Shown here one piece after another: positions 1 through 64,000 of a stretch of DNA of 64,000 nt. The notes below the pieces were generated by a model. It searched no databases. It was not told the DNA's origin and saw only the letters and a program-made list of their open reading frames with translations. The translations under genes and the position numbers were made by a program. How positions within the stretch are numbered: the stretch's first letter is position 1; every line of letters starts with the position of its first letter. Origin of the DNA: Christensenellaceae bacterium (GTDB lineage Bacteria; Bacillota; Clostridia; Christensenellales; Borkfalkiaceae); assembly GCA_045647765.1 (NCBI GenBank), contig JAZRMR010000005.1, positions 1,522 through 65,521 of the forward strand, in the 5' to 3' direction.

Positions 1-126
1 TTAAGCGTTGTTGATTATAGTGGGATTTTAGCCCTTATCAAAAACGCCTTAACCGATAAGATAGATGACCGTGAAATCTTTATGAAAGGTATAGATTATT
101 CTTACTATTACGAAGAAGAGAATTAA
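1..126 (+). CDS. 3' end of an unidentified CDS entering from the left edge (partial)
   Basis: Frame 1 is open from base 1 to TAA at 124-126 (ends ...GIDYSYYYEEEN). No recognisable motif. Confidence 0.35.
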   Translation, partial: LSVVDYSGILALIKNALTDKIDDREIFMKGIDYSYYYEEEN

Positions 127-182
127 AATCAACGATAAAAACTGTCATATTTAGTGTGGTAAATTGCAATAGGAGAAAATTT

Positions 183-374
183 ATGAGTGTAGAATCGAGT
201 GCCGTCCTTGCCGTTAAGAACTTGTTGGATTTTAATCCATATATAAATACTGATTATCTTAATGTGGGAGACAAATACCCTTCATACGATGGGGAGATTT
301 TAATTTATAATAATTCAAAAGGAAAGAAAGATGGCTTAAATCAAGTAAAAGTTCAAATAAAAGGAGAATTTATT
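183..374 (+). pseudogene. Possible N-terminal remnant (64 codons) of a PD-(D/E)xK, DUF4365-like nuclease, running in frame into the next gene
   Basis: AGGAGA RBS at 171-176 and ATG at 183. The peptide ...DKYPSYDGEILIYNNSKGKKDGLNQVKVQIKGE has the D...(Q/E)xK layout recalled for DUF4365-type restriction-endonuclease-fold N-termini. It stops being nuclease-like where the lipoprotein signal peptide begins at 375. Confidence 0.3.
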
Positions 375-872
375 ATGAAAAAGATTTTAAGTTTAATTAT
401 TGTTTTAACACTCGCAGCAGTTTCCTTGTTTGGTTGCAACAGCGCCCCAAAACATTTTACTGGAGAATGGAAGTTCTCAGCGGTAGAAAAAGTTGAATTT
501 ATTCCCGCCCTTGATGAAGGCACTTTAGATATGCTTAAACAGGTATATAACGCAGAAGATGAAGAAAGTATCTTAAACAACGCTTTAGATAGTTTTATTG
601 CAGATAAAACGTTTGAAAATTTCTATCTTAAGTTTGACGGAAAGTACACTTATACTTACGACTCTATTATGGATCGTGAAGCAACTTGGGTTTTCTATCA
701 AACTAGCGAAACTGAAGGATTTATTTCTTTCGATGCTGAATTAGACGTAAATAATGGCAATCCAGACCCTGTAGTATATCCTGAAATTTCTTATAAGGCC
801 GATACGGATGCTATGTTTATAACCTTAAATAATTACGGCTCGTTTATGGTAACTCTTAAATTAACTAGATAA
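375..872 (+). CDS. Lipoprotein of unknown function
   Basis: AAGGAGA RBS at 361-367 and ATG at 375. N-terminus MKKILSLIIVLTLAAVSLFGCNS is a signal peptide with lipobox LFGC. Confidence 0.75.
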   Translation: MKKILSLIIVLTLAAVSLFGCNSAPKHFTGEWKFSAVEKVEFIPALDEGTLDMLKQVYNAEDEESILNNALDSFIADKTFENFYLKFDGKYTYTYDSIMDREATWVFYQTSETEGFISFDAELDVNNGNPDPVVYPEISYKADTDAMFITLNNYGSFMVTLKLTR

Positions 873-938
873 CGTTTACATTAGCGACGCTACTTAACAT
901 AGTTAAGTTGTGTTTTTATAAACAAAAATAAAAAAATC

Positions 939-972
939 GGGTTGGGAAAATGTTTTTCTCAACCCTGTTTTT
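939..972. terminator. Bidirectional rho-independent terminator between convergent genes
   Basis: GGGTTGGGAAAA / TTTTCTCAACCC stem, with an A-run on the left and a T-run on the right. Confidence 0.6.
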
Positions 973-1821
973 TTAAGAAATACCAAATAGTTTTTTGTAA
1001 TAAGCCATATTTTCTTCTGTGGGAAGGTCGTATACAATTGGCTCTCTTCCTAAAGTTTGGTATTTATAATTGCCCATAGTATGATATGGAAGCAGTTCCA
1101 CCGCTTTTATCCGTAGCGAAGCAAGAAATTTTGCCATGGACGAAAGTTCTTCGTTTGCCGTGTTATAACCAGGGATAACGGGTATTCTTACGATTATTTC
1201 GCAGTCTGTTTCTTGTGAAAGTCTTTCAAGATTTTTAAGAATAAGCCGATTTGACACACCCGTGCCTTGTATGTGAAGTTCTTCGGAAAAACATTTGACG
1301 TCGTAGAGAATTAAATCCGTATATGGCAGAACTTTTAAGAAACTGTCGTACGGAACACACCCCGCGGTATCTATCGCTGTGTGCACGCCGTTTCCTTTGC
1401 ATTTTTTTAAAAGTTCTACTAAAAAATCCGCCCTAAGCATACATTCGCCACCCGAAAAAGTTGCTCCGCCACCTGACGAAAGATAAAACTGCTTATCTAA
1501 AAGTATCTCGGACAACACTTGGTCCACGGTGTATTCCTTTCCAACGATTTCTCTTGCCAAAGCGGGACAATATATCGTACATTTTCCGCAAAGGTCGCAA
1601 GAGGCGAATTTGTTCGGGCATTTTTCAAGACATTTGCCACACCCTACGCATTTTTTGCTTTGTATCATCATCTCACGATTCGGACTTTGGCTTTCGGGGT
1701 TATGACACCATTTGCATTTAAGGTTACAGCCCTTGAAAAACACCGTCGTACGAATGCCCGGACCGTCTATAAAAGAGCATTTTTGTATATCGAATATCGT
1801 GGCGGTTTTATCGTTATTCAT
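973..1821 (-). CDS. Glycyl-radical enzyme activating protein (radical SAM)
   Basis: CNLKCKWCHNPE radical-SAM CxxxCxxC motif near the N-terminus, plus two ferredoxin-like clusters (CVGCGKCLEKCP, CDLCGKCTIYCP). Overlaps the stop of the upstream GRE gene by 8 nt. Confidence 0.9.
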   Translation of the reverse strand: MNNDKTATIFDIQKCSFIDGPGIRTTVFFKGCNLKCKWCHNPESQSPNREMMIQSKKCVGCGKCLEKCPNKFASCDLCGKCTIYCPALAREIVGKEYTVDQVLSEILLDKQFYLSSGGGATFSGGECMLRADFLVELLKKCKGNGVHTAIDTAGCVPYDSFLKVLPYTDLILYDVKCFSEELHIQGTGVSNRLILKNLERLSQETDCEIIVRIPVIPGYNTANEELSSMAKFLASLRIKAVELLPYHTMGNYKYQTLGREPIVYDLPTEENMAYYKKLFGIS

Positions 1822-4057
1822 AGAAGTTCCTCGTTAAAAACTCCTTCTGCCATTCAGGCGAAAGGCTAGTAAATTTTGCCGAAAAACCCGTTACGCGAAC
1901 GATAAGGTCGGGATATTTTTCAGGGTGTTTTTGCGCGTCAAGAAGTTGCTGTTTGCTCGTACAGTTGAGTTGAAGTGATTGCATAGAAGATTTTGCCGCT
2001 GCACGAAGAAAAGCCTCACAACTTTCCAGCGTCATTTTTGCCGATGGAAGTATCACGTTTATAACGCTGTTGCCACCGAATAGCGAACAATCAAGTTCGG
2101 TTAGACTATTTATTACGCTAGTGACGTGGGGTATTTTGGTAAGCCTAGACGGTGTAAGCCCTTGCGCAAGATAATCGCCGTTTTTTCTGCCGTCAGGTGT
2201 TGCCCTAGTCACTGCGCCCCACCATCTTACTTCAGTGTACGCTAGGTGCGCAAGAACTACTTTTCCCCCGTAAGTACCGGTGATATTTTTAAGCATTTTA
2301 TCCATATCTTCGTTAAGTCTAGCGCAAAGCTTGGAAGAATCTTTATTACCATCGCCCCATGCGTGACATCTCGTGGCGTCAATGCGCATTTCTTCGTTAC
2401 CCTCCCAGTTGTTTCTGACTGCTTCAAGATATTCTTTTAAAGTGTATTTTTTAGTATCAAAACACAATTCCTTTATCGCAAGCAGTCCGTTAACAACGTT
2501 GACGACGGCAAATATTTCATTTCTATCGTCACGATATCTTGCGCCACCTTCGGTATGGTCCTTTTTCTTTTCAATGCAATCGCAAAGAGTAGAAGAAAAG
2601 ATAGGCAAAGGGTCTACCTTGTGCCAAATATTTCCACCTTCTCTAGTGATACGCGAACGTTCTTCAAGAAGCGTGCGAATATTACGACAAGTAATTTGGT
2701 AAACTTCTTCAAAACTTTCCGCATCGTCGTAAGGTTCAAAGTACATTCCTATTTCCACCATCTTTTTAAAGTCGCGGTGCACGGCAAGTTCCATAGGCTT
2801 TATCAAGTTGACGTAAGAACCGTCGTCAAACTTCTCATATCCGTTTCCGTTAATTCCCCAACAGCCGAAAATAAGGTAATCTCTCGCCTCTTCAAGAGTG
2901 CGTCCGGGCCTAAGAACCGCAGGAATGGTCGCTTCGTCGTTTTGATAAAGTATGACGCTTGAACCGTTTAACAAGGTCTTGTTTGCTTCGTCAAGCATTT
3001 CCTTGGGCGACTCGGAAGAATAGCGAAGTTTGGGTTTAGGATATATTAATTTTTCCTCACGCGTAGCACGAAGGAACATTAAAGTCAAATCGTTACATAA
3101 AGGGCTACCGTCAAGATTACATCCACCAAGAACGTAAGTATTTTCTAGTTCGTGGTCCGAATACCCTTCAAACTTCATATCTCGGTCGTAGTGGCAATCA
3201 AAGGTAAGTAAAAACATAGAAATAAGCGCATACGCTTGGTCGGGCGTGATTTTCCCTTCGTCCAAATCCCTTTTGTAGAATGGATAGAGATCCATATCGA
3301 TACGCCCAAAACTACTTAAACCTATACCCTCAAGCGAACCTACGGCTTTTCGCAAAAAAGCGTAACTGTTTAACGCTTCGTAAAAACTTTGCGGGGCTTT
3401 CCACGGACACCTTTCGGCGCTAATGGCAATGCGTTCAAAATATGCTTTCGAAGTTTCGTCAGGTGCTTTATTTATCATTTCTTTTGCTTTTTTAGCAAAC
3501 TTTTCTGAAATACGCTTTATGCAAAGCATACCTTCGCACACTGAAGAAAGAAAATCTTTTTCATGTTCGGTGGCGTTTTCCATTTGTGCCTTTGCCCTTT
3601 CATATACACCTTTAAGCCCCTCTTCGAGAATCGGACGGTGATTAAAGCAAAAATGCTGTGTCAAATCGTTATAAGGACCGCAGATAAGATACATCTTTTC
3701 CGTCTTCTGCCTAATAACTAATTTCATAAGTTCGGGATTTTGCTCCATAAACAAATGCTCGTTGCGCCAATAAGTCCAACCCCCTGCGCTTTTGTGTCCC
3801 CTAAAATCCCGCGCTCCGTCACATATGCCGGCTAACGTTCCCGTTTCGTAGTAAAACGGGGAATTGAAAAAAAGTATAGGGTCCATATTTTCAGTAATAA
3901 CGCGATATTGTAACCGTTTCATCGCAAACGGTGTCATAGACTCGTCGTACAATCGGTCAAGTTTTTCAAGACAAAGGTCGCAAAAATCTTTCGCTCTTGC
4001 ATTTGACTCTTTCAAATAGTAATCCTTTAACTCGTTGCACAGTTTTTCGTAATTCAT
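1814..4057 (-). CDS. Glycyl-radical enzyme, PFL2/glycerol-dehydratase-like family, substrate unknown (747 aa)
   Basis: C-terminal glycyl-radical motif LIVRVTGFSAKFTSL. Internal GGCNLDGSPLCNDLT and PDGRKNGDYL motifs are typical of the family. GGAGG RBS upstream of ATG at 4057. Confidence 0.9.
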   Translation of the reverse strand: MNYEKLCNELKDYYLKESNARAKDFCDLCLEKLDRLYDESMTPFAMKRLQYRVITENMDPILFFNSPFYYETGTLAGICDGARDFRGHKSAGGWTYWRNEHLFMEQNPELMKLVIRQKTEKMYLICGPYNDLTQHFCFNHRPILEEGLKGVYERAKAQMENATEHEKDFLSSVCEGMLCIKRISEKFAKKAKEMINKAPDETSKAYFERIAISAERCPWKAPQSFYEALNSYAFLRKAVGSLEGIGLSSFGRIDMDLYPFYKRDLDEGKITPDQAYALISMFLLTFDCHYDRDMKFEGYSDHELENTYVLGGCNLDGSPLCNDLTLMFLRATREEKLIYPKPKLRYSSESPKEMLDEANKTLLNGSSVILYQNDEATIPAVLRPGRTLEEARDYLIFGCWGINGNGYEKFDDGSYVNLIKPMELAVHRDFKKMVEIGMYFEPYDDAESFEEVYQITCRNIRTLLEERSRITREGGNIWHKVDPLPIFSSTLCDCIEKKKDHTEGGARYRDDRNEIFAVVNVVNGLLAIKELCFDTKKYTLKEYLEAVRNNWEGNEEMRIDATRCHAWGDGNKDSSKLCARLNEDMDKMLKNITGTYGGKVVLAHLAYTEVRWWGAVTRATPDGRKNGDYLAQGLTPSRLTKIPHVTSVINSLTELDCSLFGGNSVINVILPSAKMTLESCEAFLRAAAKSSMQSLQLNCTSKQQLLDAQKHPEKYPDLIVRVTGFSAKFTSLSPEWQKEFLTRNFYE

Positions 4058-4140
4058 AACGTCCTCCTATAACGTTTTTTATTAGAGTATATCACGGCAC
4101 AGATAGGCTGAAAATGATTTATTAAGAAATTTTTGTATAA

Positions 4141-4186
4141 TACGGAAATCTATATTGACTTTTTACGGAAATCCTTATTGACTTTT
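4141..4186. promoter_or_regulatory. Two tandem 23-bp direct repeats in the divergent GRE/araC control region (candidate AraC-type operator)
   Basis: TACGGAAATCTATATTGACTTTT (4141-4163) and TACGGAAATCCTTATTGACTTTT (4164-4186) differ at 2 positions. The second copy carries the -35 of the araC-side promoter. Confidence 0.5.
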
Positions 4187-4205
4187 TGTCAAAAAAGGAT
4201 ATAAT
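4178..4205 (+). promoter_or_regulatory. Candidate sigma-A promoter of the AraC-family gene
   Basis: TTGACT (4178-4183), 16-nt spacer, TATAAT (4200-4205). The spacer contains the palindrome TTGAC-TTTTT-GTCAA. Confidence 0.45.
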
Positions 4206-4228
4206 AAACGTATAAATTTGAGGTGGCT

Positions 4229-4984
4229 ATGAGATTTGATGAAATAAGAATTGATAGCATTAATACAATAATTCGATACAAACCCGACACGCTTTCTTTT
4301 CGGGCGGAAAACAGAAAGGACCATATTATAGGAATAAATATAAGCGGTTCAGCAATGCACGACCTTGGGTGTAAAAAACTTAATATTTATCCCGACTATA
4401 TCTATTTTTTCAATCAAAAAGACGATTACGACGCGATAACTACCGAAGTGGGATATTGTTATTCTATTCATTTCACCACAAGTGAACCAATAGAAACGGA
4501 AAGTTTTTGCAAGAAAGTTGGAAACACCGAAGAAATAATAAAAAAAATAAAAAAGGTAGAAGACTGCTGGCTTCGCCGTGGCGAAGGTCAGCTTGCAATG
4601 CTATCTAATTTTTATGCGCTATGCGATGTTATTTTCAGCTCGTATAAAGCACCGTATGCCCCAAGCGATACTAGAGTAGTTGCCGCTAAAGAATATATGG
4701 ATTTGCACTTTAAGGAAAAATCTTGTCTTGCCGAATCGGTCGCGAAAGCTCGTCTATCTAGGCGCAGATTTAACGACGTGTTCAAACTTCGCTACGGAAT
4801 CACACCCAACAGATACATCATTTCAAAGAAACTTGAGTACGCTAAACAACTTCTTGACGTAGGATATCTTCCGATAGCGGAAGTTGCGGATATGGCAGGC
4901 TTTAACGACGTGTACTATTTTAGTAAGCAGTTTAAGTTGGAAATGGGAATAACCCCAGGAAACTATAAAAAAGACGGTAAGTAA
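4229..4984 (+). CDS. AraC-family transcriptional regulator
   Basis: C-terminal double HTH region (...RRRFNDVFKLRYGITPNRYIISKKLEYAKQLL...IAEVADMAGFNDVYYFSKQFKLEMGITPGNYKK). GAGGTG RBS before ATG at 4229. Divergent from the GRE operon. Confidence 0.85.
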   Translation: MRFDEIRIDSINTIIRYKPDTLSFRAENRKDHIIGINISGSAMHDLGCKKLNIYPDYIYFFNQKDDYDAITTEVGYCYSIHFTTSEPIETESFCKKVGNTEEIIKKIKKVEDCWLRRGEGQLAMLSNFYALCDVIFSSYKAPYAPSDTRVVAAKEYMDLHFKEKSCLAESVAKARLSRRRFNDVFKLRYGITPNRYIISKKLEYAKQLLDVGYLPIAEVADMAGFNDVYYFSKQFKLEMGITPGNYKKDGK

Positions 4985-5002
4985 CACTATAAAAGTTTTA
5001 AC

Positions 5003-5036
5003 AAAAAAAGGATAGCCTCTTCGACTATCCTTTTTT
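5003..5036. terminator. Bidirectional rho-independent terminator
   Basis: A7-GGATAG-cctcttcga-CTATCC-T6. Confidence 0.65.
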
Positions 5037-5040
5037 GTTG

Positions 5041-5190
5041 GCACACCGTAAGGGACGCTCCTCCGCTTTCGCTACGGAGTCCTCGCCCTTCTCTGTTTGC
5101 CCGTCATTTGACGGACGAACCGTAGGGGTTCTCGCCCTTACTACAAGCAAAAAAGGACCCCCATAAAGCGCGTTTCCCTTAGGGATTTTT
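5041..5190 (-). ncRNA. GC-rich structured intergenic element (candidate small RNA or miniature repeat element); strand uncertain
   Basis: Visibly GC-rich relative to its AT-rich flanks. The ends are complementary: CCGTAAGGGACGC at 5046-5058 and GCGCGTTTCCCTTAGGG at 5168-5184. Internal hairpins are CCGTCA-TT-TGACGG (5101-5114) and CTCCGC-TTTC-GC-TA-CGGAG, whose loop is GAAA on the minus strand. A TATAAT (minus strand, 5198-5203) lies to the right and the 5003-5036 terminator to the left. No credible ORF. Confidence 0.25.
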
Positions 5191-5341
5191 AAGACATTAT
5201 AAAAGAGTAGCAAAATTTTGCTACTCTTTGCTTTTTTGCTTTGCAAAAACACACGACTTTGTTTGCAAAGTATAGTGTGCTACACTTTTGAAAATATTTT
5301 TCCACAAAACGAAACAACTCGATAAATTGGAATTTGTTTTC

Positions 5342-5370
5342 TTGACATTTAAATTTGATTGTGATATTAT
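5342..5370 (+). promoter_or_regulatory. Candidate sigma-A promoter of the pnuC-like gene
   Basis: TTGACA (5342-5347), 17-nt spacer, TATTAT (5365-5370). Confidence 0.55.
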
Positions 5371-5402
5371 TAAGAAAAATAACTGCCACCGGGTAGTACA
5401 AT

Positions 5403-5466
5403 GCATTTGCATTCGTTTACACATCGTTAGGTCTTAGAAGATGTGTATGCGGATGCTTATTTTTTT
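5403..5466 (+). terminator. Leader terminator/attenuator hairpin immediately upstream of the pnuC RBS
   Basis: Outer stem GCATTTGCAT (5403-5412) pairs with ATGCGGATGC (5447-5456), 10 bp with 2 G-U pairs. Inner stem is ACACATC (5419-5425) with GATGTGT (5440-5446). It is followed by TTATTTTTTT, then GGAG (5467-5470) and ATG at 5476. Confidence 0.45.
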
Positions 5467-5475
5467 GGAGACTTT

Positions 5476-6162
5476 ATGAAAAGAGTATGCAATTATTTTT
5501 CAAGGACAGAGTTTACCTTATGGTCGGTATCCGTTATCTTTATCGTTTTGTCATTCTGCATTTTTGACCGTGAAAGCTACATGACATTGATAGCATCCTT
5601 GATTGGTGTTACCTCACTAATTTTCAATGCAAAGGGCAATCCCATAGGGCAGGCTCTTATGATTGCTTTCAGCTTGATTTACGGCATCATATCCTACGCC
5701 TTCTCTTATTACGGTGAAATGATTACATACCTCGGAATGACGATGCCGATGGCGCTCTTTGCTCTTATTTCTTGGTTGAAGAACCCATACAAAGGTAACA
5801 AGGCAGAGGTCAAGGTAAATAATATCGGTAAAGCAGAACAACTCCTTATGTGGCTACTCACGCTCATCGTTACAGTAGTGTTTTATTTCATTCTTGATTA
5901 CTTCAATACAACGAATATTGTACCAAGCACTATTTCTATAACCACGAGCTTTCTCGCTGTATATCTGACTTTTCGCAGATGTCCGACCTTCGCCTTGGCT
6001 TATGCCGCAAACGATATTGTCTTGATTGTTTTATGGGTGTTGGCGAGTCTGTCGGATATTCGCTATATATCCGTCGTTGTCTGCTTTGTGGCTTTTCTGT
6101 TCAACGATATTTATGGTTATATCAGTTGGCAACGAATGAAAAGAAGGCAGTCCAATAAATAA
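5476..6162 (+). CDS. pnuC: PnuC-family (nicotinamide riboside-type) transporter
   Basis: Multi-TM protein with PnuC-like sequence (...NAKGNPIGQALMIAFSLIYGIISY...ISWLKNPYKG...AANDIVLIVLW...FLFNDIYGYISW). RBS GGAG before ATG at 5476. Confidence 0.8.
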   Translation: MKRVCNYFSRTEFTLWSVSVIFIVLSFCIFDRESYMTLIASLIGVTSLIFNAKGNPIGQALMIAFSLIYGIISYAFSYYGEMITYLGMTMPMALFALISWLKNPYKGNKAEVKVNNIGKAEQLLMWLLTLIVTVVFYFILDYFNTTNIVPSTISITTSFLAVYLTFRRCPTFALAYAANDIVLIVLWVLASLSDIRYISVVVCFVAFLFNDIYGYISWQRMKRRQSNK

Positions 6163-6249
6163 ACTCAATTCGTCAAATTCTTATTTATCGGTGAGTTTAT
6201 TATATCAAAAAAGTAAAATTTATTCAAGTTGTTTTGCGTGGTTAAAAGA

Positions 6250-6277
6250 AAACTCGACTTATGAAAAGTCGAGTTTT
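6250..6277 (+). terminator. Rho-independent terminator after pnuC
   Basis: AAACTCGACTT-atgaa-AAGTCGAGTTT followed by Ts. Confidence 0.7.
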
Positions 6278-6293
6278 ATAAGTTGTTCAATTT

Positions 6294-6335
6294 AAATCCC
6301 TATGGGAAGAGCGGCAAGCGAGTGGTTCTTTTTGT
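6294..6335. repeat. Partial inverted copy of the right end of the 5041-5190 element
   Basis: AAATCCCTATGGGAAGAGCGG...GGTTCTTTTTG aligns by eye with the reverse complement of 5145-5190 (AAATCCCTAAGGGAAACGCGC...GGTCCTTTTTTG). Confidence 0.4.
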
Positions 6336-6503
6336 TTTAACTTTATAGATAAACTAGAATCAACAACCATATCCCGACCCGACAACCGTTATGCTATTGA
6401 AACTGAGAAAATGTCGAATTCAATTTAGCGCTTTATGTATTTACAAAACGAAGCAGGTGTGTTATAATATTATTACTAAATGTCTAAGAAATACGAGGTT
6501 AAT

Positions 6504-7169
6504 ATGTATCGAAAAAATACTACTATTTTGGGTGTTCAATGCGCAGTGTTGTATCCTGACGATTTTGAAGAAAGTAAAAATTATCCAGCATTATTTGTTT
6601 TAAACGGGGCGGGTTCTAGAGGCAATAAAATTGACAGTGTTGTAAATCAAAACTTGTTTGACACTGTTAGTGGTTTTAATTTTGTGGTTTATATACCGCT
6701 CTGCGACGTTAACACTTGGTTTGATATGTATGAAAGATTGTTGCGTTTTGTAGACGAAGTAATTTCTTTCTCATTTGTAGATAAAGACCGCATTTATGTA
6801 ATGGGCGTTAGTATGGGCGGATATTGCGCTTGGCAACTTGGAATGAGTATCCCACAAAAGTTGGCGGCAATAGTCCCTATTTGCGGAGGGGGAATGTACT
6901 GGAACGCAAGGCGATTAATTAACGTTCCCGTTTGGGCGTTTCACGGCGAAAAAGATACTTCCGTCAGCGTGGAAGAATCCAAAAAAATGGTTGAACTGGT
7001 CAATGCTATCGGTGGGAATGCAAAACTTACTATATATGAAAACACCTATCACGACGCGTGGACCCCAACTTATAAAAACCCGTGCGTATTTGAATGGTTG
7101 TTAAGCATTAAAAACGATAACGCTAAGGAGATTATAGACCCATATATAGACCCGAAAAATTTTGGATAA
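6504..7169 (+). CDS. Alpha/beta-hydrolase (esterase/peptidase S9-like)
   Basis: Nucleophile elbow GVSMGG and downstream WAFHGEKD and YHDAW motifs. GAGG RBS before ATG at 6504 (the track ORF starts earlier, at 6480). Confidence 0.75.
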   Translation: MYRKNTTILGVQCAVLYPDDFEESKNYPALFVLNGAGSRGNKIDSVVNQNLFDTVSGFNFVVYIPLCDVNTWFDMYERLLRFVDEVISFSFVDKDRIYVMGVSMGGYCAWQLGMSIPQKLAAIVPICGGGMYWNARRLINVPVWAFHGEKDTSVSVEESKKMVELVNAIGGNAKLTIYENTYHDAWTPTYKNPCVFEWLLSIKNDNAKEIIDPYIDPKNFG

Positions 7170-7177
7170 GGCAAATT

Positions 7178-7597
7178 ATGAGAAAATATAACGGAAAAGA
7201 ATATATAGAAAAAAGCAAACACGATATGCAAGAACTTATAGAAATTGTTAGCATTTTGCGTTCTCCCGACGGTTGCGAATGGGACAAGGCACAGACGTTT
7301 GAAAGCATGAAAAAGTGCTTGGCTGATGAAACCGAAGAAGTGCTTTTAGCAATCGATAAAAAGGATTATGAAAACTTGCAAGAGGAATTAGGAGACGTGC
7401 TTTTGCAGGTTGTTATGAATAGCGAAATTGCAAAAGAACAAGGTCTATTTTCTTTTTCAGACGTTGTTCAAACGCTCTGTGAAAAGTTAATACGTAGACA
7501 TCCTCACGTTTTTGGAGACGTGAAAAAACCAACAACACCCGAAGAAAGTTTAAAACTTTGGAGAACGGTTAAAGAAAAGGAAAAAGCCAGTAAGTGA
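7178..7597 (+). CDS. mazG: MazG-like nucleoside triphosphate pyrophosphohydrolase
   Basis: EExxE/ELGD motifs (ADETEEVLLAI, EELGDVLLQV) and RRHPHVFG. Confidence 0.85.
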   Translation: MRKYNGKEYIEKSKHDMQELIEIVSILRSPDGCEWDKAQTFESMKKCLADETEEVLLAIDKKDYENLQEELGDVLLQVVMNSEIAKEQGLFSFSDVVQTLCEKLIRRHPHVFGDVKKPTTPEESLKLWRTVKEKEKASK

Positions 7598-7610
7598 GCA
7601 TTATTCTAAA

Positions 7611-7814
7611 TTATTGATTTTTATATTGATTTATTAGAATTAAATACTCATCAAATTTGTTTTCCCGAATAGGCATAATGGGATGTGTGCAATCATTGAA
7701 AATTAGGACAAGGGCAGGTTTAATCCGACCGTGCTTTTGGGTGAAATAATAATCAATAAGTTTGCCTTCTTTAATAAGTTTTTTGGCGCAAGCGTGGTAG
7801 TTGAAATAAGTCAT
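7611..7814 (-). CDS. Small hypothetical protein (67 aa)
   Basis: Isolated ORF filling the gap between convergent and divergent neighbours. No motif recognised. Confidence 0.45.
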   Translation of the reverse strand: MTYFNYHACAKKLIKEGKLIDYYFTQKHGRIKPALVLIFNDCTHPIMPIRENKFDEYLILINQYKNQ

Positions 7815-7885
7815 AAAATGAGTATTTGTATAAAAACAAGATTTAATCTCTGCTGTTAAAATCTTAGAGGAAATTTAGTATAAAA

Positions 7886-8353
7886 ATGATAAAAATAATG
7901 TTTGTATGTTACGGTAATATTTGCCGTTCGCCTATGGCGGAATTTATGATGAAAGACCTCGTAAGCAAAATGGGGGAAGATGAGTGTTTTATAATCAAGT
8001 CATCAGCAACAAGTAGTGAAGAACTAGGAAACAGAGTGCATTACGGAACAAGAGAAGTATTAAAAAAACACGGTATATCTTGCGAAGGGAAATGTGCTCA
8101 AAAACTTTTACCGTCGGACTATGATAATTATGATTATTTTATAGGAATGGATCAAAACAACTTACGAGCAATGCAAAGAATTTTTAACGGCGATAAAAAA
8201 GGCAAAATAAAACTTTTGATGGAATATACGGGAAAGACAAAAGACGTTGCCGACCCCTATTGGACGGGAGATTTTAACCAAACGGAAAAAGACGTTTTAT
8301 CTGGGGTTAACGCATTTTATAAATTCATAAAAAATCAGCAAATAAAATGTTAA
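7886..8353 (+). CDS. Low-molecular-weight protein-tyrosine phosphatase
   Basis: Active-site loop CYGNICRSPMAE (CX5R) and DPYW near the C-terminus. Confidence 0.9.
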   Translation: MIKIMFVCYGNICRSPMAEFMMKDLVSKMGEDECFIIKSSATSSEELGNRVHYGTREVLKKHGISCEGKCAQKLLPSDYDNYDYFIGMDQNNLRAMQRIFNGDKKGKIKLLMEYTGKTKDVADPYWTGDFNQTEKDVLSGVNAFYKFIKNQQIKC

Positions 8354-8371
8354 AAATATTTTTGAAAAGTA

Positions 8372-8400
8372 TTGACAGTAATTTTTTTTCGTGCTATATT
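8372..8400 (+). promoter_or_regulatory. Candidate sigma-A promoter of the ABC exporter gene
   Basis: TTGACA (8372-8377), 17-nt spacer, TATATT (8395-8400). Confidence 0.5.
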
Positions 8401-8410
8401 GTAAGTGAAC

Positions 8411-8442
8411 AAGACTTTAACCTTTTTTAAGGTTAAAGTCTT
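8411..8442 (+). promoter_or_regulatory. Perfect 14-bp inverted repeat at the predicted 5' end of the exporter mRNA (operator or 5' stem-loop)
   Basis: AAGACTTTAACCTT-tttt-AAGGTTAAAGTCTT, beginning about 10 nt after the -10 box. Confidence 0.5.
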
Positions 8443-8468
8443 TAATATTAATAGCCGTGAGGTAGGTA

Positions 8469-10355
8469 ATGGAGCAGGCAGAAAAGGTTAAACGCAACAC
8501 AAAGCTTCGAAAAGTTATCCCAGATTACGACCACATATTTGATTTTGCAAAAGAACAGGGAGAAAGCAAAAACGCTAAAAGAAAAAAGCCAAAATTGTTT
8601 GGCAAACTTTTAAAAATCAATGCAAAACCACTGGTTGGTTCTACGCTAATATATTTTTTACAAGCCTTGCCTGTTTGGATTGTGCCTTTGGCAACGGCAA
8701 ACATAATAAATATTGTAACAACGGCAGTAAGTTCCGGAACGGGAGTTACAAGAGAATTATGGATAGAACTTTTTATCAATGCGGGGATAATGCTTTTTAG
8801 TATAATTCAAAACGTTCCCTCCACCGTTTGGCGAAGTCTCGTTGCGAGCAAAATGCTGAGAAGAACAAGCGCAGGAATAAAAAGTTCTGTCGTTAGAAAA
8901 CTTCAAAGTTTGTCTATTACGTATCATAAAGATATGCAAACGGGAAAAATTCAGTCCAAGTTTTTGCGAGATACAGACCTTGTTGACCAGTTGTTTTCAG
9001 TGTTTACCAACACGTTAATTCTTCAAATAATAAATGTCGTTTTTGCCGTGTTTATATCTGTTTACAGAAACGGATTAGTTGCGCTGTTCTTTTTACTGGT
9101 TATACCACTTAATCTTCTATTAACCTTTGCGTTTAGGAAAAAGGTGAGATTGGGATATAAGGATTTTAGGGTTAAAACCGAGAATATGAGCAATAAACTC
9201 TCTAACATGCTCCAAATGATGACGGTAACTAAATCGCACGGTTTAGAGCAGACGGAAATCTCGTCAATAAACAAAAGCATTTCTCAGGTTGAAGGTTCTG
9301 GGCGCAAACTAGACAAAACTCATGCGTTTTTCGGTGCTAGTGCTTGGGTAATGGGGTCGTTGATGTCTGCCATAACGCTTATATTTTGTGCGATTATGGC
9401 GTTGCTTGGGCAAATTGAAGTGGGCGATATAGTTTTATATCAATCAATGTTTACCCAAATTAACGGAGGTGTTTCTGCGCTTATTGGTTTAATGCCAACA
9501 ATCAGCGCTGGATTCGATTCACTTTCTTCTATCTCTGAAATTATGAATGCAACTGACGTGGAAATAAATTTAGGCAAAGTTGGAATAGACCAAATTAAAG
9601 GGCACGTAGAATTTAAAGACGTTAGTTACAGATATCCGAACACCGAGCAAATGGTTGTAAAGAATTTTTCACTAGACGTTAAAGAGGGCGAATGTATTGC
9701 ATTCGTCGGTGCGTCTGGCTCCGGCAAAACGACCATAATGAATTTAATTATAGGACTACTAAAACCCGTAGAGGGTGAGTTTTTAATTGACGGCAAGGAT
9801 ATAAAAGATTTCAATCTTTCTAAATATCGTCATCATATATCGGTTGTTCCTCAAAACAGCATTTTATTTGCAGGTACTATAAGAGAAAATATTACTTACG
9901 GATTAAATAAATATTCAGAAGAGCAACTGCAAAAGGTTATTGAAATGGCAAACCTTAACGAGTTCATAAAAGATTTGCCAAACGGAATTGATACCGTTAT
10001 AGGAGAGCACGGCGATAAGCTTTCGGGTGGACAAAAGCAGAGGGTTACGATTGCAAGAGCATTGATTAGAAATCCAAAAATTTTAATACTAGACGAGGCT
10101 ACAAGCGCACTCGATAATATTTCCGAGTATCAAGTTCAAAAGGCTATATCGTCTTCTATAAAAGGAAGAACAACTTTTATCGTTGCGCATAGACTTTCTA
10201 CCATAAGAGATGCTGACAGAATAGTCGTTATGGAGAACGGAGAAGCGGTTGAAGTTGGAAGTTATCAACAATTAATGGATAAAAAAGGCAAGTTTTACGA
10301 GTTGAAGTGCCTAAACGACATGAATGCAAAGACGGCGGAAGAAGGTTTAAATTAA
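8469..10355 (+). CDS. ABC transporter, fused permease/ATP-binding protein (exporter type)
   Basis: N-terminal six-TM region. Walker A GASGSGKTT, signature LSGGQKQR, Walker B ILILDEATSALD. Confidence 0.9.
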   Translation: MEQAEKVKRNTKLRKVIPDYDHIFDFAKEQGESKNAKRKKPKLFGKLLKINAKPLVGSTLIYFLQALPVWIVPLATANIINIVTTAVSSGTGVTRELWIELFINAGIMLFSIIQNVPSTVWRSLVASKMLRRTSAGIKSSVVRKLQSLSITYHKDMQTGKIQSKFLRDTDLVDQLFSVFTNTLILQIINVVFAVFISVYRNGLVALFFLLVIPLNLLLTFAFRKKVRLGYKDFRVKTENMSNKLSNMLQMMTVTKSHGLEQTEISSINKSISQVEGSGRKLDKTHAFFGASAWVMGSLMSAITLIFCAIMALLGQIEVGDIVLYQSMFTQINGGVSALIGLMPTISAGFDSLSSISEIMNATDVEINLGKVGIDQIKGHVEFKDVSYRYPNTEQMVVKNFSLDVKEGECIAFVGASGSGKTTIMNLIIGLLKPVEGEFLIDGKDIKDFNLSKYRHHISVVPQNSILFAGTIRENITYGLNKYSEEQLQKVIEMANLNEFIKDLPNGIDTVIGEHGDKLSGGQKQRVTIARALIRNPKILILDEATSALDNISEYQVQKAISSSIKGRTTFIVAHRLSTIRDADRIVVMENGEAVEVGSYQQLMDKKGKFYELKCLNDMNAKTAEEGLN

Positions 10356-10366
10356 AAGGAGAAATT

Positions 10367-11218
10367 ATGCTTGTTTCGACTGAAATTTACGGATTATCAC
10401 AAAGAATTGGAGAAATAAAAACCATTGAGAGTTGTGCCAAAGCGGGGTTTGATGCATTTGACCTTTCAATGTTTGTGATGACTAAAAGAGAAGCAAACAA
10501 TATTTATCTTTCCGACCATCCACTTGGGCGGAAGAATTACCTTTCTTTCGTAAGAGAATTAAAAAAGGTGGCACAGGATAACGGAATTTTTTGCAATCAA
10601 TCTCACGCACCCTATTATGCTTACATGGATAAAGTTAAAGGGTATCTTAAAAGGGCAATAGAATGCACGGCGGAGATAGGGGCAAAAATATGCGTAATAC
10701 ACCCCGATGCTTTTGGGTCTGTCGAAGAAAATACCGAGATGTATTTGGAATTGTTGCCTTTTGCCAAAGAGCACGGAGTTAAAATTGCAACCGAAAATAT
10801 TTGGAATTTTGTTAATGGTGCTGTAACCTCTGTTTGCGGGTCGGATGAAACAAGTATTAAACGACAGTTACAACAAATAGAGGATAATGATTTTTGCGTG
10901 TGCTTGGACATAGGACACGCTGAAATGAAAGGCGTTAATACTTCGGCGGTTAAAATGATTAATGCCATAGGAAATAGGCTTTTAGCCTTGCACATTCATG
11001 ACAACGATTTACAGCGTGATAATCATCTTATGCCAGGAAGAGGGAAGATTGCATTCGACCCTATTATTAGAGCATTAAAAGAAAACGGGTATAAGGGAGA
11101 ATTTACCTTAGAGGCAGACAACCATTATTTAAATGTTCCAGATGAGAATCTGTTTGAAGAGGTAAAGAGCCTCTATAATTCGGTTAGGTTATTAGCGGAT
11201 AAGTTTGAAAGTTTATAA
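10367..11218 (+). CDS. Sugar phosphate isomerase/epimerase (xylose-isomerase-like TIM barrel)
   Basis: AP-endonuclease-2/TIM-barrel-like motifs (VIHPD, ATENIW, LDIGHA, LHIHDN). AAAGGAG RBS before ATG at 10367 (the track ORF starts at 10307 inside the upstream gene). Confidence 0.75.
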   Translation: MLVSTEIYGLSQRIGEIKTIESCAKAGFDAFDLSMFVMTKREANNIYLSDHPLGRKNYLSFVRELKKVAQDNGIFCNQSHAPYYAYMDKVKGYLKRAIECTAEIGAKICVIHPDAFGSVEENTEMYLELLPFAKEHGVKIATENIWNFVNGAVTSVCGSDETSIKRQLQQIEDNDFCVCLDIGHAEMKGVNTSAVKMINAIGNRLLALHIHDNDLQRDNHLMPGRGKIAFDPIIRALKENGYKGEFTLEADNHYLNVPDENLFEEVKSLYNSVRLLADKFESL

Positions 11219-11223
11219 AAACA

Positions 11224-11252
11224 AAGGCAGTTGAATTAAATCAACTGCCTTT
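11224..11252. terminator. Bidirectional terminator between convergent genes
   Basis: AAGGCAGTTGA-attaaa-TCAACTGCCTT. Confidence 0.7.
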
Positions 11253-11273
11253 ACTATTATTTAGTGCTTTTTA

Positions 11274-13247
11274 TTATTTGCCAAGAACTTCTTTTGCGGT
11301 GTTAACTACGTTTTCAACGGTGAAACCGTATTTATCAAACAACTTCTTAGCAGGAGCAGATTCACCGAAAGATTCCATGCCGATAATCTTTCCGTCAAAA
11401 CCAACGTACTTATACCAGCACATAGGTGAGCCTGCTTCGATAGCAACCCTTGCCCTAACAGTAGAGGGAAGAACGCTTTCTTTATACTTAGCCGATTGAT
11501 TCTCAAAGTCCTCAACGCAAGGCATAGAAACTACTCTTGCATCAATACCGTCCTTAGCAAGTTCTGCTTTTGCAGAAACAGCAAGGTTAACTTCACTTCC
11601 TGTTGCAATCAAGATAATGTCAGGGGTCTTCTTGGTTGAATCGGCGAGAACGTATCCGCCTTTTAACGCATTTTCACCCGTTCCTTCAAGCATAGGAATG
11701 GTTTGACGAGAAAGAACTAAACAAGAGGGGTCTTTACCCGTGAGAGCATTAATCCAAGAAGCGGTGGTTTCTCTACCGTCGCAAGGACGATAAACTTTCA
11801 TATGAGGCATTGCTCTAAGACCTGCAAGGTGTTCGATAGGTTGATGTGTAGGACCGTCTTCACCAACACCGATTGAATCGTGAGTTAAAATATAAACTAC
11901 GGGGAGTTCCATTATTGCCGACATACGCATAGCGTTTTTCATATAGTCTGAGAAAACAGCGAAAGTTGCGCAGTACGGAATAAGGCTTCCGTGTAAATAC
12001 ATACCGTTAACGATTGCAGCCATTGCATGTTCTCTTATACCAAAGTGCATATTTGAACCGCTCTTATCGTCGGGGAGGAATTCTCCTCTTGATTTCATAT
12101 TAGATTTATTAGCGGGTGCTAAGTCTGCGCTACCACCGATAAGGTTTGGAACGTATTGAGCGAGTTTGTTAAGAACGGTTGCGCCGTATCCTCTTGAAGC
12201 ATCGTCCTTTTCAAATTTCCACAAATCTTCAATATTTTTAAGGTCGGGAAGTTCTCTCTTTTTCCATGCTGAATATTCTTTTGCGAGTTCGGGATATTTT
12301 TCAGCGTATTCTTTAAACATTGTCTTCCACGCTCTTTCTGCTCTTCTGCCCTTGTTGGCAAACTTCTTGCAGTGAGCAAAGACTTCTGCGGGAACTTCGA
12401 AAGGTTCGCTTGTCCATTCGAGGTTTTTCTTTAAGGTTGCAACACCTTCTTCTCCGAGGGGAGCGCCGTGGCAACTTGCTTTACCAACTAGGTGTGAACC
12501 GTAACCAATTTGTGATTTAATTATGATTAAAGAAGGTTTTTCTTTTTCTGCTTTTGCTTTCTTAATAGCACGGTTTAGTGCAGAAACGTCATTAGCGTCT
12601 TTAACGTTAATAACTTGCCAACCAAGTGCTTCGTGGCGTTTACCAACGTTTTCGGTAAAGGTAATATCGGTGTCGCCTTCGATAGTTATATCGTTATCGT
12701 CGTATAAAACGATAAGTTTGCCAAGTTTCAATGCGCCTGCAAGCGAAGCGGCTTCGTTTTCAATACCTTCTTGCATACAACCGTCTCCGCAAAGAGCGTA
12801 TGTATAATGGTCAACGATGGGGAAGCCTTCTTTATTAAACTTTTCAGCAAGATATGCTTCAGCGATAGCCATACCTACTGCGTTAGCAACACCTTGACCG
12901 AGCGGGCCGGTACTCGTTTCAACACCAGGGCAAACACCGTATTCGGGGTGGCCGGCAGTGCGAGAGCCGAGTTGACGGAAATTCATAATGTCTTCCTTAG
13001 TAAGACCGAATCCAAAGAGATAGTAAAGCGCATAATCGAGCATGGAGCCGTGGCCTGCTGAAAGCACGAAACGGTCTCTGTTATCGAAAGCGGTGTTTCT
13101 TGGATTGAAAACCATATTAGTAAATGCGGCATATCCAATAGGAGCTGCACCGAGAGGGAGTCCAGGATGGCCAGAGTTTGCCTTTTGGATTGCCTCTGCG
13201 GAGAGAACCCTTATGGCGTTAATAGTAAGTTGTTTTACGTCTTGCAT
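11274..13247 (-). CDS. tkt: Transketolase
   Basis: 657 aa. N-terminal SGHPG, GDGCMQEG thiamine-diphosphate motif, and typical C-terminal domains. AGGAGG RBS. Confidence 0.95.
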   Translation of the reverse strand: MQDVKQLTINAIRVLSAEAIQKANSGHPGLPLGAAPIGYAAFTNMVFNPRNTAFDNRDRFVLSAGHGSMLDYALYYLFGFGLTKEDIMNFRQLGSRTAGHPEYGVCPGVETSTGPLGQGVANAVGMAIAEAYLAEKFNKEGFPIVDHYTYALCGDGCMQEGIENEAASLAGALKLGKLIVLYDDNDITIEGDTDITFTENVGKRHEALGWQVINVKDANDVSALNRAIKKAKAEKEKPSLIIIKSQIGYGSHLVGKASCHGAPLGEEGVATLKKNLEWTSEPFEVPAEVFAHCKKFANKGRRAERAWKTMFKEYAEKYPELAKEYSAWKKRELPDLKNIEDLWKFEKDDASRGYGATVLNKLAQYVPNLIGGSADLAPANKSNMKSRGEFLPDDKSGSNMHFGIREHAMAAIVNGMYLHGSLIPYCATFAVFSDYMKNAMRMSAIMELPVVYILTHDSIGVGEDGPTHQPIEHLAGLRAMPHMKVYRPCDGRETTASWINALTGKDPSCLVLSRQTIPMLEGTGENALKGGYVLADSTKKTPDIILIATGSEVNLAVSAKAELAKDGIDARVVSMPCVEDFENQSAKYKESVLPSTVRARVAIEAGSPMCWYKYVGFDGKIIGMESFGESAPAKKLFDKYGFTVENVVNTAKEVLGK

Positions 13248-13474
13248 AATATCCTCCTAAATTTGCAGTGATACCGTTTTGTCAAGTTTTATCAGTGAAT
13301 AAAAGATTTTCACAAAAAGACAAAACAGTTTACAAATACGATATATATTATATAGCAAGTTCAATTCTTTTTCAAGCCTTTTTCTGTAAAATTAAATAAA
13401 AAAAGTTGTATATTTACATTTGTCGTGATATAATTAAAATAACTATAATGGAAAATTATGCACGGAGATAGGTT

Positions 13475-14905
13475 ATGGCAGAAAAACAATTCGTAAAAGA
13501 GATTGCAGACATTAATGAAAATTTTACCCAGTGGTATACTGACGTTGTGCTGAAAACGGAATTGGTTGATTATGGTCCAGTTAAGGGGACTATGGTTATT
13601 AGACCGTATGGTTATGCTATTTGGGAAAACATACAAAAAGATATGGACCGCCGTTTTAAGGAAACGGGTTCTAAAAACGCATATTTCCCTTTACTTATAC
13701 CTATGAGTTTTTTCACAAAAGAGGCTGAACACGTTGAAGGTTTTGCCCCAGAAGTTGCGGTGGTTACACACGCAGGTGGCGCAAAATTAGACGAGCCACT
13801 TGCTATCAGACCTACCAGTGAAACGGTTATTGGAACTATGTATTCAAAATGGATTCAGTCTTATAGAGATTTGCCCGTGATTATGAATCAATGGTGTAAC
13901 GTTATGCGTTGGGAAAAGACGACAAGACCTTTCCTCAGAACGAGCGAGTTCTTGTGGCAAGAGGGACATACCGTTCACGCAACCGAAGAAGAGGCCATGG
14001 AAGAAACCATAAAAATGCTCAACGTTTACAGGGATTTTATGGAAGAAACCCTTGCGCTTCCAGTATTTTGCGGAAGAAAGACGGAAAAAGAAAAATTCGC
14101 AGGTGCTGTTGCAACTTTCGGTTTAGAAGCAATGATGCTTGACGGGAAAAGTTTGCAGTCTGGTACCAGCCATTATTTAGGGCAAAACTTTTCAAAAGCG
14201 TTTGACATTAAATTCTTAGATAAAGACGGAAAGCAAAAACACGGTTACACCACTTCGTGGGGAACTTCTACCAGAATGATAGGTGCTGTTATTATGGCGC
14301 ACGGCGACCAAAGAGGTCTTGTTTTGCCTCCGAGAATTGCACCAGTTCAGGTTATAATCGTTCCTGTTGCTGCGCATAAAGGCGGAGTAATCGAAAAGGC
14401 AAAAGAAATTGAAAGCGCTTTCTTAAAGGCTGGGATTAGAGCAGAAACGGATACTAGGGATATGAGTCCCGGTTGGAAGTTTAACGAGTGGGAAATGAAA
14501 GGTGTTCCCGTTCGTATTGAAGTTGGACCGAGAGATATAGAGAATAATCAAGTGGTATTAGTTCGTAGAGATAAGAACGAAAAGCAATTTGTTTCAATGG
14601 AAAATTTGTCCGAATTTGTAAACGGATTATTAGACGTTATTCAAAAGGATATGTATATTAAATCTAAGGCAAACAGAGACGCAAGAATTGTAGAGGCAGA
14701 CAGCCTTGAAGGAATTTTGAACGGCGTTGAAAACAAGAATTTCGTTAAAGCCGGTTGGTGCGGTTGCAGAGAGTGTGAAGACAAGGTTAAAGAAACGGCT
14801 TCGGCAACGGCAAGAGTTATGTGTGATGAAGAGGGCGTTCCAGAAGTTTGCGCAATTTGTGGAAAACCTGCTAAACACAAGGTTATTTTTGCAAGAGCAT
14901 ATTAA
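13475..14905 (+). CDS. proS: Proline--tRNA ligase (archaeal/eukaryal-like short form)
   Basis: 476 aa class II aaRS that ends in the typical ...ARAY, with a C-terminal zinc-binding-like Cys cluster (CGCRECEDK...CAICGKPA). Confidence 0.9.
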   Translation: MAEKQFVKEIADINENFTQWYTDVVLKTELVDYGPVKGTMVIRPYGYAIWENIQKDMDRRFKETGSKNAYFPLLIPMSFFTKEAEHVEGFAPEVAVVTHAGGAKLDEPLAIRPTSETVIGTMYSKWIQSYRDLPVIMNQWCNVMRWEKTTRPFLRTSEFLWQEGHTVHATEEEAMEETIKMLNVYRDFMEETLALPVFCGRKTEKEKFAGAVATFGLEAMMLDGKSLQSGTSHYLGQNFSKAFDIKFLDKDGKQKHGYTTSWGTSTRMIGAVIMAHGDQRGLVLPPRIAPVQVIIVPVAAHKGGVIEKAKEIESAFLKAGIRAETDTRDMSPGWKFNEWEMKGVPVRIEVGPRDIENNQVVLVRRDKNEKQFVSMENLSEFVNGLLDVIQKDMYIKSKANRDARIVEADSLEGILNGVENKNFVKAGWCGCRECEDKVKETASATARVMCDEEGVPEVCAICGKPAKHKVIFARAY

Positions 14906-14962
14906 TTTGTGAATATAAAAGGTTGTTGAGGGCAATATTATAGGTGGGCAAAAGGAGAAAAT

Positions 14963-15859
14963 ATGATAACTATTATAAACGAAGGGTTTCCCGTATCCTT
15001 ATACGGTGGAACAATTTGGACGACTGCGGGAATTATTCTTGCAGTAGTAATCGGGTTTTACGTTTTGCGTTCAATAGGTCTTTACGTAATGGCGAAAAGA
15101 GCAGAAATAAAACTCGCCTTCTTTGCGTTTATACCTATTTTATGGGTGTATCTTGCATGTAAACTAATCGGAAATCAAAGAACGTTTGGCTCAACTTTTG
15201 ATAAACTAGCTATTATTTTTTGTTTATTATTCGGTTTAGCAGAAACTTGCACGCTAGTTATAACCTTTTTTATCTATTTCCCGATAGTGGGCAATTTACT
15301 TGAAGGCAGAACGGTTTATCTGCTGATGCTTGAAGATATGTCGCAGGCAAACGTAGACGCTTATTGCAAAACCAATAACCTTGTTGAATGGGCAAGCGGA
15401 TTATACGTCAGTGCCGACCCAATGGAATTTGTTGACCCTTATGGAGAAGCGATATTCGTTATCAACAAAATTTTGTCGATATTAAACCCAATATCAATGT
15501 TACTTGACTTGTTGAGCCTCGTTGTTATGGCTAGCGTATATATCAGCCTTTTCAGAAAGTATTATCCGCAACATTATATGCTTGCAGGGATACTTTCCTT
15601 GTTTGGGCTTTTTGCACCGTTTGTTTTCTCGGTGAGGAAGAGAGAACCGGTTAACTATATGGATTATATTAGGGAACGTTATCAACGTTTTGGATACGGG
15701 CCTTATGGCAATCCTTATAATAATCCTTACAACACGCCTTACGGCAAGAATATGGAAAGGCCACCCGAAACTCCGTTTAAGGACTTTGCCGAAAAGGGAG
15801 AAGTTGACCCGGGCAATCCGTTTGCAGAGTTTTACGACAACGATAAAGAAGATAAATAA
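14963..15859 (+). CDS. Integral membrane protein of unknown function with a Pro/Tyr/Asn-rich cytoplasmic tail
   Basis: Several hydrophobic segments and a C-terminus GYGPYGNPYNNPYNTPYG. AAAGGAG RBS. No terminator separates it from proS. Confidence 0.6.
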   Translation: MITIINEGFPVSLYGGTIWTTAGIILAVVIGFYVLRSIGLYVMAKRAEIKLAFFAFIPILWVYLACKLIGNQRTFGSTFDKLAIIFCLLFGLAETCTLVITFFIYFPIVGNLLEGRTVYLLMLEDMSQANVDAYCKTNNLVEWASGLYVSADPMEFVDPYGEAIFVINKILSILNPISMLLDLLSLVVMASVYISLFRKYYPQHYMLAGILSLFGLFAPFVFSVRKREPVNYMDYIRERYQRFGYGPYGNPYNNPYNTPYGKNMERPPETPFKDFAEKGEVDPGNPFAEFYDNDKEDK

Positions 15860-15885
15860 TTAAACTAATTTTCAAAGGATAAATA

Positions 15886-17223
15886 ATGGTATCTGAAAAT
15901 ATTGCCGCAATTTCCACAGCCCTTGCGCCAAGTGGGGTTGCGGTTATTAGAATTAGCGGAGATAGTCCGCTATCAATAGCAGAAAGAGTTTTTCGCCCGT
16001 CGGGAAAGACGGCGGTGAACAACTTTGAGCCGAATAAAATGTACGTTGGTGAAATCATTGCCGACGGTTTTACAGACTTCGGAATGGTCGTATACTTTAA
16101 AGGGCCTAAAAGTTTTACAGGTGAAGACATAGTAGAAATTCATTCGCACGGTGGTGTCGCAATAGCAAAGGGAATACTCAAAAAAGTTATATCCGAAGGG
16201 GCAAGACTTGCGGGCAATGGCGAGTTTACCAAACGTGCGTTTATGAACGGAAAACTTTCGCTTTCCTCGGCAGAGGGGCTTATCGATATGATTAACAGTG
16301 AATCTGCAAGCGGTGTCAAAGCGGGGTATTATCTTTACAGAGAAAATTTAACAAAAGAGGTCAATTCGTTACAAGACCAGATAACGACCGTACTTGCGGG
16401 GATTGATGCGGATATGGATTTTCCAGAGGAAGATTTAGAACAAGCGTCAATGAAAGAAACTGAACAAACGCTTACCCAAGTTTTAGAGAGAATTAAAAAA
16501 CTTCTTTCGACATATAGGCTTGGAAGAACTTTAAAAAATGGTGTTAGGGTTGCAATAGTAGGAAAGCCAAACACAGGCAAAAGTTCGCTATTAAACGCTT
16601 TGCTTGATTATAATAAAGCAATCGTGTCAGACGTTCCTGGAACGACGAGAGACGTTGTTGAGGGTGCGCTTGACGTTAACGGAGTGCGCTTTAATTTCTC
16701 AGATACGGCTGGCATAAGGGAGAGCGCAGATAAGATTGAAGAAATGGGCGTTCTTCTTTCAAAGAAAATATTAGACGAAAGCGATTTAATAATATACGTT
16801 GTTGCGTCTGACGACCTTAACGAAGAGGACGATAAAATTTATCAGTTGATAAAGGATAAGAATTTTATATTTGTCGTCAACAAAACCGACAAAAAAGCCA
16901 TTATTGACGAGCGAGCAGACGTTTATATTTCTGCGTTAAAGAAAGAAAACGTAGATGAATTAAAACAACTAATGTATGAAAAAACAGTTGAGAGCGGTTT
17001 GGACTTAAACGGCGACTTTTTGTGCGAAGAAAGACATTATAACGCTTTGAAAAAGGCAGAGAAAAAACTTTCGGACGCACTCTTTGCGATAGGTAACGTA
17101 AGTTTAGACCTTCTTGCAATAGATATAAAAGACGGTTGGGACGCTCTTGGTGAAATTTCAGGGCGAACTGCAACCGAAGATATAATAAACGACATATTTA
17201 GCAAGTTTTGTGTGGGAAAATAA
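15886..17223 (+). CDS. mnmE: tRNA modification GTPase MnmE
   Basis: G-domain GKPNTGKSSL and DTAG motifs, and the characteristic C-terminal FCVGK. Confidence 0.92.
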   Translation: MVSENIAAISTALAPSGVAVIRISGDSPLSIAERVFRPSGKTAVNNFEPNKMYVGEIIADGFTDFGMVVYFKGPKSFTGEDIVEIHSHGGVAIAKGILKKVISEGARLAGNGEFTKRAFMNGKLSLSSAEGLIDMINSESASGVKAGYYLYRENLTKEVNSLQDQITTVLAGIDADMDFPEEDLEQASMKETEQTLTQVLERIKKLLSTYRLGRTLKNGVRVAIVGKPNTGKSSLLNALLDYNKAIVSDVPGTTRDVVEGALDVNGVRFNFSDTAGIRESADKIEEMGVLLSKKILDESDLIIYVVASDDLNEEDDKIYQLIKDKNFIFVVNKTDKKAIIDERADVYISALKKENVDELKQLMYEKTVESGLDLNGDFLCEERHYNALKKAEKKLSDALFAIGNVSLDLLAIDIKDGWDALGEISGRTATEDIINDIFSKFCVGK

Positions 17224-17242
17224 ACGATAGGGGGAAAAGAGT

Positions 17243-18130
17243 GTGGTAAATCTTGAACTTTACAGGGTTTTTTATACCGTTGCTAAATGCGGGAGTTTAA
17301 CCAAAGCGGCAGAAGAACTTTTTATTTCCCAACCGGCAGTATCGCAAGCGATAAAGCAACTTGAAAGCCAACTTGGAGGAAAACTCTTCAATCGAACGCA
17401 TAAGGGCATGGAACTTTCAGAAACGGGCGGAAAGCAAATTTTTCCGACTGTGGAAAAAGCGTTAAAACTCTTTGACGACGCAGAGAGTAAATATGCGGAA
17501 CTTAAAGATACCGCAACGGGCATAGTTAGAATTTGCGCTTCTGATACTGTAAGCACGCATTTTTTATTGCCTTTCGTTAAAGCGTATCATGAAAAATATC
17601 CTAACGTAAACTTAATACTTCAAAACGGCACGTCAAGTGAAACCATAGAACTGTTAAAAAGCAATAAAGGGGATATAGGTTTTGTAAACCTACCTATTGA
17701 TGACAGCGACATAAACCTTTCCAACACGGTAATGCAACTTCACGACACATTTGTTGCAAGTGAAAAGTATAGTGAACTCTTTGATGGAGTGATTGATTTA
17801 AAACGCCTCCAAGACTATCCTCTTTTAATGCTTGAATTATCAACGGCAACAAGGCAGGCTATTGTTAGTTTTGCGCATTCGCAAGGGGTGCATTTACACC
17901 CGGAAATAGAACTTGCAAGTTTAGAACTTATGACAGAACTTGCTAAAAACGGCATAGGTATTGCGTGTATTCCGAGAGAGTTTGTTAAACACGAATTGCA
18001 GTCGGGAACGATAAAAGAAATTATAACAAATCCCGCTCTTCCGACAAGGGCGGTAGGTTTGGCTCTCCCAAAAGACCAAAATATGACCTTTGCGGTTAGA
18101 GAATTTATAAAACTATTGAACGAAAAATAG
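17243..18130 (+). CDS. LysR-family transcriptional regulator
   Basis: N-terminal wHTH (LYRVFYTVAKCGSLTKAAEELFISQPAVSQAIKQLE) and a substrate-binding domain. GTG start. Confidence 0.85.
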   Translation: MVNLELYRVFYTVAKCGSLTKAAEELFISQPAVSQAIKQLESQLGGKLFNRTHKGMELSETGGKQIFPTVEKALKLFDDAESKYAELKDTATGIVRICASDTVSTHFLLPFVKAYHEKYPNVNLILQNGTSSETIELLKSNKGDIGFVNLPIDDSDINLSNTVMQLHDTFVASEKYSELFDGVIDLKRLQDYPLLMLELSTATRQAIVSFAHSQGVHLHPEIELASLELMTELAKNGIGIACIPREFVKHELQSGTIKEIITNPALPTRAVGLALPKDQNMTFAVREFIKLLNEK

Positions 18131-18138
18131 GAGACAAT

Positions 18139-18927
18139 ATGGAAATTTGGCAAGCGATAATACTTGGCGCAGTGCAAGGATTTGCGGAGTTTTTGCCCGT
18201 TTCTTCAAGCGGACATCTAATACTTATGCAAAGGTGGCTTGGCGTAACCGAAGGCGGAATGTTTTTTGACGTTATGTTACATATAGGAACGCTTATCCCT
18301 GTGTTCATTGTGTTTTTCAAGGAGATAATTTCATTATTTAAGAAACCTTTTAACAAAATGTTATTGCTAATAATAGCAACCGTTCCAGCAGTTATAACGG
18401 GTATCTTTTTGCAAGACGTTATAGAGGGTGCTTTTTACGGTGGAGATTTGCTTGCATCAATTTTGCTTGCGGGAACTTTTCTTTTAACGGCAACCGAACT
18501 TTTCTTATCGGAATTCGTAAGTAAAAAGTATCAAAGGCAACTTCCACTAAGCGTTAAACGCAGTGTTGTTATGGGTGTTGCGCAAAGTGTTGCAATCGTT
18601 CCAGGTCTTTCAAGAAGCGGAACGGTTATATCTTCGGGGTGTTACCTTGGAGTGGATAGGGAAACCAATGCAAACTTCGCTTTCTTGATGAGTATTCCCG
18701 TCATTTTGGGCGCTGCGCTTATAACAGGCATAGACGTTGTTAAAGAGGGTATCAGCGTAGACCTTGTTCCGCTTTTATTCGGAATGATAACGGCAGTCGT
18801 AACCGGATACATAGCAATCAAAGTAATGCTGAGAGTTATTAAAAAAGCAAACTATAAATTTTTCAGTCTTTACTTAATCTTGATTGCAACCGCGTCAGTT
18901 ATATCTTTCGTCGGATTTGGAGTATAA
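18139..18927 (+). CDS. uppP: Undecaprenyl-diphosphate phosphatase
   Basis: BacA/UppP motifs (QGFAEFLPVSSSGHL, PGLSRSG). Confidence 0.92.
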   Translation: MEIWQAIILGAVQGFAEFLPVSSSGHLILMQRWLGVTEGGMFFDVMLHIGTLIPVFIVFFKEIISLFKKPFNKMLLLIIATVPAVITGIFLQDVIEGAFYGGDLLASILLAGTFLLTATELFLSEFVSKKYQRQLPLSVKRSVVMGVAQSVAIVPGLSRSGTVISSGCYLGVDRETNANFAFLMSIPVILGAALITGIDVVKEGISVDLVPLLFGMITAVVTGYIAIKVMLRVIKKANYKFFSLYLILIATASVISFVGFGV

Positions 18928-19043
18928 ATGCAAGGAAAAACAGAGAAAGAAATTGATTTAGAGTTAAACTGTTCAACGCCAGAAGAATGTGCTAAAAAAG
19001 TTGTTAAATTAGTAAAAGCAAAAATATACAAAAGGAGAAAACA

Positions 19044-19667
19044 ATGAAAAAGTTTTTTGGAGAATTTAAGAAGTTTATCACTAGGGGAAACGTCCTCGAT
19101 ATGGCTGTCGGCGTTATCGTCGGCGGAGCGTTCACGGCTATCGTAAACGGAATGAGTAATTTCATTTTAAAGCCGATTATTAACTGGCTTTTGGCACTCA
19201 TTTTAGGTAGTAATTCGCTTGACGGAATATTGACTTATCTCAAAGTGGCATACACCACGGACGCAAACAATCAGCAGATAATCGACCTTGCAAACTCCAT
19301 TTATATTAACTGGGGCGAGTTTATCAATGCAATCATTAATTTCTTCCTTATTGCGTTAGTCCTTTTCTCAATCGTTAAATTTATCAACAAGATAAAAGAG
19401 GGCAACGGAGAATTCGCAAAGAAAGTTAAAGAGGGAACGTTAAATAAAGCAGAAAGAAAAGAACTTAAAGAAGCAGGCATAAAGATTACCGACAGAAAAG
19501 CTGTGAGGACTTACTTTGAAGAAAAGAAAGAAAAAGAAAAATTAAAAGAACAAGAAGAACAAAGACTTGCAGAAGAAAAAGCAAAAGAAGAACGCTTATT
19601 AAATCCCACCACAGAGGACCTTTTGAAACAGATTAAAGAACTCTTAGAAAAACAAGTAAACAAATAA
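19044..19667 (+). CDS. mscL: Large-conductance mechanosensitive channel with a long Lys/Glu-rich C-terminal extension
   Basis: N-terminus FKKFITRGNVLDMAVGVIVGGAFTAIVN is MscL-like. At 207 aa it is longer than I recall for MscL, with a KE-rich tail. Confidence 0.85.
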   Translation: MKKFFGEFKKFITRGNVLDMAVGVIVGGAFTAIVNGMSNFILKPIINWLLALILGSNSLDGILTYLKVAYTTDANNQQIIDLANSIYINWGEFINAIINFFLIALVLFSIVKFINKIKEGNGEFAKKVKEGTLNKAERKELKEAGIKITDRKAVRTYFEEKKEKEKLKEQEEQRLAEEKAKEERLLNPTTEDLLKQIKELLEKQVNK

Positions 19668-19676
19668 AAAAACAAA

Positions 19677-19707
19677 CCCTCTCCCGTAAAAAAGGAGAGG
19701 GTATTTT
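19677..19707. terminator. Bidirectional terminator between mscL and mgtE
   Basis: CCCTCTCC-cgtaaaaaa-GGAGAGGG flanked by A and T runs. Confidence 0.7.
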
Positions 19708-19720
19708 ATTGTTAATATTA

Positions 19721-21094
19721 TTATGCGAGCAGGGTAATTGCGACTGAGCAGTAAATTATAAGTGATAAAACGTCAACTATTGTGGTCATAAAGGGAGAGG
19801 CGACAACCGCAGGGTCAAGTTTGCATTTTTTTGCCACTAACGGAAGCAAGCATCCTACAAGTTTTGCCATAAGTATAGTTATAAAAAGTACCGCAGAAAC
19901 GATTAACGCAACTTCGATAGAAACGTAATTATAAAGATTATCAATAAAATAAAGTTTCAAAAAACAAGCCACGGCAATGGTGAATCCTAAAAGACAAGCA
20001 GCGCCAAGTTCTTTTAGTACGACTTTAAATATATCTCTAAATTCAACGTCCCCCAGCGCTAGCGCACGGATAACCGTTACAGACGTTTGGTTGCCTGCGT
20101 TACCTGCTGTTCCCATGAGCATAGGCACGAATGCGTATAATAAACCACCTGAAATTACTGCAAGTTTTGTTTCGTAATTAGAAAGCACCATACTAGTAAA
20201 AGTTGCGGATACCATAAGTAAAAGTAGCCACGGAACTCTGCTTTTCCAAATAATCCATATCGATTGTTTTAAATATGGTTTTTCGTTGGGGAGGACTGCT
20301 GCCATCTTTTGAATGTCCTCGGTCGCCTCTTCTTGGATAACGTCAACAGCGTCGTCGACGGTTACGATACCGACCAAGCACCCCTCTTTGTCAACAACGG
20401 GCAGAGCGAGGAAGTCGTATTTTTGGAATTTAAGAGCAACTTGCTCTTTGTCCTCTAACGTTTCAACGGTTATTGCATTAGAATCCATAATGTGGGCAAT
20501 AAGTTCGTTAGAGTCTGCAAGGAGCATATCCTTAACAGAAACAACCCCTATTAGTTTTTTCTTGCGGTCTGTAACGTAACAGGTATAAATAGTTTCCTTG
20601 TTAGTTCCAGTTGTTCTGATTTTTTCAAAAGCCGAAGCAACCGTCGTGCTACCCGAAAAGGAAACGTATTCGGTTGTCATAATTGACCCAGCAGAATCGT
20701 CGGGATATTCTAATAAATCGTTAATTTGTTTTCTGTTTTCAGGGTCAGAGTTTTTAAGTATTCTTTTAACGACGTTGGCTGGCATTTCTTCTATAATATC
20801 AACCGTATCGTCCAAGAACATATCGTCGATTACCGCTTTAAGTTCTTTATCAGTGAACGCTTTTATAAGTTCTTCTTGCGTATCTGATTCTATTTCGACA
20901 AAAACGTCGCTGGCTAGTTCTTTTGGCAACAAGCGGAAGAACATAAGTTGCTCTTTATCGTCTAAATTGTTTTCCATAAAACTAGCAATATCGGCAGGCT
21001 CCATATCGAGGAGCAAAATTCGGAGGTCGGCAAACTTTCTGGTTTCAAAACAGAAACTCAGTTTTTCAAAAGTTATTTCTAATTCTTCGGTCAT
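19721..21094 (-). CDS. mgtE: Magnesium transporter MgtE
   Basis: MgtE N-domain, tandem CBS domains and a C-terminal TM domain (GNAGNQ motif). Confidence 0.92.
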   Translation of the reverse strand: MTEELEITFEKLSFCFETRKFADLRILLLDMEPADIASFMENNLDDKEQLMFFRLLPKELASDVFVEIESDTQEELIKAFTDKELKAVIDDMFLDDTVDIIEEMPANVVKRILKNSDPENRKQINDLLEYPDDSAGSIMTTEYVSFSGSTTVASAFEKIRTTGTNKETIYTCYVTDRKKKLIGVVSVKDMLLADSNELIAHIMDSNAITVETLEDKEQVALKFQKYDFLALPVVDKEGCLVGIVTVDDAVDVIQEEATEDIQKMAAVLPNEKPYLKQSIWIIWKSRVPWLLLLMVSATFTSMVLSNYETKLAVISGGLLYAFVPMLMGTAGNAGNQTSVTVIRALALGDVEFRDIFKVVLKELGAACLLGFTIAVACFLKLYFIDNLYNYVSIEVALIVSAVLFITILMAKLVGCLLPLVAKKCKLDPAVVASPFMTTIVDVLSLIIYCSVAITLLA

Positions 21095-21110
21095 AATCCG
21101 TCCTCCTTAA

Positions 21111-21315
21111 AAAATAAAATTCCCACCGAAAACGGTAGGAATACAAAAACACTAAAAAACAAGCGTTAACCATTTGAGCTTTAGCACCGTAGGGCGGTGT
21201 AATTGCGTTAAATCACGCCTTGTTTTCGACGTGGTCTGTTCACCAACTAATAGTGTCTCCACCATTTTGCGGTAGCAATCCATATCCCTAGGGTAGCCTT
21301 ACCTACCGGATTTAT
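21111..21315 (-). promoter_or_regulatory. M-box (ykoK leader) Mg2+ riboswitch with expression-platform terminator
   Basis: The minus strand reads GGTAGGTAAGGCTACC...GGAGACAC...GGTGAACAGA...AACAAGGCG...GTGCTAAAGCTC. These are the conserved M-box blocks as I recall them from the B. subtilis mgtE leader. The element ends with the terminator TTCCTACCG-tttt-CGGTGGGAA-TTTTATTTT (21143-21111). The terminator 5' arm is complementary to the aptamer 5' end. Confidence 0.85.
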
Positions 21316-21396
21316 TCGATTAATTACAGTGTACTGCGATACGCTAAATTTGTCAACGGATTTTAAATATTTTTTTACGCACTTTGTGAATTTTTA

Positions 21397-21843
21397 TTAA
21401 TTTTTCTCGTCAGAATTAACAAAATACTCGATTTTTGGGCAAAAATGTTTAAGTTTTCCAATAAAATCATCATAATACTTGCTATTGATGACTATAACCG
21501 AATACTTTTCTCCTTTAAAATATAAGACAAGTTTATTTATGCTAGTCATCTTACAGACTGAAATCACTTGGTCTAACGGAGTTTTAAAAGTCAAAAATCC
21601 AAACCGCAAAACCAATTTAGATTTTTTGAATGAATAACCACTTGCGATAATAACCGAAAGAGCAAAGGAAAAGAGAAGAGCGTTGATAATGCATAATGTG
21701 ATTTGGCTAAACATCTTTATAGGTTCTAATCCCTCTTTCATTAAAGAAATAACGCTATTAACCATGCCCGCCACGGTAACGGCGAGGACGGCGGTTAAAA
21801 TTAAGTATATCGCTATATTGTGCTTATATCTAAATCTTTTCAT
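21397..21843 (-). CDS. Small membrane protein (two N-terminal TM segments plus a soluble domain, possibly bacterial PH-like)
   Basis: Hydrophobic N-terminal half. No specific motif recognised. Confidence 0.55.
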   Translation of the reverse strand: MKRFRYKHNIAIYLILTAVLAVTVAGMVNSVISLMKEGLEPIKMFSQITLCIINALLFSFALSVIIASGYSFKKSKLVLRFGFLTFKTPLDQVISVCKMTSINKLVLYFKGEKYSVIVINSKYYDDFIGKLKHFCPKIEYFVNSDEKN

Positions 21844-21996
21844 AAAATCACCTTATAACTATTGTATTATAAAAACAAGCAAAAAGCAAGAGCAGAATAT
21901 TAATTTACAACTATTAGCGTTTAGTTTGCTTGCAAAATGTTTTTCTATATTGTATAATATTTTTGTTTATTATAGCAACAAGAAACGGAGAAAAAT

Positions 21997-24165
21997 ATGA
22001 TTAAACTTATCGAAAAAGGCGTTTATTATCAAAACGGCAAACTTATTAAGGCAAAAACTGTCGACAAAGAGGCAAAAAAAGGCGGAATGGCTTATAAAAT
22101 CTTGCAAAGCCATAACCTTTCGGACAGTCCTGATAAACTTAATATTAAGTTTGACGAGATAACTTCGCATGATATAACTTACGTTGGGATAATTCAAACG
22201 GCAAAAGCAAGCGGTTTAGAAAAATTCCCCATACCGTACACGTTAACCAACTGCCACAACTCTCTTTGTGCTGTTGGCGGAACGATTAATGAAGACGACC
22301 ACGTTTTTGGTCTTTCTGCCGCTAAAAAATATGGTGGAGCATTCGTTCCTCCGCATTTAGCCGTTATTCATCAATATATGAGAGAGATGCGTGCTTTTTG
22401 CGGTGGTATGATTTTAGGGTCTGATTCACACACGAGATACGGTGCACTCGGAACGGTTGCCGTTGGCGAGGGTGGTCCCGAACTCGTTAAGCAGTTATTA
22501 GAGAGAACTTACGACCTAGATATGCCCGAAATTGTTGCAGTTAGCTTAAAAGGCAGATTAAGGAAGGGGGTCGGCCCGCACGACGTTGCGCTTGCGCTTG
22601 TTAAAGCAACTTTTAAAAACGGCTTTGTTAAAAACAGAGTATTAGAGTTCGTTGGTAACGGAATTAAAACGCTAAGCATGGATTTCAGAAACGGTATTGA
22701 CGTTATGACTACTGAAACCACCTGCCTTTCTTCCGTTTGGATAACCGATGAAAAGACAAGAAAATATTATGAACAGCACCAAAGAGTTGGCGCATACAAG
22801 GAAATGAAGCCCGAAGAAGGAACTTATTACGATAGAGGTATCGTTATAGATTTGTCCAAAATAGAACCTATGATTGCTCTTCCGTTCCACCCTTCTAACG
22901 CTTATACCATAAAAGATTTCCTCTCTCGTCCTTACGAACTTTTGAAAGAGGCAGAACAGGCTGGTCAAAAACTTCTTCCCGAAGGAAAGGGGCAATTTAA
23001 ACTCACCGACAAGATTGTTGACGGAAAAGTTTTTGTTGAACAAGGCGTTATTGCTGGTTGCGCAGGCGGTATGTATGAAAATATTGCAGAGGCAACGGAA
23101 ATACTTAACGGAATTGCTATTGATAATAACGATTTCACTTTGGACGTATATCCTTCAAGCCAACCCGTATATAAAGGTTTGGTAGACGGTGGATATATAG
23201 GTAGATTAATAGATAACGGAGCGGTTATAAAAACTGCTTTCTGTGGACCGTGTTTTGGCGCAGGAGACGTTCCGCAAAATAACGGACTTTCTATTCGCCA
23301 CACTACCAGAAACTTTGAAAGCAGAGAGGGGAGCAAGCCTGCAAACGGTCAACTTTCAGCAGTTGCGTTAATGGACGCAAGAAGTATTGCCGCAACAGCC
23401 GCTAACGGTGGCGCAATAACTTCTGCAATGGATTTGATTTATTCTGCAAAAATCAAAAAATACCGTTTCGACAATAAAATTTACAAAGCAAGGGTGTTTA
23501 ACGGCGTGGGCAAGGCAGACGGTAAACTGTCCTTAAAATACGGACCTAATATCGCAGACTGGCCAAAAATGCAACCGCTTAAAGACAACCTGCTCTTAAA
23601 AGTCGTTTCAGTTATAAATGACCCCGTTACCACGACTGATGAACTTATTCCATCGGGAGAAACTTCATCTTACCGTTCTAACCCGTTGAAACTTGCCGAA
23701 TTTGCGCTTTCTAGAAAAGACCCATTGTACGTTGGTAGAGCAAAAGCGGTTAGGGACGGAGAGTTCCCAGCAGAGTTAGGTTTTGAGGAGGATATTACTT
23801 CTTATGGAAGCGTTGTTTGCTCGATAAAACCTGGCGACGGGTCGGCGAGAGAACAAGCGGCTTCTTGCCAAAGAGTTTTGGGTGGCGTTGCAAATATTGC
23901 TAAGGAGTACGCAACCAAGAGATATAGAAGCAATCTTATCAATTGGGGTATGTTACCGCTTCTTTCCGACAGCAACGACTTTAACGTGGGAGATTACTTA
24001 TATATTCCAAACGTAAAAGAAAAAATCCAGAATGGAACGGGTGTGTTTGAGGCGCAAGTTATAGGCGATAACCCAAGAAACATCACCTTAAAAATGGACC
24101 CGCTAACAGAGGCAGAAAAACAAATCATTTTAAAAGGTTGTTTAATAAATTTTTATAAAAACTAA
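21997..24165 (+). CDS. Aconitase-family hydratase (aconitate hydratase-like, 722 aa)
   Basis: Fe-S ligand motifs GSDSHT and CGPCFG, and the C-terminal swivel-domain motif [17 protein letters not shown]. Confidence 0.85.
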
Positions 24166-24180
24166 AAAACATATAAAAAA

Positions 24181-24212
24181 ACACTCTGCAAAACATTTGC
24201 AGAGTGTTTTTT
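24181..24212 (+). terminator. Rho-independent terminator
   Basis: ACACTCTGCAAA-aca-TTTGCAGAGTGT-TTTTT. Confidence 0.75.
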
Positions 24213-24252
24213 GGTATTCTTTTAGCATAACTATAAACGAGGAGGTGCGTTT

Positions 24253-24513
24253 ATGGGGTTCATTGACACAATAAAAGAATGTATCGGGGATAGTGAAGGT
24301 ATAAAAGAGCCGTCTTTTAGGGCGGTGGTTTTTGGGGAAAGCGCAGTGTATTTAGAAAACGTTCTTTCAATATTTAGATATTCTCCCACCGAAATAAAGT
24401 TTTGCCTTAAAAAGGGAAGCGTTATTATAAAAGGAGAGGGTTTATATCTGAAAAAATACTGTGTGGGAGACGTGGTGGTGTGCGGAAAAATAAAATGCTT
24501 AGAAAAAGAGTAA
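24253..24513 (+). CDS. yqfC: YabP/YqfC-family sporulation protein
   Basis: An 86-aa protein directly upstream of a yqfD-like gene. GAGGAGG RBS. The synteny matches the Bacillus yqfC-yqfD arrangement. Confidence 0.75.
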   Translation: MGFIDTIKECIGDSEGIKEPSFRAVVFGESAVYLENVLSIFRYSPTEIKFCLKKGSVIIKGEGLYLKKYCVGDVVVCGKIKCLEKE

Positions 24514-25412
24514 GCGGTGTTAGAAGCACTTTCCTAGTTCAAGGGTTAAACTTAGACCGTCTTATAGAACACGTAAAAAAACAGGGCATAACTTTATACG
24601 ACGTTAAAAAAATCTCTCAAAAAAGCATGCATGTTACCGTAAACTTAAAGCAAGGGCAAAAATTTTTTGCAATCGCAAAAGATTTGTGCTATAATATAAA
24701 AAAAGTTAAAGACGGTGGAAGAAATTATCCTTTATATTTTTTGTTTAAAGAATTTGGATTAATCATTGGCGCTGTAATATTTACATTTATAGCAATATAC
24801 TTTAACGGATTTATTTTTTCGTTCGAATACTCTGGGAGCGGAAGCGTTCTTAAAAGAGAAGTTCAGGATTTTTTAGAGCAGAGAGGGATTAAAAAATATA
24901 CTAGGTTTTCGGATATTGACCTCGCTAAAATAGAGGATGAAATTTTGGCGGGGAACGATAGGTTGTCTTTTGTGGGGCTTGAAAGGAAAGGAAACGTTTT
25001 AAAGGTGGAATTGGCCCTTTCAAAAGAGGATAAAGATAAACTCAGCGGAAACGTTTGTGCGCTTTATTCGGACGTTGACGGAGTGGTGGAAAACATAAAG
25101 GTTTATCGGGGAACGCCAAAAGTTTCGGTTGGTGAACAGGTTTTTTCTGGGCAACTATTAGTTGACGGAAAAATGATTATTAAAGAGCAAGAAGTCTCGG
25201 TTGGAGTTATCTGTACGGTTACTTTGCTATCCAATGAAAAATGCGAATATTACTCTTTACACGAGGGAGAGGAAGAAAAGGCAGTTATTTTTGCAGAGCA
25301 AACTTTAAAAGATAAAGAAATTATATCGTCAGAGGTTGTAACCGAAAGGAAAGGGGAACAATACTGCTATACCGTAACGCTTAAATATCGGCGTGTTTTA
25401 TACGCAGGTTAA
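24480..25412 (+). CDS. yqfD: YqfD-like sporulation protein (stage IV); start uncertain (24480 or ATG 24495)
   Basis: N-terminal ...FLVQGLNLDRLIEHVKKQGITLYDVKK, a central TM segment, and the position after yqfC. Confidence 0.75.
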   Translation: MRKNKMLRKRVSGVRSTFLVQGLNLDRLIEHVKKQGITLYDVKKISQKSMHVTVNLKQGQKFFAIAKDLCYNIKKVKDGGRNYPLYFLFKEFGLIIGAVIFTFIAIYFNGFIFSFEYSGSGSVLKREVQDFLEQRGIKKYTRFSDIDLAKIEDEILAGNDRLSFVGLERKGNVLKVELALSKEDKDKLSGNVCALYSDVDGVVENIKVYRGTPKVSVGEQVFSGQLLVDGKMIIKEQEVSVGVICTVTLLSNEKCEYYSLHEGEEEKAVIFAEQTLKDKEIISSEVVTERKGEQYCYTVTLKYRRVLYAG

Positions 25413-25425
25413 AAAGGAAGAAATT

Positions 25426-26889
25426 ATGGAAAAAACAAAATCGAAAAAAATAATGAGTTGGTCGACAAAAGATATCGTGCTAAACGCTATGGTTTACGTT
25501 GTAAACGTCGTTATAGTAGCGTTCTTATTCTTTTTTGCCGTTTATCTTAATGCTGAAAAGGGCATTGTCGACAAATACAAGTATTTTGAAAACATAACTA
25601 CATTTATTCACTTTATTATTTTACTAATTTTAACTTTTTCGGTAGTTGCTTTTTATTTTGCTTTCGAGGACAGGGATTTTCTTAAAAATCCCGTCAACTC
25701 GGAAATGTTGTTTTTGATTATAGAACTAGCGCTTATAGTATGTTACGCCGTCGGGACTTACGTTAACGTGTATTTGCGTCCGCTTGCGCTTGTATCTATA
25801 CTTACTCTGTTTTTAACCAACAGACGAACGGCAATTTTTATGAGCATAATTTTTTGCGTGCTTATATTTTTGTTCGACTCGTTTGGCGGAGTTGCGTTCA
25901 CAATCGGCAACTATCCGGTATTGATAATGTGCTTTTCTTCTGGTATTATAGCAACTGTGTGTATGGATAAGGTTTATTCAAGGCTTAAATTACTTTTAAT
26001 GAGCACCTTAATATCAGTGCCAAGTTTAGTGTGTGTTGCCATGAATATAATAGAACACGGCGGAGAAAATATCATATCATCTCTAATATCGGGGGCGTGT
26101 TCGGGTCCGTTCTCGGTTATGATACTTCTTATACTGCTTCCCGTATTCGAAGCAATGTTTAAAAAGGTTAGTTGTTTTAAGTATTCGGAATTAACCGACC
26201 ACAAAGCAACACTTATCAGAAAACTTATTCAGCAAGCACCGGGAACGTTCAATCACTCGATAGTGGTTTCTAACATAGCCGAAGCGTGCGCAACTGCAAT
26301 AGATGAGGACGCTTTGCTTGCAAGAACTTGCGCTTATTATCACGACATAGGAAAACTTCGCAGACCTGAATTCTTTAAAGAAAATCAAGCAACTGGCGAA
26401 AATCCTCACGACGATTTAACCCCTGAGTTATCGGCAAACATAATAAAATCACACGCTATCGACGGATACAAACTTATCGAAAAAAGCAGGCTTCCCCAAG
26501 AGATAGCAGACGTATGCGTTCAACATCACGGAACTCTTCCTATTTTGTATTTTTACGACAAAGCAAAAAAATTTACCGACGGTGAAGTAGACCTTAATCA
26601 ATATTGTTATCCAGGACCAAAACCCAAAACTAAGATTGCAGCCATTATAATGATAGCAGACGGGTGCGAGGCGGCGGCAAGGTCGCTTCAAGACCGTTCA
26701 AGAGAAAACGTTAAAAAGGTGGTAAGAAAAATCGTTAACGACCGCATGGAACTCGGTCAGTTTGAGGACTGCGAAATAACGTTAAAAGAACTTAATATTA
26801 TCATTCACACGGTAGTAAACAATTTAACGGGTATATATCACAGCAGAGTTGAGTATCCAAAAGTAAACCTAGACGGAGTAGAATTATAA
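25426..26889 (+). CDS. pgpH: 7TM-HD (HDIG) membrane phosphohydrolase, PgpH/YqfF-like
   Basis: Multi-TM N-terminal half and an HD domain (YYHDIGKL, QHHG). RBS AAGGAAG before ATG at 25426. Confidence 0.85.
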   Translation: MEKTKSKKIMSWSTKDIVLNAMVYVVNVVIVAFLFFFAVYLNAEKGIVDKYKYFENITTFIHFIILLILTFSVVAFYFAFEDRDFLKNPVNSEMLFLIIELALIVCYAVGTYVNVYLRPLALVSILTLFLTNRRTAIFMSIIFCVLIFLFDSFGGVAFTIGNYPVLIMCFSSGIIATVCMDKVYSRLKLLLMSTLISVPSLVCVAMNIIEHGGENIISSLISGACSGPFSVMILLILLPVFEAMFKKVSCFKYSELTDHKATLIRKLIQQAPGTFNHSIVVSNIAEACATAIDEDALLARTCAYYHDIGKLRRPEFFKENQATGENPHDDLTPELSANIIKSHAIDGYKLIEKSRLPQEIADVCVQHHGTLPILYFYDKAKKFTDGEVDLNQYCYPGPKPKTKIAAIIMIADGCEAAARSLQDRSRENVKKVVRKIVNDRMELGQFEDCEITLKELNIIIHTVVNNLTGIYHSRVEYPKVNLDGVEL

Positions 26890-26902
26890 CCGAGGAAAAA
26901 TT

Positions 26903-27454
26903 ATGGCAAAACTTTTTATAGAATGTCTTGAAAGAAAAATTAAACTTAAAAAACTCGCAAAAGCAGTTTATAAAACTCTTGGACAAGTTTCAAGATTTAA
27001 AGCAGAACTCGTTTTCAGCGACGGCGAACAAATGCAAACTCTAAACAAAACTACTCGTGGCGTGGATAGTGTTACGGACGTTTTGTCTTATCCTAGCCTT
27101 GACGGAATAAGAGGCGTTGCTATAAAGCCTGAGGACTGCCCGACCGAACTTGAAGGCAGATATATTTTTCTCGGCTCAATCGTTTTATGTGATGAAAAAA
27201 TTAGGGCGCAAGCAGAAGAATATGGACACAGTGAAGAGAGGGAAAGAGAATACCTTATTATTCACGGACTGTTGCATCTTTTTGGATATGACCACATGAC
27301 AGATATCGACAAAAAGGAAATGCGAGACAAAGAAAAGCAAGTTTTAAAACTTCTTCACCCCGAAGAATTTTTAGCCGATAAAGATGAACAAAAAAACCAA
27401 GAAAATGAAAATTTAGATATGAACGCTGAAACGGACGGGGAGGATAAAGGCTGA
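26903..27454 (+). CDS. ybeY: rRNA maturation endoribonuclease YbeY
   Basis: Zinc motif HGLLHLFGYDH. An acidic C-terminal tail. The stop overlaps the era start (TGATG). Confidence 0.9.
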   Translation: MAKLFIECLERKIKLKKLAKAVYKTLGQVSRFKAELVFSDGEQMQTLNKTTRGVDSVTDVLSYPSLDGIRGVAIKPEDCPTELEGRYIFLGSIVLCDEKIRAQAEEYGHSEEREREYLIIHGLLHLFGYDHMTDIDKKEMRDKEKQVLKLLHPEEFLADKDEQKNQENENLDMNAETDGEDKG

Positions 27455-28338
27455 TGAAGAGCGGAAGCGTTGCAGTTGTAGGCAGAGCAAACGCAGGTAA
27501 AAGCACGTTAGTCAACGTTATGGTGGGCGAAAAGGTTGCTATCGTTTCTCCTAAGCCACAAACCACGAGAGATAGAATAATGGGCGTGCTCACCGCAGAG
27601 AATTATCAAATTGCATTTATAGATACACCAGGTATATATAGGGCTGATAACTTATTAAATTCTATGATGCAAAAAACTACCACAGATTGTGCAAAAGACG
27701 TGGACCTTATACTCTTCGTTATGGATGCGCACGAAGGAGTTAGCGATACGGATAGAAAACTTTTAGAAAAATATTTATCACTTTCCATTCCAACCGTGCT
27801 CGCACTTACCAAAACCGATATTATGAGCGAAAATCTTTTAATTTCAGAACTAAAAGATTTGTCAGATTTAAACGTGGAGATAGTTCCCGTTTCGGCAAGA
27901 AAAGGAAAGAACGTTAGAGAACTTTTAAAAGTAATACTATCACATTTACCCGAAGGCGATAAACTTTTTGAGGAAGATATAATTTCCGACCGTTCAGAAA
28001 AATTTATGGTTTCTGAAATAATGCGTGAAAAGATACTTTTAAAATTTGATAAAGAAATACCTCACGGCGTTGCAATAATAATAAACGAGTTTAAGTTGTC
28101 GGAAAACAAAAAGACTTATAACGTTAGTCTTGATATAGTGTGTGAAAAGCAAAATCACAAAGCCATTCTTATCGGAAAGGGCGGAAAGGCAATCAAAGAA
28201 GTATCTTCTTTTGCAAGGGCGGATATGGAAAAATTTTTGGGCAGAAAAGTTTTCTTAACCACTTACGTCAAGGTTAAAGAAGATTGGAGAAACAGCGCAC
28301 ACTTAATGAAAGAATACGGATATGGCGTAAACGAATAA
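27454..28338 (+). CDS. era: GTPase Era
   Basis: G1 GRANAGKST and G3 DTPG motifs, and a KH domain (LIGKGGKAIKE). Confidence 0.93.
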   Translation: MKSGSVAVVGRANAGKSTLVNVMVGEKVAIVSPKPQTTRDRIMGVLTAENYQIAFIDTPGIYRADNLLNSMMQKTTTDCAKDVDLILFVMDAHEGVSDTDRKLLEKYLSLSIPTVLALTKTDIMSENLLISELKDLSDLNVEIVPVSARKGKNVRELLKVILSHLPEGDKLFEEDIISDRSEKFMVSEIMREKILLKFDKEIPHGVAIIINEFKLSENKKTYNVSLDIVCEKQNHKAILIGKGGKAIKEVSSFARADMEKFLGRKVFLTTYVKVKEDWRNSAHLMKEYGYGVNE

Positions 28339-28387
28339 TGCATAAATAATTATATAATCCCCATACTTGTATAAGGGAGGGTGGATT

Positions 28388-28510
28388 ATGGATAAAAGCA
28401 AAAAAAGTGGCACCGGTAACAACGAGATTTTGGATTTAATATGGAGCGATTTTGAAAGGACGGGGCAAATCTCATATTATCTGCTCTACAAAAAACTAAC
28501 GGAAAAATAA
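28388..28510 (+). CDS. yqzL: YqzL-family small protein (40 aa; below the ORF-track cutoff)
   Basis: ATG at 28388 after a GGGAGGG RBS. The peptide MDKSKKSGTGNNEILDLIWSDFERTGQISYYLLYKKLTEK resembles YqzL. It occupies the era-recO gap, as yqzL does in Bacillus. Confidence 0.7.
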   Translation: MDKSKKSGTGNNEILDLIWSDFERTGQISYYLLYKKLTEK

Positions 28511-28511
28511 T

Positions 28512-29225
28512 ATGGAAGAAAAATACAGCGGGATAGTAGTCGGCGCAACTTCGTTCGGCGAAAACGATAAAATCTTAAAGATTTTCACTCTTGAAAAGGG
28601 TGTTATTTCCGCTAAAATAAAAGGGGTTAAAAAGGCAGGTGCAAAGTTAAAGTTTGCAACCGAGCCTTTTTGTTTTTCCGAATACCTTTTCAGTCAAAGA
28701 AACGGAATGCGAACTGTTATCGGAGCAAGTCTCATAGATAGTTTTTATCCTATTAGGGAAGACGTGGTTAAATATTTTTCCGCAGGCGCAGTAATTGAAC
28801 TAGTCAAGAAATTCTATCGTGAAAACATTTCGTCCGAACTCGGATTTGTGCTTGCCGTAAATGCACTAAAAGAACTTGCATACGGCGATAACGGGGCGGA
28901 AATTCCGCTGATAAAATACATAGTTAACATGCTTGAAGAGAACGGTTTTTCTCTCACGTTAAACAAGTGTTTTTGTTGCGAAGGGAATTTAAGCGGTAGA
29001 ATATTTTTCGATTACAGGCGAGGTGGTTTTTTTTGCGAGAAATGTTTCGACGGGGTGGGCAGAGAAGTAAATCTTTCCACTTTTGATGCACTTAACGACG
29101 TAATGAACGGAAATAATCCCGAAAAGGAATTTAAGCAAAAAGCACTGAAACTTTTGGATTATTATATCGAAAACAGAACTGATGAAAAAATAAACTCAAT
29201 TAAAGAACTTATTAAAATTTTGTAA
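28512..29225 (+). CDS. recO: DNA repair protein RecO
   Basis: OB-fold N-terminus and a zinc-finger CFCC...CEKC. Located after era. Confidence 0.88.
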   Translation: MEEKYSGIVVGATSFGENDKILKIFTLEKGVISAKIKGVKKAGAKLKFATEPFCFSEYLFSQRNGMRTVIGASLIDSFYPIREDVVKYFSAGAVIELVKKFYRENISSELGFVLAVNALKELAYGDNGAEIPLIKYIVNMLEENGFSLTLNKCFCCEGNLSGRIFFDYRRGGFFCEKCFDGVGREVNLSTFDALNDVMNGNNPEKEFKQKALKLLDYYIENRTDEKINSIKELIKIL

Positions 29226-29348
29226 AAAGCAAAAAGGCTGTTAGAACGCTTGAAAAAAATAAAAAATTGTAGTAGAATGTATAAGTAGTTTGACATAGCA
29301 CTATAACAAAATATAAATTTAGTTAACGTTTAGGAGGAAACAAGAAAA

Positions 29349-31979
29349 ATGAAGTATGTTTATCTGTTCAGTGAAGGCGACGCATCAATGCGTGAACTTT
29401 TGGGCGGAAAGGGTGCAAACCTCGCAGAAATGACCAAGATAGGTCTACCCGTTCCCCAAGGCTTTACCATTTCAACCGAAGCTTGCACTAAATATTATGA
29501 AGACGGAAAACAAATTAACGACGAGATAATGGCTCAAATTATGGAGCATATAGAAAAAATGGAAGAAATCACCGGTAAAAAGTTCGGCGATTTAGAAAAT
29601 CCGTTGCTCGTATCAGTGCGTTCGGGCGCAAGAGCGTCTATGCCAGGTATGATGGACACCATCTTAAACCTCGGTCTTAACGAAGACGTTGTTAAAGTTA
29701 TGGCTGAGAAATCAGGAAACGCTAGATGGGCTTACGACTGTTACAGAAGATTTATTCAAATGTATTCAGACGTTGTTATGGAAGTTGGCAAGAAATATTT
29801 CGAACAACTTATTGACAAGATGAAAGAAGAAAAAGGCGTTACACTCGACGTTGAACTTTCAGCTGACGATTTAAAAGAACTTGCTGAACAATTTAAGGCA
29901 GAATATAAATCAAAAATCGGCGCAGATTTCCCTGCTGACCCCAAAGAACAACTTATCGGCGCAGTTAAGGCGGTATTCCGTTCGTGGGACAACCCAAGAG
30001 CAAACGTATATCGTAGAGATAACGATATTCCTTATAGTTGGGGTACTGCGGTTAACGTTCAAGCAATGGCGTTCGGTAATATGGGAGACGACTGCGGAAC
30101 GGGTGTTGCGTTTACTAGAGACCCTGCAACCGGCGAAAAGAAACTTATGGGCGAATTCTTAACCAACGCACAAGGTGAAGACGTTGTTGCCGGCGTTCGT
30201 ACACCAATGCCAATAGCACAAATGGCAGAAAAATTCCCCGAAGCATTCAAACAGTTCGAAAACGTTTGCAAAATTTTGGAAGACCATTATAGAGATATGC
30301 AAGATATGGAATTTACCGTTGAACACGGCAAACTCTATATGCTTCAAACGAGAAACGGTAAGCGTACGGCTGCCGCTGCTCTTAAAATCGCTTGCGACCT
30401 CGTTGACGAAGGCATGATTGATGAAAAACAAGCAGTTCTAATGATTGACCCCAGAAACCTCGACACACTTTTACATCCACAGTTTGATGCGAAAGCGTTA
30501 AAGAGTGCAAAACCGGCTGCAAGAGCGCTCGGTGCATCTCCCGGTGCGGCTTGCGGTAAGGTCGTTTTCACCGCAGAAGACGCAAAAATCTGGAAAGAAA
30601 GAAAAGAAAAAGTTATTCTCGTTCGTCTTGAAACTTCTCCCGAAGATATCGAGGGAATGAAAGCGTCGCAAGGTATCTTAACCGCTCGTGGCGGTATGAC
30701 TTCTCACGCAGCAGTTGTTGCAAGAGGTATGGGAACTTGCTGTGTTTCCGGTTGCTCTGCAATAACAGAATTTGATGAAGATAACAAAAAGTTTGTCCTT
30801 GCTGGAAAGACTTACAAAGAAGGGGACGTAATTTCAATAGACGGCTCAACGGGTAATATTTACGACGGAGAAATCCCAACGGTTGACGCAACCATTTCAG
30901 GGGATTTCGGCAGAATTATGGCTTGGGCTGATAAATATAGAGTGCTTGGCGTTCGTACTAACGCTGATACGCCTAAGGACGCTACAAAGGCAAGAGAACT
31001 CGGTGCAGAAGGTATCGGTCTTTGCCGTACAGAGCATATGTTCTTTGAGGGTAACAGAATAGACGCATTCAGAGAAATGATTTGCGCTGATACCGTTCAA
31101 GAAAGAGAAAGAGCGCTTGATAAAATACTCCCAATGCAACAAGGCGACTTTGAAAAACTTTACGAAGCGCTAGAAGGTTATCCTGTTACCATTCGTTTCC
31201 TTGACCCACCGCTTCACGAATTCGTTCCCGTTGCTGAATACGATATCGAAGCACTTGCACAAGCACAAGGAAAGAGCGTTGCACAAATCAAGAGCATAAT
31301 CTCTGCTCTCCACGAATCAAACCCCATGATGGGACATCGTGGTTGCCGTCTTGCAGTAACCTATCCGGAAATTGCAAAAATGCAAACGAGAGCGGTTATC
31401 CGTGCGGCAATAAACGTTCAGAAGAAACACCCGGACTGGAACGTTGTTCCTGAAATCATGATTCCGCTCGTTGGCGAAGCAAAAGAACTTAAATACGTTA
31501 AGAACATAGTTGTTGCAACTGCTGATGAAGAAATCGCAGCAGCAAAGAGCGACCTTAAATACGAAGTTGGAACAATGATTGAAATTCCGAGAGCATGTAT
31601 CACTGCGGACGAAGTTGCAAAAGAAGCAGAATTCTTCTGTTTCGGCACTAACGACCTTACTCAAATGACTTACGGTTTCTCTCGTGATGACGCTGGTAAA
31701 TTCCTCAGCGCATACTACGACACTAAGATTTTCGAAAACGACCCGTTTGCTAAGATTGACCAGAACGGCGTTGGTAAACTTATGGATATGGCTGTTAAGC
31801 TCGGCAGAGGCATTCGTGCAGACATGCACTGTGGTATCTGTGGTGAACACGGTGGAGACCCATCTTCAATTGAATTCTGCCATAAGATAGGTCTTTCATA
31901 CGTTTCTTGTTCGCCTTTCCGTGTTCCGATTGCAAGACTTGCAGCAGCACAGGCTCAACTTAAAAATCCCAGAAACTAA
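29349..31979 (+). CDS. ppdK: Pyruvate, phosphate dikinase
   Basis: 876 aa. Phosphohistidine motif GGMTSHAAVVARG and PEP-utilising C-terminal motifs. Confidence 0.95.
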   Translation: MKYVYLFSEGDASMRELLGGKGANLAEMTKIGLPVPQGFTISTEACTKYYEDGKQINDEIMAQIMEHIEKMEEITGKKFGDLENPLLVSVRSGARASMPGMMDTILNLGLNEDVVKVMAEKSGNARWAYDCYRRFIQMYSDVVMEVGKKYFEQLIDKMKEEKGVTLDVELSADDLKELAEQFKAEYKSKIGADFPADPKEQLIGAVKAVFRSWDNPRANVYRRDNDIPYSWGTAVNVQAMAFGNMGDDCGTGVAFTRDPATGEKKLMGEFLTNAQGEDVVAGVRTPMPIAQMAEKFPEAFKQFENVCKILEDHYRDMQDMEFTVEHGKLYMLQTRNGKRTAAAALKIACDLVDEGMIDEKQAVLMIDPRNLDTLLHPQFDAKALKSAKPAARALGASPGAACGKVVFTAEDAKIWKERKEKVILVRLETSPEDIEGMKASQGILTARGGMTSHAAVVARGMGTCCVSGCSAITEFDEDNKKFVLAGKTYKEGDVISIDGSTGNIYDGEIPTVDATISGDFGRIMAWADKYRVLGVRTNADTPKDATKARELGAEGIGLCRTEHMFFEGNRIDAFREMICADTVQERERALDKILPMQQGDFEKLYEALEGYPVTIRFLDPPLHEFVPVAEYDIEALAQAQGKSVAQIKSIISALHESNPMMGHRGCRLAVTYPEIAKMQTRAVIRAAINVQKKHPDWNVVPEIMIPLVGEAKELKYVKNIVVATADEEIAAAKSDLKYEVGTMIEIPRACITADEVAKEAEFFCFGTNDLTQMTYGFSRDDAGKFLSAYYDTKIFENDPFAKIDQNGVGKLMDMAVKLGRGIRADMHCGICGEHGGDPSSIEFCHKIGLSYVSCSPFRVPIARLAAAQAQLKNPRN

Positions 31980-32004
31980 AAATTAACTAGATAAAAAGAC
32001 TAAA

Positions 32005-32034
32005 CCCGACGAGGAAATTTCCCCGTCGGGTTTT
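32005..32034 (+). terminator. Rho-independent terminator after ppdK
   Basis: CCCGACG-aggaaatttcc-CGTCGGG-TTTT. Confidence 0.7.
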
Positions 32035-32048
32035 CATATTATAATTAT

Positions 32049-33062
32049 ATGTTAAATAAAGCGTATATTGATTTAAACGTGTTAAGACAAAACGCATTAT
32101 CGGTAAAATCCAAACTAAAAAAAAGAGTAAAGTTTTGCGCTGTGGTTAAAGCAGATGCATACGGGCATGGGGCGTGTGTGGTTGCAAACGCTCTTTATAA
32201 TATTGTAGACTCATATGCCGTTGCTCTTTTAGAAGAGGCGATCGATTTGAGATTAAGCGGTATCGATAAAGATATTTTAGTGTTAGTTCCCTTTTTTGAA
32301 GAAGATATAGAAAAAGCCGTTTCATATAAATTAACGGCGACCGTTTGTAATAAATATCAAGTGGAGCAATTAAATAGCGAAGGGGAAAGGACAAAGACAA
32401 AAGTCAAAGTACACATTAAATACAATACGGGTATGAATCGACAAGGGGTAGATGGATTAGAAAACTTGAATGACCTTTTAGAGTTTATTTCTAAATGCAA
32501 ATGGGTTAAACTAGACGGATTATATTCGCATTTTGCAGACCCGTCTGATAAAAAATCGAAAATAGAGGCAGAAAAGCAATTTTTGCTTGCAAATAACCTT
32601 GTTAAGAGGTATAATAATAAAGCGATATGCCACATTTCTGCAAGCGGGGGATTTCTAGTCGGCTCTCAGTGGGATATGGTGCGTATAGGCATTTTGCTTT
32701 ACGGATATAAACCGTTTAAAAGCAATCTTGTGGAAGTTTTGCCTGTCATGAAAGTTTACGCAAAAGCGTTAATAGAGAGACAATTAAAAAAGGGCGAAAG
32801 TTCTCTATACGGTTTTTGTCCGTCTAACGAAAACCTGTCGATAAAACTAGTTAGATTCGGTTATGCAGACGGACTTCCGAGACAGACAACTCCTGGCCAG
32901 TTTAATAACAGATGTATGGATATTTCGGCAGTTACCGATAGCGATAGTGAAGAATATCCCATTCTTTTAGACGCAGATGTTTTGGCAAAAAAATACCAAA
33001 CGATAAGTTATGAAATTTTGGTCGGCATAAGTCGCCGTGCGCAAAAAATTTATATAAATTAA
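32049..33062 (+). CDS. alr: Alanine racemase
   Basis: PLP-lysine motif VVKADAYGHG. Length and C-terminal domain are typical. Confidence 0.88.
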   Translation: MLNKAYIDLNVLRQNALSVKSKLKKRVKFCAVVKADAYGHGACVVANALYNIVDSYAVALLEEAIDLRLSGIDKDILVLVPFFEEDIEKAVSYKLTATVCNKYQVEQLNSEGERTKTKVKVHIKYNTGMNRQGVDGLENLNDLLEFISKCKWVKLDGLYSHFADPSDKKSKIEAEKQFLLANNLVKRYNNKAICHISASGGFLVGSQWDMVRIGILLYGYKPFKSNLVEVLPVMKVYAKALIERQLKKGESSLYGFCPSNENLSIKLVRFGYADGLPRQTTPGQFNNRCMDISAVTDSDSEEYPILLDADVLAKKYQTISYEILVGISRRAQKIYIN

Positions 33063-33073
33063 AGGAAAGCACA

Positions 33074-33673
33074 ATGAAATATTTTGGTTTTTTTCTCAAA
33101 CAGGCGCTAATGCCCTTAATTTACTTGTTCTTTATGGCGGTTACTGCTGTTGGAATACTTATCATAAAAGACCTAATTTGGTTAAAGGTAATTCTTTTGG
33201 GATTGAATTTATTTTTATACCTGTTTATCGTTGCCTCAGCCGCTTATCATGACGGACAGAAAGCGTTGAAAGTTAGAATTGCTAACGATATGGAGCGTCG
33301 CCAAATCATACTTACAGGGGAAGATAGACCGCTTAAAATTCGTGAAGAATTTAAGGTTTGGAAAGGTTTTGTTATAGGTGGATTTGCCTGTCTGCCCTTG
33401 ATTATCCTTTTAATTATCCACACAGTTTTAATAAGTGCTTTTGGAAGCGTTTATAACGGGGCGGGTGTCCTTGCGGGATTTCTATGTATGGTTGTGTTTG
33501 CCTTTTTCCGTTTGAACGGAACAATTGCATCTGCGACTTTCTATTATTGGAGTTTAGTTTATATTCCTATAATTGTTTTGACCCAAGGAATTGCTTATTA
33601 TTTGGGTGGCAAAAAGATAGAATTACAACAAGAAAAAATCAAGGAAAAGCATAGAGAAATTTACGGAGATTAA
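33074..33673 (+). CDS. Integral membrane protein of unknown function
   Basis: Four or five hydrophobic segments. AAAGGAAAG RBS. Confidence 0.55.
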   Translation: MKYFGFFLKQALMPLIYLFFMAVTAVGILIIKDLIWLKVILLGLNLFLYLFIVASAAYHDGQKALKVRIANDMERRQIILTGEDRPLKIREEFKVWKGFVIGGFACLPLIILLIIHTVLISAFGSVYNGAGVLAGFLCMVVFAFFRLNGTIASATFYYWSLVYIPIIVLTQGIAYYLGGKKIELQQEKIKEKHREIYGD

Positions 33674-33675
33674 GT

Positions 33676-34215
33676 TTGAGAATAGTCGGTGGAAAATATA
33701 AAAGCCGTGTGCTGTTAAGTTTTGAAAAATTAGGCATTCGCCCAACTTCCGATATGGTTAGAGAAAGTTTTTTCAATATCATTAGAAACGTTGTCTATGA
33801 TGCCAATTTTCTCGATTTGTTTGCTGGAACGGGCGCTATGGGAATAGAGGCTATTTCCCGAGGGGCAAAAAGCGTAACCTTTAACGATTTTTCAAGAGAG
33901 AGCGTGAATTTAATCAAGAAAAATCTCGAAAAGCTCAGCGTGGTTGAGGATTATAAAATAACAAATTTTGACGGTGTTAATTTTCTAAAAAGAACTTCGG
34001 ACAAGTTTGACGTTATTTATATCGACCCACCGTATAACTGCGACTTTTTACAAGAGGTTTTAGATAACATGCGTAATTGCTTAACGGATAATGGAATAGC
34101 AGTCGTTGAAAGTGAAAAGCCAATTGATATACAAGTGGACGGGTTGGAAATTTTCGACAGGAGAAAATACGGCAGAGCGTGTTTAACTTTTTATAAAAAA
34201 GAGGAAAAATTATGA
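33676..34215 (+). CDS. rsmD: 16S rRNA (guanine966-N2)-methyltransferase RsmD
   Basis: TTG start; MRIVGGKYKSRVL..., LDLFAGTGAMGIEAISRGA, and DPPY. Confidence 0.88.
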   Translation: MRIVGGKYKSRVLLSFEKLGIRPTSDMVRESFFNIIRNVVYDANFLDLFAGTGAMGIEAISRGAKSVTFNDFSRESVNLIKKNLEKLSVVEDYKITNFDGVNFLKRTSDKFDVIYIDPPYNCDFLQEVLDNMRNCLTDNGIAVVESEKPIDIQVDGLEIFDRRKYGRACLTFYKKEEKL

Positions 34216-34700
34216 AAACTTGCGTTTTTGCGGGGACGTTTGACCCTATAACAAAAGGACACGAATACGTTATAGAAAAATGCTTAGAAATGTTTGATAA
34301 GGTTGTTGTTGCCGTTGGAGTTAACGTGGACAAGAAACCTATGTTTAGCCTTTCTGAAAGAATGGATATTATTAATAGCGTTTATCAAGACAATAACAGG
34401 ATAAAAGTTCTTTCTTTTGACGGAATGCTAACCCAATTTATGAAAGATAACAATATCAAGTATTCGGTTAGAGGTATACGTGATGAGGTTGATTATAAAT
34501 ACGAGACGACCATGGAACGCTATAATAATCAAATGTATCCTGACATGACGACAATTTATATCCCAACCCCTGCGCAATTAACGCACGTAAGTTCTTCTGG
34601 AATTAGAAATATAATCGAACTTAAAGCAGAATATAAAATGTTTTTATCGGATAAAGCGTGGTTAAAAACGCAAAATATTATCGAGCAAAAAAACAAATAG
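34212..34700 (+). CDS. coaD: Phosphopantetheine adenylyltransferase
   Basis: GTFDPITKGH motif. ATGA overlap with rsmD. Confidence 0.93.
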   Translation: MKTCVFAGTFDPITKGHEYVIEKCLEMFDKVVVAVGVNVDKKPMFSLSERMDIINSVYQDNNRIKVLSFDGMLTQFMKDNNIKYSVRGIRDEVDYKYETTMERYNNQMYPDMTTIYIPTPAQLTHVSSSGIRNIIELKAEYKMFLSDKAWLKTQNIIEQKNK

Positions 34701-35694
34701 AAAAAATAAGACCAACAATAAAGTTTATTACCGCTGAAGTGAGTTTTGAAAGGACGAATGGGGCGGTTTTTATTTTGGCTTTTTTTAGATAAGCAATTGA
34801 TTGGCATATAACCGAAAGACCGCCAAACCCACAAATAAAAGCGCAAACGGGCAAAGTGAAAAGACTTATTCCGCCAACGGCTAAGCGTTTTATTCCCTTG
34901 GTACACTCAAACAATCCAAAAGCCAAACCCTCTGCTATATGACTGTTTTTGCTAAAAGCAAATATCGGTGATATTATTAAAGAAAGCACGTTAAGGCTTG
35001 ATAAAATTTCCGTTAGAATGTAAAAAACCGTTATAAGCCCACCAACAACTAAAACTGATATTACAGAGGAAAATGTTGCTTGATATAAAATGTTATCATT
35101 TTTAAGAGTCGGTGTAAAGGCGTTGCTATTAGGCTTGCTTTTTCTTTTATATAAGGAAAATATTGCGCCGGTGATTAGAGCGGAAATTAAGTGTGTTAAA
35201 AATAAAATTTTTCCGAAAAGACTATTTCTAAAAGTTAAATTACCCACGGATGAAATTAAAAACACCGGCGAGGAAGTAGAACATATTGCCGAGGCTCTAA
35301 CCGCTTCGGCATCTGATAACAGTCCATCGCTTTTTAAGTCGGAAACCATTTTTGCGCCCATGGGATATCCCGACAGCACGCTTATAAAAAAGGCATAGCC
35401 TACACATCCACTAACGTTAAACAATTTGCTTGTTATCGGGCTTAACTTATTAAAAGCACGTCCTGTAACCGATAACGAAGTCAAAAGGGTGGTAATGAAA
35501 AGATAAGGGAAGAGTGCTGGTAGAACGCAAGCAACAAACAGTTTTATACCATCTGTTGTGGCGTATGAGAAATCTTTAAAAAAGCATGTAAAAACGAGTG
35601 TGCTAACTAAAAGACAAAAACAAATCCACTCAGCACAATTAGAAAAATTTTTTTTCAAAATTATCTCCTTATTAATCAAATTTTTTTCGAGCAA
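34678..35694 (-). CDS. ylbJ: YlbJ-like sporulation integral membrane protein (nucleoside-recognition/gate domains)
   Basis: Polytopic membrane protein convergent with coaD, as ylbJ is in Bacilli and Clostridia. Confidence 0.7.
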   Translation of the reverse strand: MLEKNLINKEIILKKNFSNCAEWICFCLLVSTLVFTCFFKDFSYATTDGIKLFVACVLPALFPYLFITTLLTSLSVTGRAFNKLSPITSKLFNVSGCVGYAFFISVLSGYPMGAKMVSDLKSDGLLSDAEAVRASAICSTSSPVFLISSVGNLTFRNSLFGKILFLTHLISALITGAIFSLYKRKSKPNSNAFTPTLKNDNILYQATFSSVISVLVVGGLITVFYILTEILSSLNVLSLIISPIFAFSKNSHIAEGLAFGLFECTKGIKRLAVGGISLFTLPVCAFICGFGGLSVICQSIAYLKKAKIKTAPFVLSKLTSAVINFIVGLIFSICFFAR

Positions 35695-35757
35695 AAGTTC
35701 TATATAATTAATGTATTATGACTTGAAAAAAAATATGGGATATGATAAAATATTTGT

Positions 35758-37068
35758 ATGGATTTATTAGATTTAGCAAATCAAAAACAAAATATTAACA
35801 GCGTTCCTCTTGCAGAGCGCATGAGAGCCAAAACGTTATCCGAGTTTTTAGGGCAAGAGCATATTGTTTCTGAAACGGGATTGTTAAGGCGTGCAATAAA
35901 ACTGGACCGATTGGGAAGTTGTATTTTTTGGGGACCGCCCGGCTCTGGCAAAACGACGCTTGCAAACGTTATTGCAAACGGCACTGCTGGAAACTTCGTA
36001 AAATTAAATGCGGTTAATAGTGGCGTGGCAGACGTTAAAAAGGTCGTTGATGAAGCAAGGTTAAACGCCAAAATGTATGGTAAAAAGACGTATTTGCTCT
36101 TAGATGAGTGTCATCGATTTAACAAAACACAGAGCGACAGTTTGCTTCCTGCAATAGAGCAAGGCGATATAATTTTTATAGGTTCAACCACAGAAAACCC
36201 CTTTGCCTCTATGACTCCGGCTATCGTTTCAAGATGTAGGGTTTTCGAACTCAAAAGATTGAGCGAGGAAAATATCGTATTTGCACTCAAAAAAGCGATT
36301 GCAGACAAGGAAAGAGGATTCGGTAATTACAACCTTCTTGTAGAAGACAGCGCAATTTATCATATTGCAAGAATGTCGGCAGGAGATTTAAGGGTGGCGT
36401 ATAATGCTTTGGAACTTGCAGTGCTTACAACTCAGCCGAATGCCGACGGGAAGATAACTGTTACGCTCAAAGATGCCGAAGAATCAATACAGCAAAAATC
36501 ACTGTCTTATGATGAAAATCTTTATTACGATATGCTTTCCGCATTTTGTAAAAGTCTTAGAGGAAGCGATTCAGATGCAGCCCTTTATTACATGCAAAGA
36601 TTGATTAAAGGTGGGTGCGACCCTTTGCTTATCGCAAGGCGTATTATCGCCCATTCGGCAGAAGACGTTGGAATGGCAGACCCCAACGCACTGGTTGTGG
36701 CAACCAACGCTCTTGTGGCGTTTGAAAAAATTGGTATGCCCGAAGGACTTTTGCCATTATCGGAGGCTGTCGTGTACGTTTGCGAAGCGGAAAAATCTAA
36801 CTCGGTTTATCTGGCAATGCATGCATCGGGAGAAGATGCTGTAAACGTAAAAGACGACACAGTTCCTCCCCACTTGAAAAATTATGAGTTTTCAACAAGA
36901 GAGGACAAGTTGAATAAATTAAATTACAAATATCCTCACGATTACGGCGGTTACGTTGAGCAACAGTATTTGCCAGACCGATTAAAGCGGAGGGTTTATT
37001 ACACTCCTTCGGACAAGGGTTATGAAAAAACAGTAAAACAAACTAGAATTAAAAAAGGGAAAAATTAG
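35758..37068 (+). CDS. rarA: Replication-associated recombination protein A (AAA+ ATPase)
   Basis: Walker A GPPGSGKTT, Walker B LLDECHRFNK, and a MgsA C-terminal domain. Confidence 0.92.
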   Translation: MDLLDLANQKQNINSVPLAERMRAKTLSEFLGQEHIVSETGLLRRAIKLDRLGSCIFWGPPGSGKTTLANVIANGTAGNFVKLNAVNSGVADVKKVVDEARLNAKMYGKKTYLLLDECHRFNKTQSDSLLPAIEQGDIIFIGSTTENPFASMTPAIVSRCRVFELKRLSEENIVFALKKAIADKERGFGNYNLLVEDSAIYHIARMSAGDLRVAYNALELAVLTTQPNADGKITVTLKDAEESIQQKSLSYDENLYYDMLSAFCKSLRGSDSDAALYYMQRLIKGGCDPLLIARRIIAHSAEDVGMADPNALVVATNALVAFEKIGMPEGLLPLSEAVVYVCEAEKSNSVYLAMHASGEDAVNVKDDTVPPHLKNYEFSTREDKLNKLNYKYPHDYGGYVEQQYLPDRLKRRVYYTPSDKGYEKTVKQTRIKKGKN

Positions 37069-37084
37069 TAAAAAGGAAAAACTT

Positions 37085-39370
37085 ATGGACTACGTATTAA
37101 AACTTTCAAAGGAATTCAATTTAAGGGCAGACCACTCTGCGAATATTATTTCGCTTATCGACGAGGGTAACACTATCCCGTTTATCGCAAGATACCGTAA
37201 AGAAATGACAGGCTCTTGCGACGACCAAGTGCTTCGTGAGGTTTATGATAGACTTAAATATCTTCGCAATCTTGACAAGAGAAAGGAAGAAATTATAGGC
37301 TCTATTACCGAACAAGGCAAAATGACAGATGAAATAATGATAGCGCTTGCTGGCGCAGAAACGCTTACCGAGGCGGAAGACATTTACAGACCTTTTAAGC
37401 AAAAGAGAAAAACCCGTGCAAGCGTTGCTATTGAAAAAGGACTTTCTCCGCTTGCGGATTTTATATTGTTACAGCAATCTAACGACGTTAAAGAAGAGGC
37501 TCAAAAATATTTAAATGAAGAAAAGGGTGTCGAAAGTGTAGAAAAAGCAATTGCCGGCGCTTTGGATATTATTGCAGAGCGTGTTTCAGACGACGCTGAA
37601 CTTAGGAAAACGCTTAGAAAAAAAATATTCGAAGTTGGTGAACTCTCTTGCAAACTCTTAGATGGGGAAAACGCAAAAACTTACGACATGTATGCAGAAT
37701 ACAGCGAAAAAATTGATAAAATACCCTCGCATAGAATTTTAGCAATTAACCGTGGCGAAAAAGAAGAATGCTTAAAAGTTTCAGTTGTTGTTGACGACCA
37801 AGCGTTTATACAAACAATTAAAACCATATACGCAAAGAACGACCAAAGCAGTAGTCAACTCGTAGCAGACGCTTGCGCCGACGCATATTCACGCTTAATA
37901 TTCCCCTCGATTGAAAGAGAAGTTAGGAGCGAACTTACAGAAAAGGCGAGCGAACAAGCGATAAAAATGTTTGAAGTTAACCTCCGCCCGTTACTTTTGC
38001 AACCCCCACTAAAAGGTAAAATTATTTTAGGGTTAGACCCTGCTTATAGAACGGGTTGCAAGATTGCCGTTATTGATTCTGAGGGCAACGTTTTGGATAC
38101 GGCGGTAATATTCCCCACTCCCCCTCAAAACAGAACGGAAGAAGCAAAAGAGGTTTTGAAAAAACTTATTAAAAAGCACAGCGTTTCTATTATATCAATC
38201 GGTAATGGAACTGCAAGTAAAGAATCGGAAATCTTTATTGCAGAACTTATAAAAGAAATGGAAATGGAACTTTCCTATGCCGTTGTAAACGAGGCTGGTG
38301 CGTCGGTTTATAGCGCAAGTAAACTCGGTGCGGAAGAGTTTCCGGACTTTGAGCCTGCACAAAGGAGCGCCGTTTCAATCGCTAGAAGGCTTCAAGATCC
38401 ACTTGCAGAACTCATTAAAATCGACGTTAAATCAATCGGTGTTGGGCAATATCAACACGACATGCCGGAGAATAGGCTTGAAGAAGTTTTGGGCGGTGTC
38501 GTAGAAGATTGTGTTAACAGTGTCGGTGTTGACCTCAACACTGCTTCTCCAAGTTTGTTGTCTTACGTTGCTGGGTTAAATAAAGGTATTGCTAAGGAAA
38601 TAGTTAAGTATAGGTCAAGCCAACCGTTTATCAAGCGTGAGGATTTATTAAAGGTTAAAAAACTCGGTGCAAAGGCGTTTGAGCAATGTGCAGGCTTTTT
38701 GAGAATAATAGGCGGTAACGTTTTAGATAATACGGGCGTGCATCCTGAATCTTACCCCGCTGTTAACAAACTCCTAGAAGTTACGGGATATACATTAACC
38801 GACGTTGCAGAGGGGAAAATAGGCGAAATAAGGGAAAGAATTCAACAAAAGAGTTGGGAACAGGTTGCAAAAGAGTGCGAAGTTGGCGTTCCAACGCTTA
38901 AAGATATTATTGCCGAACTCTTAAAACCCGGTAGGGATATAAGAGACAGTTTACCTAAGCCTATTTTGAGAAGCGACCTAATGGATTTATCCGACTTAAA
39001 AGAGGGTATGGAGATAAACGGTACGGTTAGAAACGTTATTGATTTTGGAGTGTTTGTGGATATAGGCGTGCATCAAGACGGGTTAGTCCACATTTCTCAA
39101 ATTTCCGACAATTATATTAAACATCCGTCTGACGTGTTAAAGGTTGGAGACCTAGTCAAGGTCAAAGTTCTAGGCGTTGACACGGTCAAGAAGAAAATAT
39201 CTCTTACAATGAAAACTGCCGAACTGCCTCACGGGTTGGTTGTTGGTAACCAAAAAACCGATAGGGAAAGAAAACAGGGAAGGCGTGATGCCGAAAAGAA
39301 AAGAGAAGGAAACAAGCAACTTTCTAACGACCAATTAAGACAATTATTAATGAAAAAATTCGGCAGATAA
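37085..39370 (+). CDS. tex: Tex-like RNA-binding transcription accessory protein
   Basis: 761 aa. N-terminal Tex domain (IPFIARYRKE), YqgF-like and HhH domains, and a C-terminal S1 domain (GTVRNVIDFGVFVDIG). Confidence 0.92.
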   Translation: MDYVLKLSKEFNLRADHSANIISLIDEGNTIPFIARYRKEMTGSCDDQVLREVYDRLKYLRNLDKRKEEIIGSITEQGKMTDEIMIALAGAETLTEAEDIYRPFKQKRKTRASVAIEKGLSPLADFILLQQSNDVKEEAQKYLNEEKGVESVEKAIAGALDIIAERVSDDAELRKTLRKKIFEVGELSCKLLDGENAKTYDMYAEYSEKIDKIPSHRILAINRGEKEECLKVSVVVDDQAFIQTIKTIYAKNDQSSSQLVADACADAYSRLIFPSIEREVRSELTEKASEQAIKMFEVNLRPLLLQPPLKGKIILGLDPAYRTGCKIAVIDSEGNVLDTAVIFPTPPQNRTEEAKEVLKKLIKKHSVSIISIGNGTASKESEIFIAELIKEMEMELSYAVVNEAGASVYSASKLGAEEFPDFEPAQRSAVSIARRLQDPLAELIKIDVKSIGVGQYQHDMPENRLEEVLGGVVEDCVNSVGVDLNTASPSLLSYVAGLNKGIAKEIVKYRSSQPFIKREDLLKVKKLGAKAFEQCAGFLRIIGGNVLDNTGVHPESYPAVNKLLEVTGYTLTDVAEGKIGEIRERIQQKSWEQVAKECEVGVPTLKDIIAELLKPGRDIRDSLPKPILRSDLMDLSDLKEGMEINGTVRNVIDFGVFVDIGVHQDGLVHISQISDNYIKHPSDVLKVGDLVKVKVLGVDTVKKKISLTMKTAELPHGLVVGNQKTDRERKQGRRDAEKKREGNKQLSNDQLRQLLMKKFGR

Positions 39371-39380
39371 CATAAAGGAA

Positions 39381-39416
39381 AAAGCGCCCTTAGTGTTTTG
39401 GGCGCTTTAAATTTTA
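39381..39416 (+). terminator. Rho-independent terminator after tex
   Basis: AAAGCGCCC-ttagtgtttt-GGGCGCTTT followed by a T-rich tract. Confidence 0.65.
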
Positions 39417-39537
39417 CTCCACAAAAAGTATTTACTATTTATGTAATTTTCATTGTTTTGTGTAATATCTTGTATAAAAATCCAAAAAATAAAGTTGTAT
39501 AATGTTGACAACCTAAAAAACTTTCGAGGTAAGAAAA

Positions 39538-40761
39538 ATGAAAAAAAGGTTTGTTGTTGTAGGTGCCGGTTTTAGATGCTATCATATGTTTGCTAAGACT
39601 ATTAGAGATAGATTTTCTGATAGATGCGAAATAGTAGGTGTATGCGACCCTAACTATAAGCGTGCTCAGGTTTACATTGATACTATCAATAAAGACATGA
39701 AGTATTATGAAGATTTCGACAAAATGCTTGAAGAATTGAAGCCGGATGCTGCGCTTGTAACCACGCCCGACGGATATCACCACAAGTATATTATCAAAGC
39801 GCTTAACGCTGGTGTTGACGTGTATACAGAAAAGCCCTTAACAACAACGAGGGAGAATTGCGAGGCCATTCGTGAAGCGGAAAAGAAGAGTGGTAAAAAA
39901 GTTACGATTACCTTTAATTGCAGATTCATACCGTTCTTCGTTCAGTTAAAAGAAGTTATAGATTCTGGAATTATAGGAACGCCGTTATCAATAAATTACG
40001 ATTATCATTTGCCATACACACACGGTGGCGATTACTTTAAGCGTTGGCATAGATTTATGGAAAAGAGTGGCGGGATGCTCGTTCATAAGTCTACCCACCA
40101 CTTTGACGTAGTTAACTGGATATTAAAAGATGACCCAGAATCGGTCGTAGCGCAAGCAAACAGAGTATACTACGGTAACGACGACCGTCCGCACGGAGAA
40201 CGTTGTTTGCAGTGTCAATATAAAGAAACTTGCACTAGTTTCGACTGGCTTGATGATGACAAGGAAGATATTCAACTCTTATACTTTGGAGCAGAATCAG
40301 TAGACGGTTATCAACGTGACCATTGCGTATTTAAGCCTGACACAGATATTTATGATAATATGAGCGTTTCTGTTAAATACAAGAAGGGTGCAATATTAAC
40401 GTATAGTTTGCATATGTTTAGCCCAACCGAAGGCTTTAGAATTAACGTTACGGGAACTAAGGGTAGGTTAGAAATGGCAAGCCATTTTGACTTTAACAGT
40501 GCGTTGCCGTACGAAGAAATCGTCGCATATCTTGATGATAAGAGCATACACACTATTAAATGCCCCAAGGCAAGCGGTATGCATAGTGGTGGCGACGAAA
40601 GAATGTTAGACATGTTCTTTGCAGACAGACCCGACCCCCTTGGACAGTGTTCAACCAGTTATGATGGAATTAAATCTGCAATGATAGGTATTGCGGCTAA
40701 CGAGAGTATAAAGACAGGCAAAAGAATCGAACTAAGCGAATTCCTCAATAAAATGAAATAA
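39538..40761 (+). CDS. Gfo/Idh/MocA-family oxidoreductase
   Basis: N-terminal Rossmann motif VVGAGFR and an EKPL motif. Confidence 0.8.
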   Translation: MKKRFVVVGAGFRCYHMFAKTIRDRFSDRCEIVGVCDPNYKRAQVYIDTINKDMKYYEDFDKMLEELKPDAALVTTPDGYHHKYIIKALNAGVDVYTEKPLTTTRENCEAIREAEKKSGKKVTITFNCRFIPFFVQLKEVIDSGIIGTPLSINYDYHLPYTHGGDYFKRWHRFMEKSGGMLVHKSTHHFDVVNWILKDDPESVVAQANRVYYGNDDRPHGERCLQCQYKETCTSFDWLDDDKEDIQLLYFGAESVDGYQRDHCVFKPDTDIYDNMSVSVKYKKGAILTYSLHMFSPTEGFRINVTGTKGRLEMASHFDFNSALPYEEIVAYLDDKSIHTIKCPKASGMHSGGDERMLDMFFADRPDPLGQCSTSYDGIKSAMIGIAANESIKTGKRIELSEFLNKMK

Positions 40762-40763
40762 TA

Positions 40764-41930
40764 ATGAAAAAAGTTATAAAGAATGCAAACGTTGTTCTTA
40801 TTGACGAGATATTAACAAATGCAAGTGTTTTAATAGAAGACGGCGTTATTAAAACAATTTCTAGTGAGAATATTGATTGCTTAGACGTGTTAGACGCAAA
40901 CGGACTTTTCCTTGTACCGGGATTTGTAGATTTGCACTGTCATGGCTGTATGAATTTGGATTTTATCGACTGTGATAAAGAACAAATGAAGCAAATTGCA
41001 GATTTTCATTTGCGACATGGAACAACTACTATGCTAGCAACCACTATGACGGTAACAGATGATTTAATTGAAGACTGTTTAAAAACTTTTTCAGAGTATC
41101 TAAATGAAAATCGCAGTTCAAACGTTGTAGGCGTTCATATGGAGGGACCTTATTTTTCTCCTGACGAATGTGGCGCACAAGACCCGTCGGTTATGAAAAA
41201 GCCCACCAAAGAAGAATTAAATCGCCTAAAAAACAACTATCCGTTCATTAAACGCATTTCTGTTGCGCCAGAATTAGAAGGGGCAATGGAGTTTGGAAAA
41301 GAGGGTGAAAAACTAGGAATAGTTATGTCTATTGGACACACTTCTGCCGACTTCGACACGGTTGTTTGTGCTAGTGAAAATGGTTATAACTTAATGACTC
41401 ATTTTTATTCGGGAATGAAAGGCGTTACAAGGGTTAATTGTTATAGGGTAGCAGGTGCAGTCGAGGCTGCATACTATCTTGACGACATGAACGTTGAAAT
41501 TATTGCAGATGGCAGACACCTTCCTCCTTCTCTTTTAAAACTTATATATAAAATAAAAGGTGCGGACAAGATATCGCTCGTTACTGATGCGACGAGGGGA
41601 TGCGGTCTTGAAAACGGACAAACGTCTTTTATCGGACCGCTCATTGCAAAAATGCCCATCGTCATTGAAAACGACGTTGCATTTACTGCCGACAGAAAAT
41701 CATTTGCAGGGAGCACGGCAACGTTTGATAGGCTTTATAAGACTATGGGGCAAGCAATCGGAAAAGATTTTGTCAATCTTTCCAAAATGGCATCTACAAA
41801 TCCGGCTAAAATTTTAGGGCTTTTTGACAGAGGAGAGATTAAACAGGGCAATAGAGCCGATTTAATCTTGATGGATGAAGATTTTGCGATTAAAAAGGTT
41901 ATTTTTGGCGGAGAGGAAGTTGAAATTTAA
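40764..41930 (+). CDS. nagA: N-acetylglucosamine-6-phosphate deacetylase
   Basis: Amidohydrolase motif GFVDLHCHG, plus HMEGPY and the family length. Confidence 0.85.
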   Translation: MKKVIKNANVVLIDEILTNASVLIEDGVIKTISSENIDCLDVLDANGLFLVPGFVDLHCHGCMNLDFIDCDKEQMKQIADFHLRHGTTTMLATTMTVTDDLIEDCLKTFSEYLNENRSSNVVGVHMEGPYFSPDECGAQDPSVMKKPTKEELNRLKNNYPFIKRISVAPELEGAMEFGKEGEKLGIVMSIGHTSADFDTVVCASENGYNLMTHFYSGMKGVTRVNCYRVAGAVEAAYYLDDMNVEIIADGRHLPPSLLKLIYKIKGADKISLVTDATRGCGLENGQTSFIGPLIAKMPIVIENDVAFTADRKSFAGSTATFDRLYKTMGQAIGKDFVNLSKMASTNPAKILGLFDRGEIKQGNRADLILMDEDFAIKKVIFGGEEVEI

Positions 41931-42025
41931 AATTTTTTTCACGCACTAGAAAAAAATTTAAATCATTATTTGACAGATTGCCCTTTAAAATGTAAAATAT
42001 AATTACATCTTATAGGAGGCAAGTT

Positions 42026-42517
42026 ATGGCAAAGAAAAAAAGAAATAATAAACTATATGCCGGTATTTCGGTGATTTTCGGTATAATTGCGTTGGTTACG
42101 TTATTTTTGCCGGCAATTGCAATTAAGGAAACAGAAACTACATACAGAGGGATAGATTTGGCGTTCGGTTTAAAAAAGGATACTTTTTTAGGAACGGCTG
42201 AAATTTTCGCCTTTTCAATTATGAACCTTTTAACATACTTACTTGTTCTTGCGGGGATTATTTTTTCCTTGCTTGGCGCAAAAGGAAAAGGCAACGGGTT
42301 TGCAAACTTTATCGCTTTTGGCGCTTTCGTTGCAGCAACGGTGTTTTTCTTGTTGCAAGTAGCGTTTTGCGTTCCTAATGACGGTTTAACCAGCATTGTG
42401 GGTGCATTGGGCGGAGACGTAAAAGATGCCTTAACTCTTACATACGGCTCGTTTATAGGTGCTTCTGCAAGCGCAATCGGCGCACTATCCTTTATAGCAA
42501 AAAAATTCTTAAAATAA
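42026..42517 (+). CDS. Small integral membrane protein of unknown function
   Basis: Four hydrophobic segments. TAGGAGG RBS. Confidence 0.55.
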   Translation: MAKKKRNNKLYAGISVIFGIIALVTLFLPAIAIKETETTYRGIDLAFGLKKDTFLGTAEIFAFSIMNLLTYLLVLAGIIFSLLGAKGKGNGFANFIAFGAFVAATVFFLLQVAFCVPNDGLTSIVGALGGDVKDALTLTYGSFIGASASAIGALSFIAKKFLK

Positions 42518-42534
42518 TATCACCATAGAAAAAG

Positions 42535-42575
42535 AAAACGGTTGGAAATTTTATATTTCAGCCGTTTTTTATTTT
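42535..42575 (+). terminator. Rho-independent terminator
   Basis: AAAACGGTTGGAAAT-tttat-ATTTCAGCCGTTTT-TTATTTT (with G-U pairs). Confidence 0.6.
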
Positions 42576-42725
42576 GCCAATAAAATTGATAAATATCGAC
42601 AAAATATGATAAATTTTAACAATTTATATTAATATGTGGAAAAATGTGTGAAAATTTTTCAAAAAAGTTTTAAAAAGGCGTGAAAATTGCTTTACAAATA
42701 TTGTCGAATGTAGTAATATATCATT

Positions 42726-42824
42726 GTCGAAAGGAACAAACCAGACGGCAAAAACAAAGCTCATCATTTTCCCCCTTATCATATATTATTCAGGAAGCAG
42801 TAAACGGTGTTTATTGCTTTTTGA
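42726..42824 (+). ncRNA. Candidate small RNA unit 0 (unique body, shared terminator module)
   Basis: Promoter TTTACA (42691-42696), 17-nt spacer, TAATAT (42714-42719). The body contains UUUUCCCCCUUA. It ends at hairpin AGCAGTAAAC-ggt-GTTTATTGCT plus T-run (42796-42824). No credible ORF. Confidence 0.35.
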
Positions 42825-42854
42825 ATTTTAAATGTACAAACAGTTATATACTTC

Positions 42855-42949
42855 CTTCTCCTCCGCAGTAGCTACGGAGCACTAGTTCGTCAAGGAAGGA
42901 AGAGTCAAAGTCGTGCAGGAAGCAGTAAACGGTGTTTATTGCTTTTTGA
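42855..42949 (+). ncRNA. Candidate small RNA unit 1 (about 95 nt)
   Basis: Own promoter-like TTGAAT (42821-42826), 18-nt spacer, TATATA (42845-42850). The body is CTTCCTTCTCCTCCGC-AGTA-GCTACGGAG...GAAGGAAG. Terminator hairpin plus T-run at 42921-42949. Confidence 0.4.
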
Positions 42950-42978
42950 ATTTTAAATATAAAAACAGTTATATACTT

Positions 42979-43073
42979 CCTTCTCCTCCGCAGTAGCTAC
43001 GGAGCACTAGTTCGTCAAGGAGGAAGGGTCAAAGTCGTGCAGGAAGCAGTAAACGGTGTTTATTGCTTTTTGA
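42979..43073 (+). ncRNA. Candidate small RNA unit 2 (near-identical copy of unit 1)
   Basis: Same promoter-like boxes (TTGAAT 42946-42951), same body, and terminator at 43045-43073. Confidence 0.4.
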
Positions 43074-43174
43074 ATTTTAAACGGATAATTCTTAAAAAAG
43101 TATTAATTTGGTTAAAATAAAAAATTTTTTAAAAAGCATTTACAAATTAGACTAGTTATGTTAAAATCTTAAAA

Positions 43175-43630
43175 ATGCAAATACTAGGGACTAAAGAGAT
43201 GAACAAAGGTAATATTGCAGAAGAAAATTTTAAGAGCGGAATGAATTGTGCACAGGCAGTAACTCTTGCGTTTAAAGAGGAAATGGGGCTTTCCGAAGAC
43301 ACGCTTAAAAAACTAACAATAGGTTTTGGTGGCGGACTTGCCCGTCAACGTCAGGTGTGTGGCGCTGTGCTTGGAATGAGTTTGGTGCTGAGTTATTTAA
43401 CATCAGACGGAAATGATAAGACAAAAATCTATTCTTTAATCAAGGATGCTTGTAAAGAGTTTGAAGAAGAAACTGGCTCTATAATTTGTGCTAAACTGCT
43501 TGACGAAAATACGTTAAAAGACAAATCTTCTATGCCAGAAAAAAGAACGGAAGAATATTATAAAAAAAGACCGTGCGCAAAAATTTGTAAACTTGCCGGC
43601 GAGATTGCCCAAAAGTATTTGAATTTATAA
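43175..43630 (+). CDS. C_GCAxxG_C_C-family protein (putative redox-active); start may be ATG 43199
   Basis: Motifs GMNCAQAV, GFGGGLARQRQVCGAVLG, CAKLL and PCAKICKL match that family as I recall it. Confidence 0.75.
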   Translation: MQILGTKEMNKGNIAEENFKSGMNCAQAVTLAFKEEMGLSEDTLKKLTIGFGGGLARQRQVCGAVLGMSLVLSYLTSDGNDKTKIYSLIKDACKEFEEETGSIICAKLLDENTLKDKSSMPEKRTEEYYKKRPCAKICKLAGEIAQKYLNL

Positions 43631-43639
43631 GGAGGAAAT

Positions 43640-44032
43640 ATGGAAGAAAACAACGTTATAAATGTAAATCAAAAAAAATCAAGTGCAAAGAAGAACATAA
43701 TTTATATAATTCTTGCAACACTTTTGTTGCTTGCTTATATAATTTTTACAGTGGCGGTAACGATTGATTATAGTGCTATAATGGCAATGCCAGAGGGTAA
43801 CGACAAACAACTTCAAATAGGATTTTTCTTATCGATTACAGTAATAATATTTGGTTTTATAGTATATGGTGCCATAGCAATAGTTAGCCTAATTTGTTGG
43901 ATAGCTTCAATCATAACGCACAAAAAAGTTCAAACGTATAAATTGTGGAAAATATTTTTTGCAGTTACAACTTTTCTTCCCATAATTACCGAGATATTAT
44001 TAATTATTTTAATGAAATCTGCAACAAACTAA
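43640..44032 (+). CDS. Small integral membrane protein of unknown function
   Basis: Three or four hydrophobic segments. AAGGAGG RBS. Lies 10 nt after the preceding gene. Confidence 0.55.
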   Translation: MEENNVINVNQKKSSAKKNIIYIILATLLLLAYIIFTVAVTIDYSAIMAMPEGNDKQLQIGFFLSITVIIFGFIVYGAIAIVSLICWIASIITHKKVQTYKLWKIFFAVTTFLPIITEILLIILMKSATN

Positions 44033-44096
44033 AAAAAGTTTAAAACCACCTATCAACTTTAAAGGTTTAACTCGTATAAGTTAATAATAAAATTCA

Positions 44097-44128
44097 AGTC
44101 TTATCCTTTCGGTAAGACTTTTATTTTT
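44097..44128 (+). terminator. Rho-independent terminator
   Basis: AGTCTTATC-ctttc-GGTAAGACT-TTTATTTTT. Confidence 0.65.
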
Positions 44129-44182
44129 GCTAGTTGTCAATTTTTGTTGCTTTTAATCGTAAGATATAGTATTATTTTATAT

Positions 44183-45115
44183 ATGATATACAATAACGTT
44201 TTACAAGCCATCGGGCATACGCCTATAATTAGGCTTAATAGAATTAAAGAAAAAGGCTCTGCTGATATTTTGGTTAAGTTCGAAGGTCTTAACGTTGGTG
44301 GGTCTATAAAGACCCGCACCGCATATAACATGATTATAGAGGCGGAAAAGCAAGGAATTATCGGCAAAGACACCGTTATCGTTGAGCCTACCAGTGGGAA
44401 TCAAGGCATAGGACTAGCGCTTGTGGGCGCAGTTAAAGGCTATAAAACCAAAATTATTATGCCTGATTCGGTTAGCGAAGAGAGAAGAAAACTCGTCCGT
44501 CATTACGGAGCGGAGGTCATTTTAATGCATGACGACGGAAATATTGGAGATTGCATTGACAGATGTCTCAAACTTGCCCTCAAAATGCAAGAAGAGGATA
44601 AAAACGTTTTCGTGCCTCAACAGTTTGCCAATCCTGCAAACCCAACCGTTCACCGTCATCACACTGGGCTAGAAATTTTAGAACAGGTTGCCGGGCCTAT
44701 TCACGGATTTTGCTCGGGCATAGGTACGGGCGGAACTATAACGGGTATAGGAGAAGTATTAAAAGCACAAAATCCTGATATAAAAATTTGGGCGGTTGAG
44801 CCTGAAAACGCTGCTATTTTGGCAGGAGGGACTATCGGCACGCATATCCAAATGGGAATAGGCGACGGGTTAATTCCACCAGTTCTTAACTGCGATATTT
44901 ATCAAAAGATTTGTATAATCAGCGACGATGAGGCTCTTGAAACTTCCCGTCAACTTGCTAAGTTAGAGGGAATAATGTGTGGTATTTCTTCGGGTACCAA
45001 CGTTGCTGCTGCAAAAAAACTTGCAAAGGAACTAGGCGAGGGCAAAACGGTTGTAACAGTTCTTCCCGATACCGCTGAAAGATACTTTTCTACTCCTCTC
45101 TTTGACGGAGAATAG
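44183..45115 (+). CDS. cysK: Cysteine synthase A (O-acetylserine sulfhydrylase)
   Basis: N-terminus MIYNNVLQAIGHTPIIRLN, PLP-lysine region NVGGSIKTR, and GTGGTITG. No SD-like sequence precedes this ATG. Confidence 0.9.
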   Translation: MIYNNVLQAIGHTPIIRLNRIKEKGSADILVKFEGLNVGGSIKTRTAYNMIIEAEKQGIIGKDTVIVEPTSGNQGIGLALVGAVKGYKTKIIMPDSVSEERRKLVRHYGAEVILMHDDGNIGDCIDRCLKLALKMQEEDKNVFVPQQFANPANPTVHRHHTGLEILEQVAGPIHGFCSGIGTGGTITGIGEVLKAQNPDIKIWAVEPENAAILAGGTIGTHIQMGIGDGLIPPVLNCDIYQKICIISDDEALETSRQLAKLEGIMCGISSGTNVAAAKKLAKELGEGKTVVTVLPDTAERYFSTPLFDGE

Positions 45116-45134
45116 ATAAAAAACTATAAATTTT

Positions 45135-45162
45135 ACCGTTCGATATGTCGAGCGGTTTTTTT
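45135..45162 (+). terminator. Rho-independent terminator after cysK
   Basis: ACCGTTCGA-tatg-TCGAGCGGT-TTTTTT. Confidence 0.7.
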
Positions 45163-45195
45163 GTGCCCAATTTTTATAATTTGAGTGTATTTTAT

Positions 45196-45254
45196 TTGAC
45201 AAAGTGCCATAATGTTACTATAATACTAATTGCAACTAAATTAGGTGCAATTAG
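45196..45254 (+). promoter_or_regulatory. Consensus sigma-A promoter followed by a 9-bp inverted repeat (candidate Rrf2 operator)
   Basis: TTGACA (45196-45201), 17-nt spacer, TATAAT (45219-45224). Then CTAATTGCA (45226-45234), 11 nt, TGCAATTAG (45246-45254). Confidence 0.6.
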
Positions 45255-45261
45255 AGGAAGA

Positions 45262-45663
45262 ATGAAATTATCGTCAAAAACCAAATACGGGCTGAAAGCC
45301 TGTCATTTTTTGGGGCTTAGTTACCCGAAAGAAGTTGTTTCGGCAAGTTCGCTTGAAAGCATGTTGTCTGTTTCAGGAAAATACCTTGAAAAAATAATGA
45401 GGACTTTATCAAAGCGTGGCATTGTAGGCGCAACCAGAGGGGCAAACGGTGGATATTATTTATTAAAGCACCCAAAACATATAACCGTTGGGCAAATAGT
45501 TCGTGCGTTGGAGGATGAAATAGAACTTATAGAATGCGTTAAGGAGGACGGAAAGTGTAAATGTTGCCCGTCAAGTGGTGTTTGGAAAAGGCTCCATAAA
45601 GGTATAAACGACATTCTTGATTCAATGACGATAGAACAGATGATTAAAGGCGAATTACAGTAG
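45262..45663 (+). CDS. Rrf2-family transcriptional regulator (IscR/CymR-like)
   Basis: MKLSSKTKYGLKA... wHTH and a C-terminal Cys cluster (CVKEDGKCKCCP). AGAGGAAG RBS. The track ORF is over-extended upstream. Confidence 0.88.
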   Translation: MKLSSKTKYGLKACHFLGLSYPKEVVSASSLESMLSVSGKYLEKIMRTLSKRGIVGATRGANGGYYLLKHPKHITVGQIVRALEDEIELIECVKEDGKCKCCPSSGVWKRLHKGINDILDSMTIEQMIKGELQ

Positions 45664-45678
45664 CCGTCGGAGAAAATT

Positions 45679-46866
45679 ATGCAAAAAAAACACATTTATT
45701 TTGACCACGCAGCAACAACTCCGCTTTGCAATGAGGCGCTTGAAAAAATGCTTCCCTTTTATACCCAAACGTATGGCAATCCAAACAGCCAACATTATTT
45801 TGGTAGAGAAGCGGTTAAAGCGGTTGACGAGGCGAGAGATACCATAGCAAATATAATAAACGCAAAGCCGAGCGAAGTATATTTTACTTCGGGTGGAACC
45901 GAAGGGGATAACTGGGCGCTTAGAGGAATTGCGCACGCAAGAAAGGACAAGGGTAACCATATTATAATAAGTCCTATTGAGCATGCAGCAATGTTGTCAA
46001 CAGCAAAAGCACTTGAAAAAGAAGGATTTAAAATTAGTTATATGAAAGTGGACGAGGAGGGTTTTGTTGACCTCGAACACTTAAAAAGTATTGCAACCGA
46101 AGGAACGATTTTTATCGGTTGTATGATGGCTAATAACGAAATAGGAACGATTGAGCCGATAAAGGAAATCGTGAAGATAGCAAAAGAATGCGGAGCAGTA
46201 AGTTTTACAGATGCGGTGCAAGCGGCAGGCGTTTTAAAAACAGACGTTAAAGAACTCGGTGTGGATATGATGAGCATGAGTTCGCACAAGATATACGGGC
46301 CTAAGGGTGTTGGCGCTCTTTATATAAGAAACGGACTTAAAGTTGAAAGCATAATAACTGGCGGTCATCAAGAGCGTATGAAGAGAGGCGGAACAACAAA
46401 CGTTCCAGCAATAGTCGGTTTTGCAGAGGCGTTTAAGATTGCAAACAGAGACAGAGAAAAGAATTTTGAATACGTTTCAATGCTTAGAGACAGATTTATA
46501 GATAGAGTTTTGAGCGAAGTTCCTTTCGTTAAACTAAACGGACCGAGAGAAAATAGGCTACCTGCAAACGCAGATTTTTCGTTTGAATTTATCGAGGGAG
46601 AATCAATACTTTTCAGTTTGGATTTAGCAGGTATAGCCGTTTCATCAGGTTCGGCTTGTTCATCAGGCTCGCTCGACCCGTCCCACGTCTTGCTTGCAAT
46701 AGGCGTTAAAGAAGAATTGGCACACGGCTCGATAAGATTTTCTTTCGGGAAACACAACACGATTGAAGAAGTTGATTACGCTGTGGAAACGATAAAAGAT
46801 GCAGTTAAAAGGCTCCGTGAAATGTCACCGCTTTTTAAGGCAGAAGGAGAGATAAAGTATGTATAG
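45679..46866 (+). CDS. nifS: Cysteine desulfurase (NifS/IscS type)
   Basis: PLP-lysine SSHKIYGPKG and active-site loop SSGSACSSG. Confidence 0.92.
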   Translation: MQKKHIYFDHAATTPLCNEALEKMLPFYTQTYGNPNSQHYFGREAVKAVDEARDTIANIINAKPSEVYFTSGGTEGDNWALRGIAHARKDKGNHIIISPIEHAAMLSTAKALEKEGFKISYMKVDEEGFVDLEHLKSIATEGTIFIGCMMANNEIGTIEPIKEIVKIAKECGAVSFTDAVQAAGVLKTDVKELGVDMMSMSSHKIYGPKGVGALYIRNGLKVESIITGGHQERMKRGGTTNVPAIVGFAEAFKIANRDREKNFEYVSMLRDRFIDRVLSEVPFVKLNGPRENRLPANADFSFEFIEGESILFSLDLAGIAVSSGSACSSGSLDPSHVLLAIGVKEELAHGSIRFSFGKHNTIEEVDYAVETIKDAVKRLREMSPLFKAEGEIKYV

Positions 46867-47230
46867 TGAAAAAGTAATGGACGCATTTAAGAACCCTAAA
46901 AACGTTGGAGAAATAGAAAATCCAGACGGAATAGGAACGGTGGGAAACGCTTCTTGCGGAGATATAATGCAGATAACGCTTCGCATTGAAAACGAAGTTA
47001 TAACTGACGCAAAGTTTAAAACTTTTGGTTGCGCAGCGGCGATTGCCACCAGTTCAACAGCAACTGAAATGATAAAGGGAATGACGGTTGAAGAAGCGTT
47101 AAAAATAACAAACAAAAAGGTAATCGAATGTTTGGGAGGACTACCTTCTCAAAAAATTCACTGCTCGGTTTTAGCCGAAGAGGCAATAAAGAAAGCGATT
47201 GAAAATTACAGAGAAAAACAAAACGCATAA
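46859..47230 (+). CDS. nifU: Fe-S cluster assembly scaffold (NifU/IscU N-terminal type)
   Basis: Conserved Cys motifs GNASCGD, FKTFGCAAAIA and IHCSVLA. Overlaps nifS by 8 nt. Confidence 0.92.
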   Translation: MYSEKVMDAFKNPKNVGEIENPDGIGTVGNASCGDIMQITLRIENEVITDAKFKTFGCAAAIATSSTATEMIKGMTVEEALKITNKKVIECLGGLPSQKIHCSVLAEEAIKKAIENYREKQNA

Positions 47231-47233
47231 AAG

Positions 47234-47258
47234 AAAAACACGGCAAGCCGTGTTTTTT
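47234..47258 (+). terminator. Rho-independent terminator after nifU
   Basis: ACACGGC-aa-GCCGTGT-TTTTT. Confidence 0.75.
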
Positions 47259-47311
47259 GCATAAAACGATAAAATTCGCACATAATATTTTCAAGGATTA
47301 AAGGGGGAATT

Positions 47312-47473
47312 ATGGACGACAAATTTTTGTGCGGAGTTATTCTCGGAATGCTTGGTGGCGCACTTATCGCAACTAATTCTGTAAAAGCCAGACAAATGGT
47401 TAGAGAAGGTCAAGCACAGGTTAAAGATAAAGTGAACGAATTAAAGCGTTCGGGAAAGAATTCACAGGAATAA
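47312..47473 (+). CDS. Small membrane-anchored protein (53 aa, YtxH-like); below the ORF-track cutoff
   Basis: AAGGGGG RBS and ATG at 47312. The peptide is MDDKFLCGVILGMLGGALIATNSVKARQMVREGQAQVKDKVNELKRSGKNSQE. A terminator follows. Confidence 0.6.
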   Translation: MDDKFLCGVILGMLGGALIATNSVKARQMVREGQAQVKDKVNELKRSGKNSQE

Positions 47474-47478
47474 TCCGG

Positions 47479-47507
47479 AAAGCGGGGGAATTATCCTCCG
47501 CTTTTTT
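47479..47507 (+). terminator. Rho-independent terminator
   Basis: AAAGCGGGGG-aattat-CCTCCGCTTT-TTT. Confidence 0.6.
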
Positions 47508-47553
47508 AATAAAATCGTTGCTTTTTTTTTGTAAAATATGGTAATATATAAAA

Positions 47554-47976
47554 GTGGAAAGATTTTTGTGCCTTGATATAGGCGATAAAAGAATAGGCGT
47601 TGCGGTCTCAGACCCTTTTAATTCTTATGCTCTTCCCGTTGAAACGTATAATCGGAAAAACTTGAAAACCGACCTTGAAAAAGTTAAGGAATACGTTTTA
47701 AATAAGGGTGCGACAGCGTTGGTGTTAGGGCTTCCCGTTAATTTTGACGGTTCGCCCTCAATTCAAACCAAAAAGGCGGAGTTTTTTATTGAAAAACTTA
47801 AAGAAGTTTTATCCGTTGAATTTTACGTTGTTGATGAAAGATGCTCAACTTGTGAGGCGGAGGAAACCCTTATCGGTCAAGGGAAAAGCAGAGAAGAACG
47901 CAAAAAGTTTGTGGACAGCCTTGCTGCCGCTACTATTCTGCAAGGATTTTTAAACGATAAAAATAAAAAAAGATAA
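47554..47976 (+). CDS. ruvX: Putative pre-16S rRNA nuclease / Holliday-junction-resolvase-like YqgF
   Basis: GTG start. LCLDIGDKRIGVAVSD is the canonical RuvX N-terminus. Confidence 0.88.
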   Translation: MERFLCLDIGDKRIGVAVSDPFNSYALPVETYNRKNLKTDLEKVKEYVLNKGATALVLGLPVNFDGSPSIQTKKAEFFIEKLKEVLSVEFYVVDERCSTCEAEETLIGQGKSREERKKFVDSLAAATILQGFLNDKNKKR

Positions 47977-47993
47977 TTATAAAGGAGACTATT

Positions 47994-48392
47994 ATGAGCG
48001 ACAAAGAAAAGAAATGCACTTGCGGGTGTGATGAACACGAATGCAAATGTGATGAACACAAAGAAAAAGAATGTGAATGCGATTGCGGTTTAGAAGACGA
48101 TATCGTTGAACTTACAACCGACGACGGAAAAAAACTTAAATTTTATTTCGTTGGCACGATTGAATACAAAGGAAAAAATTATTCGGCTTTCGAGCCTGCT
48201 GAACAAATCGACGGAATTGAGGACGACGACTTGGTTATTTTTGAACTTGCAGGAGATGATGAAGAGACGGCTGACCTTCTTCCCGTTGAGGATGAAAAAC
48301 TTTTAGACGAAGTTTTCGAAGAATTCTGTCGTGTTTTGGAAGAAGACGAACTCGCTGAAGAGGCTATGAGTTTAGAGCCAGAGGATAAATAA
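47994..48392 (+). CDS. DUF1292-family protein with a Cys/His/Glu-rich N-terminal extension
   Basis: The core ...IVELTTDDGKKLKFYFVGTIEYKGKNYSAFEP...DDLVIFEL and an acidic tail are DUF1292-like. The position after ruvX is typical. The N-terminus is CTCGCDEHECKCDEHKEKECECDCG. Confidence 0.75.
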   Translation: MSDKEKKCTCGCDEHECKCDEHKEKECECDCGLEDDIVELTTDDGKKLKFYFVGTIEYKGKNYSAFEPAEQIDGIEDDDLVIFELAGDDEETADLLPVEDEKLLDEVFEEFCRVLEEDELAEEAMSLEPEDK

Positions 48393-48410
48393 ATTTATTC
48401 AATATATAAA

Positions 48411-48442
48411 AGAGAGGTTTTTCGCTAAAAGCCTCTTTTTTT
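48411..48442 (+). terminator. Rho-independent terminator
   Basis: AGAGGTTTTT-cgct-AAAAGCCTCT-TTTTTT. Confidence 0.65.
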
Positions 48443-48625
48443 GTTAAATTTTTCTATAAATGACTATAAAAAGACTTGCTTATTGAGTTGCTTTGTGCTA
48501 AAATATACAAGCAAAAATTCGCACCCGTAATCCAAAAGGTGTTCGTGTTCCCGAAAATAAACTTTTTCTGTCGGGAATGTTACCTTAAAAAAACGGAACG
48601 GGGAGGCAGAACGGAGGTAAATAAA

Positions 48626-49375
48626 ATGGCAGTTATCACAATGAAACAGCTCCTTGAAACGGGAGTACACTTCGGACACCAAACAAGAAGATGGAATCCG
48701 AAAATGAAAAAGTACATTTACGGCGAAAGAAACGGTATTCATATCGTTAACCTTGAACAAACGGTTGACCTTATTGAAAACGACGTATATCCTTTCGTTG
48801 TTGAAACGGTAAAGAAAGGCAAGAGCGTTCTTTTCGTTGGTACTAAAAAGCAAGCGCAAGACGCTATTAAAGAAGAAGCAGAAAGATGCGGTCAATACTA
48901 CATCAACAGCAGATGGCTCGGTGGCACGCTCACTAACTTCAAAACCATTAGATCCAGAATTGACAGACTTAACAAACTCAACAACATGGAAAAAATGGGT
49001 GAGTTCGACCTTCTTCCCAAGAAAGAAGTAAGCCAACTCAAAATCGAAAGAGACAAACTCGAAACTAACCTCGGCGGTATTAAGGATATGAGAACTCTTC
49101 CTGGTCTTATGTTTATCGTAGACCCATCACAGGAAGATATAGCAGTTATGGAAGCAAGAAAACTTCACATTCCTATCGTTGCAATCACCGATACCAACTG
49201 CGACCCCGACCTTATCGACCACGTTATTCCCGGTAATGACGACGCTATTCGTGCAGTAAAACTTATTGCATCAGTAATTGCAGACGCAGTTATCGAAGCA
49301 AACCAAGGCGAACAGCTCAAAGCAGAAGAAGTAGTTGCAGAAGAAGTTCCCCAAGCAACCGCTGATGCTGAATAA
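48626..49375 (+). CDS. rpsB: 30S ribosomal protein S2
   Basis: [27 protein letters not shown]... GGAGG RBS before ATG at 48626. The track ORF is over-extended upstream. Confidence 0.95.
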
Positions 49376-49399
49376 TTATAGATAGAGGAGGAAAAGAAT

Positions 49400-50281
49400 A
49401 TGTTTACAAGTAAAGACGTAATGGAACTCCGCAAAAAGACTGGCGCAGGCGTTGCAGATTGCCAAAAAGCACTTAAAGAAACTGACGGCAATATGGACAA
49501 AGCAGTTGACTTTTTGAGAGAAAAAGGTATCGCAACCGCAGCAAAGAAGGCTTCTAGAATAGCAGCAGAAGGCGTTGTTGCCGCTAAAATTAACGGTAAC
49601 GTTGGCGCTCTTGTTGAAGTAAACTGTGAAACCGACTTCGTGGCAAAAGGCGACCAATATAAAGAATTCGTTGACGGAGTTGCAGATTATATTCTCGCAA
49701 ACGACGTTAAGGATATAGATGCGCTCGTTAGTGCAAAGAACGACGAAACGGTTGCAGCAACTGCTAAAATCGGTGAAAAAATTGCTATCCGTCGTTTTGC
49801 TAAATACATCACTGAAAACGGTGTTGTTGAAAGTTATATCCACATGGGTGGCAAGGTAGGTGTTTTAGTTGAAGTTGAAGGTTGCACTTGCGACGGAGCA
49901 AGAGAACTCGCTCACGACGTTGCATTGCAAATTGCAGCAGCAAAACCCTTATACTTATGCGCATCAGAAGTTCCCGCAGAAGTAATTGAACACGAGAAAG
50001 AAATTCTTAAAGCGCAAGCTTTGAACGAAGGCAAACCCGCCGCTATCGTTGACAGAATGGTTGAAGGTAGAGTTAAAAAGTATTACGACGAATTTTGTCT
50101 TTTGAATCAAGTGTTCGTAAAAGACCCCTCTTTAACTATCGAAAAGGTTGTAAAGAGTTATGGCGATAAGATGGGCAAAGTTCTTTCAATAAAGAGATTT
50201 ACCCGTTTTGAAATGGGCGAAGGCTTAGAAAAGAGAAGCGATGACTTTGCAGCAGAAGTTGAAGCGCAAATGAAGAAATAA
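49400..50281 (+). CDS. tsf: Elongation factor Ts
   Basis: N-terminal UBA-like domain ([37 protein letters not shown]). Follows rpsB. Confidence 0.95.
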
Positions 50282-50295
50282 TTTTTCGCAGAATT

Positions 50296-50330
50296 AACGG
50301 CGTTACGGAAGTAGCGCCGTTTTCATTTTT
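50296..50330 (+). terminator. Rho-independent terminator after tsf
   Basis: AACGGCGTTAC-ggaa-GTAGCGCCGTT-TTCATTTTT. Confidence 0.7.
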
Positions 50331-50395
50331 AAATTATTGCTATCTTATGGTGGTTTTTGTCATAATTTAAATCAAGTCAAACATATATTGGTAAT

Positions 50396-50884
50396 ATGGA
50401 ATTGACATATAACGAACTTAAAAAACGAGAGGTTATAAACGTTAACGACGGCAGGAGTTTGGGAAAAATTATCGATATTCGTTTTGATTTTCCAGAAGGG
50501 GTTATTATTGGGATATACGTTCCCGGCCGTCGTCTTTCTGGTATTTTTAGAATTTTTGATAAAAGTACCGTCTATATTGACCAAAGCAAAATAATTAAAA
50601 TCGGTGGCGACGTTATTTTGGTCGACTTAAAATGTGGAGAAGTGTGTTCGCCAAGTGTAAAAAGAAAAACACCTCCACCGCAAAATCAATGTCCACCTCC
50701 TCGGCCGCCTAAGTGTCCACCACAATGTCCGCCACAATGTCCGCCACAATGTCCGCCACAATGTCCACCGCCTTGTCCTCCTCAATGTGGGAATAATTAT
50801 CCGCACGGAAAAGGACAAAATTCTTGCGGAAATGACACAAGTATCTTCGGTGCAAATATTATTTCTGATGAAGAAGATTATTAA
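50396..50884 (+). CDS. ymxH: YlmC/YmxH-family PRC-barrel (sporulation-associated) protein fused to a Cys-Pro repeat tail
   Basis: The first roughly 80 aa (...LKKREVINVNDGRSLGKIIDIRFD...KIIKIGGDVILVDL) match the YlmC/YmxH family. The C-terminal 80 aa contain CPPPRPPKCPPQCPPQCPPQCPPQCPPPCPPQC. Confidence 0.75.
   Translation: MELTYNELKKREVINVNDGRSLGKIIDIRFDFPEGVIIGIYVPGRRLSGIFRIFDKSTVYIDQSKIIKIGGDVILVDLKCGEVCSPSVKRKTPPPQNQCPPPRPPKCPPQCPPQCPPQCPPQCPPPCPPQCGNNYPHGKGQNSCGNDTSIFGANIISDEEDY
50690..50788 (+). repeat. In-frame 12-bp tandem repeat (TGTCCNCCNCAA) encoding (CPPQ)n
   Basis: Units start at 50714, 50726, 50738, 50750, 50762 and 50774. Three consecutive units (50726-50761) are identical: TGTCCGCCACAA. 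Confidence 0.9.
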
Positions 50885-51022
50885 GAAATGATTAAATAAG
50901 GAAAAAACTTACAAATATTTTTAAAAACCCCCTTGAAAAATGTTCGGTTATGGTTTATAATAATTGCAATCGTTAATGAGGGAAAATATATACCATTAAA
51001 AATTATAAGGGGGACTACATAT

Positions 51023-53080
51023 ATGGGTATATTAACAAAAAACATAAGGAACGTTGCTATTATAGGGCATAGCGGAGAGGGAAAAACTTCTTTGGCAGAA
51101 GCAATACTTTTTAATGGCAAAACAATAGACAGGCTGGGTAAAACGACGGATAAAAACACAGTTATGGATTTTGATGAACAAGAACTTGCAAGAGGCATTT
51201 CTATTTCACTTGCTTGCGCACACACTTTTTGGCAAGACGTTAAGATAAATCTCGTCGACGTGCCTGGCTTTTATGATTTTGAAGGCGAATTTGAGGAGGC
51301 TATGCGCGCAGTCGGCTCAGCGGTTTTGGTTGCCGACGCTTCTGGCAACGTCTCTGTGGGTGCTGAAAAGGCAATAGATTATTGCTTGCGCCGTCATATT
51401 CCGCTCATGATTTTCGTTAACGGCGTGGACAAAGAAAATTCAAACTACGTCGCAACGGTTGAAGCGTTCGTTAATAAATACGGAAAGAAAATTTCACCAA
51501 CACATCTTCCCATAATTAGAGACGGAAAGATGAAAGGATACGTTTCAGTTATATCGGGCAAAGCATTTGATTTTACTCCCGGTGGAAGAACGCCTATCGA
51601 CGTTCCTGAAAATCTTAAAGATGAATTACAGACTTTGAAAGAATCGCTTACAGAATCGGCTGCTGAAACCAGCGAAGTGCTTCTCGATAAATATCTTGAA
51701 GACGGTACGTTAACTAACGACGAAATTGTTGCAGGTGTTAAGAGTGGTCTTTGTTCGGGCGAAACCATTCCTATTATGGGTGGTTCTGCTTTACAAAACA
51801 TGGGCGTTATCAACTTAATGTATGAAATAGTTGATTTATTGCCGTCGCCTTATGAAAGACGACCCGTTCTCGCAACTGATGAAAGTGGTGAAGTTCTTTC
51901 TATCGTTAGCGATGCCGACAAGCCTTTCTCTGGACAAGTGTTTAAAACTGTTGCAGACCCGTTCGTTGGTAAACTCAATATGATTAGAGTTTTCACTGGT
52001 ACTCTTAAAACGGGTATGACGGTATATAACTCTACTACTGGCGAAAAAGAACGTATTAATACCATATACGTTATGAAAGGTAAAAAGCAAGAACCGGTTG
52101 AACAGCTAGTTGCGGGCGATATCGGTGCTGTAAATAAACTCGTTAACACAAATACGAGTAACACTTTGTGTGATGAGAAGTTTAAGATTAAGTATTACGA
52201 TATAGTTTTCCCTGTTCCCGTATTGACTATGAAAATTTCTGCGGCAAAGAGCGGTGAAGAGGATAAGGTTTTCCAAGGACTTAATCGTTTAGCAGAAGAA
52301 GATTTGACATTTAAAGTTGAAAAGGATAAAGAAACGGGCGAAACGGTAATTAGAGGACAAGGCGAAACCCACTTAGACGTACTTTGCAAAAAACTTAAAG
52401 CAAAGTTCGGTTGTGAAGCCGTATTATCAGAACCTAAGGTAGCATTTAAGGAAAAAATCACAGGCGTTGCAGAAGCAGAGGGTAAACACAAAAAGCAAAC
52501 GGGTGGCGCAGGTCAGTTCGGCGTGGTTAACATTAGGTTTGAATCGGGTGCAGCTGACGGGCAGTTTGAATTTGTAGACGCAGTAGTTGGTGGTGCAGTT
52601 CCCAAACAGTTCATTCCAGCAGTTGAAAAAGGGCTTAGAGAAGCCATCAACAAGGGTGTTCTCGCCGGGTATCCTATGGTAGATTTAAAATGCACGTTGT
52701 TTGACGGTAAATATCACCCCGTTGACAGCAAGGAAGTTGCATTCGTATCGGCAGCAAAACTCGCTTATGATGATGCAATACGTCGTGCAAAACCCGTTAT
52801 ATTAGAGCCTGTTTACTCTTATAAAATTACAGTTCCTGATAACTATACCGGAGATGTTTTGGGCGATATGAATAAACGCCGTGGCAGAATACTCGGCATG
52901 GAAACGGTTGGAGGATTACAAGAAATTTCAGCAGAAGCACCGCTTGTTGAAATGCTTAAATATGCAACCGACCTAAGAAGTATGACGCAAGGTAGAGGAA
53001 AGTTTAGCGCAGAATTCTTGCGTTATGAAGACGTTCCATTCTCAGCGCAAGAAAAAATTATAGCAGAAGCAAACAAATAA
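51023..53080 (+). CDS. Elongation factor G-like translational GTPase (EF-G paralogue)
   Basis: G1 GHSGEGKTSL, DVPG and NGVDK motifs, and EF-G domain IV/V-like C-terminal regions. AAGGGGGA RBS before ATG at 51023. The track ORF is over-extended upstream. Confidence 0.88.
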   Translation: MGILTKNIRNVAIIGHSGEGKTSLAEAILFNGKTIDRLGKTTDKNTVMDFDEQELARGISISLACAHTFWQDVKINLVDVPGFYDFEGEFEEAMRAVGSAVLVADASGNVSVGAEKAIDYCLRRHIPLMIFVNGVDKENSNYVATVEAFVNKYGKKISPTHLPIIRDGKMKGYVSVISGKAFDFTPGGRTPIDVPENLKDELQTLKESLTESAAETSEVLLDKYLEDGTLTNDEIVAGVKSGLCSGETIPIMGGSALQNMGVINLMYEIVDLLPSPYERRPVLATDESGEVLSIVSDADKPFSGQVFKTVADPFVGKLNMIRVFTGTLKTGMTVYNSTTGEKERINTIYVMKGKKQEPVEQLVAGDIGAVNKLVNTNTSNTLCDEKFKIKYYDIVFPVPVLTMKISAAKSGEEDKVFQGLNRLAEEDLTFKVEKDKETGETVIRGQGETHLDVLCKKLKAKFGCEAVLSEPKVAFKEKITGVAEAEGKHKKQTGGAGQFGVVNIRFESGAADGQFEFVDAVVGGAVPKQFIPAVEKGLREAINKGVLAGYPMVDLKCTLFDGKYHPVDSKEVAFVSAAKLAYDDAIRRAKPVILEPVYSYKITVPDNYTGDVLGDMNKRRGRILGMETVGGLQEISAEAPLVEMLKYATDLRSMTQGRGKFSAEFLRYEDVPFSAQEKIIAEANK

Positions 53081-53114
53081 AAACCGCTTAACAAAGCGAA
53101 AGTGAGATGATTTA

Positions 53115-54041
53115 ATGATACTTTCAATATGTCCTAATCCGAGTATAGACTGCACGATTGAATTAGACAGTTTGAACGTGGGAATGCTAAATAGAATTGA
53201 CAGCAAGGTGGAGACTTATTCGGGAAAGGCGTTGAACGTTGCAATGGGCGTTGCAAGGCTTAAAGAAAAGAGTTTTGCAACGGGATTTATGTTCGAGGAC
53301 CACGGCAGAATGTTCGAACACGTCCTTGAAAAAGAAGGCATAGGACACGATTTTATTTATAGTAAAGGTAGGGCAAGGGTTAACTATAAAATTATAGATA
53401 AACGCTCAATGCTTACCGAGATTAACGACAGAGGCGAAACTGTCGATAGAGAAAAACAAATAGAGTTAATAGAACACGTTAAAAAATTATCTTCCGAATG
53501 TGAGATTGCCGTAATGAGCGGAAGTTTACCCAAAGGAGTGGACTCATCTTTTTACGGAGAAGTGCTTTCGGTTATTCCTAAACACGTTAAAATTATAGTT
53601 GATACCGAAAAGGCTAACATGCTCTCGGCGATAGACGGAGCGGAACTTTTTATGGCAAAGCCAAACCTAAGAGAATTGGAAAGTTTTGCCGAATGTTCGG
53701 TTACCGGCTTTGACGATATAGTAAAGGCGTGTAAAAAATATATTGACTTAGGCGTTAAAAACGTTCTGGTGTCCTTGGGCGCAGAAGGTGCAGTTTTAAC
53801 AGACGGGAAAGAGAGCTATTTTTGTAAAAGTGCATCTGTTGCCGTTAACTCAACGGTGGGAGCAGGGGATTGTATGGTTTCAGCCGCTTGCGTTGGATTA
53901 ACAAAAGGCGTACCAATGCACGAGATATTAAAAATGGCTGTTGCCGCAGGCACTGCCGCCGTAACAACCAGTGGAACAAATCTCTTTTACTACGACAAGT
54001 ACAAAGAAATTTACTCAAAAATTTATTCTCAAAAAATTTAA
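53115..54041 (+). CDS. PfkB-family sugar kinase (1-phosphofructokinase/tagatose-6-phosphate kinase-like)
   Basis: N-terminal ILSICPNPSIDCT and C-terminal GAGDCMV motifs. Confidence 0.82.
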   Translation: MILSICPNPSIDCTIELDSLNVGMLNRIDSKVETYSGKALNVAMGVARLKEKSFATGFMFEDHGRMFEHVLEKEGIGHDFIYSKGRARVNYKIIDKRSMLTEINDRGETVDREKQIELIEHVKKLSSECEIAVMSGSLPKGVDSSFYGEVLSVIPKHVKIIVDTEKANMLSAIDGAELFMAKPNLRELESFAECSVTGFDDIVKACKKYIDLGVKNVLVSLGAEGAVLTDGKESYFCKSASVAVNSTVGAGDCMVSAACVGLTKGVPMHEILKMAVAAGTAAVTTSGTNLFYYDKYKEIYSKIYSQKI

Positions 54042-54081
54042 ATGAAAACCTTTGAAGATTTGAAGGCTTTTAAAACGCATA

Positions 54082-54110
54082 AACAGTCTGCGATTACGCA
54101 GACTGTTTTT
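54082..54110 (+). terminator. Rho-independent terminator
   Basis: AACAGTCTGCG-atta-CGCAGACTGTT-TTT. Confidence 0.75.
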
Positions 54111-54112
54111 AT

Positions 54113-54916
54113 ATGGAAAATAAAGGAATTAAAAAAGCCGTTGGCGTTTTGTCCGATAAAAGATTATCCACGGTTGCAGGGGCGTGGGTATATTATTTTT
54201 TAATGGCGGTTGTGCCACTCGCTTTTTTATTGGTTACTGCGTTCGGCGTTTTTGGAGTTGATTTAACAAACGACGTTGTTTCACGGCTTCCGGAAGAGTT
54301 TAGACAATCGGGAGAGATTATTGCGTTAACTGCAAAACGAGCAACCAAGGGAACAACGGTGTTTTTTCTTTTTACCGTCGTTCTGTCTTGCACGACGTTA
54401 TTAAAACAGATGTCCAAAGACGGTGATTATTTGTACGGAGTTAAATCGCAAAACAAACGAGGTTTTTTAAGGCGTATTTGGGCATTTTTTGCATTGTGTT
54501 CGCTTTTTGCCGTGTTTTTAGGCGCAGCGTTTTTATTTGCCTTTGGAAGCATGTTATTAAACCAAATTAATCTTTCGGGAAAGAGGGGCGTTATTTTGTT
54601 GCTATCTGCTTTTTTGTTATTGATAACATTTGCATACGTTGTGATTATTATGCTCAATAAGTTTATAAGTCCTGTGAAATTAAAATTTCGAGAGGTTTTT
54701 TTGGGAGCCTTAATTTCACTGTTTATAATCGTGTTAGGCACTATTGCCTTTACGCTATATTTAAGATATTTTGCTTCATATAACGCATTTTACGGAAGTC
54801 TTGCCGTCATAATAGTTTTTTTATTATGGGCATATATTTTAATGACGGCGCTTGCGCTCGGAGTAATAATAAACACGGGAATTTATAATAAAAACAACCG
54901 CAAATTTTCCATCTAA
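54113..54916 (+). CDS. YihY/BrkB-family membrane protein
   Basis: Six-TM protein with a YihY-like N-terminus (...RLSTVAGAWVYYFLMAVVPL...). Confidence 0.7.
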   Translation: MENKGIKKAVGVLSDKRLSTVAGAWVYYFLMAVVPLAFLLVTAFGVFGVDLTNDVVSRLPEEFRQSGEIIALTAKRATKGTTVFFLFTVVLSCTTLLKQMSKDGDYLYGVKSQNKRGFLRRIWAFFALCSLFAVFLGAAFLFAFGSMLLNQINLSGKRGVILLLSAFLLLITFAYVVIIMLNKFISPVKLKFREVFLGALISLFIIVLGTIAFTLYLRYFASYNAFYGSLAVIIVFLLWAYILMTALALGVIINTGIYNKNNRKFSI

Positions 54917-54974
54917 TTGACTAAATTTTTTATATATGATATAATACTTAAAAATTTAAGAGTAAGGATTTATT

Positions 54975-55682
54975 ATGCTGGAAATTAAAAATTTTTGTAA
55001 AAGTTATCAAAAGCCTGTTAAAGCGGTAGATGATTTAACGCTTTCTGTTAAGGCGGGGGAGATATACGGATTTATCGGTCATAACGGAGCGGGAAAATCT
55101 ACAACCATTAAAGCAATTGTTGGTGCGCTCGATTTTGAAAGCGGAGATATATTGATAGGCGGAAAATCTATTAAGACAAATCCCATAGAATGTAAAAGCG
55201 TGATGGCGTATATTCCTGATAATCCCGATATATACGATTATCTTACTGGAATACAATACATAAATTTCGTTTGTGATGTTTACGGGGTGGGAGAAGAGAG
55301 AAACGAGAGGATTAAAAAATTTGCTACCCTTTTTGAAATGGAGGCTAATTTAGGAGATATAATATCTGCATATTCTCACGGAATGAAGCAAAAATTAGTT
55401 TTAATTTCCGCACTCGTGCATAATCCAAAAGTATTGATTCTAGATGAACCGTTCGTTGGGTTAGACCCAGTTGCAACGCATAATTTAAAGACCATAATGC
55501 GTCAAATTTGTGATGAGGGCGGTGCGATTTTCTTTTCTTCGCACGTCCTAGAAGTGGTTGAAAAACTTTGCGATAGAGTAGGCATAATCAAGGGAGGAAA
55601 ACTCGTTAAAGAGGGCGAAGTTGCAAGCATAGTTGGCGATAAATCGCTAGAAAGTTTGTTCTTGGAGATTCAAAATGTCTAA
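54975..55682 (+). CDS. ABC transporter ATP-binding protein
   Basis: Walker A GHNGAGKST, signature YSHGMKQKL, Walker B LILDEPFVGLD. Confidence 0.92.
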   Translation: MLEIKNFCKSYQKPVKAVDDLTLSVKAGEIYGFIGHNGAGKSTTIKAIVGALDFESGDILIGGKSIKTNPIECKSVMAYIPDNPDIYDYLTGIQYINFVCDVYGVGEERNERIKKFATLFEMEANLGDIISAYSHGMKQKLVLISALVHNPKVLILDEPFVGLDPVATHNLKTIMRQICDEGGAIFFSSHVLEVVEKLCDRVGIIKGGKLVKEGEVASIVGDKSLESLFLEIQNV

Positions 55683-57210
55683 CTTTTTTAATTTAGTAAA
55701 AGTGCAGTTTTTGTCCTTCTTTGGCATAAACAAATTGCTATATTCAAAAAAGAAGAAAAAAGTTCAAGGACTATCTGGATTAATACTGCTTGGTGTGTTT
55801 TTCGTTTTGCTACTGGGTGGACTTTCCTTTTACTATTCGTATATATTTTCAAATTTTCTTGCCGTTGTACCTTTAATGTTTTCAATGTCGGCAATGGTTA
55901 ACTTGTTCTTTTCTTTTTATGCTTCATCGGGTACTATATATGGTTTTAAGGACTATCAACTGCTTGCGTCAATGCCCATTAAACCTCGAACGATAGTTGC
56001 TTCAAAACTATTCTTTATGTATATAGGCAACCTTATGCTGTCGATAATAATAGTTGCTTTTGCTTGTGTCGCTGATGCAATATTTGTTGCGCCTTTAAAT
56101 GCTTACGGCTATATTAGGCTTACAATAATGTTATTATTCTCGCCTTGTTTACCGATAGCCGTTTCGCTTGTTATTGGGGTTGTTATATCATACGTTTCAT
56201 CACACTTTATAAAGAAAAACATTATAGAATTGATAATGTATTTTATTGTTTTCGTTGGTGCGTTTGTAATAAGTTTTTTATCGACAGACAGTAGCGTTCA
56301 ACCTCTTTCGGTGATTAATAAAATATATTTCTGTTCAATTTTTGTCGTTAACGGCATATATGGTTGGTTAGACGTTTTATATTTTGTTTTAGTAAACGCT
56401 TTGCCTTGTGCTCTTATATGTGTTGTGGTTATAAAAACTTACAAAAAAATGAATTCAATTTTAACTTGCACCAAAAAGGTTAAGAAATTCAAACTTGCAA
56501 GTTATATTGCAAAAGGTCAGAAGCAAGCGCTTTTCAAGAGAGAAATGCAAAGGCTGTTTTCTTGTTCAATATACGCCTTAAACAATCTAGGCGGTACAGT
56601 TTTGGGAATGATAACAATGATAGCAATGGCAATTTTATTCAGCATTACTAAAATAGGATACGTTGAAGAAATAGCCAAAATCGTGCCTTTGGTATTAACG
56701 TTTACTTTTACTCTTACTCCAACCACTTGTTGCAGTATTTCTATTGAGGGGCAAACTTTTTGGCAATTAAAGACAGCGCCTATAAGTATGCGAGTTTTGA
56801 TTTTAACAAAATTATCAATAAACTTTATATTTGCAACTGTTCCGGCATTATTCTGTACATTGTTTTTTACTGTTTTAACGGGTATGCCTTACTATATGGT
56901 AATTATGCTCTGCGTGTTTGCCGTTACGATAACGCTTTTTGGCGGTGGGATAGGAATGCTTTGGAATTTAATTGTTCCAATGATGAAATGGGAAAACCCA
57001 AAACAGCCTGTTAAGAGTAGCGGAGCGTCGGGGTTAACGGTACTTACTAATTTTATAGTAACTGCAATATTAGTGTTAAGCGGATTTTTTATTCCTTTGT
57101 CTGCGCCTATAATAATTGCAATAATGACTTTGTTTTCCATAACAATTTGCATAATCGTTAACATAATAATATTAAAGAAAGGTGAAAAATTAATTGCAAA
57201 AAGGACGTAA
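55675..57210 (+). CDS. Polytopic membrane protein, putative permease partner of the preceding ABC ATPase
   Basis: 511 aa with at least 10 hydrophobic segments. 8-nt overlap with the ATPase gene. Confidence 0.7.
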   Translation: MSNFFNLVKVQFLSFFGINKLLYSKKKKKVQGLSGLILLGVFFVLLLGGLSFYYSYIFSNFLAVVPLMFSMSAMVNLFFSFYASSGTIYGFKDYQLLASMPIKPRTIVASKLFFMYIGNLMLSIIIVAFACVADAIFVAPLNAYGYIRLTIMLLFSPCLPIAVSLVIGVVISYVSSHFIKKNIIELIMYFIVFVGAFVISFLSTDSSVQPLSVINKIYFCSIFVVNGIYGWLDVLYFVLVNALPCALICVVVIKTYKKMNSILTCTKKVKKFKLASYIAKGQKQALFKREMQRLFSCSIYALNNLGGTVLGMITMIAMAILFSITKIGYVEEIAKIVPLVLTFTFTLTPTTCCSISIEGQTFWQLKTAPISMRVLILTKLSINFIFATVPALFCTLFFTVLTGMPYYMVIMLCVFAVTITLFGGGIGMLWNLIVPMMKWENPKQPVKSSGASGLTVLTNFIVTAILVLSGFFIPLSAPIIIAIMTLFSITICIIVNIIILKKGEKLIAKRT

Positions 57211-57253
57211 GATAAAAAAGTTGATTCTTAACGAAAAAATTTTTAAAAATTGC

Positions 57254-57283
57254 TTGACAGTTAATTGTTACGAGGAGTATAAT
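57254..57283 (+). promoter_or_regulatory. Consensus sigma-A promoter of the aromatic amino-acid operon
   Basis: TTGACA (57254-57259), 18-nt spacer, TATAAT (57278-57283). Confidence 0.65.
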
Positions 57284-57308
57284 TAAGACAATTTTTGGAG
57301 CAAAAAGA

Positions 57309-57371
57309 ATGAAAACAACAAGAAATTACTTTTATTTTTATTTTAATAGCAAGTTTTCAATATCTCGTTAG
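57309..57371 (+). CDS. Candidate attenuation leader peptide MKTTRNYFYFYFNSKFSISR (20 aa)
   Basis: GGAG (57297-57300) lies 8 nt before ATG at 57309. Six consecutive Tyr/Phe codons occupy 57327-57344 (TAC TTT TAT TTT TAT TTT). The TAG stop is at 57369-57371. A perfect terminator lies 40 nt downstream, and the first operon gene starts at 57475. Confidence 0.65.
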   Translation: MKTTRNYFYFYFNSKFSISR

Positions 57372-57411
57372 TAATTACTATACGGATTGTTTTTGCGTGA
57401 AAATGAAAACA

Positions 57412-57443
57412 GGGCTTTGTAGTGATTGCTACAAAGCCTTTTT
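57412..57443 (+). terminator. Attenuator terminator in the aro leader
   Basis: GGCTTTGTAG (57413-57422), loop tgattg, CTACAAAGCC (57429-57438), then TTTTT. The 10-bp stem is perfect. Confidence 0.8.
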
Positions 57444-57474
57444 AATTAGTTACAGTCATTTTTAGGAGTAAGTT

Positions 57475-58494
57475 ATGATTATCGTTGTTAGAAACGCTTG
57501 TGAAAAAACTCAGTTTGATAATTTAGTTGATTGGGTCAAAGATTTGGGGTTAGACGTGCACGTGAGCCGTGGCGAAACTTCAACCGTACTTGGACTGGTA
57601 GGGGATACGAGTAGAGTTGATATGGACTTAATAAAAAGCCTTGATATCGTTGAACAAGTTCAGCGTGTTCAAGAGCCTTATAAAAATGCGAACAGAAAAT
57701 TCCACCCCGAAGATTCACTAATAAACGTTTGTGGGCATAAGATAGGTGGTAAAAATTTCCACGTTATCGCTGGGCCTTGTTCAGTTGAGTCGGAAAGCCA
57801 AATTATTGAGGTTGCTGAAGCGGTTAAACTTGCGGGGGCAACAATGCTCCGTGGCGGGGCGTTCAAGCCAAGAACTTCGCCATATGCGTTCCAAGGTCTT
57901 AAAGATACGGGAATAGAATTATTAATTAAAGCCAAAAAGGAAACGGGACTTCCTATCGTAACAGAACTTTTAAGTGTTAATCACCTTGACCTCTTTGAAG
58001 AGGTTGACGTTATTCAAATAGGCGCAAGGAATATGCAAAACTTCGAACTTCTTAAAGAGGTTGGAAAGACGGGTAAACCTATACTTTTAAAGAGAGGGCT
58101 TGCGAACACTTTGCAAGAGTTGTTGATGAGCGCAGAGTATATTATGTCCGAGGGAGATTCCGAAGTTATTCTATGCGAAAGAGGGATAAGAACTTTTGAG
58201 ACAATGACGAGAAATACCCTTGACCTTTCGGCAGTGCCAGCGCTTAAAGATAAAACGCATCTTCCGATAATTATCGACCCCAGCCATTCAACGGGTATTG
58301 CAAAATACGTTGAACCTATGGCGCTTGCATCAGTGGGTGCGGGCGCTGACGGACTTATAATTGAAGTTCACAACGACCCTAAGCACGCTCTTTGTGATGG
58401 TGGGCAATCGCTTAATCCTGAACAATTCAGCACGCTTATGGGTAAGATTAAGGCTATGTTACCGCTAGTTGGAAAAGATTACGACGGGAAATAG
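57475..58494 (+). CDS. aroF: 3-deoxy-7-phosphoheptulonate (DAHP) synthase, type I-beta with N-terminal regulatory domain
   Basis: KDO8P-synthase-like core (VIAGPCSVES, RGGAFKPRTSPY, IIDPSHS), preceded by a roughly 70-aa ferredoxin-like domain as in Thermotoga-type enzymes. Confidence 0.9.
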   Translation: MIIVVRNACEKTQFDNLVDWVKDLGLDVHVSRGETSTVLGLVGDTSRVDMDLIKSLDIVEQVQRVQEPYKNANRKFHPEDSLINVCGHKIGGKNFHVIAGPCSVESESQIIEVAEAVKLAGATMLRGGAFKPRTSPYAFQGLKDTGIELLIKAKKETGLPIVTELLSVNHLDLFEEVDVIQIGARNMQNFELLKEVGKTGKPILLKRGLANTLQELLMSAEYIMSEGDSEVILCERGIRTFETMTRNTLDLSAVPALKDKTHLPIIIDPSHSTGIAKYVEPMALASVGAGADGLIIEVHNDPKHALCDGGQSLNPEQFSTLMGKIKAMLPLVGKDYDGK

Positions 58495-58508
58495 GCGTGG
58501 TGTCGATA

Positions 58509-59369
58509 ATGAATGTAGGTATAGTTGGATTAGGTCTTATAGGTGGCTCGCTAGGTAGGACCATAGTAAAGAAAACTAATAATACTGTGTATGCTTTTGA
58601 CGTGAGCGCAGAGGCAATGAAAACGGGTAAACTTTTATCAGCTTATCACAATGAACTCAATCAAGAAAATCTTAAAGAGTTAGACGTTTTATTTTTATCG
58701 CTTTATCCAAACACTTTGCAAGAAGAGTTGCCATATTATTGTGGAAATCTTAAAGACGGTGCTATCGTGTGTGATTGTTGCGGTAATAAAAGAAGAGTAG
58801 TAGCGCAAATGCAATCATTAAAAAAGCAATATCCCAATCTTAATTTTATAAGCACGCATCCTATGGCAGGGCGTGAATTTTCGGGGGTAAGCCACTCAAC
58901 GAGTTCTCTTTTTGAAAAGGCAAGTATGATTATAGTGCCTGTTGAATGCGACTTAAAAACTATTGCGTTTTTTAAATCGTTTTGCCTTGACTTAGGGTTT
59001 GGAAGCGTTGTCATAACCACTGCAAAAAATCACGACCAAATAATTGCATTCACTTCTCAACTTGCACACCTAGTTTCTAGTTCTTATATAAAAAGTCAAA
59101 CGGCAACAATGTTTATGGGTTTTTCAGCTGGCAGTTTTAGGGATATGACTAGGGTTGCAAGGCTTTCTCCCGAAATGTGGGCGCAGTTAACTATCGATAA
59201 TAGCGATTTTTTAGTAGAAGAACTTGATTGTATAATAAAAAACCTAACCGATTATAAAAATGCGCTTGAAAGAAAAGACGTTCAGCAAATGAAAAATCTT
59301 TTGAGCGATGGTAACGATAAAAAACTCTTGTCAGAAAAGATGAGAAGGAGTTGGAACAATGAAAAATAA
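58509..59369 (+). CDS. tyrA: Prephenate dehydrogenase
   Basis: MNVGIVGLGLIGGS Rossmann N-terminus and an HPMAG motif. The track start (GTG 58497) is also possible. Confidence 0.88.
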   Translation: MNVGIVGLGLIGGSLGRTIVKKTNNTVYAFDVSAEAMKTGKLLSAYHNELNQENLKELDVLFLSLYPNTLQEELPYYCGNLKDGAIVCDCCGNKRRVVAQMQSLKKQYPNLNFISTHPMAGREFSGVSHSTSSLFEKASMIIVPVECDLKTIAFFKSFCLDLGFGSVVITTAKNHDQIIAFTSQLAHLVSSSYIKSQTATMFMGFSAGSFRDMTRVARLSPEMWAQLTIDNSDFLVEELDCIIKNLTDYKNALERKDVQQMKNLLSDGNDKKLLSEKMRRSWNNEK

Positions 59370-60411
59370 TCTTTCTAAAAGAGAGATAACGGTTAACGCT
59401 TCAAAAAAATACAGAATATTAATTGGAAACCGTTTAATAGAGAGAACGGGCGAATTAATTAATGAAGTGATGCCAAAGTGCAAAATCGCCCTTATAACGG
59501 ACGATATTGTTGACGGCATATATTCTAAAACAGTTGAGCGGTCGCTTTCCGAACGTGGATTTTTTGTCGTCAAGAAAGTTTTTAAAGCGGGGGAAGAGAG
59601 CAAAAACTTAAACACGTATTTTGAGATTGTCAATTTTCTTGCCGAAAACTCTTTAACTAGAACAGATGCCATTGTTGCTCTCGGCGGTGGAGTAACCGGC
59701 GATATGGCAGGTTTTGCATCTTCAACCTATCTTAGGGGGATTAAATGCGTGCAAATACCCACCACCTTGCTTTCTCAAATTGATTCATCGGTAGGCGGAA
59801 AGACCGCAGTTAATCTATCTTTCGGGAAAAATTTAGTCGGGACATTCTATCAACCGTCGCTTGTTATTTGCGACATTGACACGCTAAATACTTTGCCAGA
59901 CCAAGTATATTTAGACGGAATGGGCGAATGTGTTAAATATGCGCTTTTAGATGAACAAATTTTCAATCTTCTAAACACGAGCAATATTGATTTAGAAGAA
60001 CTTGTTTATCACTGTGTTGATTACAAAAGAAAAATAGTTGAGCAAGATGAATTTGAGGGAGGCAAAAGAAAACTTTTAAACCTCGGACACACCTTTGCTC
60101 ACGGAATAGAAAAATTAAGCGGATATACCATTTCTCACGGTAAAGCCGTTGCTATGGGACTTAAAATTATAGCTGAAATTTGTTATAAACGTAATCTCCT
60201 CATTAGAGAAGAATATGATAAAGTAATTAAAATTATAAATGATAACGCACCAGTTCCTCCTTGTCCTTATACGCTTTCGGAGGTAGTCAATGCGTCGCTA
60301 TCAGATAAAAAACGTAGCGGAAACGATATTAGTATTATGACGGTGCATAAAATAGGGGACGTTAGAGAGAGCAAAATGACTATTGAGCAATATAAAGGAT
60401 TTATAGAATAA
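59359..60411 (+). CDS. aroB: 3-dehydroquinate synthase
   Basis: GGGVTGDMAGFAS, and the metal-binding motifs LNLGHTFAHGIE and SHGKAVA. Confidence 0.92.
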   Translation: MKNNLSKREITVNASKKYRILIGNRLIERTGELINEVMPKCKIALITDDIVDGIYSKTVERSLSERGFFVVKKVFKAGEESKNLNTYFEIVNFLAENSLTRTDAIVALGGGVTGDMAGFASSTYLRGIKCVQIPTTLLSQIDSSVGGKTAVNLSFGKNLVGTFYQPSLVICDIDTLNTLPDQVYLDGMGECVKYALLDEQIFNLLNTSNIDLEELVYHCVDYKRKIVEQDEFEGGKRKLLNLGHTFAHGIEKLSGYTISHGKAVAMGLKIIAEICYKRNLLIREEYDKVIKIINDNAPVPPCPYTLSEVVNASLSDKKRSGNDISIMTVHKIGDVRESKMTIEQYKGFIE

Positions 60412-61616
60412 TGGACGTTTGTATTAAGAACTCTACTCTTTTTGGAGAGATTAAAGCAATACCCTCAAAATCTTATGCTCACAGAATAGCAATTTGTAGG
60501 TTTTTAGCAGGTCTTGACCCCAGAGTAAATCTAAACGGCTTTACTTCTGCCGATATTGAGGCAACTGAAAATTGTTTAATCCGATTGCTGTCAGGGCAAA
60601 AGGTTCTTGATTGCAACGAATCAGGCTCAACGCTTAGGTTTTTACTTCCGCTTCTTTCTTCTTGCGGTGGTGAGTTTGAACTAATAGGAAGTAATAAACT
60701 ATTTTCTAGACCAAACGGGGAGTTGTTTAAGGTTTTACAAGAGCATGGCATCAAGATAAACCAATCGAAAAAAATTTATTTAAGCGGAAAACTCGGTTGT
60801 GGTGATTTTGCAATTAGAGGAGATGTCAGTTCGCAGTATATATCCGGACTTTTAATGGCGTTACCCACGCTTGATGGGGATAGCAGAATAACGTTAACTT
60901 CACCTCTTGTTTCAAAACCTTACGTTGATATAACCATAGAAGTTTTGAACTCTTTCGGGGTAAGCATAAAAGAAGAAAAAGATGGTTATTTCGTCAAAGG
61001 TAATCAAACTTTTTTGAAAAACGATATACTTCCCGAGGGGGATTGGTCGAATTCTGCGTTTTTTCTAGTCGGTGGCGCAATCAGTGATAAGGGCGTAACG
61101 GTAAGCGGATTAAAGGCAAATAGCGTTCAAGGCGATAGAAAAATTGTTGAAATTTTATTCAAGGCGGGCGCAGAAGTTTGTGTTAGTGAAAATGGCATAA
61201 CGGTTAAAAAAGGTCGGTTAGAATCATTTAAAATGGATTTTGAGGATTGTCCAGACCTTGTGCCTATTTGTGCGGTGCTGGCTTCGTTTGCAAGCGGAGA
61301 AACGGTAATTAAAAACGTTGAAAGGTTAAAAATTAAAGAAAGCGACAGAATTGAAAGCACGTTAAAAATGCTTTATGCGTTTAACGTGGAGGCAAAAAGC
61401 GACGGTAAACATATTATTATAAAAGGTGGACAGATAAAGAGCGGTCAAGTGGATTCTTTTAACGACCACAGGATAGCAATGGCTTCTGCTATTTTGGCTC
61501 TCGGTGTTAACGACGGCAAAAACTCAATAATAACCGACGCTTATGCTGTAAATAAATCTTATCCTAATTTTTATAAAGACTATAATTTGCTTGGAGGAAA
61601 AGCAAGTGATTTGTAA
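60411..61616 (+). CDS. aroA: 3-phosphoshikimate 1-carboxyvinyltransferase (EPSP synthase)
   Basis: IPSKSYAHR, LDCNESGSTLRFLLP and NDHRIAMA motifs. 1-nt TAATG overlap with aroB. Confidence 0.92.
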   Translation: MDVCIKNSTLFGEIKAIPSKSYAHRIAICRFLAGLDPRVNLNGFTSADIEATENCLIRLLSGQKVLDCNESGSTLRFLLPLLSSCGGEFELIGSNKLFSRPNGELFKVLQEHGIKINQSKKIYLSGKLGCGDFAIRGDVSSQYISGLLMALPTLDGDSRITLTSPLVSKPYVDITIEVLNSFGVSIKEEKDGYFVKGNQTFLKNDILPEGDWSNSAFFLVGGAISDKGVTVSGLKANSVQGDRKIVEILFKAGAEVCVSENGITVKKGRLESFKMDFEDCPDLVPICAVLASFASGETVIKNVERLKIKESDRIESTLKMLYAFNVEAKSDGKHIIIKGGQIKSGQVDSFNDHRIAMASAILALGVNDGKNSIITDAYAVNKSYPNFYKDYNLLGGKASDL

Positions 61617-62691
61617 GGATACAACCCAATCAACTTTTAAGGGTAGAAAATTAAATATTACCGTGTTTGGCGCTTCGCACGGGCCTGAGATTGGGGCGAT
61701 AGGTAAAGGGCTTGACGGGTTAACTGTGGACAAAGAAAAGTTACAGGCTTTTATGGATAGAAGAAAACCTAAAAACACTGCCTATTCAACCAAAAGAAAT
61801 GAGGGAGATAAGGTTATAACCGAATACGGGGTTGATGAAAAAGGCGTTATAACGGGGGAATTTAAAGCCGTTATAAAAAACACCGACCAAAGAAGTCAAG
61901 ATTATAAAAAAGTGTTAAAAGTGCCAAGGCCCTCTCACGCAGACTTAGTAGCGTGGCAAAAATACGGTGATAACTTTGATTATCGTGGCGGAGGAAAGTT
62001 TTCGGGGCGATTAACTGCACCCATGTGTATCGTAGGCGGGATTATTAAACAAAATCTTGAAAAGATGGGAATTAAAATCAACGCTTACATATCTAGCATA
62101 GGAAAAGTTGTTGCCAAAGGTTATAATGATTTAGACCCCGAAACTTTTGATTTTGATAAAATTGACAATGATTTTCCCGTTGTTGATAATAGTAGGTTAA
62201 CCGAGATGCAAGAACAGATAGAGTTTGCAAGAAAAGAGGGCGATTCTGTCGGCGGGGTTATAGAATGTGTGATAACGGGTGTTCCCGTGGGTGCAGGAGA
62301 ATATATGTTCGATAGCATAGAAAGTGTCATTTCAAGCCTTGTGTTTGCAGTGCCTGCGGTTAAAGGGATTGAATTTGGAAAAGGTTTTGAAATTTCCTCA
62401 ATGAGAGGAAGTCAAGCAAACGACCAAATTTATTTTGACGGAGAAAAAATTAAAACAAAAACCAACAACAACGGTGGAATAAACGGCGGGATGGCAAACG
62501 GTATGCCAATAACGTTTAGAGTTGCAATAAAGCCAACTCCGTCAATATCGAAAGAACAAGACAGCGTGGATTTAGAAAAAAATAAAAACGTAAAAATCAA
62601 AATAGAAGGAAGGCACGACGCATGCATTGTTCCGAGAGCCGTTCCCGTAATAGAAGCAATATCTGCAATAGCAATTTTTGATTGCTTATAG
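61606..62691 (+). CDS. aroC: Chorismate synthase
   Basis: FGASHGPEIG, RPSHAD and GRHDACIVPRA motifs. GGAGG (61593-61597) lies 8 nt before an in-frame GTG at 61606. The track uses TTG at 61591. Confidence 0.9.
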   Translation: MICKDTTQSTFKGRKLNITVFGASHGPEIGAIGKGLDGLTVDKEKLQAFMDRRKPKNTAYSTKRNEGDKVITEYGVDEKGVITGEFKAVIKNTDQRSQDYKKVLKVPRPSHADLVAWQKYGDNFDYRGGGKFSGRLTAPMCIVGGIIKQNLEKMGIKINAYISSIGKVVAKGYNDLDPETFDFDKIDNDFPVVDNSRLTEMQEQIEFARKEGDSVGGVIECVITGVPVGAGEYMFDSIESVISSLVFAVPAVKGIEFGKGFEISSMRGSQANDQIYFDGEKIKTKTNNNGGINGGMANGMPITFRVAIKPTPSISKEQDSVDLEKNKNVKIKIEGRHDACIVPRAVPVIEAISAIAIFDCL

Positions 62692-62701
62692 AGGAGAAAA
62701 C

Positions 62702-63847
62702 ATGAAACTTGAACAAATAAGAAATCAAATAGATAACATAGATGACCAAATTGCCACTCTATATCAACAGAGAATGGACCTCGTTAAAGCCGTTTGTGAG
62801 GCTAAAAAAAGTAGCGGGAAAGCCGTTTCAGACCCAGAAAGGGAAAGAAAAATACTCTTAAGAGTTTCTGACAAGGTAAGTGAAGAAAACCAAGTTTACG
62901 TAAAAAGGGTTTTTGAAACGTTGTTTGAAACAAGTAAAGCCGTTCAGATGGCAAACGCAGAATATCACTCTTTAATCGGAGAGAAAATAAAGCAAACTAT
63001 TGATAAGGGTGCGCTTAAATTTCCAGTAAAAGCCAAAGTTGCTTGTCAAGGGGTTAGCGGTGCTTATTCGGGAATTGCCGCTGACAGACTTTTTGAACTT
63101 GCAGACGTAACATATTTTAAAAATTTCGAAGGTGTATTTCAAGCGGTTGAAAAGGGTTTTTGCAAGTACGGCGTTCTTCCTATTGAAAATAGTTCGGCGG
63201 GGTCTGTTAACCAAGTTTATGACCTTATGAAAGAACATAAATTCTATATCGTGAGAAGTATTAAAGTTCCTATCGTTCACTGTCTTGTGGCAAAAAAAGA
63301 AACGGCATTAACAGACGTAAAGGAAATTTTATCGCACGAACAGGCACTTTCGCAATGTAAACGTTATTTAGAGAAATTTCCGCTCGCAAAAATAACCACC
63401 TCTCCAAATACTGCGGTTGCAGCAAAGACCGTTTCGGAGAGCGACAGAAAAGATATAGTTGCCATATCGTCTAGGGAGTGCGCTGATTTATATGGCCTTA
63501 AAATATTGCAGAGTAATATTCAAGACAGCGACAACAACTATACACGCTTTATTCTAATTGCAAAAGAAATGGAGTTTTATTCTGATGCGAAAAAGATAAG
63601 CATAATGACCACTCTTCCACAAAACACGCCGGGAAGTTTAAATAAATTATTATCTAAGTTTTCAAACCTTGGATTGAATTTAACAAAACTGGAATCTCGC
63701 CCCATTATGGGAACGGGCTTTGAGTTTATGTTCTACTTTGATTTTGAATGCGACGTGAAAGATAAAGCCGTCATAAATCTTTTATCTGAACTCGACAACT
63801 CCACCGAGCAATTCACTTTCCTCGGCGCATACGGAGAGGAAAACTGA
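62702..63847 (+). CDS. pheA: Bifunctional chorismate mutase / prephenate dehydratase (P-protein)
   Basis: N-terminal CM domain (LEQIRNQIDNIDDQIATLYQQRMDL), a PDT domain (VACQGVSGAYS...TRFILI), and a C-terminal ACT domain (ESRP). Confidence 0.9.
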   Translation: MKLEQIRNQIDNIDDQIATLYQQRMDLVKAVCEAKKSSGKAVSDPERERKILLRVSDKVSEENQVYVKRVFETLFETSKAVQMANAEYHSLIGEKIKQTIDKGALKFPVKAKVACQGVSGAYSGIAADRLFELADVTYFKNFEGVFQAVEKGFCKYGVLPIENSSAGSVNQVYDLMKEHKFYIVRSIKVPIVHCLVAKKETALTDVKEILSHEQALSQCKRYLEKFPLAKITTSPNTAVAAKTVSESDRKDIVAISSRECADLYGLKILQSNIQDSDNNYTRFILIAKEMEFYSDAKKISIMTTLPQNTPGSLNKLLSKFSNLGLNLTKLESRPIMGTGFEFMFYFDFECDVKDKAVINLLSELDNSTEQFTFLGAYGEEN

Positions 63848-64000
63848 TGGAAAATCAACAATCGTTCGGGCTTCTTGGCAGAAAACTCGGGCATAGTTAT
63901 TCTAAAATTATACATAATTTGCTCGGCAGATATTCTTATGAATTATTTGAGGTTGAACCTGATAAATTAGAGCAATTTATTAATAGCAAAGTAAATGGGT
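63847..64000 (+). CDS. aroE: Shikimate dehydrogenase, 5' part (runs off the window)
   Basis: MENQQSFGLLGRKLGHSYSKIIHN resembles the AroE N-terminal GLIG-x-HS-SP-x-HN motif. TGATG overlap with pheA. Confidence 0.7.
   Translation, partial: MENQQSFGLLGRKLGHSYSKIIHNLLGRYSYELFEVEPDKLEQFINSKVNG

Follow-up and report, generated by a model that had tools for sequence, protein, structure and literature searches.

Introduction

The streptococcal csRNAs, which occur in several copies, carry a segment complementary to the Shine-Dalgarno sequence and the AUG, and direct repeats in their promoters bind a response regulator. Read-through of the first terminator in the PrrF1-PrrF2/PrrH locus of Pseudomonas gives a longer RNA, the HMP-PP/thiS motif is a riboswitch aptamer embedded in a terminator, and the ToxI-like repeats are tandem units of ~36 nt that lack internal terminators and precede a ToxN/AbiE-type toxin gene. 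Several copies of LhrC are laid out in tandem. This multicopy small RNA (sRNA) of Listeria monocytogenes (LhrC1-5) binds the G-rich Shine-Dalgarno region of its targets by unpaired CU-rich/UCCC motifs (PMC4132741). The binding of Shine-Dalgarno sequences by C-rich or UCCC motifs is established for LhrC, RsaE, RNAIII, SprD and FsrA (PMC4132741; PMC2790875, PMC9410917), and pairing of this type by a C-rich motif is likewise reported for RsaE/RoxS, RsaA-K, FsrA and IsrR of Bacillales (PMC2790875, PMC8216469, PMC9410917).

The present analysis concerns the gap upstream of a C_GCAxxG_C_C gene in a 64,000-nt stretch of DNA from a Christensenellaceae bacterium, this whole stretch being referred to as the window. 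An earlier note had read the gap as a tandem array of three sibling sRNAs or, alternatively, as stacked attenuators. Christensenellaceae-like Clostridia are abundant in gut and rumen, and a search for literature on sRNAs in these bacteria found no paper.

Results

Layout of the locus

The gap is best explained as a small-RNA island of two families, with one unit A followed by two units B in tandem. The terminator module AGCAGTAAACGGTGTTTATTGCTTTTT occurs in exactly three copies, starting at 42796, 42921 and 43045, and is found nowhere else in the 64 kb, none being expected by chance. GAAT directly follows each of the three modules, yielding TTGAAT; TATATA lies 18 nt past terminators 1 and 2 (42845-42850 and 42970-42975); CTTCCTTCTCCTCCGCAGTAGCTACGGAG is present twice, at 42851 and 42976; and UUUUCCCCCUUA is found in the body of the first unit, all as originally described. 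The pairwise alignment also reproduces a repeat unit of 125/124 nt, with three substitutions and one 1-nt indel between the copies, and TRF applied to 42791-43081 gives a period of 125, 2.3 copies and 97% matches. Terminator 1 (42788..42826, + strand) forms an 18-bp extended hairpin, the base of which takes in the U-tract and the GAAU of 'TTGAAT', while terminator 2 (42916..42948, + strand; 15 pairs in the terminator scan) and terminator 3 (43040..43072, + strand) contain exact repeats of the module.

The view of three siblings has to be revised: the first unit is an RNA of another kind, conserved far more strongly and forming the constant element of the array, and the repeated unit is accessory. 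In partial support of the earlier note, the units themselves are real, conserved, non-coding and terminator-ended RNA units with G-poor, C/U-rich segments, and no conserved ORF has been found in them. A 63-aa ORF on the + strand and a 52-aa ORF on the − strand (42624-42782) both fail in relatives, the latter collapsing to 12 codons in locus L010; its perfect AAGGGGG Shine-Dalgarno sequence exists only because it is the antisense of unit A. On the + strand, length variation of the 5' hairpin and of the terminator loops disrupts the frames running through A and B.

Anatomy and conservation of unit A

Unit A (42724..42826, + strand), a predicted sRNA of ~100 nt, starts with a 5' stem-loop, continues through an A-rich linker and an unpaired G-poor block and ends in the terminator; its HMM match spans 42722-42829 (E 2.5e-29). 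A DNA pattern derived from the terminator module alone retrieved 96 stretches from contigs representing one genome per species, nearly all of them from gut or rumen metagenome-assembled genomes (MAGs) of Christensenellaceae, Christensenella sp., Clostridia or Clostridiales. The carriers thus far comprise ~100 uncultured Christensenellaceae-like species-level genomes from gut and rumen, nearly all metagenome-assembled, and unit A is present as a single copy per locus in the 99 loci fetched (Christensenellaceae/Clostridia MAGs).

The unit includes the 42-nt block CUCAUCAUUUUCCCCCUUAUCAUAUAUUAUUCAGGAAGCAGU (42760..42801, + strand), exhibiting 0 substitutions in 71 distinct sequences although the search pattern had fixed only 10 of the 42 nucleotides. 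Divergence is seen over the same set in the 5' hairpin, the tip of the terminator and the neighbouring protein (44-72% identity). The minimum free energy fold leaves the block unpaired as far as the base of the terminator stem at ~42788, and this unpaired part harbours UUUUCCCCCUUAUCAU, a conserved, G-poor and C-rich motif. The stretch CAUCAU-UUU-CCCCCUU within the block is antisense to an AAGGGGG Shine-Dalgarno sequence with a short spacer and AUGAUG.

Concerning the flanking structures, the 5' stem-loop (42724..42751, + strand) varies in sequence between species while its structure is retained, the z scores from folding the 5' segments of 86 sequences averaging -3.1 and lying below -2 in 85% of them. 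All 18 pairs of terminator 1 are intact in each of the 71 sequences, none being broken, and the four distal pairs show compensatory changes in 2, 10, 12 and 29 of these sequences. On this comparative evidence, unit A is a real gene under strong selection and the core element of the island. It combines the features of a stand-alone sRNA gene, i.e. its own promoter, a covarying terminator, no conserved ORF and varied genomic contexts.

Promoter and upstream region of unit A

The first unit had been assigned its own promoter, and TTTACA-17 nt-TAATAT is indeed found at 42691..42719 (+ strand; 9/12 in the promoter scan), with CTTTACAAA and the -10 region conserved in 84 loci. The ungapped consensus of these 84 loci, anchored on TTTACA, exhibits a phased A/T-tract region, GTGAAAAATTTTCAAAAAA..TTTAAAAA..AAAACGC (42640..42690, + strand), located upstream of the -35 element; it resembles an UP element and may function as one. 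The promoter looks strong, and A looks highly expressed.

The direct repeat ATTGTCGAA, noticed previously at 42700 and 42723, can be read directly on the + strand, one copy (42700-42708) lying within the promoter spacer and the other (42723-42731) surrounding the predicted transcription start site. Its consensus in the clade is TGTCGAAAG, both copies being kept in most of 87 sequences, and it may serve as an operator. No Rex, ResD or Fur sites were recognised in the unit A promoter; readings of the promoter region as a Fur-box, a Rex-box or a cre-like element were judged by eye and dropped.

Unit B and the spacer

The two copies of unit B in the window cover 42850..42947 (+ strand; covariance model R1, 107.4 bits, E 1e-20) and 42975..43071 (+ strand; 108.9 bits). 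The family recognised by model R1 counts 43 copies from 36 sources (64-112 bits), always just downstream of A and, in each of 44 cases examined, in the same orientation as A. It is present in ~40% of the loci, the number of copies per locus ranging from zero to three or more. The tandem multicopy layout recurs in independent assemblies: L047 and L052 have two copies apiece, L078 and L075 have three, and L106 has three or more.

The hairpin P1 of unit B (42858..42879, + strand) is formed by CUCC (42858-42861) and GGAG (42876-42879), with an inner GC/GC pair. Its four base pairs are paired in 100% of 41 distinct sequences and two of the four covary, the variants being CUCC/GGAG, CUCA/UGAG, CUCG/CGAG and CUGC/GCAG; an insertion in L104 lengthens the inner helix. 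The stem CTCCG/CGGAG suggested in the earlier note has a register 3 nt off the supported pairing, CUCC/GGAG. The proposed pairing of CUUCCUUC with GAAGGAAG did not hold, being 61% paired without compensatory change and having a good energy only here and in a few others. An alternative hairpin, ACGGA/UCCGU, is broken wherever P1 covaries. By virtue of its covarying hairpin, B is a second conserved structured RNA family.

The 5' tail of B is anti-Shine-Dalgarno-like, (G/A)CUUCCUUCUCC, and its positions 2-10, CUUCCUUCU, are invariant in 31 sequences. The tail was also considered as an antiterminator of B's own terminator and rejected, since it stays invariant though its would-be partner CAGGAAGCAG has become CAGUCCGCAG. 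The purine-rich region of B, tried as a mimic target for the C-run of A, was likewise discarded: the region is variable, and its pairing with the C-run beats shuffles in a few genomes only.

With regard to promoters, none consistently precedes unit B. The TTGAAT/TATATA pairs, previously taken for independent repeat promoters, score 8/12, below the listing cut-off of 9/12 of the promoter scan. TTGAAT is not supported as a -35 element either: it trails every terminator, including the last one of each array, and pairs with AUUCA at the base of the terminator stem; a start site 6-8 nt past TATATA would, moreover, land inside CUUCCUUC, with which the transcribed body had been supposed to begin. The spacer containing the TATATA box, TTTAAATGTACAAACAGTTATATA (42827..42850, + strand), is not promoter-like in the scan; it is colinear with 'C' repeats, the TATATAC stretch corresponding to the 5' flank and the closing-helix strand of these repeats in relatives. 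This separate 'C' repeat family in relatives does look like a mobile or repetitive element.

In eight relatives B starts 11-22 nt past the end of the A match, which leaves no room for a B promoter, so that any expression of B there would entail some read-through of the A terminator. This spacing suggests that B is probably made mainly by read-through of the A terminator, maybe with subsequent processing. B has been duplicated in tandem along with the 3' terminator module of A, and the A-B arrangement offers a natural case of the growth of an sRNA array by duplication of a shared terminator module.

Neighbouring genes

The C_GCAxxG_C_C gene is located at 43199..43630 (+ strand; Pfam PF09719, E 1.6e-30). 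The identities ascribed to the neighbours—C_GCAxxG_C_C, a PALP enzyme (cysK-like), Rrf2, a class-V aminotransferase (NifS-like) and NifU_N—were all corroborated, and no exact-protein matches were found for the flanking genes of the window. The redox, cysteine and Fe-S neighbourhood itself is not conserved: only C_GCAxxG_C_C and a small membrane protein recur, several loci also having TPK and a ThiT-like gene, with rpsF-ssb-rpsR upstream.

This recurrence bears on the possibility that A, with B behind it, represents stacked attenuators or a riboswitch-like cis leader, with regulated read-through into an operon of C_GCAxxG_C_C, the membrane protein and, in part, TPK. The invariant nucleotides at and before the terminator base would then form a binding site for a ligand or a protein, comparable with terminator-embedded aptamers, and the invariant nucleotides do include the basal G.U pairs of the terminator stem. 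In 51 of 94 loci A has a C_GCAxxG_C_C homologue downstream in the same orientation, despite the varying genes upstream of A, and in the protein-based sample A or B is found in all three loci that reach ≥58% identity and extend far enough upstream (3/3). The gene's Shine-Dalgarno sequence in L042 lies ~15 nt past the A terminator, and no promoter is visible between A and the gene in L042, L084 and L087, which fits a leader role, as does the A read-through that B expression would require in the eight loci lacking room for a B promoter. Nevertheless, a good promoter separates the array from the gene in the window (TTTACA-17 nt-TAAAAT with TG, 43139..43167, + strand; 10/12 in the scan), outside the RNAs, and in most of the loci inspected, among them L001, L036, L070 and L080. 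A also stays invariant in about a dozen or more species in which the gene directly after it is convergent (ThiT-like) or unrelated, and C_GCAxxG homologues with ≤51% identity have neither A nor B upstream of them. As for an antiterminator, the pre-terminator transcript offers the 5' arm of the terminator only a weak 5-bp helix, UUUCC/GGAAG, the 5' tail of B does not covary with CAGGAAGCAG or CAGUCCGCAG, and there is no Rfam riboswitch match at E up to 10. The stacked attenuators are therefore weakened by the gene's own promoter, by A occurring without the operon, by the distant homologues lacking the element and by the want of a stable antiterminator; control of the C_GCAxxG_C_C operon by a cis-attenuator is less probable than the role of a trans sRNA, and we regard it as unlikely. 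To judge from the loci compared, A is independent of its flanking genes.

Database searches and family membership

Scanning the window with cmscan at gathering thresholds returned only an M-box, located elsewhere, and lowering the stringency to E up to 10 for 42400-43300 returned only spurious hairpin matches, with no riboswitch, LhrC or RsaE. Rfam searches of 18 related loci gave nothing for A, B or C. The earlier note, which recognised no named RNA family in the motif, is thus borne out, A and B being uncatalogued, i.e. present in neither Rfam nor the literature searched.

Some observations could point to a region without any dedicated function (terminator duplication, mobile or repetitive DNA, or misassembly): the repeats are nearly identical within one genome; the arrays break MAG assemblies, L026 and L056, two short contigs from a single MAG, each having one end inside the array; and the spacer before each B in the window stems from another repeat family. 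Against this stand the conservation of A and B, with covariation, over ~100 species-level genomes, the single-copy and syntenic nature of A, the tandem B copies in several independent assemblies, and the lack of any A or B match in IMG/VR viral contigs, phage records and plasmids, all of which make such an explanation highly improbable.

Three specific identifications were discarded as well. A MITE or REP element does not agree with A being single-copy and syntenic, B occurring only beside A and neither being found in viral contigs, phages or plasmids. A type III toxin-antitoxin system (ToxI-like) was rejected, the units being ~125 nt long, each with a terminator, and the downstream gene being C_GCAxxG_C_C. 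A CRISPR-like reading of the array was also rejected.

Search for targets of unit A

In-silico duplex scans of ~0.8 Mb revealed no conserved target for A. The initiation regions of the C_GCAxxG and membrane-protein genes are not clearly enriched as targets, the C_GCAxxG regions having means of -10.4 vs -9.6 kcal/mol (p = 0.04). The best match within the window, the LysR start at 17243 (-24.5 kcal/mol), is lost in an 88%-identical orthologue; an EF-G-like candidate, known from only two data points, did not hold as conserved; and a 233-aa family reflected ordinary Shine-Dalgarno variation, as do the other strong duplex matches. GGGGG-type Shine-Dalgarno sequences form a minority, 18 of 518 initiation regions, so that A would be selective.

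Discussion

Proposed mode of action

The reading that A and B are trans-acting, G-poor and C/U-rich sRNAs of the UCCC type, with ribosome-binding sites as their targets, appears the most likely one, with about an even chance of being correct. A would be transcribed from its own promoter and stabilised by the 5' stem-loop and the long terminator hairpin; its unpaired, G-free, C/U-rich stretch would base-pair in trans with certain mRNAs at their translation-initiation regions, thereby blocking or modulating ribosome binding, as the UCCC/C-rich sRNAs of other Firmicutes do. B may serve as an accessory riboregulator or work together with A as its partner.

The invariant run of 42 nt far exceeds the needs of a seed, so another constraint is probably at work, and the degree of conservation of A calls for an explanation beyond a short seed. 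A could alternatively be a sponge, decoy or scaffold binding a protein or the ribosome, the 42 nt representing a long contact with a protein, rRNA or tRNA, and B could be the partner or antagonist of A through GCUUCCU/AGGAAGC pairing. The block is not only much longer than a seed, but also contains positions that the need for a hairpin alone would leave free to covary, and the search of ~0.8 Mb turned up no conserved mRNA target. The invariant 5' GCUUCCU of B is, in addition, complementary to the invariant AGGAAGC of A in every genome where both occur, with 6 bp rather than 7 in the window. This complementarity may, however, simply stem from the shared terminator module, and we consider such a role doubtful.

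A broader version, in our opinion possible rather than probable, would set A apart from ordinary seed-pairing sRNAs: its block would be fixed by a long, sequence-specific contact with a universally conserved partner (the ribosome/rRNA, a tRNA or a dedicated RNA-binding protein), or A would be a ligand-responsive switch embedded in the terminator. If this is true, regulated read-through of A would yield B, together with C in relatives, and would extend in some species into the C_GCAxxG/thiamine-salvage operon, and A, B and C would constitute a modular RNA system of an undescribed kind.

Whichever mode applies, unit A provides a concrete RNA gene and thereby an entry to post-transcriptional regulation in the Christensenellaceae-like clade. 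Its invariant 42-nt tag is directly searchable in metatranscriptomes and makes a useful lineage marker.

Comparison with known systems

Taking A as a putative trans-acting sRNA, the island shares with LhrC the G-poor, CU-rich unpaired motifs, an intrinsic terminator for each unit and the multicopy arrangement. It differs in having neither sequence nor structure homology to LhrC (no Rfam match at E up to 10) and in its composition: in contrast to the near-identical LhrC siblings, it is heterogeneous, with one ultra-conserved A and a repeated B, the copies of the latter lacking convincing promoters of their own. Where LhrC has three redundant UCCC sites, the 30-nt unpaired block of A contains only one C5 run.

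RNAs of the RsaE/RoxS kind resemble A in being encoded by genes of their own and in combining a 5' hairpin and a terminator with an unpaired C-rich motif that is conserved over long evolutionary distances, although they belong to another sequence family and taxon and the invariant stretch of A is much longer. The occurrence of TGTCGAAAG twice in the A promoter recalls the csRNAs, to which there is no homology. The read-through model for A and B, suggested only by spacing, parallels the PrrF locus, again without homology. Finally, as in the HMP-PP/thiS motif, conserved nucleotides are situated at and just before the base of a terminator with a variable tip, and thiamine-salvage genes (TPK, ThiT-like) occur in the conserved neighbourhood of A; unlike that motif, A has no Rfam match, persists without a co-oriented downstream gene and is separated from the genes behind it by intervening promoters.

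Conservation of the array

The array represents a real, conserved RNA island, consisting of one ultra-conserved sRNA gene (unit A, approximately 42724-42826) and two copies of an accessory RNA (unit B, 42850-42947 and 42975-43071). The earlier note had described the region accurately: the 27-nt terminator module is present in exactly three copies (42796, 42921 and 43045) within the 64-kb window, where chance would give none, and the body CTTCCTTCTCCTCCGCAGTAGCTACGGAG in two; TRF over 42791-43081 gives a period of 125 nt, 2.3 copies and 97% identity, the two full repeat copies being three substitutions and one indel apart. The first unit has both the direct repeat ATTGTCGAA and, according to the promoter scan, a promoter-like site on the forward strand (TTTACA-17-TAATAT, 42691-42719). 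The neighbouring genes were confirmed by a domain check. As the note had supposed, no named RNA family was matched in the region by Rfam, at gathering thresholds or when E values up to 10 were allowed; the window's only match at gathering thresholds is an M-box (magnesium) riboswitch at 21162-21317 on the reverse strand (RF00380, 91.2 bits). Neither Rfam nor the literature that was searched contains the island. The interpretation offered, i.e. three sibling sRNAs or stacked attenuators, was only partly right.

The first relatives were reached via homologues of the adjacent C_GCAxxG_C_C protein, which led to contigs with the same kind of array upstream. A scan of one genome per species with the pattern CAGGAAGCAG-N13-23-TGCTTTTTGAAT, taken from the terminator module only, returned 96 stretches, almost all from MAGs labelled Christensenellaceae, Christensenella sp., Clostridia or Clostridiales, with human gut, rumen and other animal guts as sources. 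Two loci labelled Bifidobacteriaceae (L075) and Anaerovoracaceae (L014) lie on contigs that nevertheless carry typical arrays of A and B, and are probably mis-binned.

Unit A

Nearly every match in the relatives is a homologue of the first unit and not of the repeated one, which had been taken for the main element. Unit A shares a common anatomy over 87 distinct sequences and is found once per locus in 99 loci; exact matches were absent from viral contigs, and BLAST matches from phage and plasmid records. Its promoter is conserved as CTTTACAAA-N-GTATATTAT, with TGTCGAAAG occurring twice, within the spacer and at the predicted start. The phased A/T tracts upstream of the -35 (42640-42690), conserved in 84 loci, resemble an UP element. 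A palindrome, TGTTAA-N3-TTAACA, is seen about 100 nt upstream of the predicted start in several loci, a degenerate version being present in the window at 42606-42620 (tgataaattttaaca).

The 5'-terminal stem-loop varies in sequence but keeps its fold (mean z -3.1, 86 sequences) and is joined by a short A-rich linker to an uninterrupted 42-nt block (42760-42801) in which the alignment of 71 sequences shows no substitution at any position; just the last 10 nt of the block were required by the scan pattern. The initial 30 nt of the block are G-free and unpaired in the MFE fold. The terminator is an 18-bp hairpin in which four distal pairs exhibit compensatory changes and none is broken. The invariance of all 42 nt, which extends to G.U pairs at the foot of the terminator stem, exceeds what a pairing seed requires, and A may bind a protein, the ribosome or a ligand.

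Unit B and its origin

The repeated unit is a second RNA family, distinct from A. A covariance model trained on 31 copies retrieved 43 copies in 36 sources (64-112 bits). B lies on the same strand as A in 44 of 44 cases, the first copy beginning 11-50 nt past the end of the A match, and loci with B but without A are only contigs truncated inside the array. Positions 2-10 of its 5' tail, CUUCCUUCU, are invariant; the first base is mostly G, being A in the window and L005. Of the CUCCG/CGGAG stem proposed earlier, the hairpin stood and the register did not: CUCC/GGAG is 100% paired, with two of four pairs covarying (CUCA/UGAG, CUCG/CGAG, CUGC/GCAG), the supported register lies 3 nt upstream, and the proposed one is broken in the covarying variants. 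The inner G-C/C-G pair shows one covariation, and an insertion in L104 lengthens the inner helix. The CUUCCUUC/GAAGGAAG pairing holds in the window (-13.4 kcal/mol, better than 96-99% of shuffles) but is often lost in relatives, where its purine-rich segment is variable and frequently non-complementary; over the B set as a whole it is 61% paired, with zero compensatory changes.

The B model also matches A units, in the window (42770-42822) and in about 55 loci, with scores of about 30-38 bits, because of the shared 3' module (CAGGAAGCAG, hairpin, UUUUUGAAUUUU). In the copies read, this module is identical or nearly so between A and B within a genome and differs between genomes, which points to concerted evolution or recent duplication.

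The note had assigned each repeat its own promoter (TTGAAT/TATATA), against which several comparative observations speak. In every genome, TTGAAT stands behind each terminator, the final one of an array included, and its GAAU pairs with AUUC at the terminator-stem base; in relatives, B lies at widely differing distances from TTGAAT, eight cases leaving no room for a promoter. The relatives have a third repeat family, C, whose 5' flank is colinear with the window spacer TTTAAATGTACAAACAGTTATATAC and in which TATATAC belongs to a long closing helix covarying between species; finally, the promoter scan of the window lists the promoters of A and C_GCAxxG and none of the TTGAAT/TATATA pairs. From these observations we infer that transcription reading through A's terminator would be the main source of B, a weak B promoter being possible in the window's own genome.

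Chimeric units, with the B body joined at CTTC to the C-unit 5' flank, occur in the window and its closest relative (window 42827-42850 and 42952-42975; L005 46-68; L103 86-108), a further one being found at L086 2623-2722. The units of family C itself are imperfect palindromes, rod-like and about 135 nt long. Across 33 loci there are 49 copies, frequently arranged in tandem (e.g. L070 1748-2010, A-oriented, counted on the reverse-complemented locus; also L094, L081, L010, L079, L037 and others), and none in the window. The nested helices of C, among them a closing helix of roughly 17 bp, covary, and Rfam gave no match to the family. Copies are positioned after A or B, and also in the gap that separates a ThiT-like gene from an HD-domain gene; ThiT-like genes are preceded by C units in L016 and L010. 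With about 20-35 nt separating C from the ThiT start codon, the 5' UTR of that gene must contain the reverse complement of C. ThiT-like thiamine-transporter genes of Firmicutes are usually controlled by TPP riboswitches; none was detected by Rfam at gathering thresholds in the scanned loci with such genes (L001, with Thia_YuaJ at 4474-5595, and L016). The C family could be a REP/ERIC/MITE-like element or a leader RNA.

Genomic context and the leader model

Of 94 loci, 51 have the C_GCAxxG_C_C gene downstream of A and in the same orientation (44-72% protein identity); it is often followed by a small membrane-protein gene and, in several loci, by thiamine pyrophosphokinase and a convergent ThiT-like transporter. 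Upstream, L001 has rpsF-ssb-rpsR, and ORF sizes suggest the same genes in a number of further loci. The redox, cysteine and Fe-S neighbourhood emphasized earlier did not persist, cysK, rrf2, nifS and nifU not being conserved in relatives. About a dozen or more species have a convergent gene behind an intact A. When C_GCAxxG loci were sampled on the protein alone, A or B was present only at protein identities of at least 58%, and neither ever at 51% or below. The RNAs thus appear to track the lineage and not the C_GCAxxG gene family.

These data weaken the stacked-attenuator alternative, in which the array would act in cis as a leader of the downstream gene: promoters lie between array and gene, A is retained where the operon is missing, no stable antiterminator was found, and the 5' tail of B lacks covariation with its supposed partner. 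In L042, L084 and L087, however, no promoter was seen between A's terminator and the gene, so read-through may matter there.

Possible mode of action and relation to known sRNAs

In its anatomy, A fits the trans-acting sRNAs of Firmicutes that have stand-alone genes. The G-free stretch contains 5'-CAUCAU-UUU-CCCCCUU-3', which is antisense to an AAGGGGG Shine-Dalgarno sequence followed, after a short spacer, by AUGAUG. Shine-Dalgarno sequences of the GGGGG type form a minority, 3.5% of the 518 initiation regions in the loci examined, so that A would be selective. Complementarity scans of about 0.8 Mb identified no targets, and the neighbouring genes showed no clear enrichment for complementarity to A. 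The window's best matches to the C-rich block are the starts of a LysR-type regulator (17225-17245, gene start 17243, GATAGGGGGAAAAGAGTG; the top match) and of an EF-G-like GTPase (51000-51025, TATAAGGGGGAC). The former was rejected as a conserved target, the match being lost in an 88%-identical orthologue (L073); the latter is seen again in L052. The remaining candidates behave like ordinary Shine-Dalgarno variation.

With regard to known systems, the CUCCUCC of B resembles the general anti-Shine-Dalgarno sequence, and the C-rich, unpaired stretch of A is like that of the UCCC-class sRNAs, which bind Shine-Dalgarno sequences (PMC4132741; PMC2790875; PMC9410917). The island is best filed with the C-rich sRNAs that target ribosome-binding sites, as an unusually strongly conserved putative member of that kind.

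Follow-up and report, generated by a model that had tools for sequence, protein, structure and literature searches.

The locus considered here raises the question of whether a small tyrosine- and phenylalanine-rich open reading frame, which lies directly upstream of a set of aromatic amino acid biosynthesis genes, governs the expression of those genes. The window, that is the whole 64,000-nt stretch of Christensenellaceae contig JAZRMR010000005.1 that was analyzed, had been read in an earlier note as encoding a Y/F leader peptide that controls an intrinsic terminator. Our analysis indicates that this region is very probably a ribosome-mediated leader-peptide attenuator that senses charged tRNA-Tyr and charged tRNA-Phe and controls read-through into the aroF-tyrA-aroB-aroA-aroC-pheA-aroE operon. 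As judged from sequence comparison, the data strongly support a ribosome-mediated Tyr/Phe attenuator, and this core reading is supported in every comparative test that was run, including ORF conservation, coding constraint, covariation of the terminator and of a competing helix (helix A), and the leader Y:F ratio.

A Tyr/Phe leader ORF precedes the aromatic amino acid operon

The elements upstream of aroF, and the downstream genes as named by NCBIfam matches above or near curated cut-offs, are as follows.

57254-57283, + strand: sigma-70-type promoter, -35 TTGACA at 57254-57259, 18-nt spacer, -10 TATAAT at 57278-57283
near 57290, + strand: predicted transcript start
57297-57300, + strand: Shine-Dalgarno GGAG of the leader ORF, 8 nt 5' of its ATG, read from the sequence
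57309-57371, + strand: leader ORF of 20 codons encoding MKTTRNYFYFYFNSKFSISR, with ATG at 57309 and TAG at 57369-57371, read from the sequence
57327-57344, + strand: regulatory codons TAC TTT TAT TTT TAT TTT (Tyr-Phe-Tyr-Phe-Tyr-Phe), proposed stall site
57411-57443, + strand: intrinsic terminator with a 13-bp stem (57411-23/57428-40), GATT loop and T5 (57439-57443), from folding and covariation
57464-57477, + strand: aroF ribosome-binding site AGGAG (57464-57468) and ATG (57475), read from the sequence
57475, + strand: start of aroF, DAHP synthase (NCBIfam, 486 bits)
58497, + strand: start of tyrA (NCBIfam)
59359, + strand: start of aroB (NCBIfam)
60411, + strand: start of aroA (NCBIfam)
61591, + strand: start of aroC (NCBIfam)
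62678, + strand: start of pheA, chorismate mutase/prephenate dehydratase (NCBIfam)
from 63847, + strand: aroE-like N-terminus that continues past the window end (AroE-like sequence)
57475-64000, + strand: putatively regulated operon aroF-tyrA-aroB-aroA-aroC-pheA-(aroE)

The promoter that the earlier note had placed upstream is indeed present, and it is the sole 12/12 consensus match when positions 55000-64000 are scanned, with TTGACA...TATAAT preserved in 14/14 close relatives. The GGAG-ATG small ORF with its six alternating Tyr/Phe codons is likewise found as it had been described. Such a density of aromatic residues is uncommon. When both strands of the window were searched for ATG-initiated ORFs of 6-45 aa, four of the 644 obtained had at least six F/Y within eight residues; the one of these four that was examined is the leader ORF, which is located between the consensus promoter and the terminator and directly 5' of the aromatic operon. 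The gene order given in the earlier note is borne out by the NCBIfam matches, with aroE present only as an N-terminus at 63847.

The terminator had been described as a perfect 10-bp hairpin followed by T5. This core, GGCTTTGTAG/CTACAAAGCC, in fact lengthens to 13 pairs (57411-57440) with a folding energy of -18.3 kcal/mol. Among 14 relatives, 97% of the cells of the stem are paired and compensatory changes on both sides occur at 6/13 pairs, a result that was equaled by none of 500 shuffles. The AGGAG of aroF is located 21 nt 3' of the T-tract and falls outside the terminator hairpin. A promoter scan of the window gave no second promoter in the interval from the terminator to aroF, and insertions in this interval in relatives gave no Rfam match.

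The leader ORF is widespread and under coding constraint

The earlier note had suggested looking upstream of aroF orthologues for a conserved aromatic-rich mini-ORF. Over all sets, a Y/F-rich mini-ORF is present upstream of aroF in 131 of 167 loci, nearly all of them from Clostridia. In the first 80 aroF loci, where a mini-ORF was scored when an ATG-initiated ORF with at least five F/Y in eight residues occurred no more than 300 nt upstream of aroF, the frequency was 74%, versus 0.9% in shuffled sequences and 0% in the reverse complement. Specifically, across species and metagenomes the leader ORF is placed immediately 5' of aroF in the same orientation, it starts with ATG in 125/131 cases, and an SD-like purine-rich motif precedes 99/131 by a crude pattern scan. 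A strong terminator follows the leader stop codon in 102 loci, at a median distance of 31 nt. Outside of the Y/F run the peptides are not conserved, with flanks, length and C-terminus all varying freely. Among 15 loci that lack the mini-ORF or show it weakly, Rfam models detected no T-box in its place upstream of aroF. Locus L078 carries one T-box, which is located downstream of aroF.

A protein search listed more than 100 AroF relatives at 83-91% identity. Close relatives, which were found by exact-protein look-ups (a metagenome scan gave, among the matches listed, identities of at most 75%), encode leaders of the form MK..YFYFYF(N/Y)(S/N)(K/R)FSISR. From the ATG through the Y/F block, 14 of these close leaders differ by indels of 3, 3, 3, 6 and 3 nt, all multiples of three. 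Synonymous TAC/TAT swaps are seen at all three Tyr positions in these relatives with the Phe codons unchanged, and the six-codon block carries a single amino acid replacement, an Asn for the first Tyr in one relative (L081), where a 3-nt indel shifts the F/Y run. These indels and synonymous swaps, together with conservation of the SD and ATG, indicate at the sequence level that the leader ORF is translated.

The amino acid composition of the leader also follows the content of the operon. Leaders with tyrA as the gene after aroF (n=90) have a median Y/(Y+F) of 0.44, versus 0.25 for those with aroB in that position (n=22; p=6e-7). Similarly, tyrA is present with 6/6 of the Y-rich leaders and with 2/10 of the F-rich leaders (Fisher p=0.007). 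The earlier note had remarked that a mixed Tyr+Phe sensor matches an operon containing both tyrA and pheA, and both genes are present in the window operon.

Candidate helices that may compete with the terminator

The RNA between the Y/F codons and the terminator contains the strands of three helices, A, B and C.

57348-57359, + strand: 5' strand of helix A, AGCAAGUUUUCA, within the ORF and right after the Y/F codons; the antiterminator arm of the earlier note
57372-57385, + strand: 5' strand of helix C, UAAUUACUAUACGG, directly after the stop codon; second antiterminator candidate
57387-57399, + strand: near-invariant TTGTTTTTGCGTG; includes the helix B 5' strand (57387-95, pairing with 57404-12); candidate T-rich pause element
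57404-57416, + strand: shared 3' strand X, UGAAAACAGGGCU, alternative partner of 57348-59 in helix A and of 57387-95 in helix B

Helix A is the competing helix that had been picked out by eye in the earlier note, and it proved to be the optimal duplex, AGC..GUUUUCA (57348-57359) with UGAAAAC...GCU (57404-57416), at -9.0 kcal/mol. It is also the MFE structure (-11.6 kcal/mol) of a nascent RNA that extends to 57416. In 13 relatives, cognate helix A duplexes are stabler than non-cognate ones (-6.9 vs -5.1, permutation p<2e-4), a signal at the same level as that of the terminator control. The 3' end of strand X forms the base of the terminator 5' arm, and in 12/14 relatives helix A extends over 7-13 nt of this 13-nt arm. 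In the window, the full terminator can form alongside the 7-bp core of helix A, and competition is limited to the 3-bp extension of this helix.

A different assignment of roles within the same class of device, which we regard as possible though doubtful, is that the decisive antiterminator is helix C (57372-85/57415-28) stacked on helix B (57387-95/57404-12); helix A would then be the anti-antiterminator, given that it ties up strand X and can form together with the terminator. Helix C encloses the helix B hairpin, and the two together are the MFE structure whenever the RNA reaches the terminator loop and the terminator 3' arm is absent (-14.5 to -15.2 kcal/mol vs -11.9 for helix A). This assignment also fits the position of the helix C 5' strand, which starts right after the stop codon so that a terminating ribosome would mask it, the compatibility of the helix A core with the terminator, the occurrence of the same layout in other subfamilies (L004, L007, L010) and family-wide, and a self-complementary 12-mer that is duplicated at both sites. 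In 14 relatives 95% of helix C cells are paired; however, the changes are one-sided and wobble-compatible only, with no pair that changed on both sides, and the cognate duplexes of helices B, C and D are not significantly stabler than the non-cognate ones in a test where helix A, which invades the terminator arm in most relatives, does give a signal. In addition, the stop codon occurs 12 nt earlier in five close relatives (L001, L002, L081, L163 and L173), where a terminating ribosome would miss the helix C 5' strand, which fits helix A as the antiterminator and not helix C. A candidate antiterminator is present on either assignment, as helix A covaries and overlaps the terminator arm and helix C is the MFE structure before the 3' arm is made. 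Since helix C is stabler once the terminator loop has been transcribed, either helix A or helix C may be the decisive one.

Several other pairings were considered. The helix C 5' strand can instead form a small local hairpin with 57366-71. No double changes were counted among the relatives for the local hairpin P1 (57366-84) or for a helix of 57363-67 with 57396-400. Pairing of the SD region with 57391-97 gave a marginal result (p=0.015) in the cognate/non-cognate test. No clear anti-antiterminator of the 1:2 type was found. In regards to the T-run, positions T101-T104, G105, C106 and T108 of alignment A1 are invariant, and a similar T-run followed by GC occurs after the leader stop codon in other subfamilies. 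By analogy with a B. subtilis system (PMC6851288), 57387-99 may act as an RNA polymerase pause element.

Family-wide, in 94 distinct leaders taken in the stalled state, pairing of the terminator 5' arm with RNA upstream of it brings a gain of -9.5 kcal/mol. Shuffling that upstream RNA reduces the gain to -4.7 kcal/mol (Wilcoxon p=8e-14), and placing a ribosome at the stop codon reduces it to -2.9. For the subfamily to which the window belongs, the gain is -2.5 to -6 kcal/mol, no better than shuffles. In 68/92 leaders, the footprint of a ribosome at the stop codon would take in part of the antiterminator 5' strand.

A model for Tyr/Phe-dependent read-through

In the model that we propose, transcription would start near 57290 and a ribosome would translate the leader of 20 codons. 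With an ample supply of Tyr and Phe, this ribosome would reach the TAG at 57369 with a footprint of about 57354-57381. On the helix A 5' strand (57348-59) it would hide 57354-59, which is half of that strand, and on the helix C 5' strand (57372-85) it would hide 57372-81, which is most of it. Positions 57404-57428 would then fold with 57428-40 as the 13-bp terminator, and RNA polymerase would halt at the T-tract. When Tyr-tRNA or Phe-tRNA is scarce, we propose that the ribosome would stall within 57327-57344 at the first hungry codon, codon 7 (Tyr) or codon 8 (Phe), with a footprint ending near 57340-57343. RNA 3' of this footprint, including the 5' strands of both helices, would remain free, helix A would form once 57404-16 emerges and would occupy the base of the terminator 5' arm, and helices B and C may next capture what remains of this arm. 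The resulting delay of the terminator hairpin would allow polymerase read-through. The earlier note had held that a stalled ribosome leaves the antiterminator arm free and that one at the stop codon masks it; the geometry agrees with the first part for a stall on the first Y/F codons, and at the stop codon the helix A 5' strand would be covered only in part (57354-59). The strict alternation of Y and F codons would make this sensor an OR gate for both end products, with both branch enzymes, tyrA and pheA, encoded in the operon.

Folding energies also bear on the timing of these events. The terminator is always the favored structure at equilibrium (-28.3 vs -18.2 or -20.9), and therefore the switch must be kinetic. 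Folding of the untranslated RNA also predicts an antiterminator. Transcription reportedly outruns translation in B. subtilis (Johnson et al., Nature 2020), and termination that depends on the ribosome would then be difficult unless the polymerase pauses. We infer that the ribosome stalls, which helix is decisive, how ribosome and polymerase are timed to each other (a pause at 57387-99 may set this) and how an untranslated transcript behaves. A more elaborate version of this model, which we put forward as speculation and consider unlikely as a whole, is a three-way kinetic switch in which helix A first, and helices B and C second, compete with the terminator as a T-rich pause at 57387-99 waits for the ribosome, in which the Y:F ratio is tuned to the branch enzymes to give an adjustable two-input OR gate, and in which ribosome and polymerase are routinely coordinated for amino acid sensing across gut Clostridia.

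Other explanations for the leader region

Firmicutes commonly use TRAP-, PyrR- and T-box-like systems for aromatic pathways. No T-box, riboswitch or other Rfam family was present at gathering threshold in the whole window, and a cmscan of 57150-57550 with all 4227 families of Rfam 15 at E<=10 gave only sub-threshold noise (SNORA4, Phe_leader, snoR74 and patAB). A T-box leader (RF00230) was rejected, with no match at gathering threshold or at E<=10 and no T-box core motif in the leader. A TRAP leader, which has 9-11 (G/U)AG triplets spaced by 2-3 nt, was also rejected, as there are seven scattered triplets of which the longest correctly spaced chain is one.

Control of the terminator by a trans-acting RNA-binding protein or tRNA, with the mini-ORF being an incidental U-rich sequence, would be in keeping with how common such systems are in this phylum, and the near-invariant 57369-57399 could be a protein-binding site. 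We nevertheless consider this highly improbable given the lack of an Rfam family at threshold, of a T-box core and of a (G/U)AG array in these searches, the frequency of the Y/F ORF relative to shuffles, and the codon-wise indels, synonymous Tyr swaps and SD/ATG conservation that point to translation. Translation would equally be expected of a nascent-chain arrest peptide of the TnaC type that responds to free Tyr/Phe, or to another ligand in the ribosome tunnel, rather than to tRNA charging, and a translated leader followed by a terminator would look identical in sequence. Yet only the Y/F run is conserved family-wide, the Y:F ratio tracks biosynthetic gene content as a supply sensor should, and induction by the end product would have the wrong sign for a biosynthetic operon, which makes such a peptide very unlikely. 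That same variability of the peptide outside of the Y/F run argues against the mini-ORF coding for a functional small hydrophobic peptide that has its own promoter, SD and terminator and is unrelated to aroF control. We give almost no credence to this last explanation, as the ORF is found directly 5' of aroF and in its orientation in 131 of the 167 loci and as the scan of the window detected no second promoter between the terminator and aroF.

Significance of a probable Clostridia attenuator family

Aromatic amino acid control in Clostridia is usually attributed to T-boxes. If confirmed, the ribosome-mediated Tyr/Phe attenuator would add a large and easily recognized family of classical attenuators to this class, with carriers that include Oscillospiraceae, Christensenellaceae, Lachnospiraceae, Ruminococcus, the cultured Angelakisella massiliensis and Pseudoflavonifractor (sp. 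AF19-9AC). Christensenella and Faecalibacterium are also among the candidate cultured carriers. It could be used to annotate aroF operon regulation automatically in hundreds of gut MAGs, as a natural and compact reporter of Tyr/Phe-tRNA charging, and as a test case for how tightly translation and transcription are coupled in Firmicutes beyond B. subtilis. The link between Y:F ratio and tyrA cleanly illustrates how a leader peptide evolves alongside the gene content of its operon.

Comparison with known systems

The class of mechanism is already known and is textbook material, and no widespread Clostridia family of this kind was found described in the literature and Rfam families searched. The earlier note had regarded leader-peptide attenuation of amino acid operons as classically proteobacterial, a premise that is too strong given precedents in C. 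glutamicum (aroR), Acholeplasma (a uORF), Lactococcus and bacilli. Literature searches gave no Y/F leader in Clostridia. As read from its sequence, the window has the parts of a trpL/pheL/hisL-type attenuator, that is a short 5' leader ORF with SD and start codon downstream of the operon promoter, a run of end-product codons, an intrinsic terminator before the first gene, and candidate antiterminators that compete with it. It resembles E. coli pheL-pheA (RF01859) and trpL in its end-product codon run, terminator and proposed ribosome-dependent, mutually exclusive pairing, and differs from them in having a mixed Tyr+Phe sensor, two antiterminator candidates and no clear 1:2 anti-antiterminator. 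Membership in Rfam Phe_leader RF01859 was rejected at 17.2 bits (E=2.5) versus a gathering threshold of 55 bits.

A closer likeness in codon content is the aroR leader peptide (Phe-Tyr-Phe) that controls aroF in Corynebacterium glutamicum (Neshat 2014, as summarized in PMC11802643). In that summary, a short ORF with mixed Phe/Tyr codons lies upstream of a DAHP synthase gene, and stalling on it raises operon transcription. The system is reported there as responsive to Phe and not to Tyr, and it is likened to the window by description with no homology assumed. It differs from the window in belonging to an actinobacterium and in having three regulatory codons, as described in the same source, versus six or more alternating ones. 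Unlike the aroR case, the window operon also carries tyrA and pheA.

A uORF beside a terminator upstream of aroF has also been predicted in Acholeplasma, a Firmicutes-related lineage, as uORFC-13-1, which was proposed to be a ribosome-speed sensor (Brewer et al. 2021, PMC8632094). It occurs exclusively upstream of aroF with a promoter, RBS, start codon, Phe-coding U-run and adjacent intrinsic terminator (PMC8632094), and the window leader has all of these features when the two are compared by description rather than by alignment or consensus. The motif differs in being confined to Acholeplasma and unassigned environmental sequences, with 24 representatives, and its consensus codes for at least one Phe with Tyr not mentioned (PMC8632094).

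Classical amino acid leader peptides also exist beside T-boxes in Firmicutes, as seen with the Leu/phe leader RF01743 of Lactococcus lactis, a leader-peptide attenuator (PMC2864571), and with His leaders upstream of hisS/hisZ in bacilli (PMC2965389). These leaders concern other amino acids, operons and orders, and gave no match at E 10 in the cmscan of the leader region. Finally, B. subtilis tlrB (yxjB) and bmrCD provide Firmicute cases in which intrinsic termination is decided by where the ribosome stands on a leader ORF (PMC6851288, PMC4191407). Although these two sense ribosome-stalling antibiotics and not tRNA charging, tlrB uses a NusG-dependent pause at a T-rich site to synchronize polymerase and ribosome (PMC6851288), and this pause may be paralleled by the invariant T-run at 57387-99 of the window.

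A Tyr/Phe-rich leader precedes the aro operon

The aro operon of the window is preceded by a Tyr/Phe-rich mini-ORF (the Y/F leader), and the promoter, leader ORF, terminator and operon all lie where the earlier note had placed them:

57254-57283, + strand: promoter, TTGACA (57254-57259), 18 nt, TATAAT (57278-57283), the sole 12/12 match within 55000-64000
57297-57300, + strand: leader SD, GGAG, 8 nt ahead of the ATG at 57309, read from the sequence
57309-57371, + strand: leader ORF, ATG 57309 to TAG 57369-57371, product MKTTRNYFYFYFNSKFSISR
57411-57443, + strand: terminator, 13-bp stem 57411-57423/57428-57440, loop GATT, T5 57439-57443, folding at -18.3 kcal/mol
3' of the leader, + strand: aroF, tyrA, aroB, aroA, aroC, pheA (chorismate mutase/prephenate dehydratase), by NCBIfam
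63847-64000, + strand: AroE-like ORF, start MENQQSFGLLGRKLGHSYSKIIHN, from the pheA stop codon past the window end, with a motif resembling the N-terminus of shikimate dehydrogenase (AroE)

The hairpin that had been described as 10 bp is present with a core that extends to 13 bp and T5 after the stem, and the proposed aroE at the operon end is seen as an AroE-like N-terminus at 63847 that runs off the window. At least six F/Y within eight residues occur in 4 of the 644 small ATG ORFs of the window, and one of these four is the Y/F mini-ORF, which is flanked by the promoter and the terminator and immediately precedes the aro operon. Two further such ORFs lie at 24125-24196 (- strand; product of 23 letters, omitted here) and 47206-47283 (- strand; MCEFYRFMQKTRLAVFFFYAFCFSL).

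Rfam 15 at gathering thresholds returned no family in the leader region, and a permissive scan of that region gave only noise (Phe_leader at 17.2 bits versus a threshold of 55). T-box and TRAP readings of the leader were rejected, as it has neither a T-box core motif nor a TRAP-type triplet array. The only Rfam 15 match at gathering threshold in the whole window is an M-box (magnesium) riboswitch, RF00380, at 21162-21317 (- strand; 91 bits versus a threshold of 44), which is unrelated to the Y/F leader.

Y/F leaders are widespread upstream of aroF and are read as codons

We compared 80 aroF loci from species-representative genomes (set 1; 62-91% AroF identity, almost all Clostridia), 80 metagenome loci among the matches listed (set 2) and 10 distinct close relatives (83-90% identity) from an exact-protein look-up (set 3), scoring mini-ORFs with an ATG start and at least five F/Y in an 8-residue window no more than 300 nt upstream of aroF. 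Such a mini-ORF is present in 74% of set 1, against 0.9% of shuffled sequences and 0% when the reverse complement is scanned. Over all sets there is a Y/F ORF at 131 of 167 aroF loci (identical leaders recur at some loci of different sets), with an ATG start in 125, and a strong terminator follows the leader stop in 102 of the 131 at a median distance of 31 nt. Thus, the key check named in the earlier note, a conserved aromatic-rich mini-ORF upstream of aroF orthologues, was borne out. The peptides are alike in little beyond the aromatic run (for example MKKVFNYYFYNFYFFRPY, MKRNIFAAEYFYFYFINKS and MIISRISNAYYYYYGYLR). The first scan left nine set 1 loci without a Y/F mini-ORF, among them those binned as Treponema, Spirochaetales and Bacteroidaceae. 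No T-box precedes aroF at any of these nine, and the single T-box found (locus L078) is downstream of the gene.

The composition of the leader also follows the content of the operon. Specifically, median Y/(Y+F) is 0.44 when tyrA is next after aroF (n=90) versus 0.25 when aroB is next (n=22; Mann-Whitney p=6e-7), and tyrA follows aroF in 6/6 Y-rich versus 2/10 F-rich leaders (Fisher p=0.007). This association supports the proposal that a mixed Tyr+Phe sensor suits an operon with both branch enzymes.

Codon-level analysis of an alignment of 14 close leaders (A1) provides evidence that the leader ORF is read as codons. All indels from the ATG to the end of the Y/F block are multiples of three (3, 3, 3, 6 and 3 nt), and TAC and TAT are swapped at all three Tyr positions while the Phe codons are constantly TTT. 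The sole replacement in the six-codon block is first Tyr to Asn in L081, where a 3-nt indel shifts the F/Y run. The sole 1-nt indel lies after the block (A1 column 68, window ~57357) and shifts the leader stop by 12 nt, such that close relatives have either 20-aa leaders with the stop within UAGUAAUU or 14-16-aa leaders.

The terminator and candidate competing helices

The terminator is solidly supported by comparison of relatives, with 97% of alignment cells paired, two-sided changes in 6/13 pairs and 0/500 shuffles as good. The competing helix described in the earlier note (helix A, AGC..GUUUUCA at 57348-57359 with UGAAAAC...GCU at 57404-57416) is present as read and would invade the terminator 5' arm. 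Among duplexes of the ORF's 3' part with the terminator-base region it ranks first (-9.0 kcal/mol), and it is the MFE structure (-11.6) when the nascent RNA is just out to 57416. Column counts cannot be relied on where the variable region carries indels, so covariation was assessed by comparing cognate with non-cognate strand pairs from 13 relatives by permutation. Cognate helix A pairs score -6.9 versus -5.1 kcal/mol for non-cognate pairs (p<2e-4), and the terminator control gives -18.1 versus -15.3 at the same p. Compensations include GUUUUCU/AGAAAAC in L166, GUCUUCA/UGAAAGAC in L161 and AAGUUUUC/GAAAACUU in L176, and the optimal pairing extends 7-13 nt into the terminator 5' arm in 12/14 relatives.

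A second candidate antiterminator is helix C, which pairs UAAUUACUAUACGG (57372-57385, directly after the stop codon) with CU.UGUAGUGAUUG (57415-57428, the distal terminator arm and loop) and encloses an inner hairpin, helix B (57387-57395/57404-57412). Together these are the MFE structure (-14.5 to -15.2) when the terminator loop has been transcribed but its 3' arm has not, and they appear in the stalled-state fold of all 14 relatives. Helix C pairing is held in 95% of cells, only by one-sided wobble-compatible changes, and among close relatives covariation was detected for neither helix B nor C, whether by pair changes or by cognate versus non-cognate duplexes. Stop codon position also bears on this choice. 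A ribosome stalled with its A site at the first codon for Tyr (57327) or Phe (57330) would cover RNA to ~57340-57343 and leave the 5' strands of helices A and C both uncovered; a ribosome at TAG 57369 would cover ~57354-57381, masking half of the 5' strand of helix A and the greater part of that of helix C, and a full-length fold with this region masked contains the terminator. In five relatives with the short ORF, the stop (UAA/UGA) falls inside the helix A 5' strand, 11 nt before that of helix C, so that a terminating ribosome would mask helix A but not helix C. This geometry and the covariation result favor helix A as the common antiterminator. We put the chance that helix A is decisive, alone or acting first, at about even, and regard helices B and C as a rather unlikely decisive antiterminator.

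At equilibrium the terminator state is always lowest (-28.3), indicating that any switch must be kinetic, which is also a feature of classical attenuators. A weak point is that folding predicts the antiterminator for untranslated RNA as well. Across 94 distinct leaders in the stalled state, a median of -9.5 kcal/mol is gained when upstream RNA pairs with the terminator 5' arm. The gain falls to -4.7 if the upstream RNA is shuffled (p=8e-14) and to -2.9 if a ribosome occupies the stop. Another weak point is that, for the subfamily to which the window belongs, the gain did not exceed that of shuffles. The antiterminator 5' strand overlaps the terminating-ribosome footprint in 68/92 leaders, and textbook 1-2-3-4 layouts are seen by eye in other subfamilies (L004, L007, L010, L015).

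Other pairings and repeats

Covariation tests of candidate pairings gave no convincing 1:2 anti-antiterminator in the leader. GCAAAAA in the SD-to-ATG gap (57300-57306) is perfectly complementary to UUUUUGC 3' of the leader stop (57391-57397), a pairing that is marginal in the cognate/non-cognate test (p=0.015) and that may hold back re-initiation or serve as an anti-antiterminator. In other subfamilies, a comparable UUUUGCUGC element lies downstream and pairs with the F-A-A codons that precede the Y/F run. A self-complementary 12-mer occurs both at the leader stop codon (UAGUAAUUACUA, 57369-57380) and at the terminator apex (UAGUGAUUGCUA, 57420-57431); the copies are identical in several relatives, and each can fold on itself or onto the other.

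The segment TTGTTTTTGCGTG (57387-57399) is near-invariant in the 14 relatives, and a similar T-run-plus-GC is found 3' of the leader's stop codon in distant subfamilies (L007, L008, L013, L015, L019, L033, L082). RNA polymerase might pause at this T-rich segment and so let the ribosome catch up, which would parallel Bacillus subtilis tlrB, where a NusG-dependent pause keeps polymerase and ribosome in step (PMC6851288).

Several close relatives have a 200-520 nt insertion that separates the leader terminator from aroF and is absent from the window (L001 1290-1540; L161 660-1200; L166 930-1200; L167/L170 975-1200; L174 865-1200; L177 970-1200). These insertions have no Rfam match and share a repeat unit (..TTCGATAACCA.CAAGGT.AATCTCACCC.AAACAC.TCGCGAGCCT..), with two copies in some; they resemble a small, MITE-like mobile repeat.

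Comparison with known leader-peptide systems

The reading of this region as a leader-peptide attenuator is supported on comparative grounds, among them the orthologues, the codon constraint and the covariation of terminator and helix A, and the window leader probably operates by classical leader-peptide attenuation. The mechanism itself will not surprise specialists. The Y/F leaders are worth a short study for their breadth in gut Clostridia, for a Y:F ratio tuned to operon content and as a means of studying how transcription and translation are coordinated in Firmicutes. No description of it in Clostridia was found in the literature searched, and it is absent from Rfam 15.

The view that leader-peptide attenuation is essentially proteobacterial is outdated, as cases are known in Corynebacterium glutamicum, Lactococcus and bacilli. 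In C. glutamicum a Phe-Tyr-Phe leader, aroR, governs aroF, with a reported response to Phe and none to Tyr (PMC11802643). Weinberg et al. described the Leu/phe leader RF01743 in Lactococcus (PMC2864571), and Naville and Gautheret described His leaders in bacilli (PMC2965389). The uORFC-13-1 motif of Brewer et al. is a predicted aroF uORF of Acholeplasma and unassigned environmental sequences, with a Phe-coding U-run adjoining the terminator (PMC8632094); the Y/F leader resembles it in these described features. The Y/F leaders are a new, large family within a known class of regulator.
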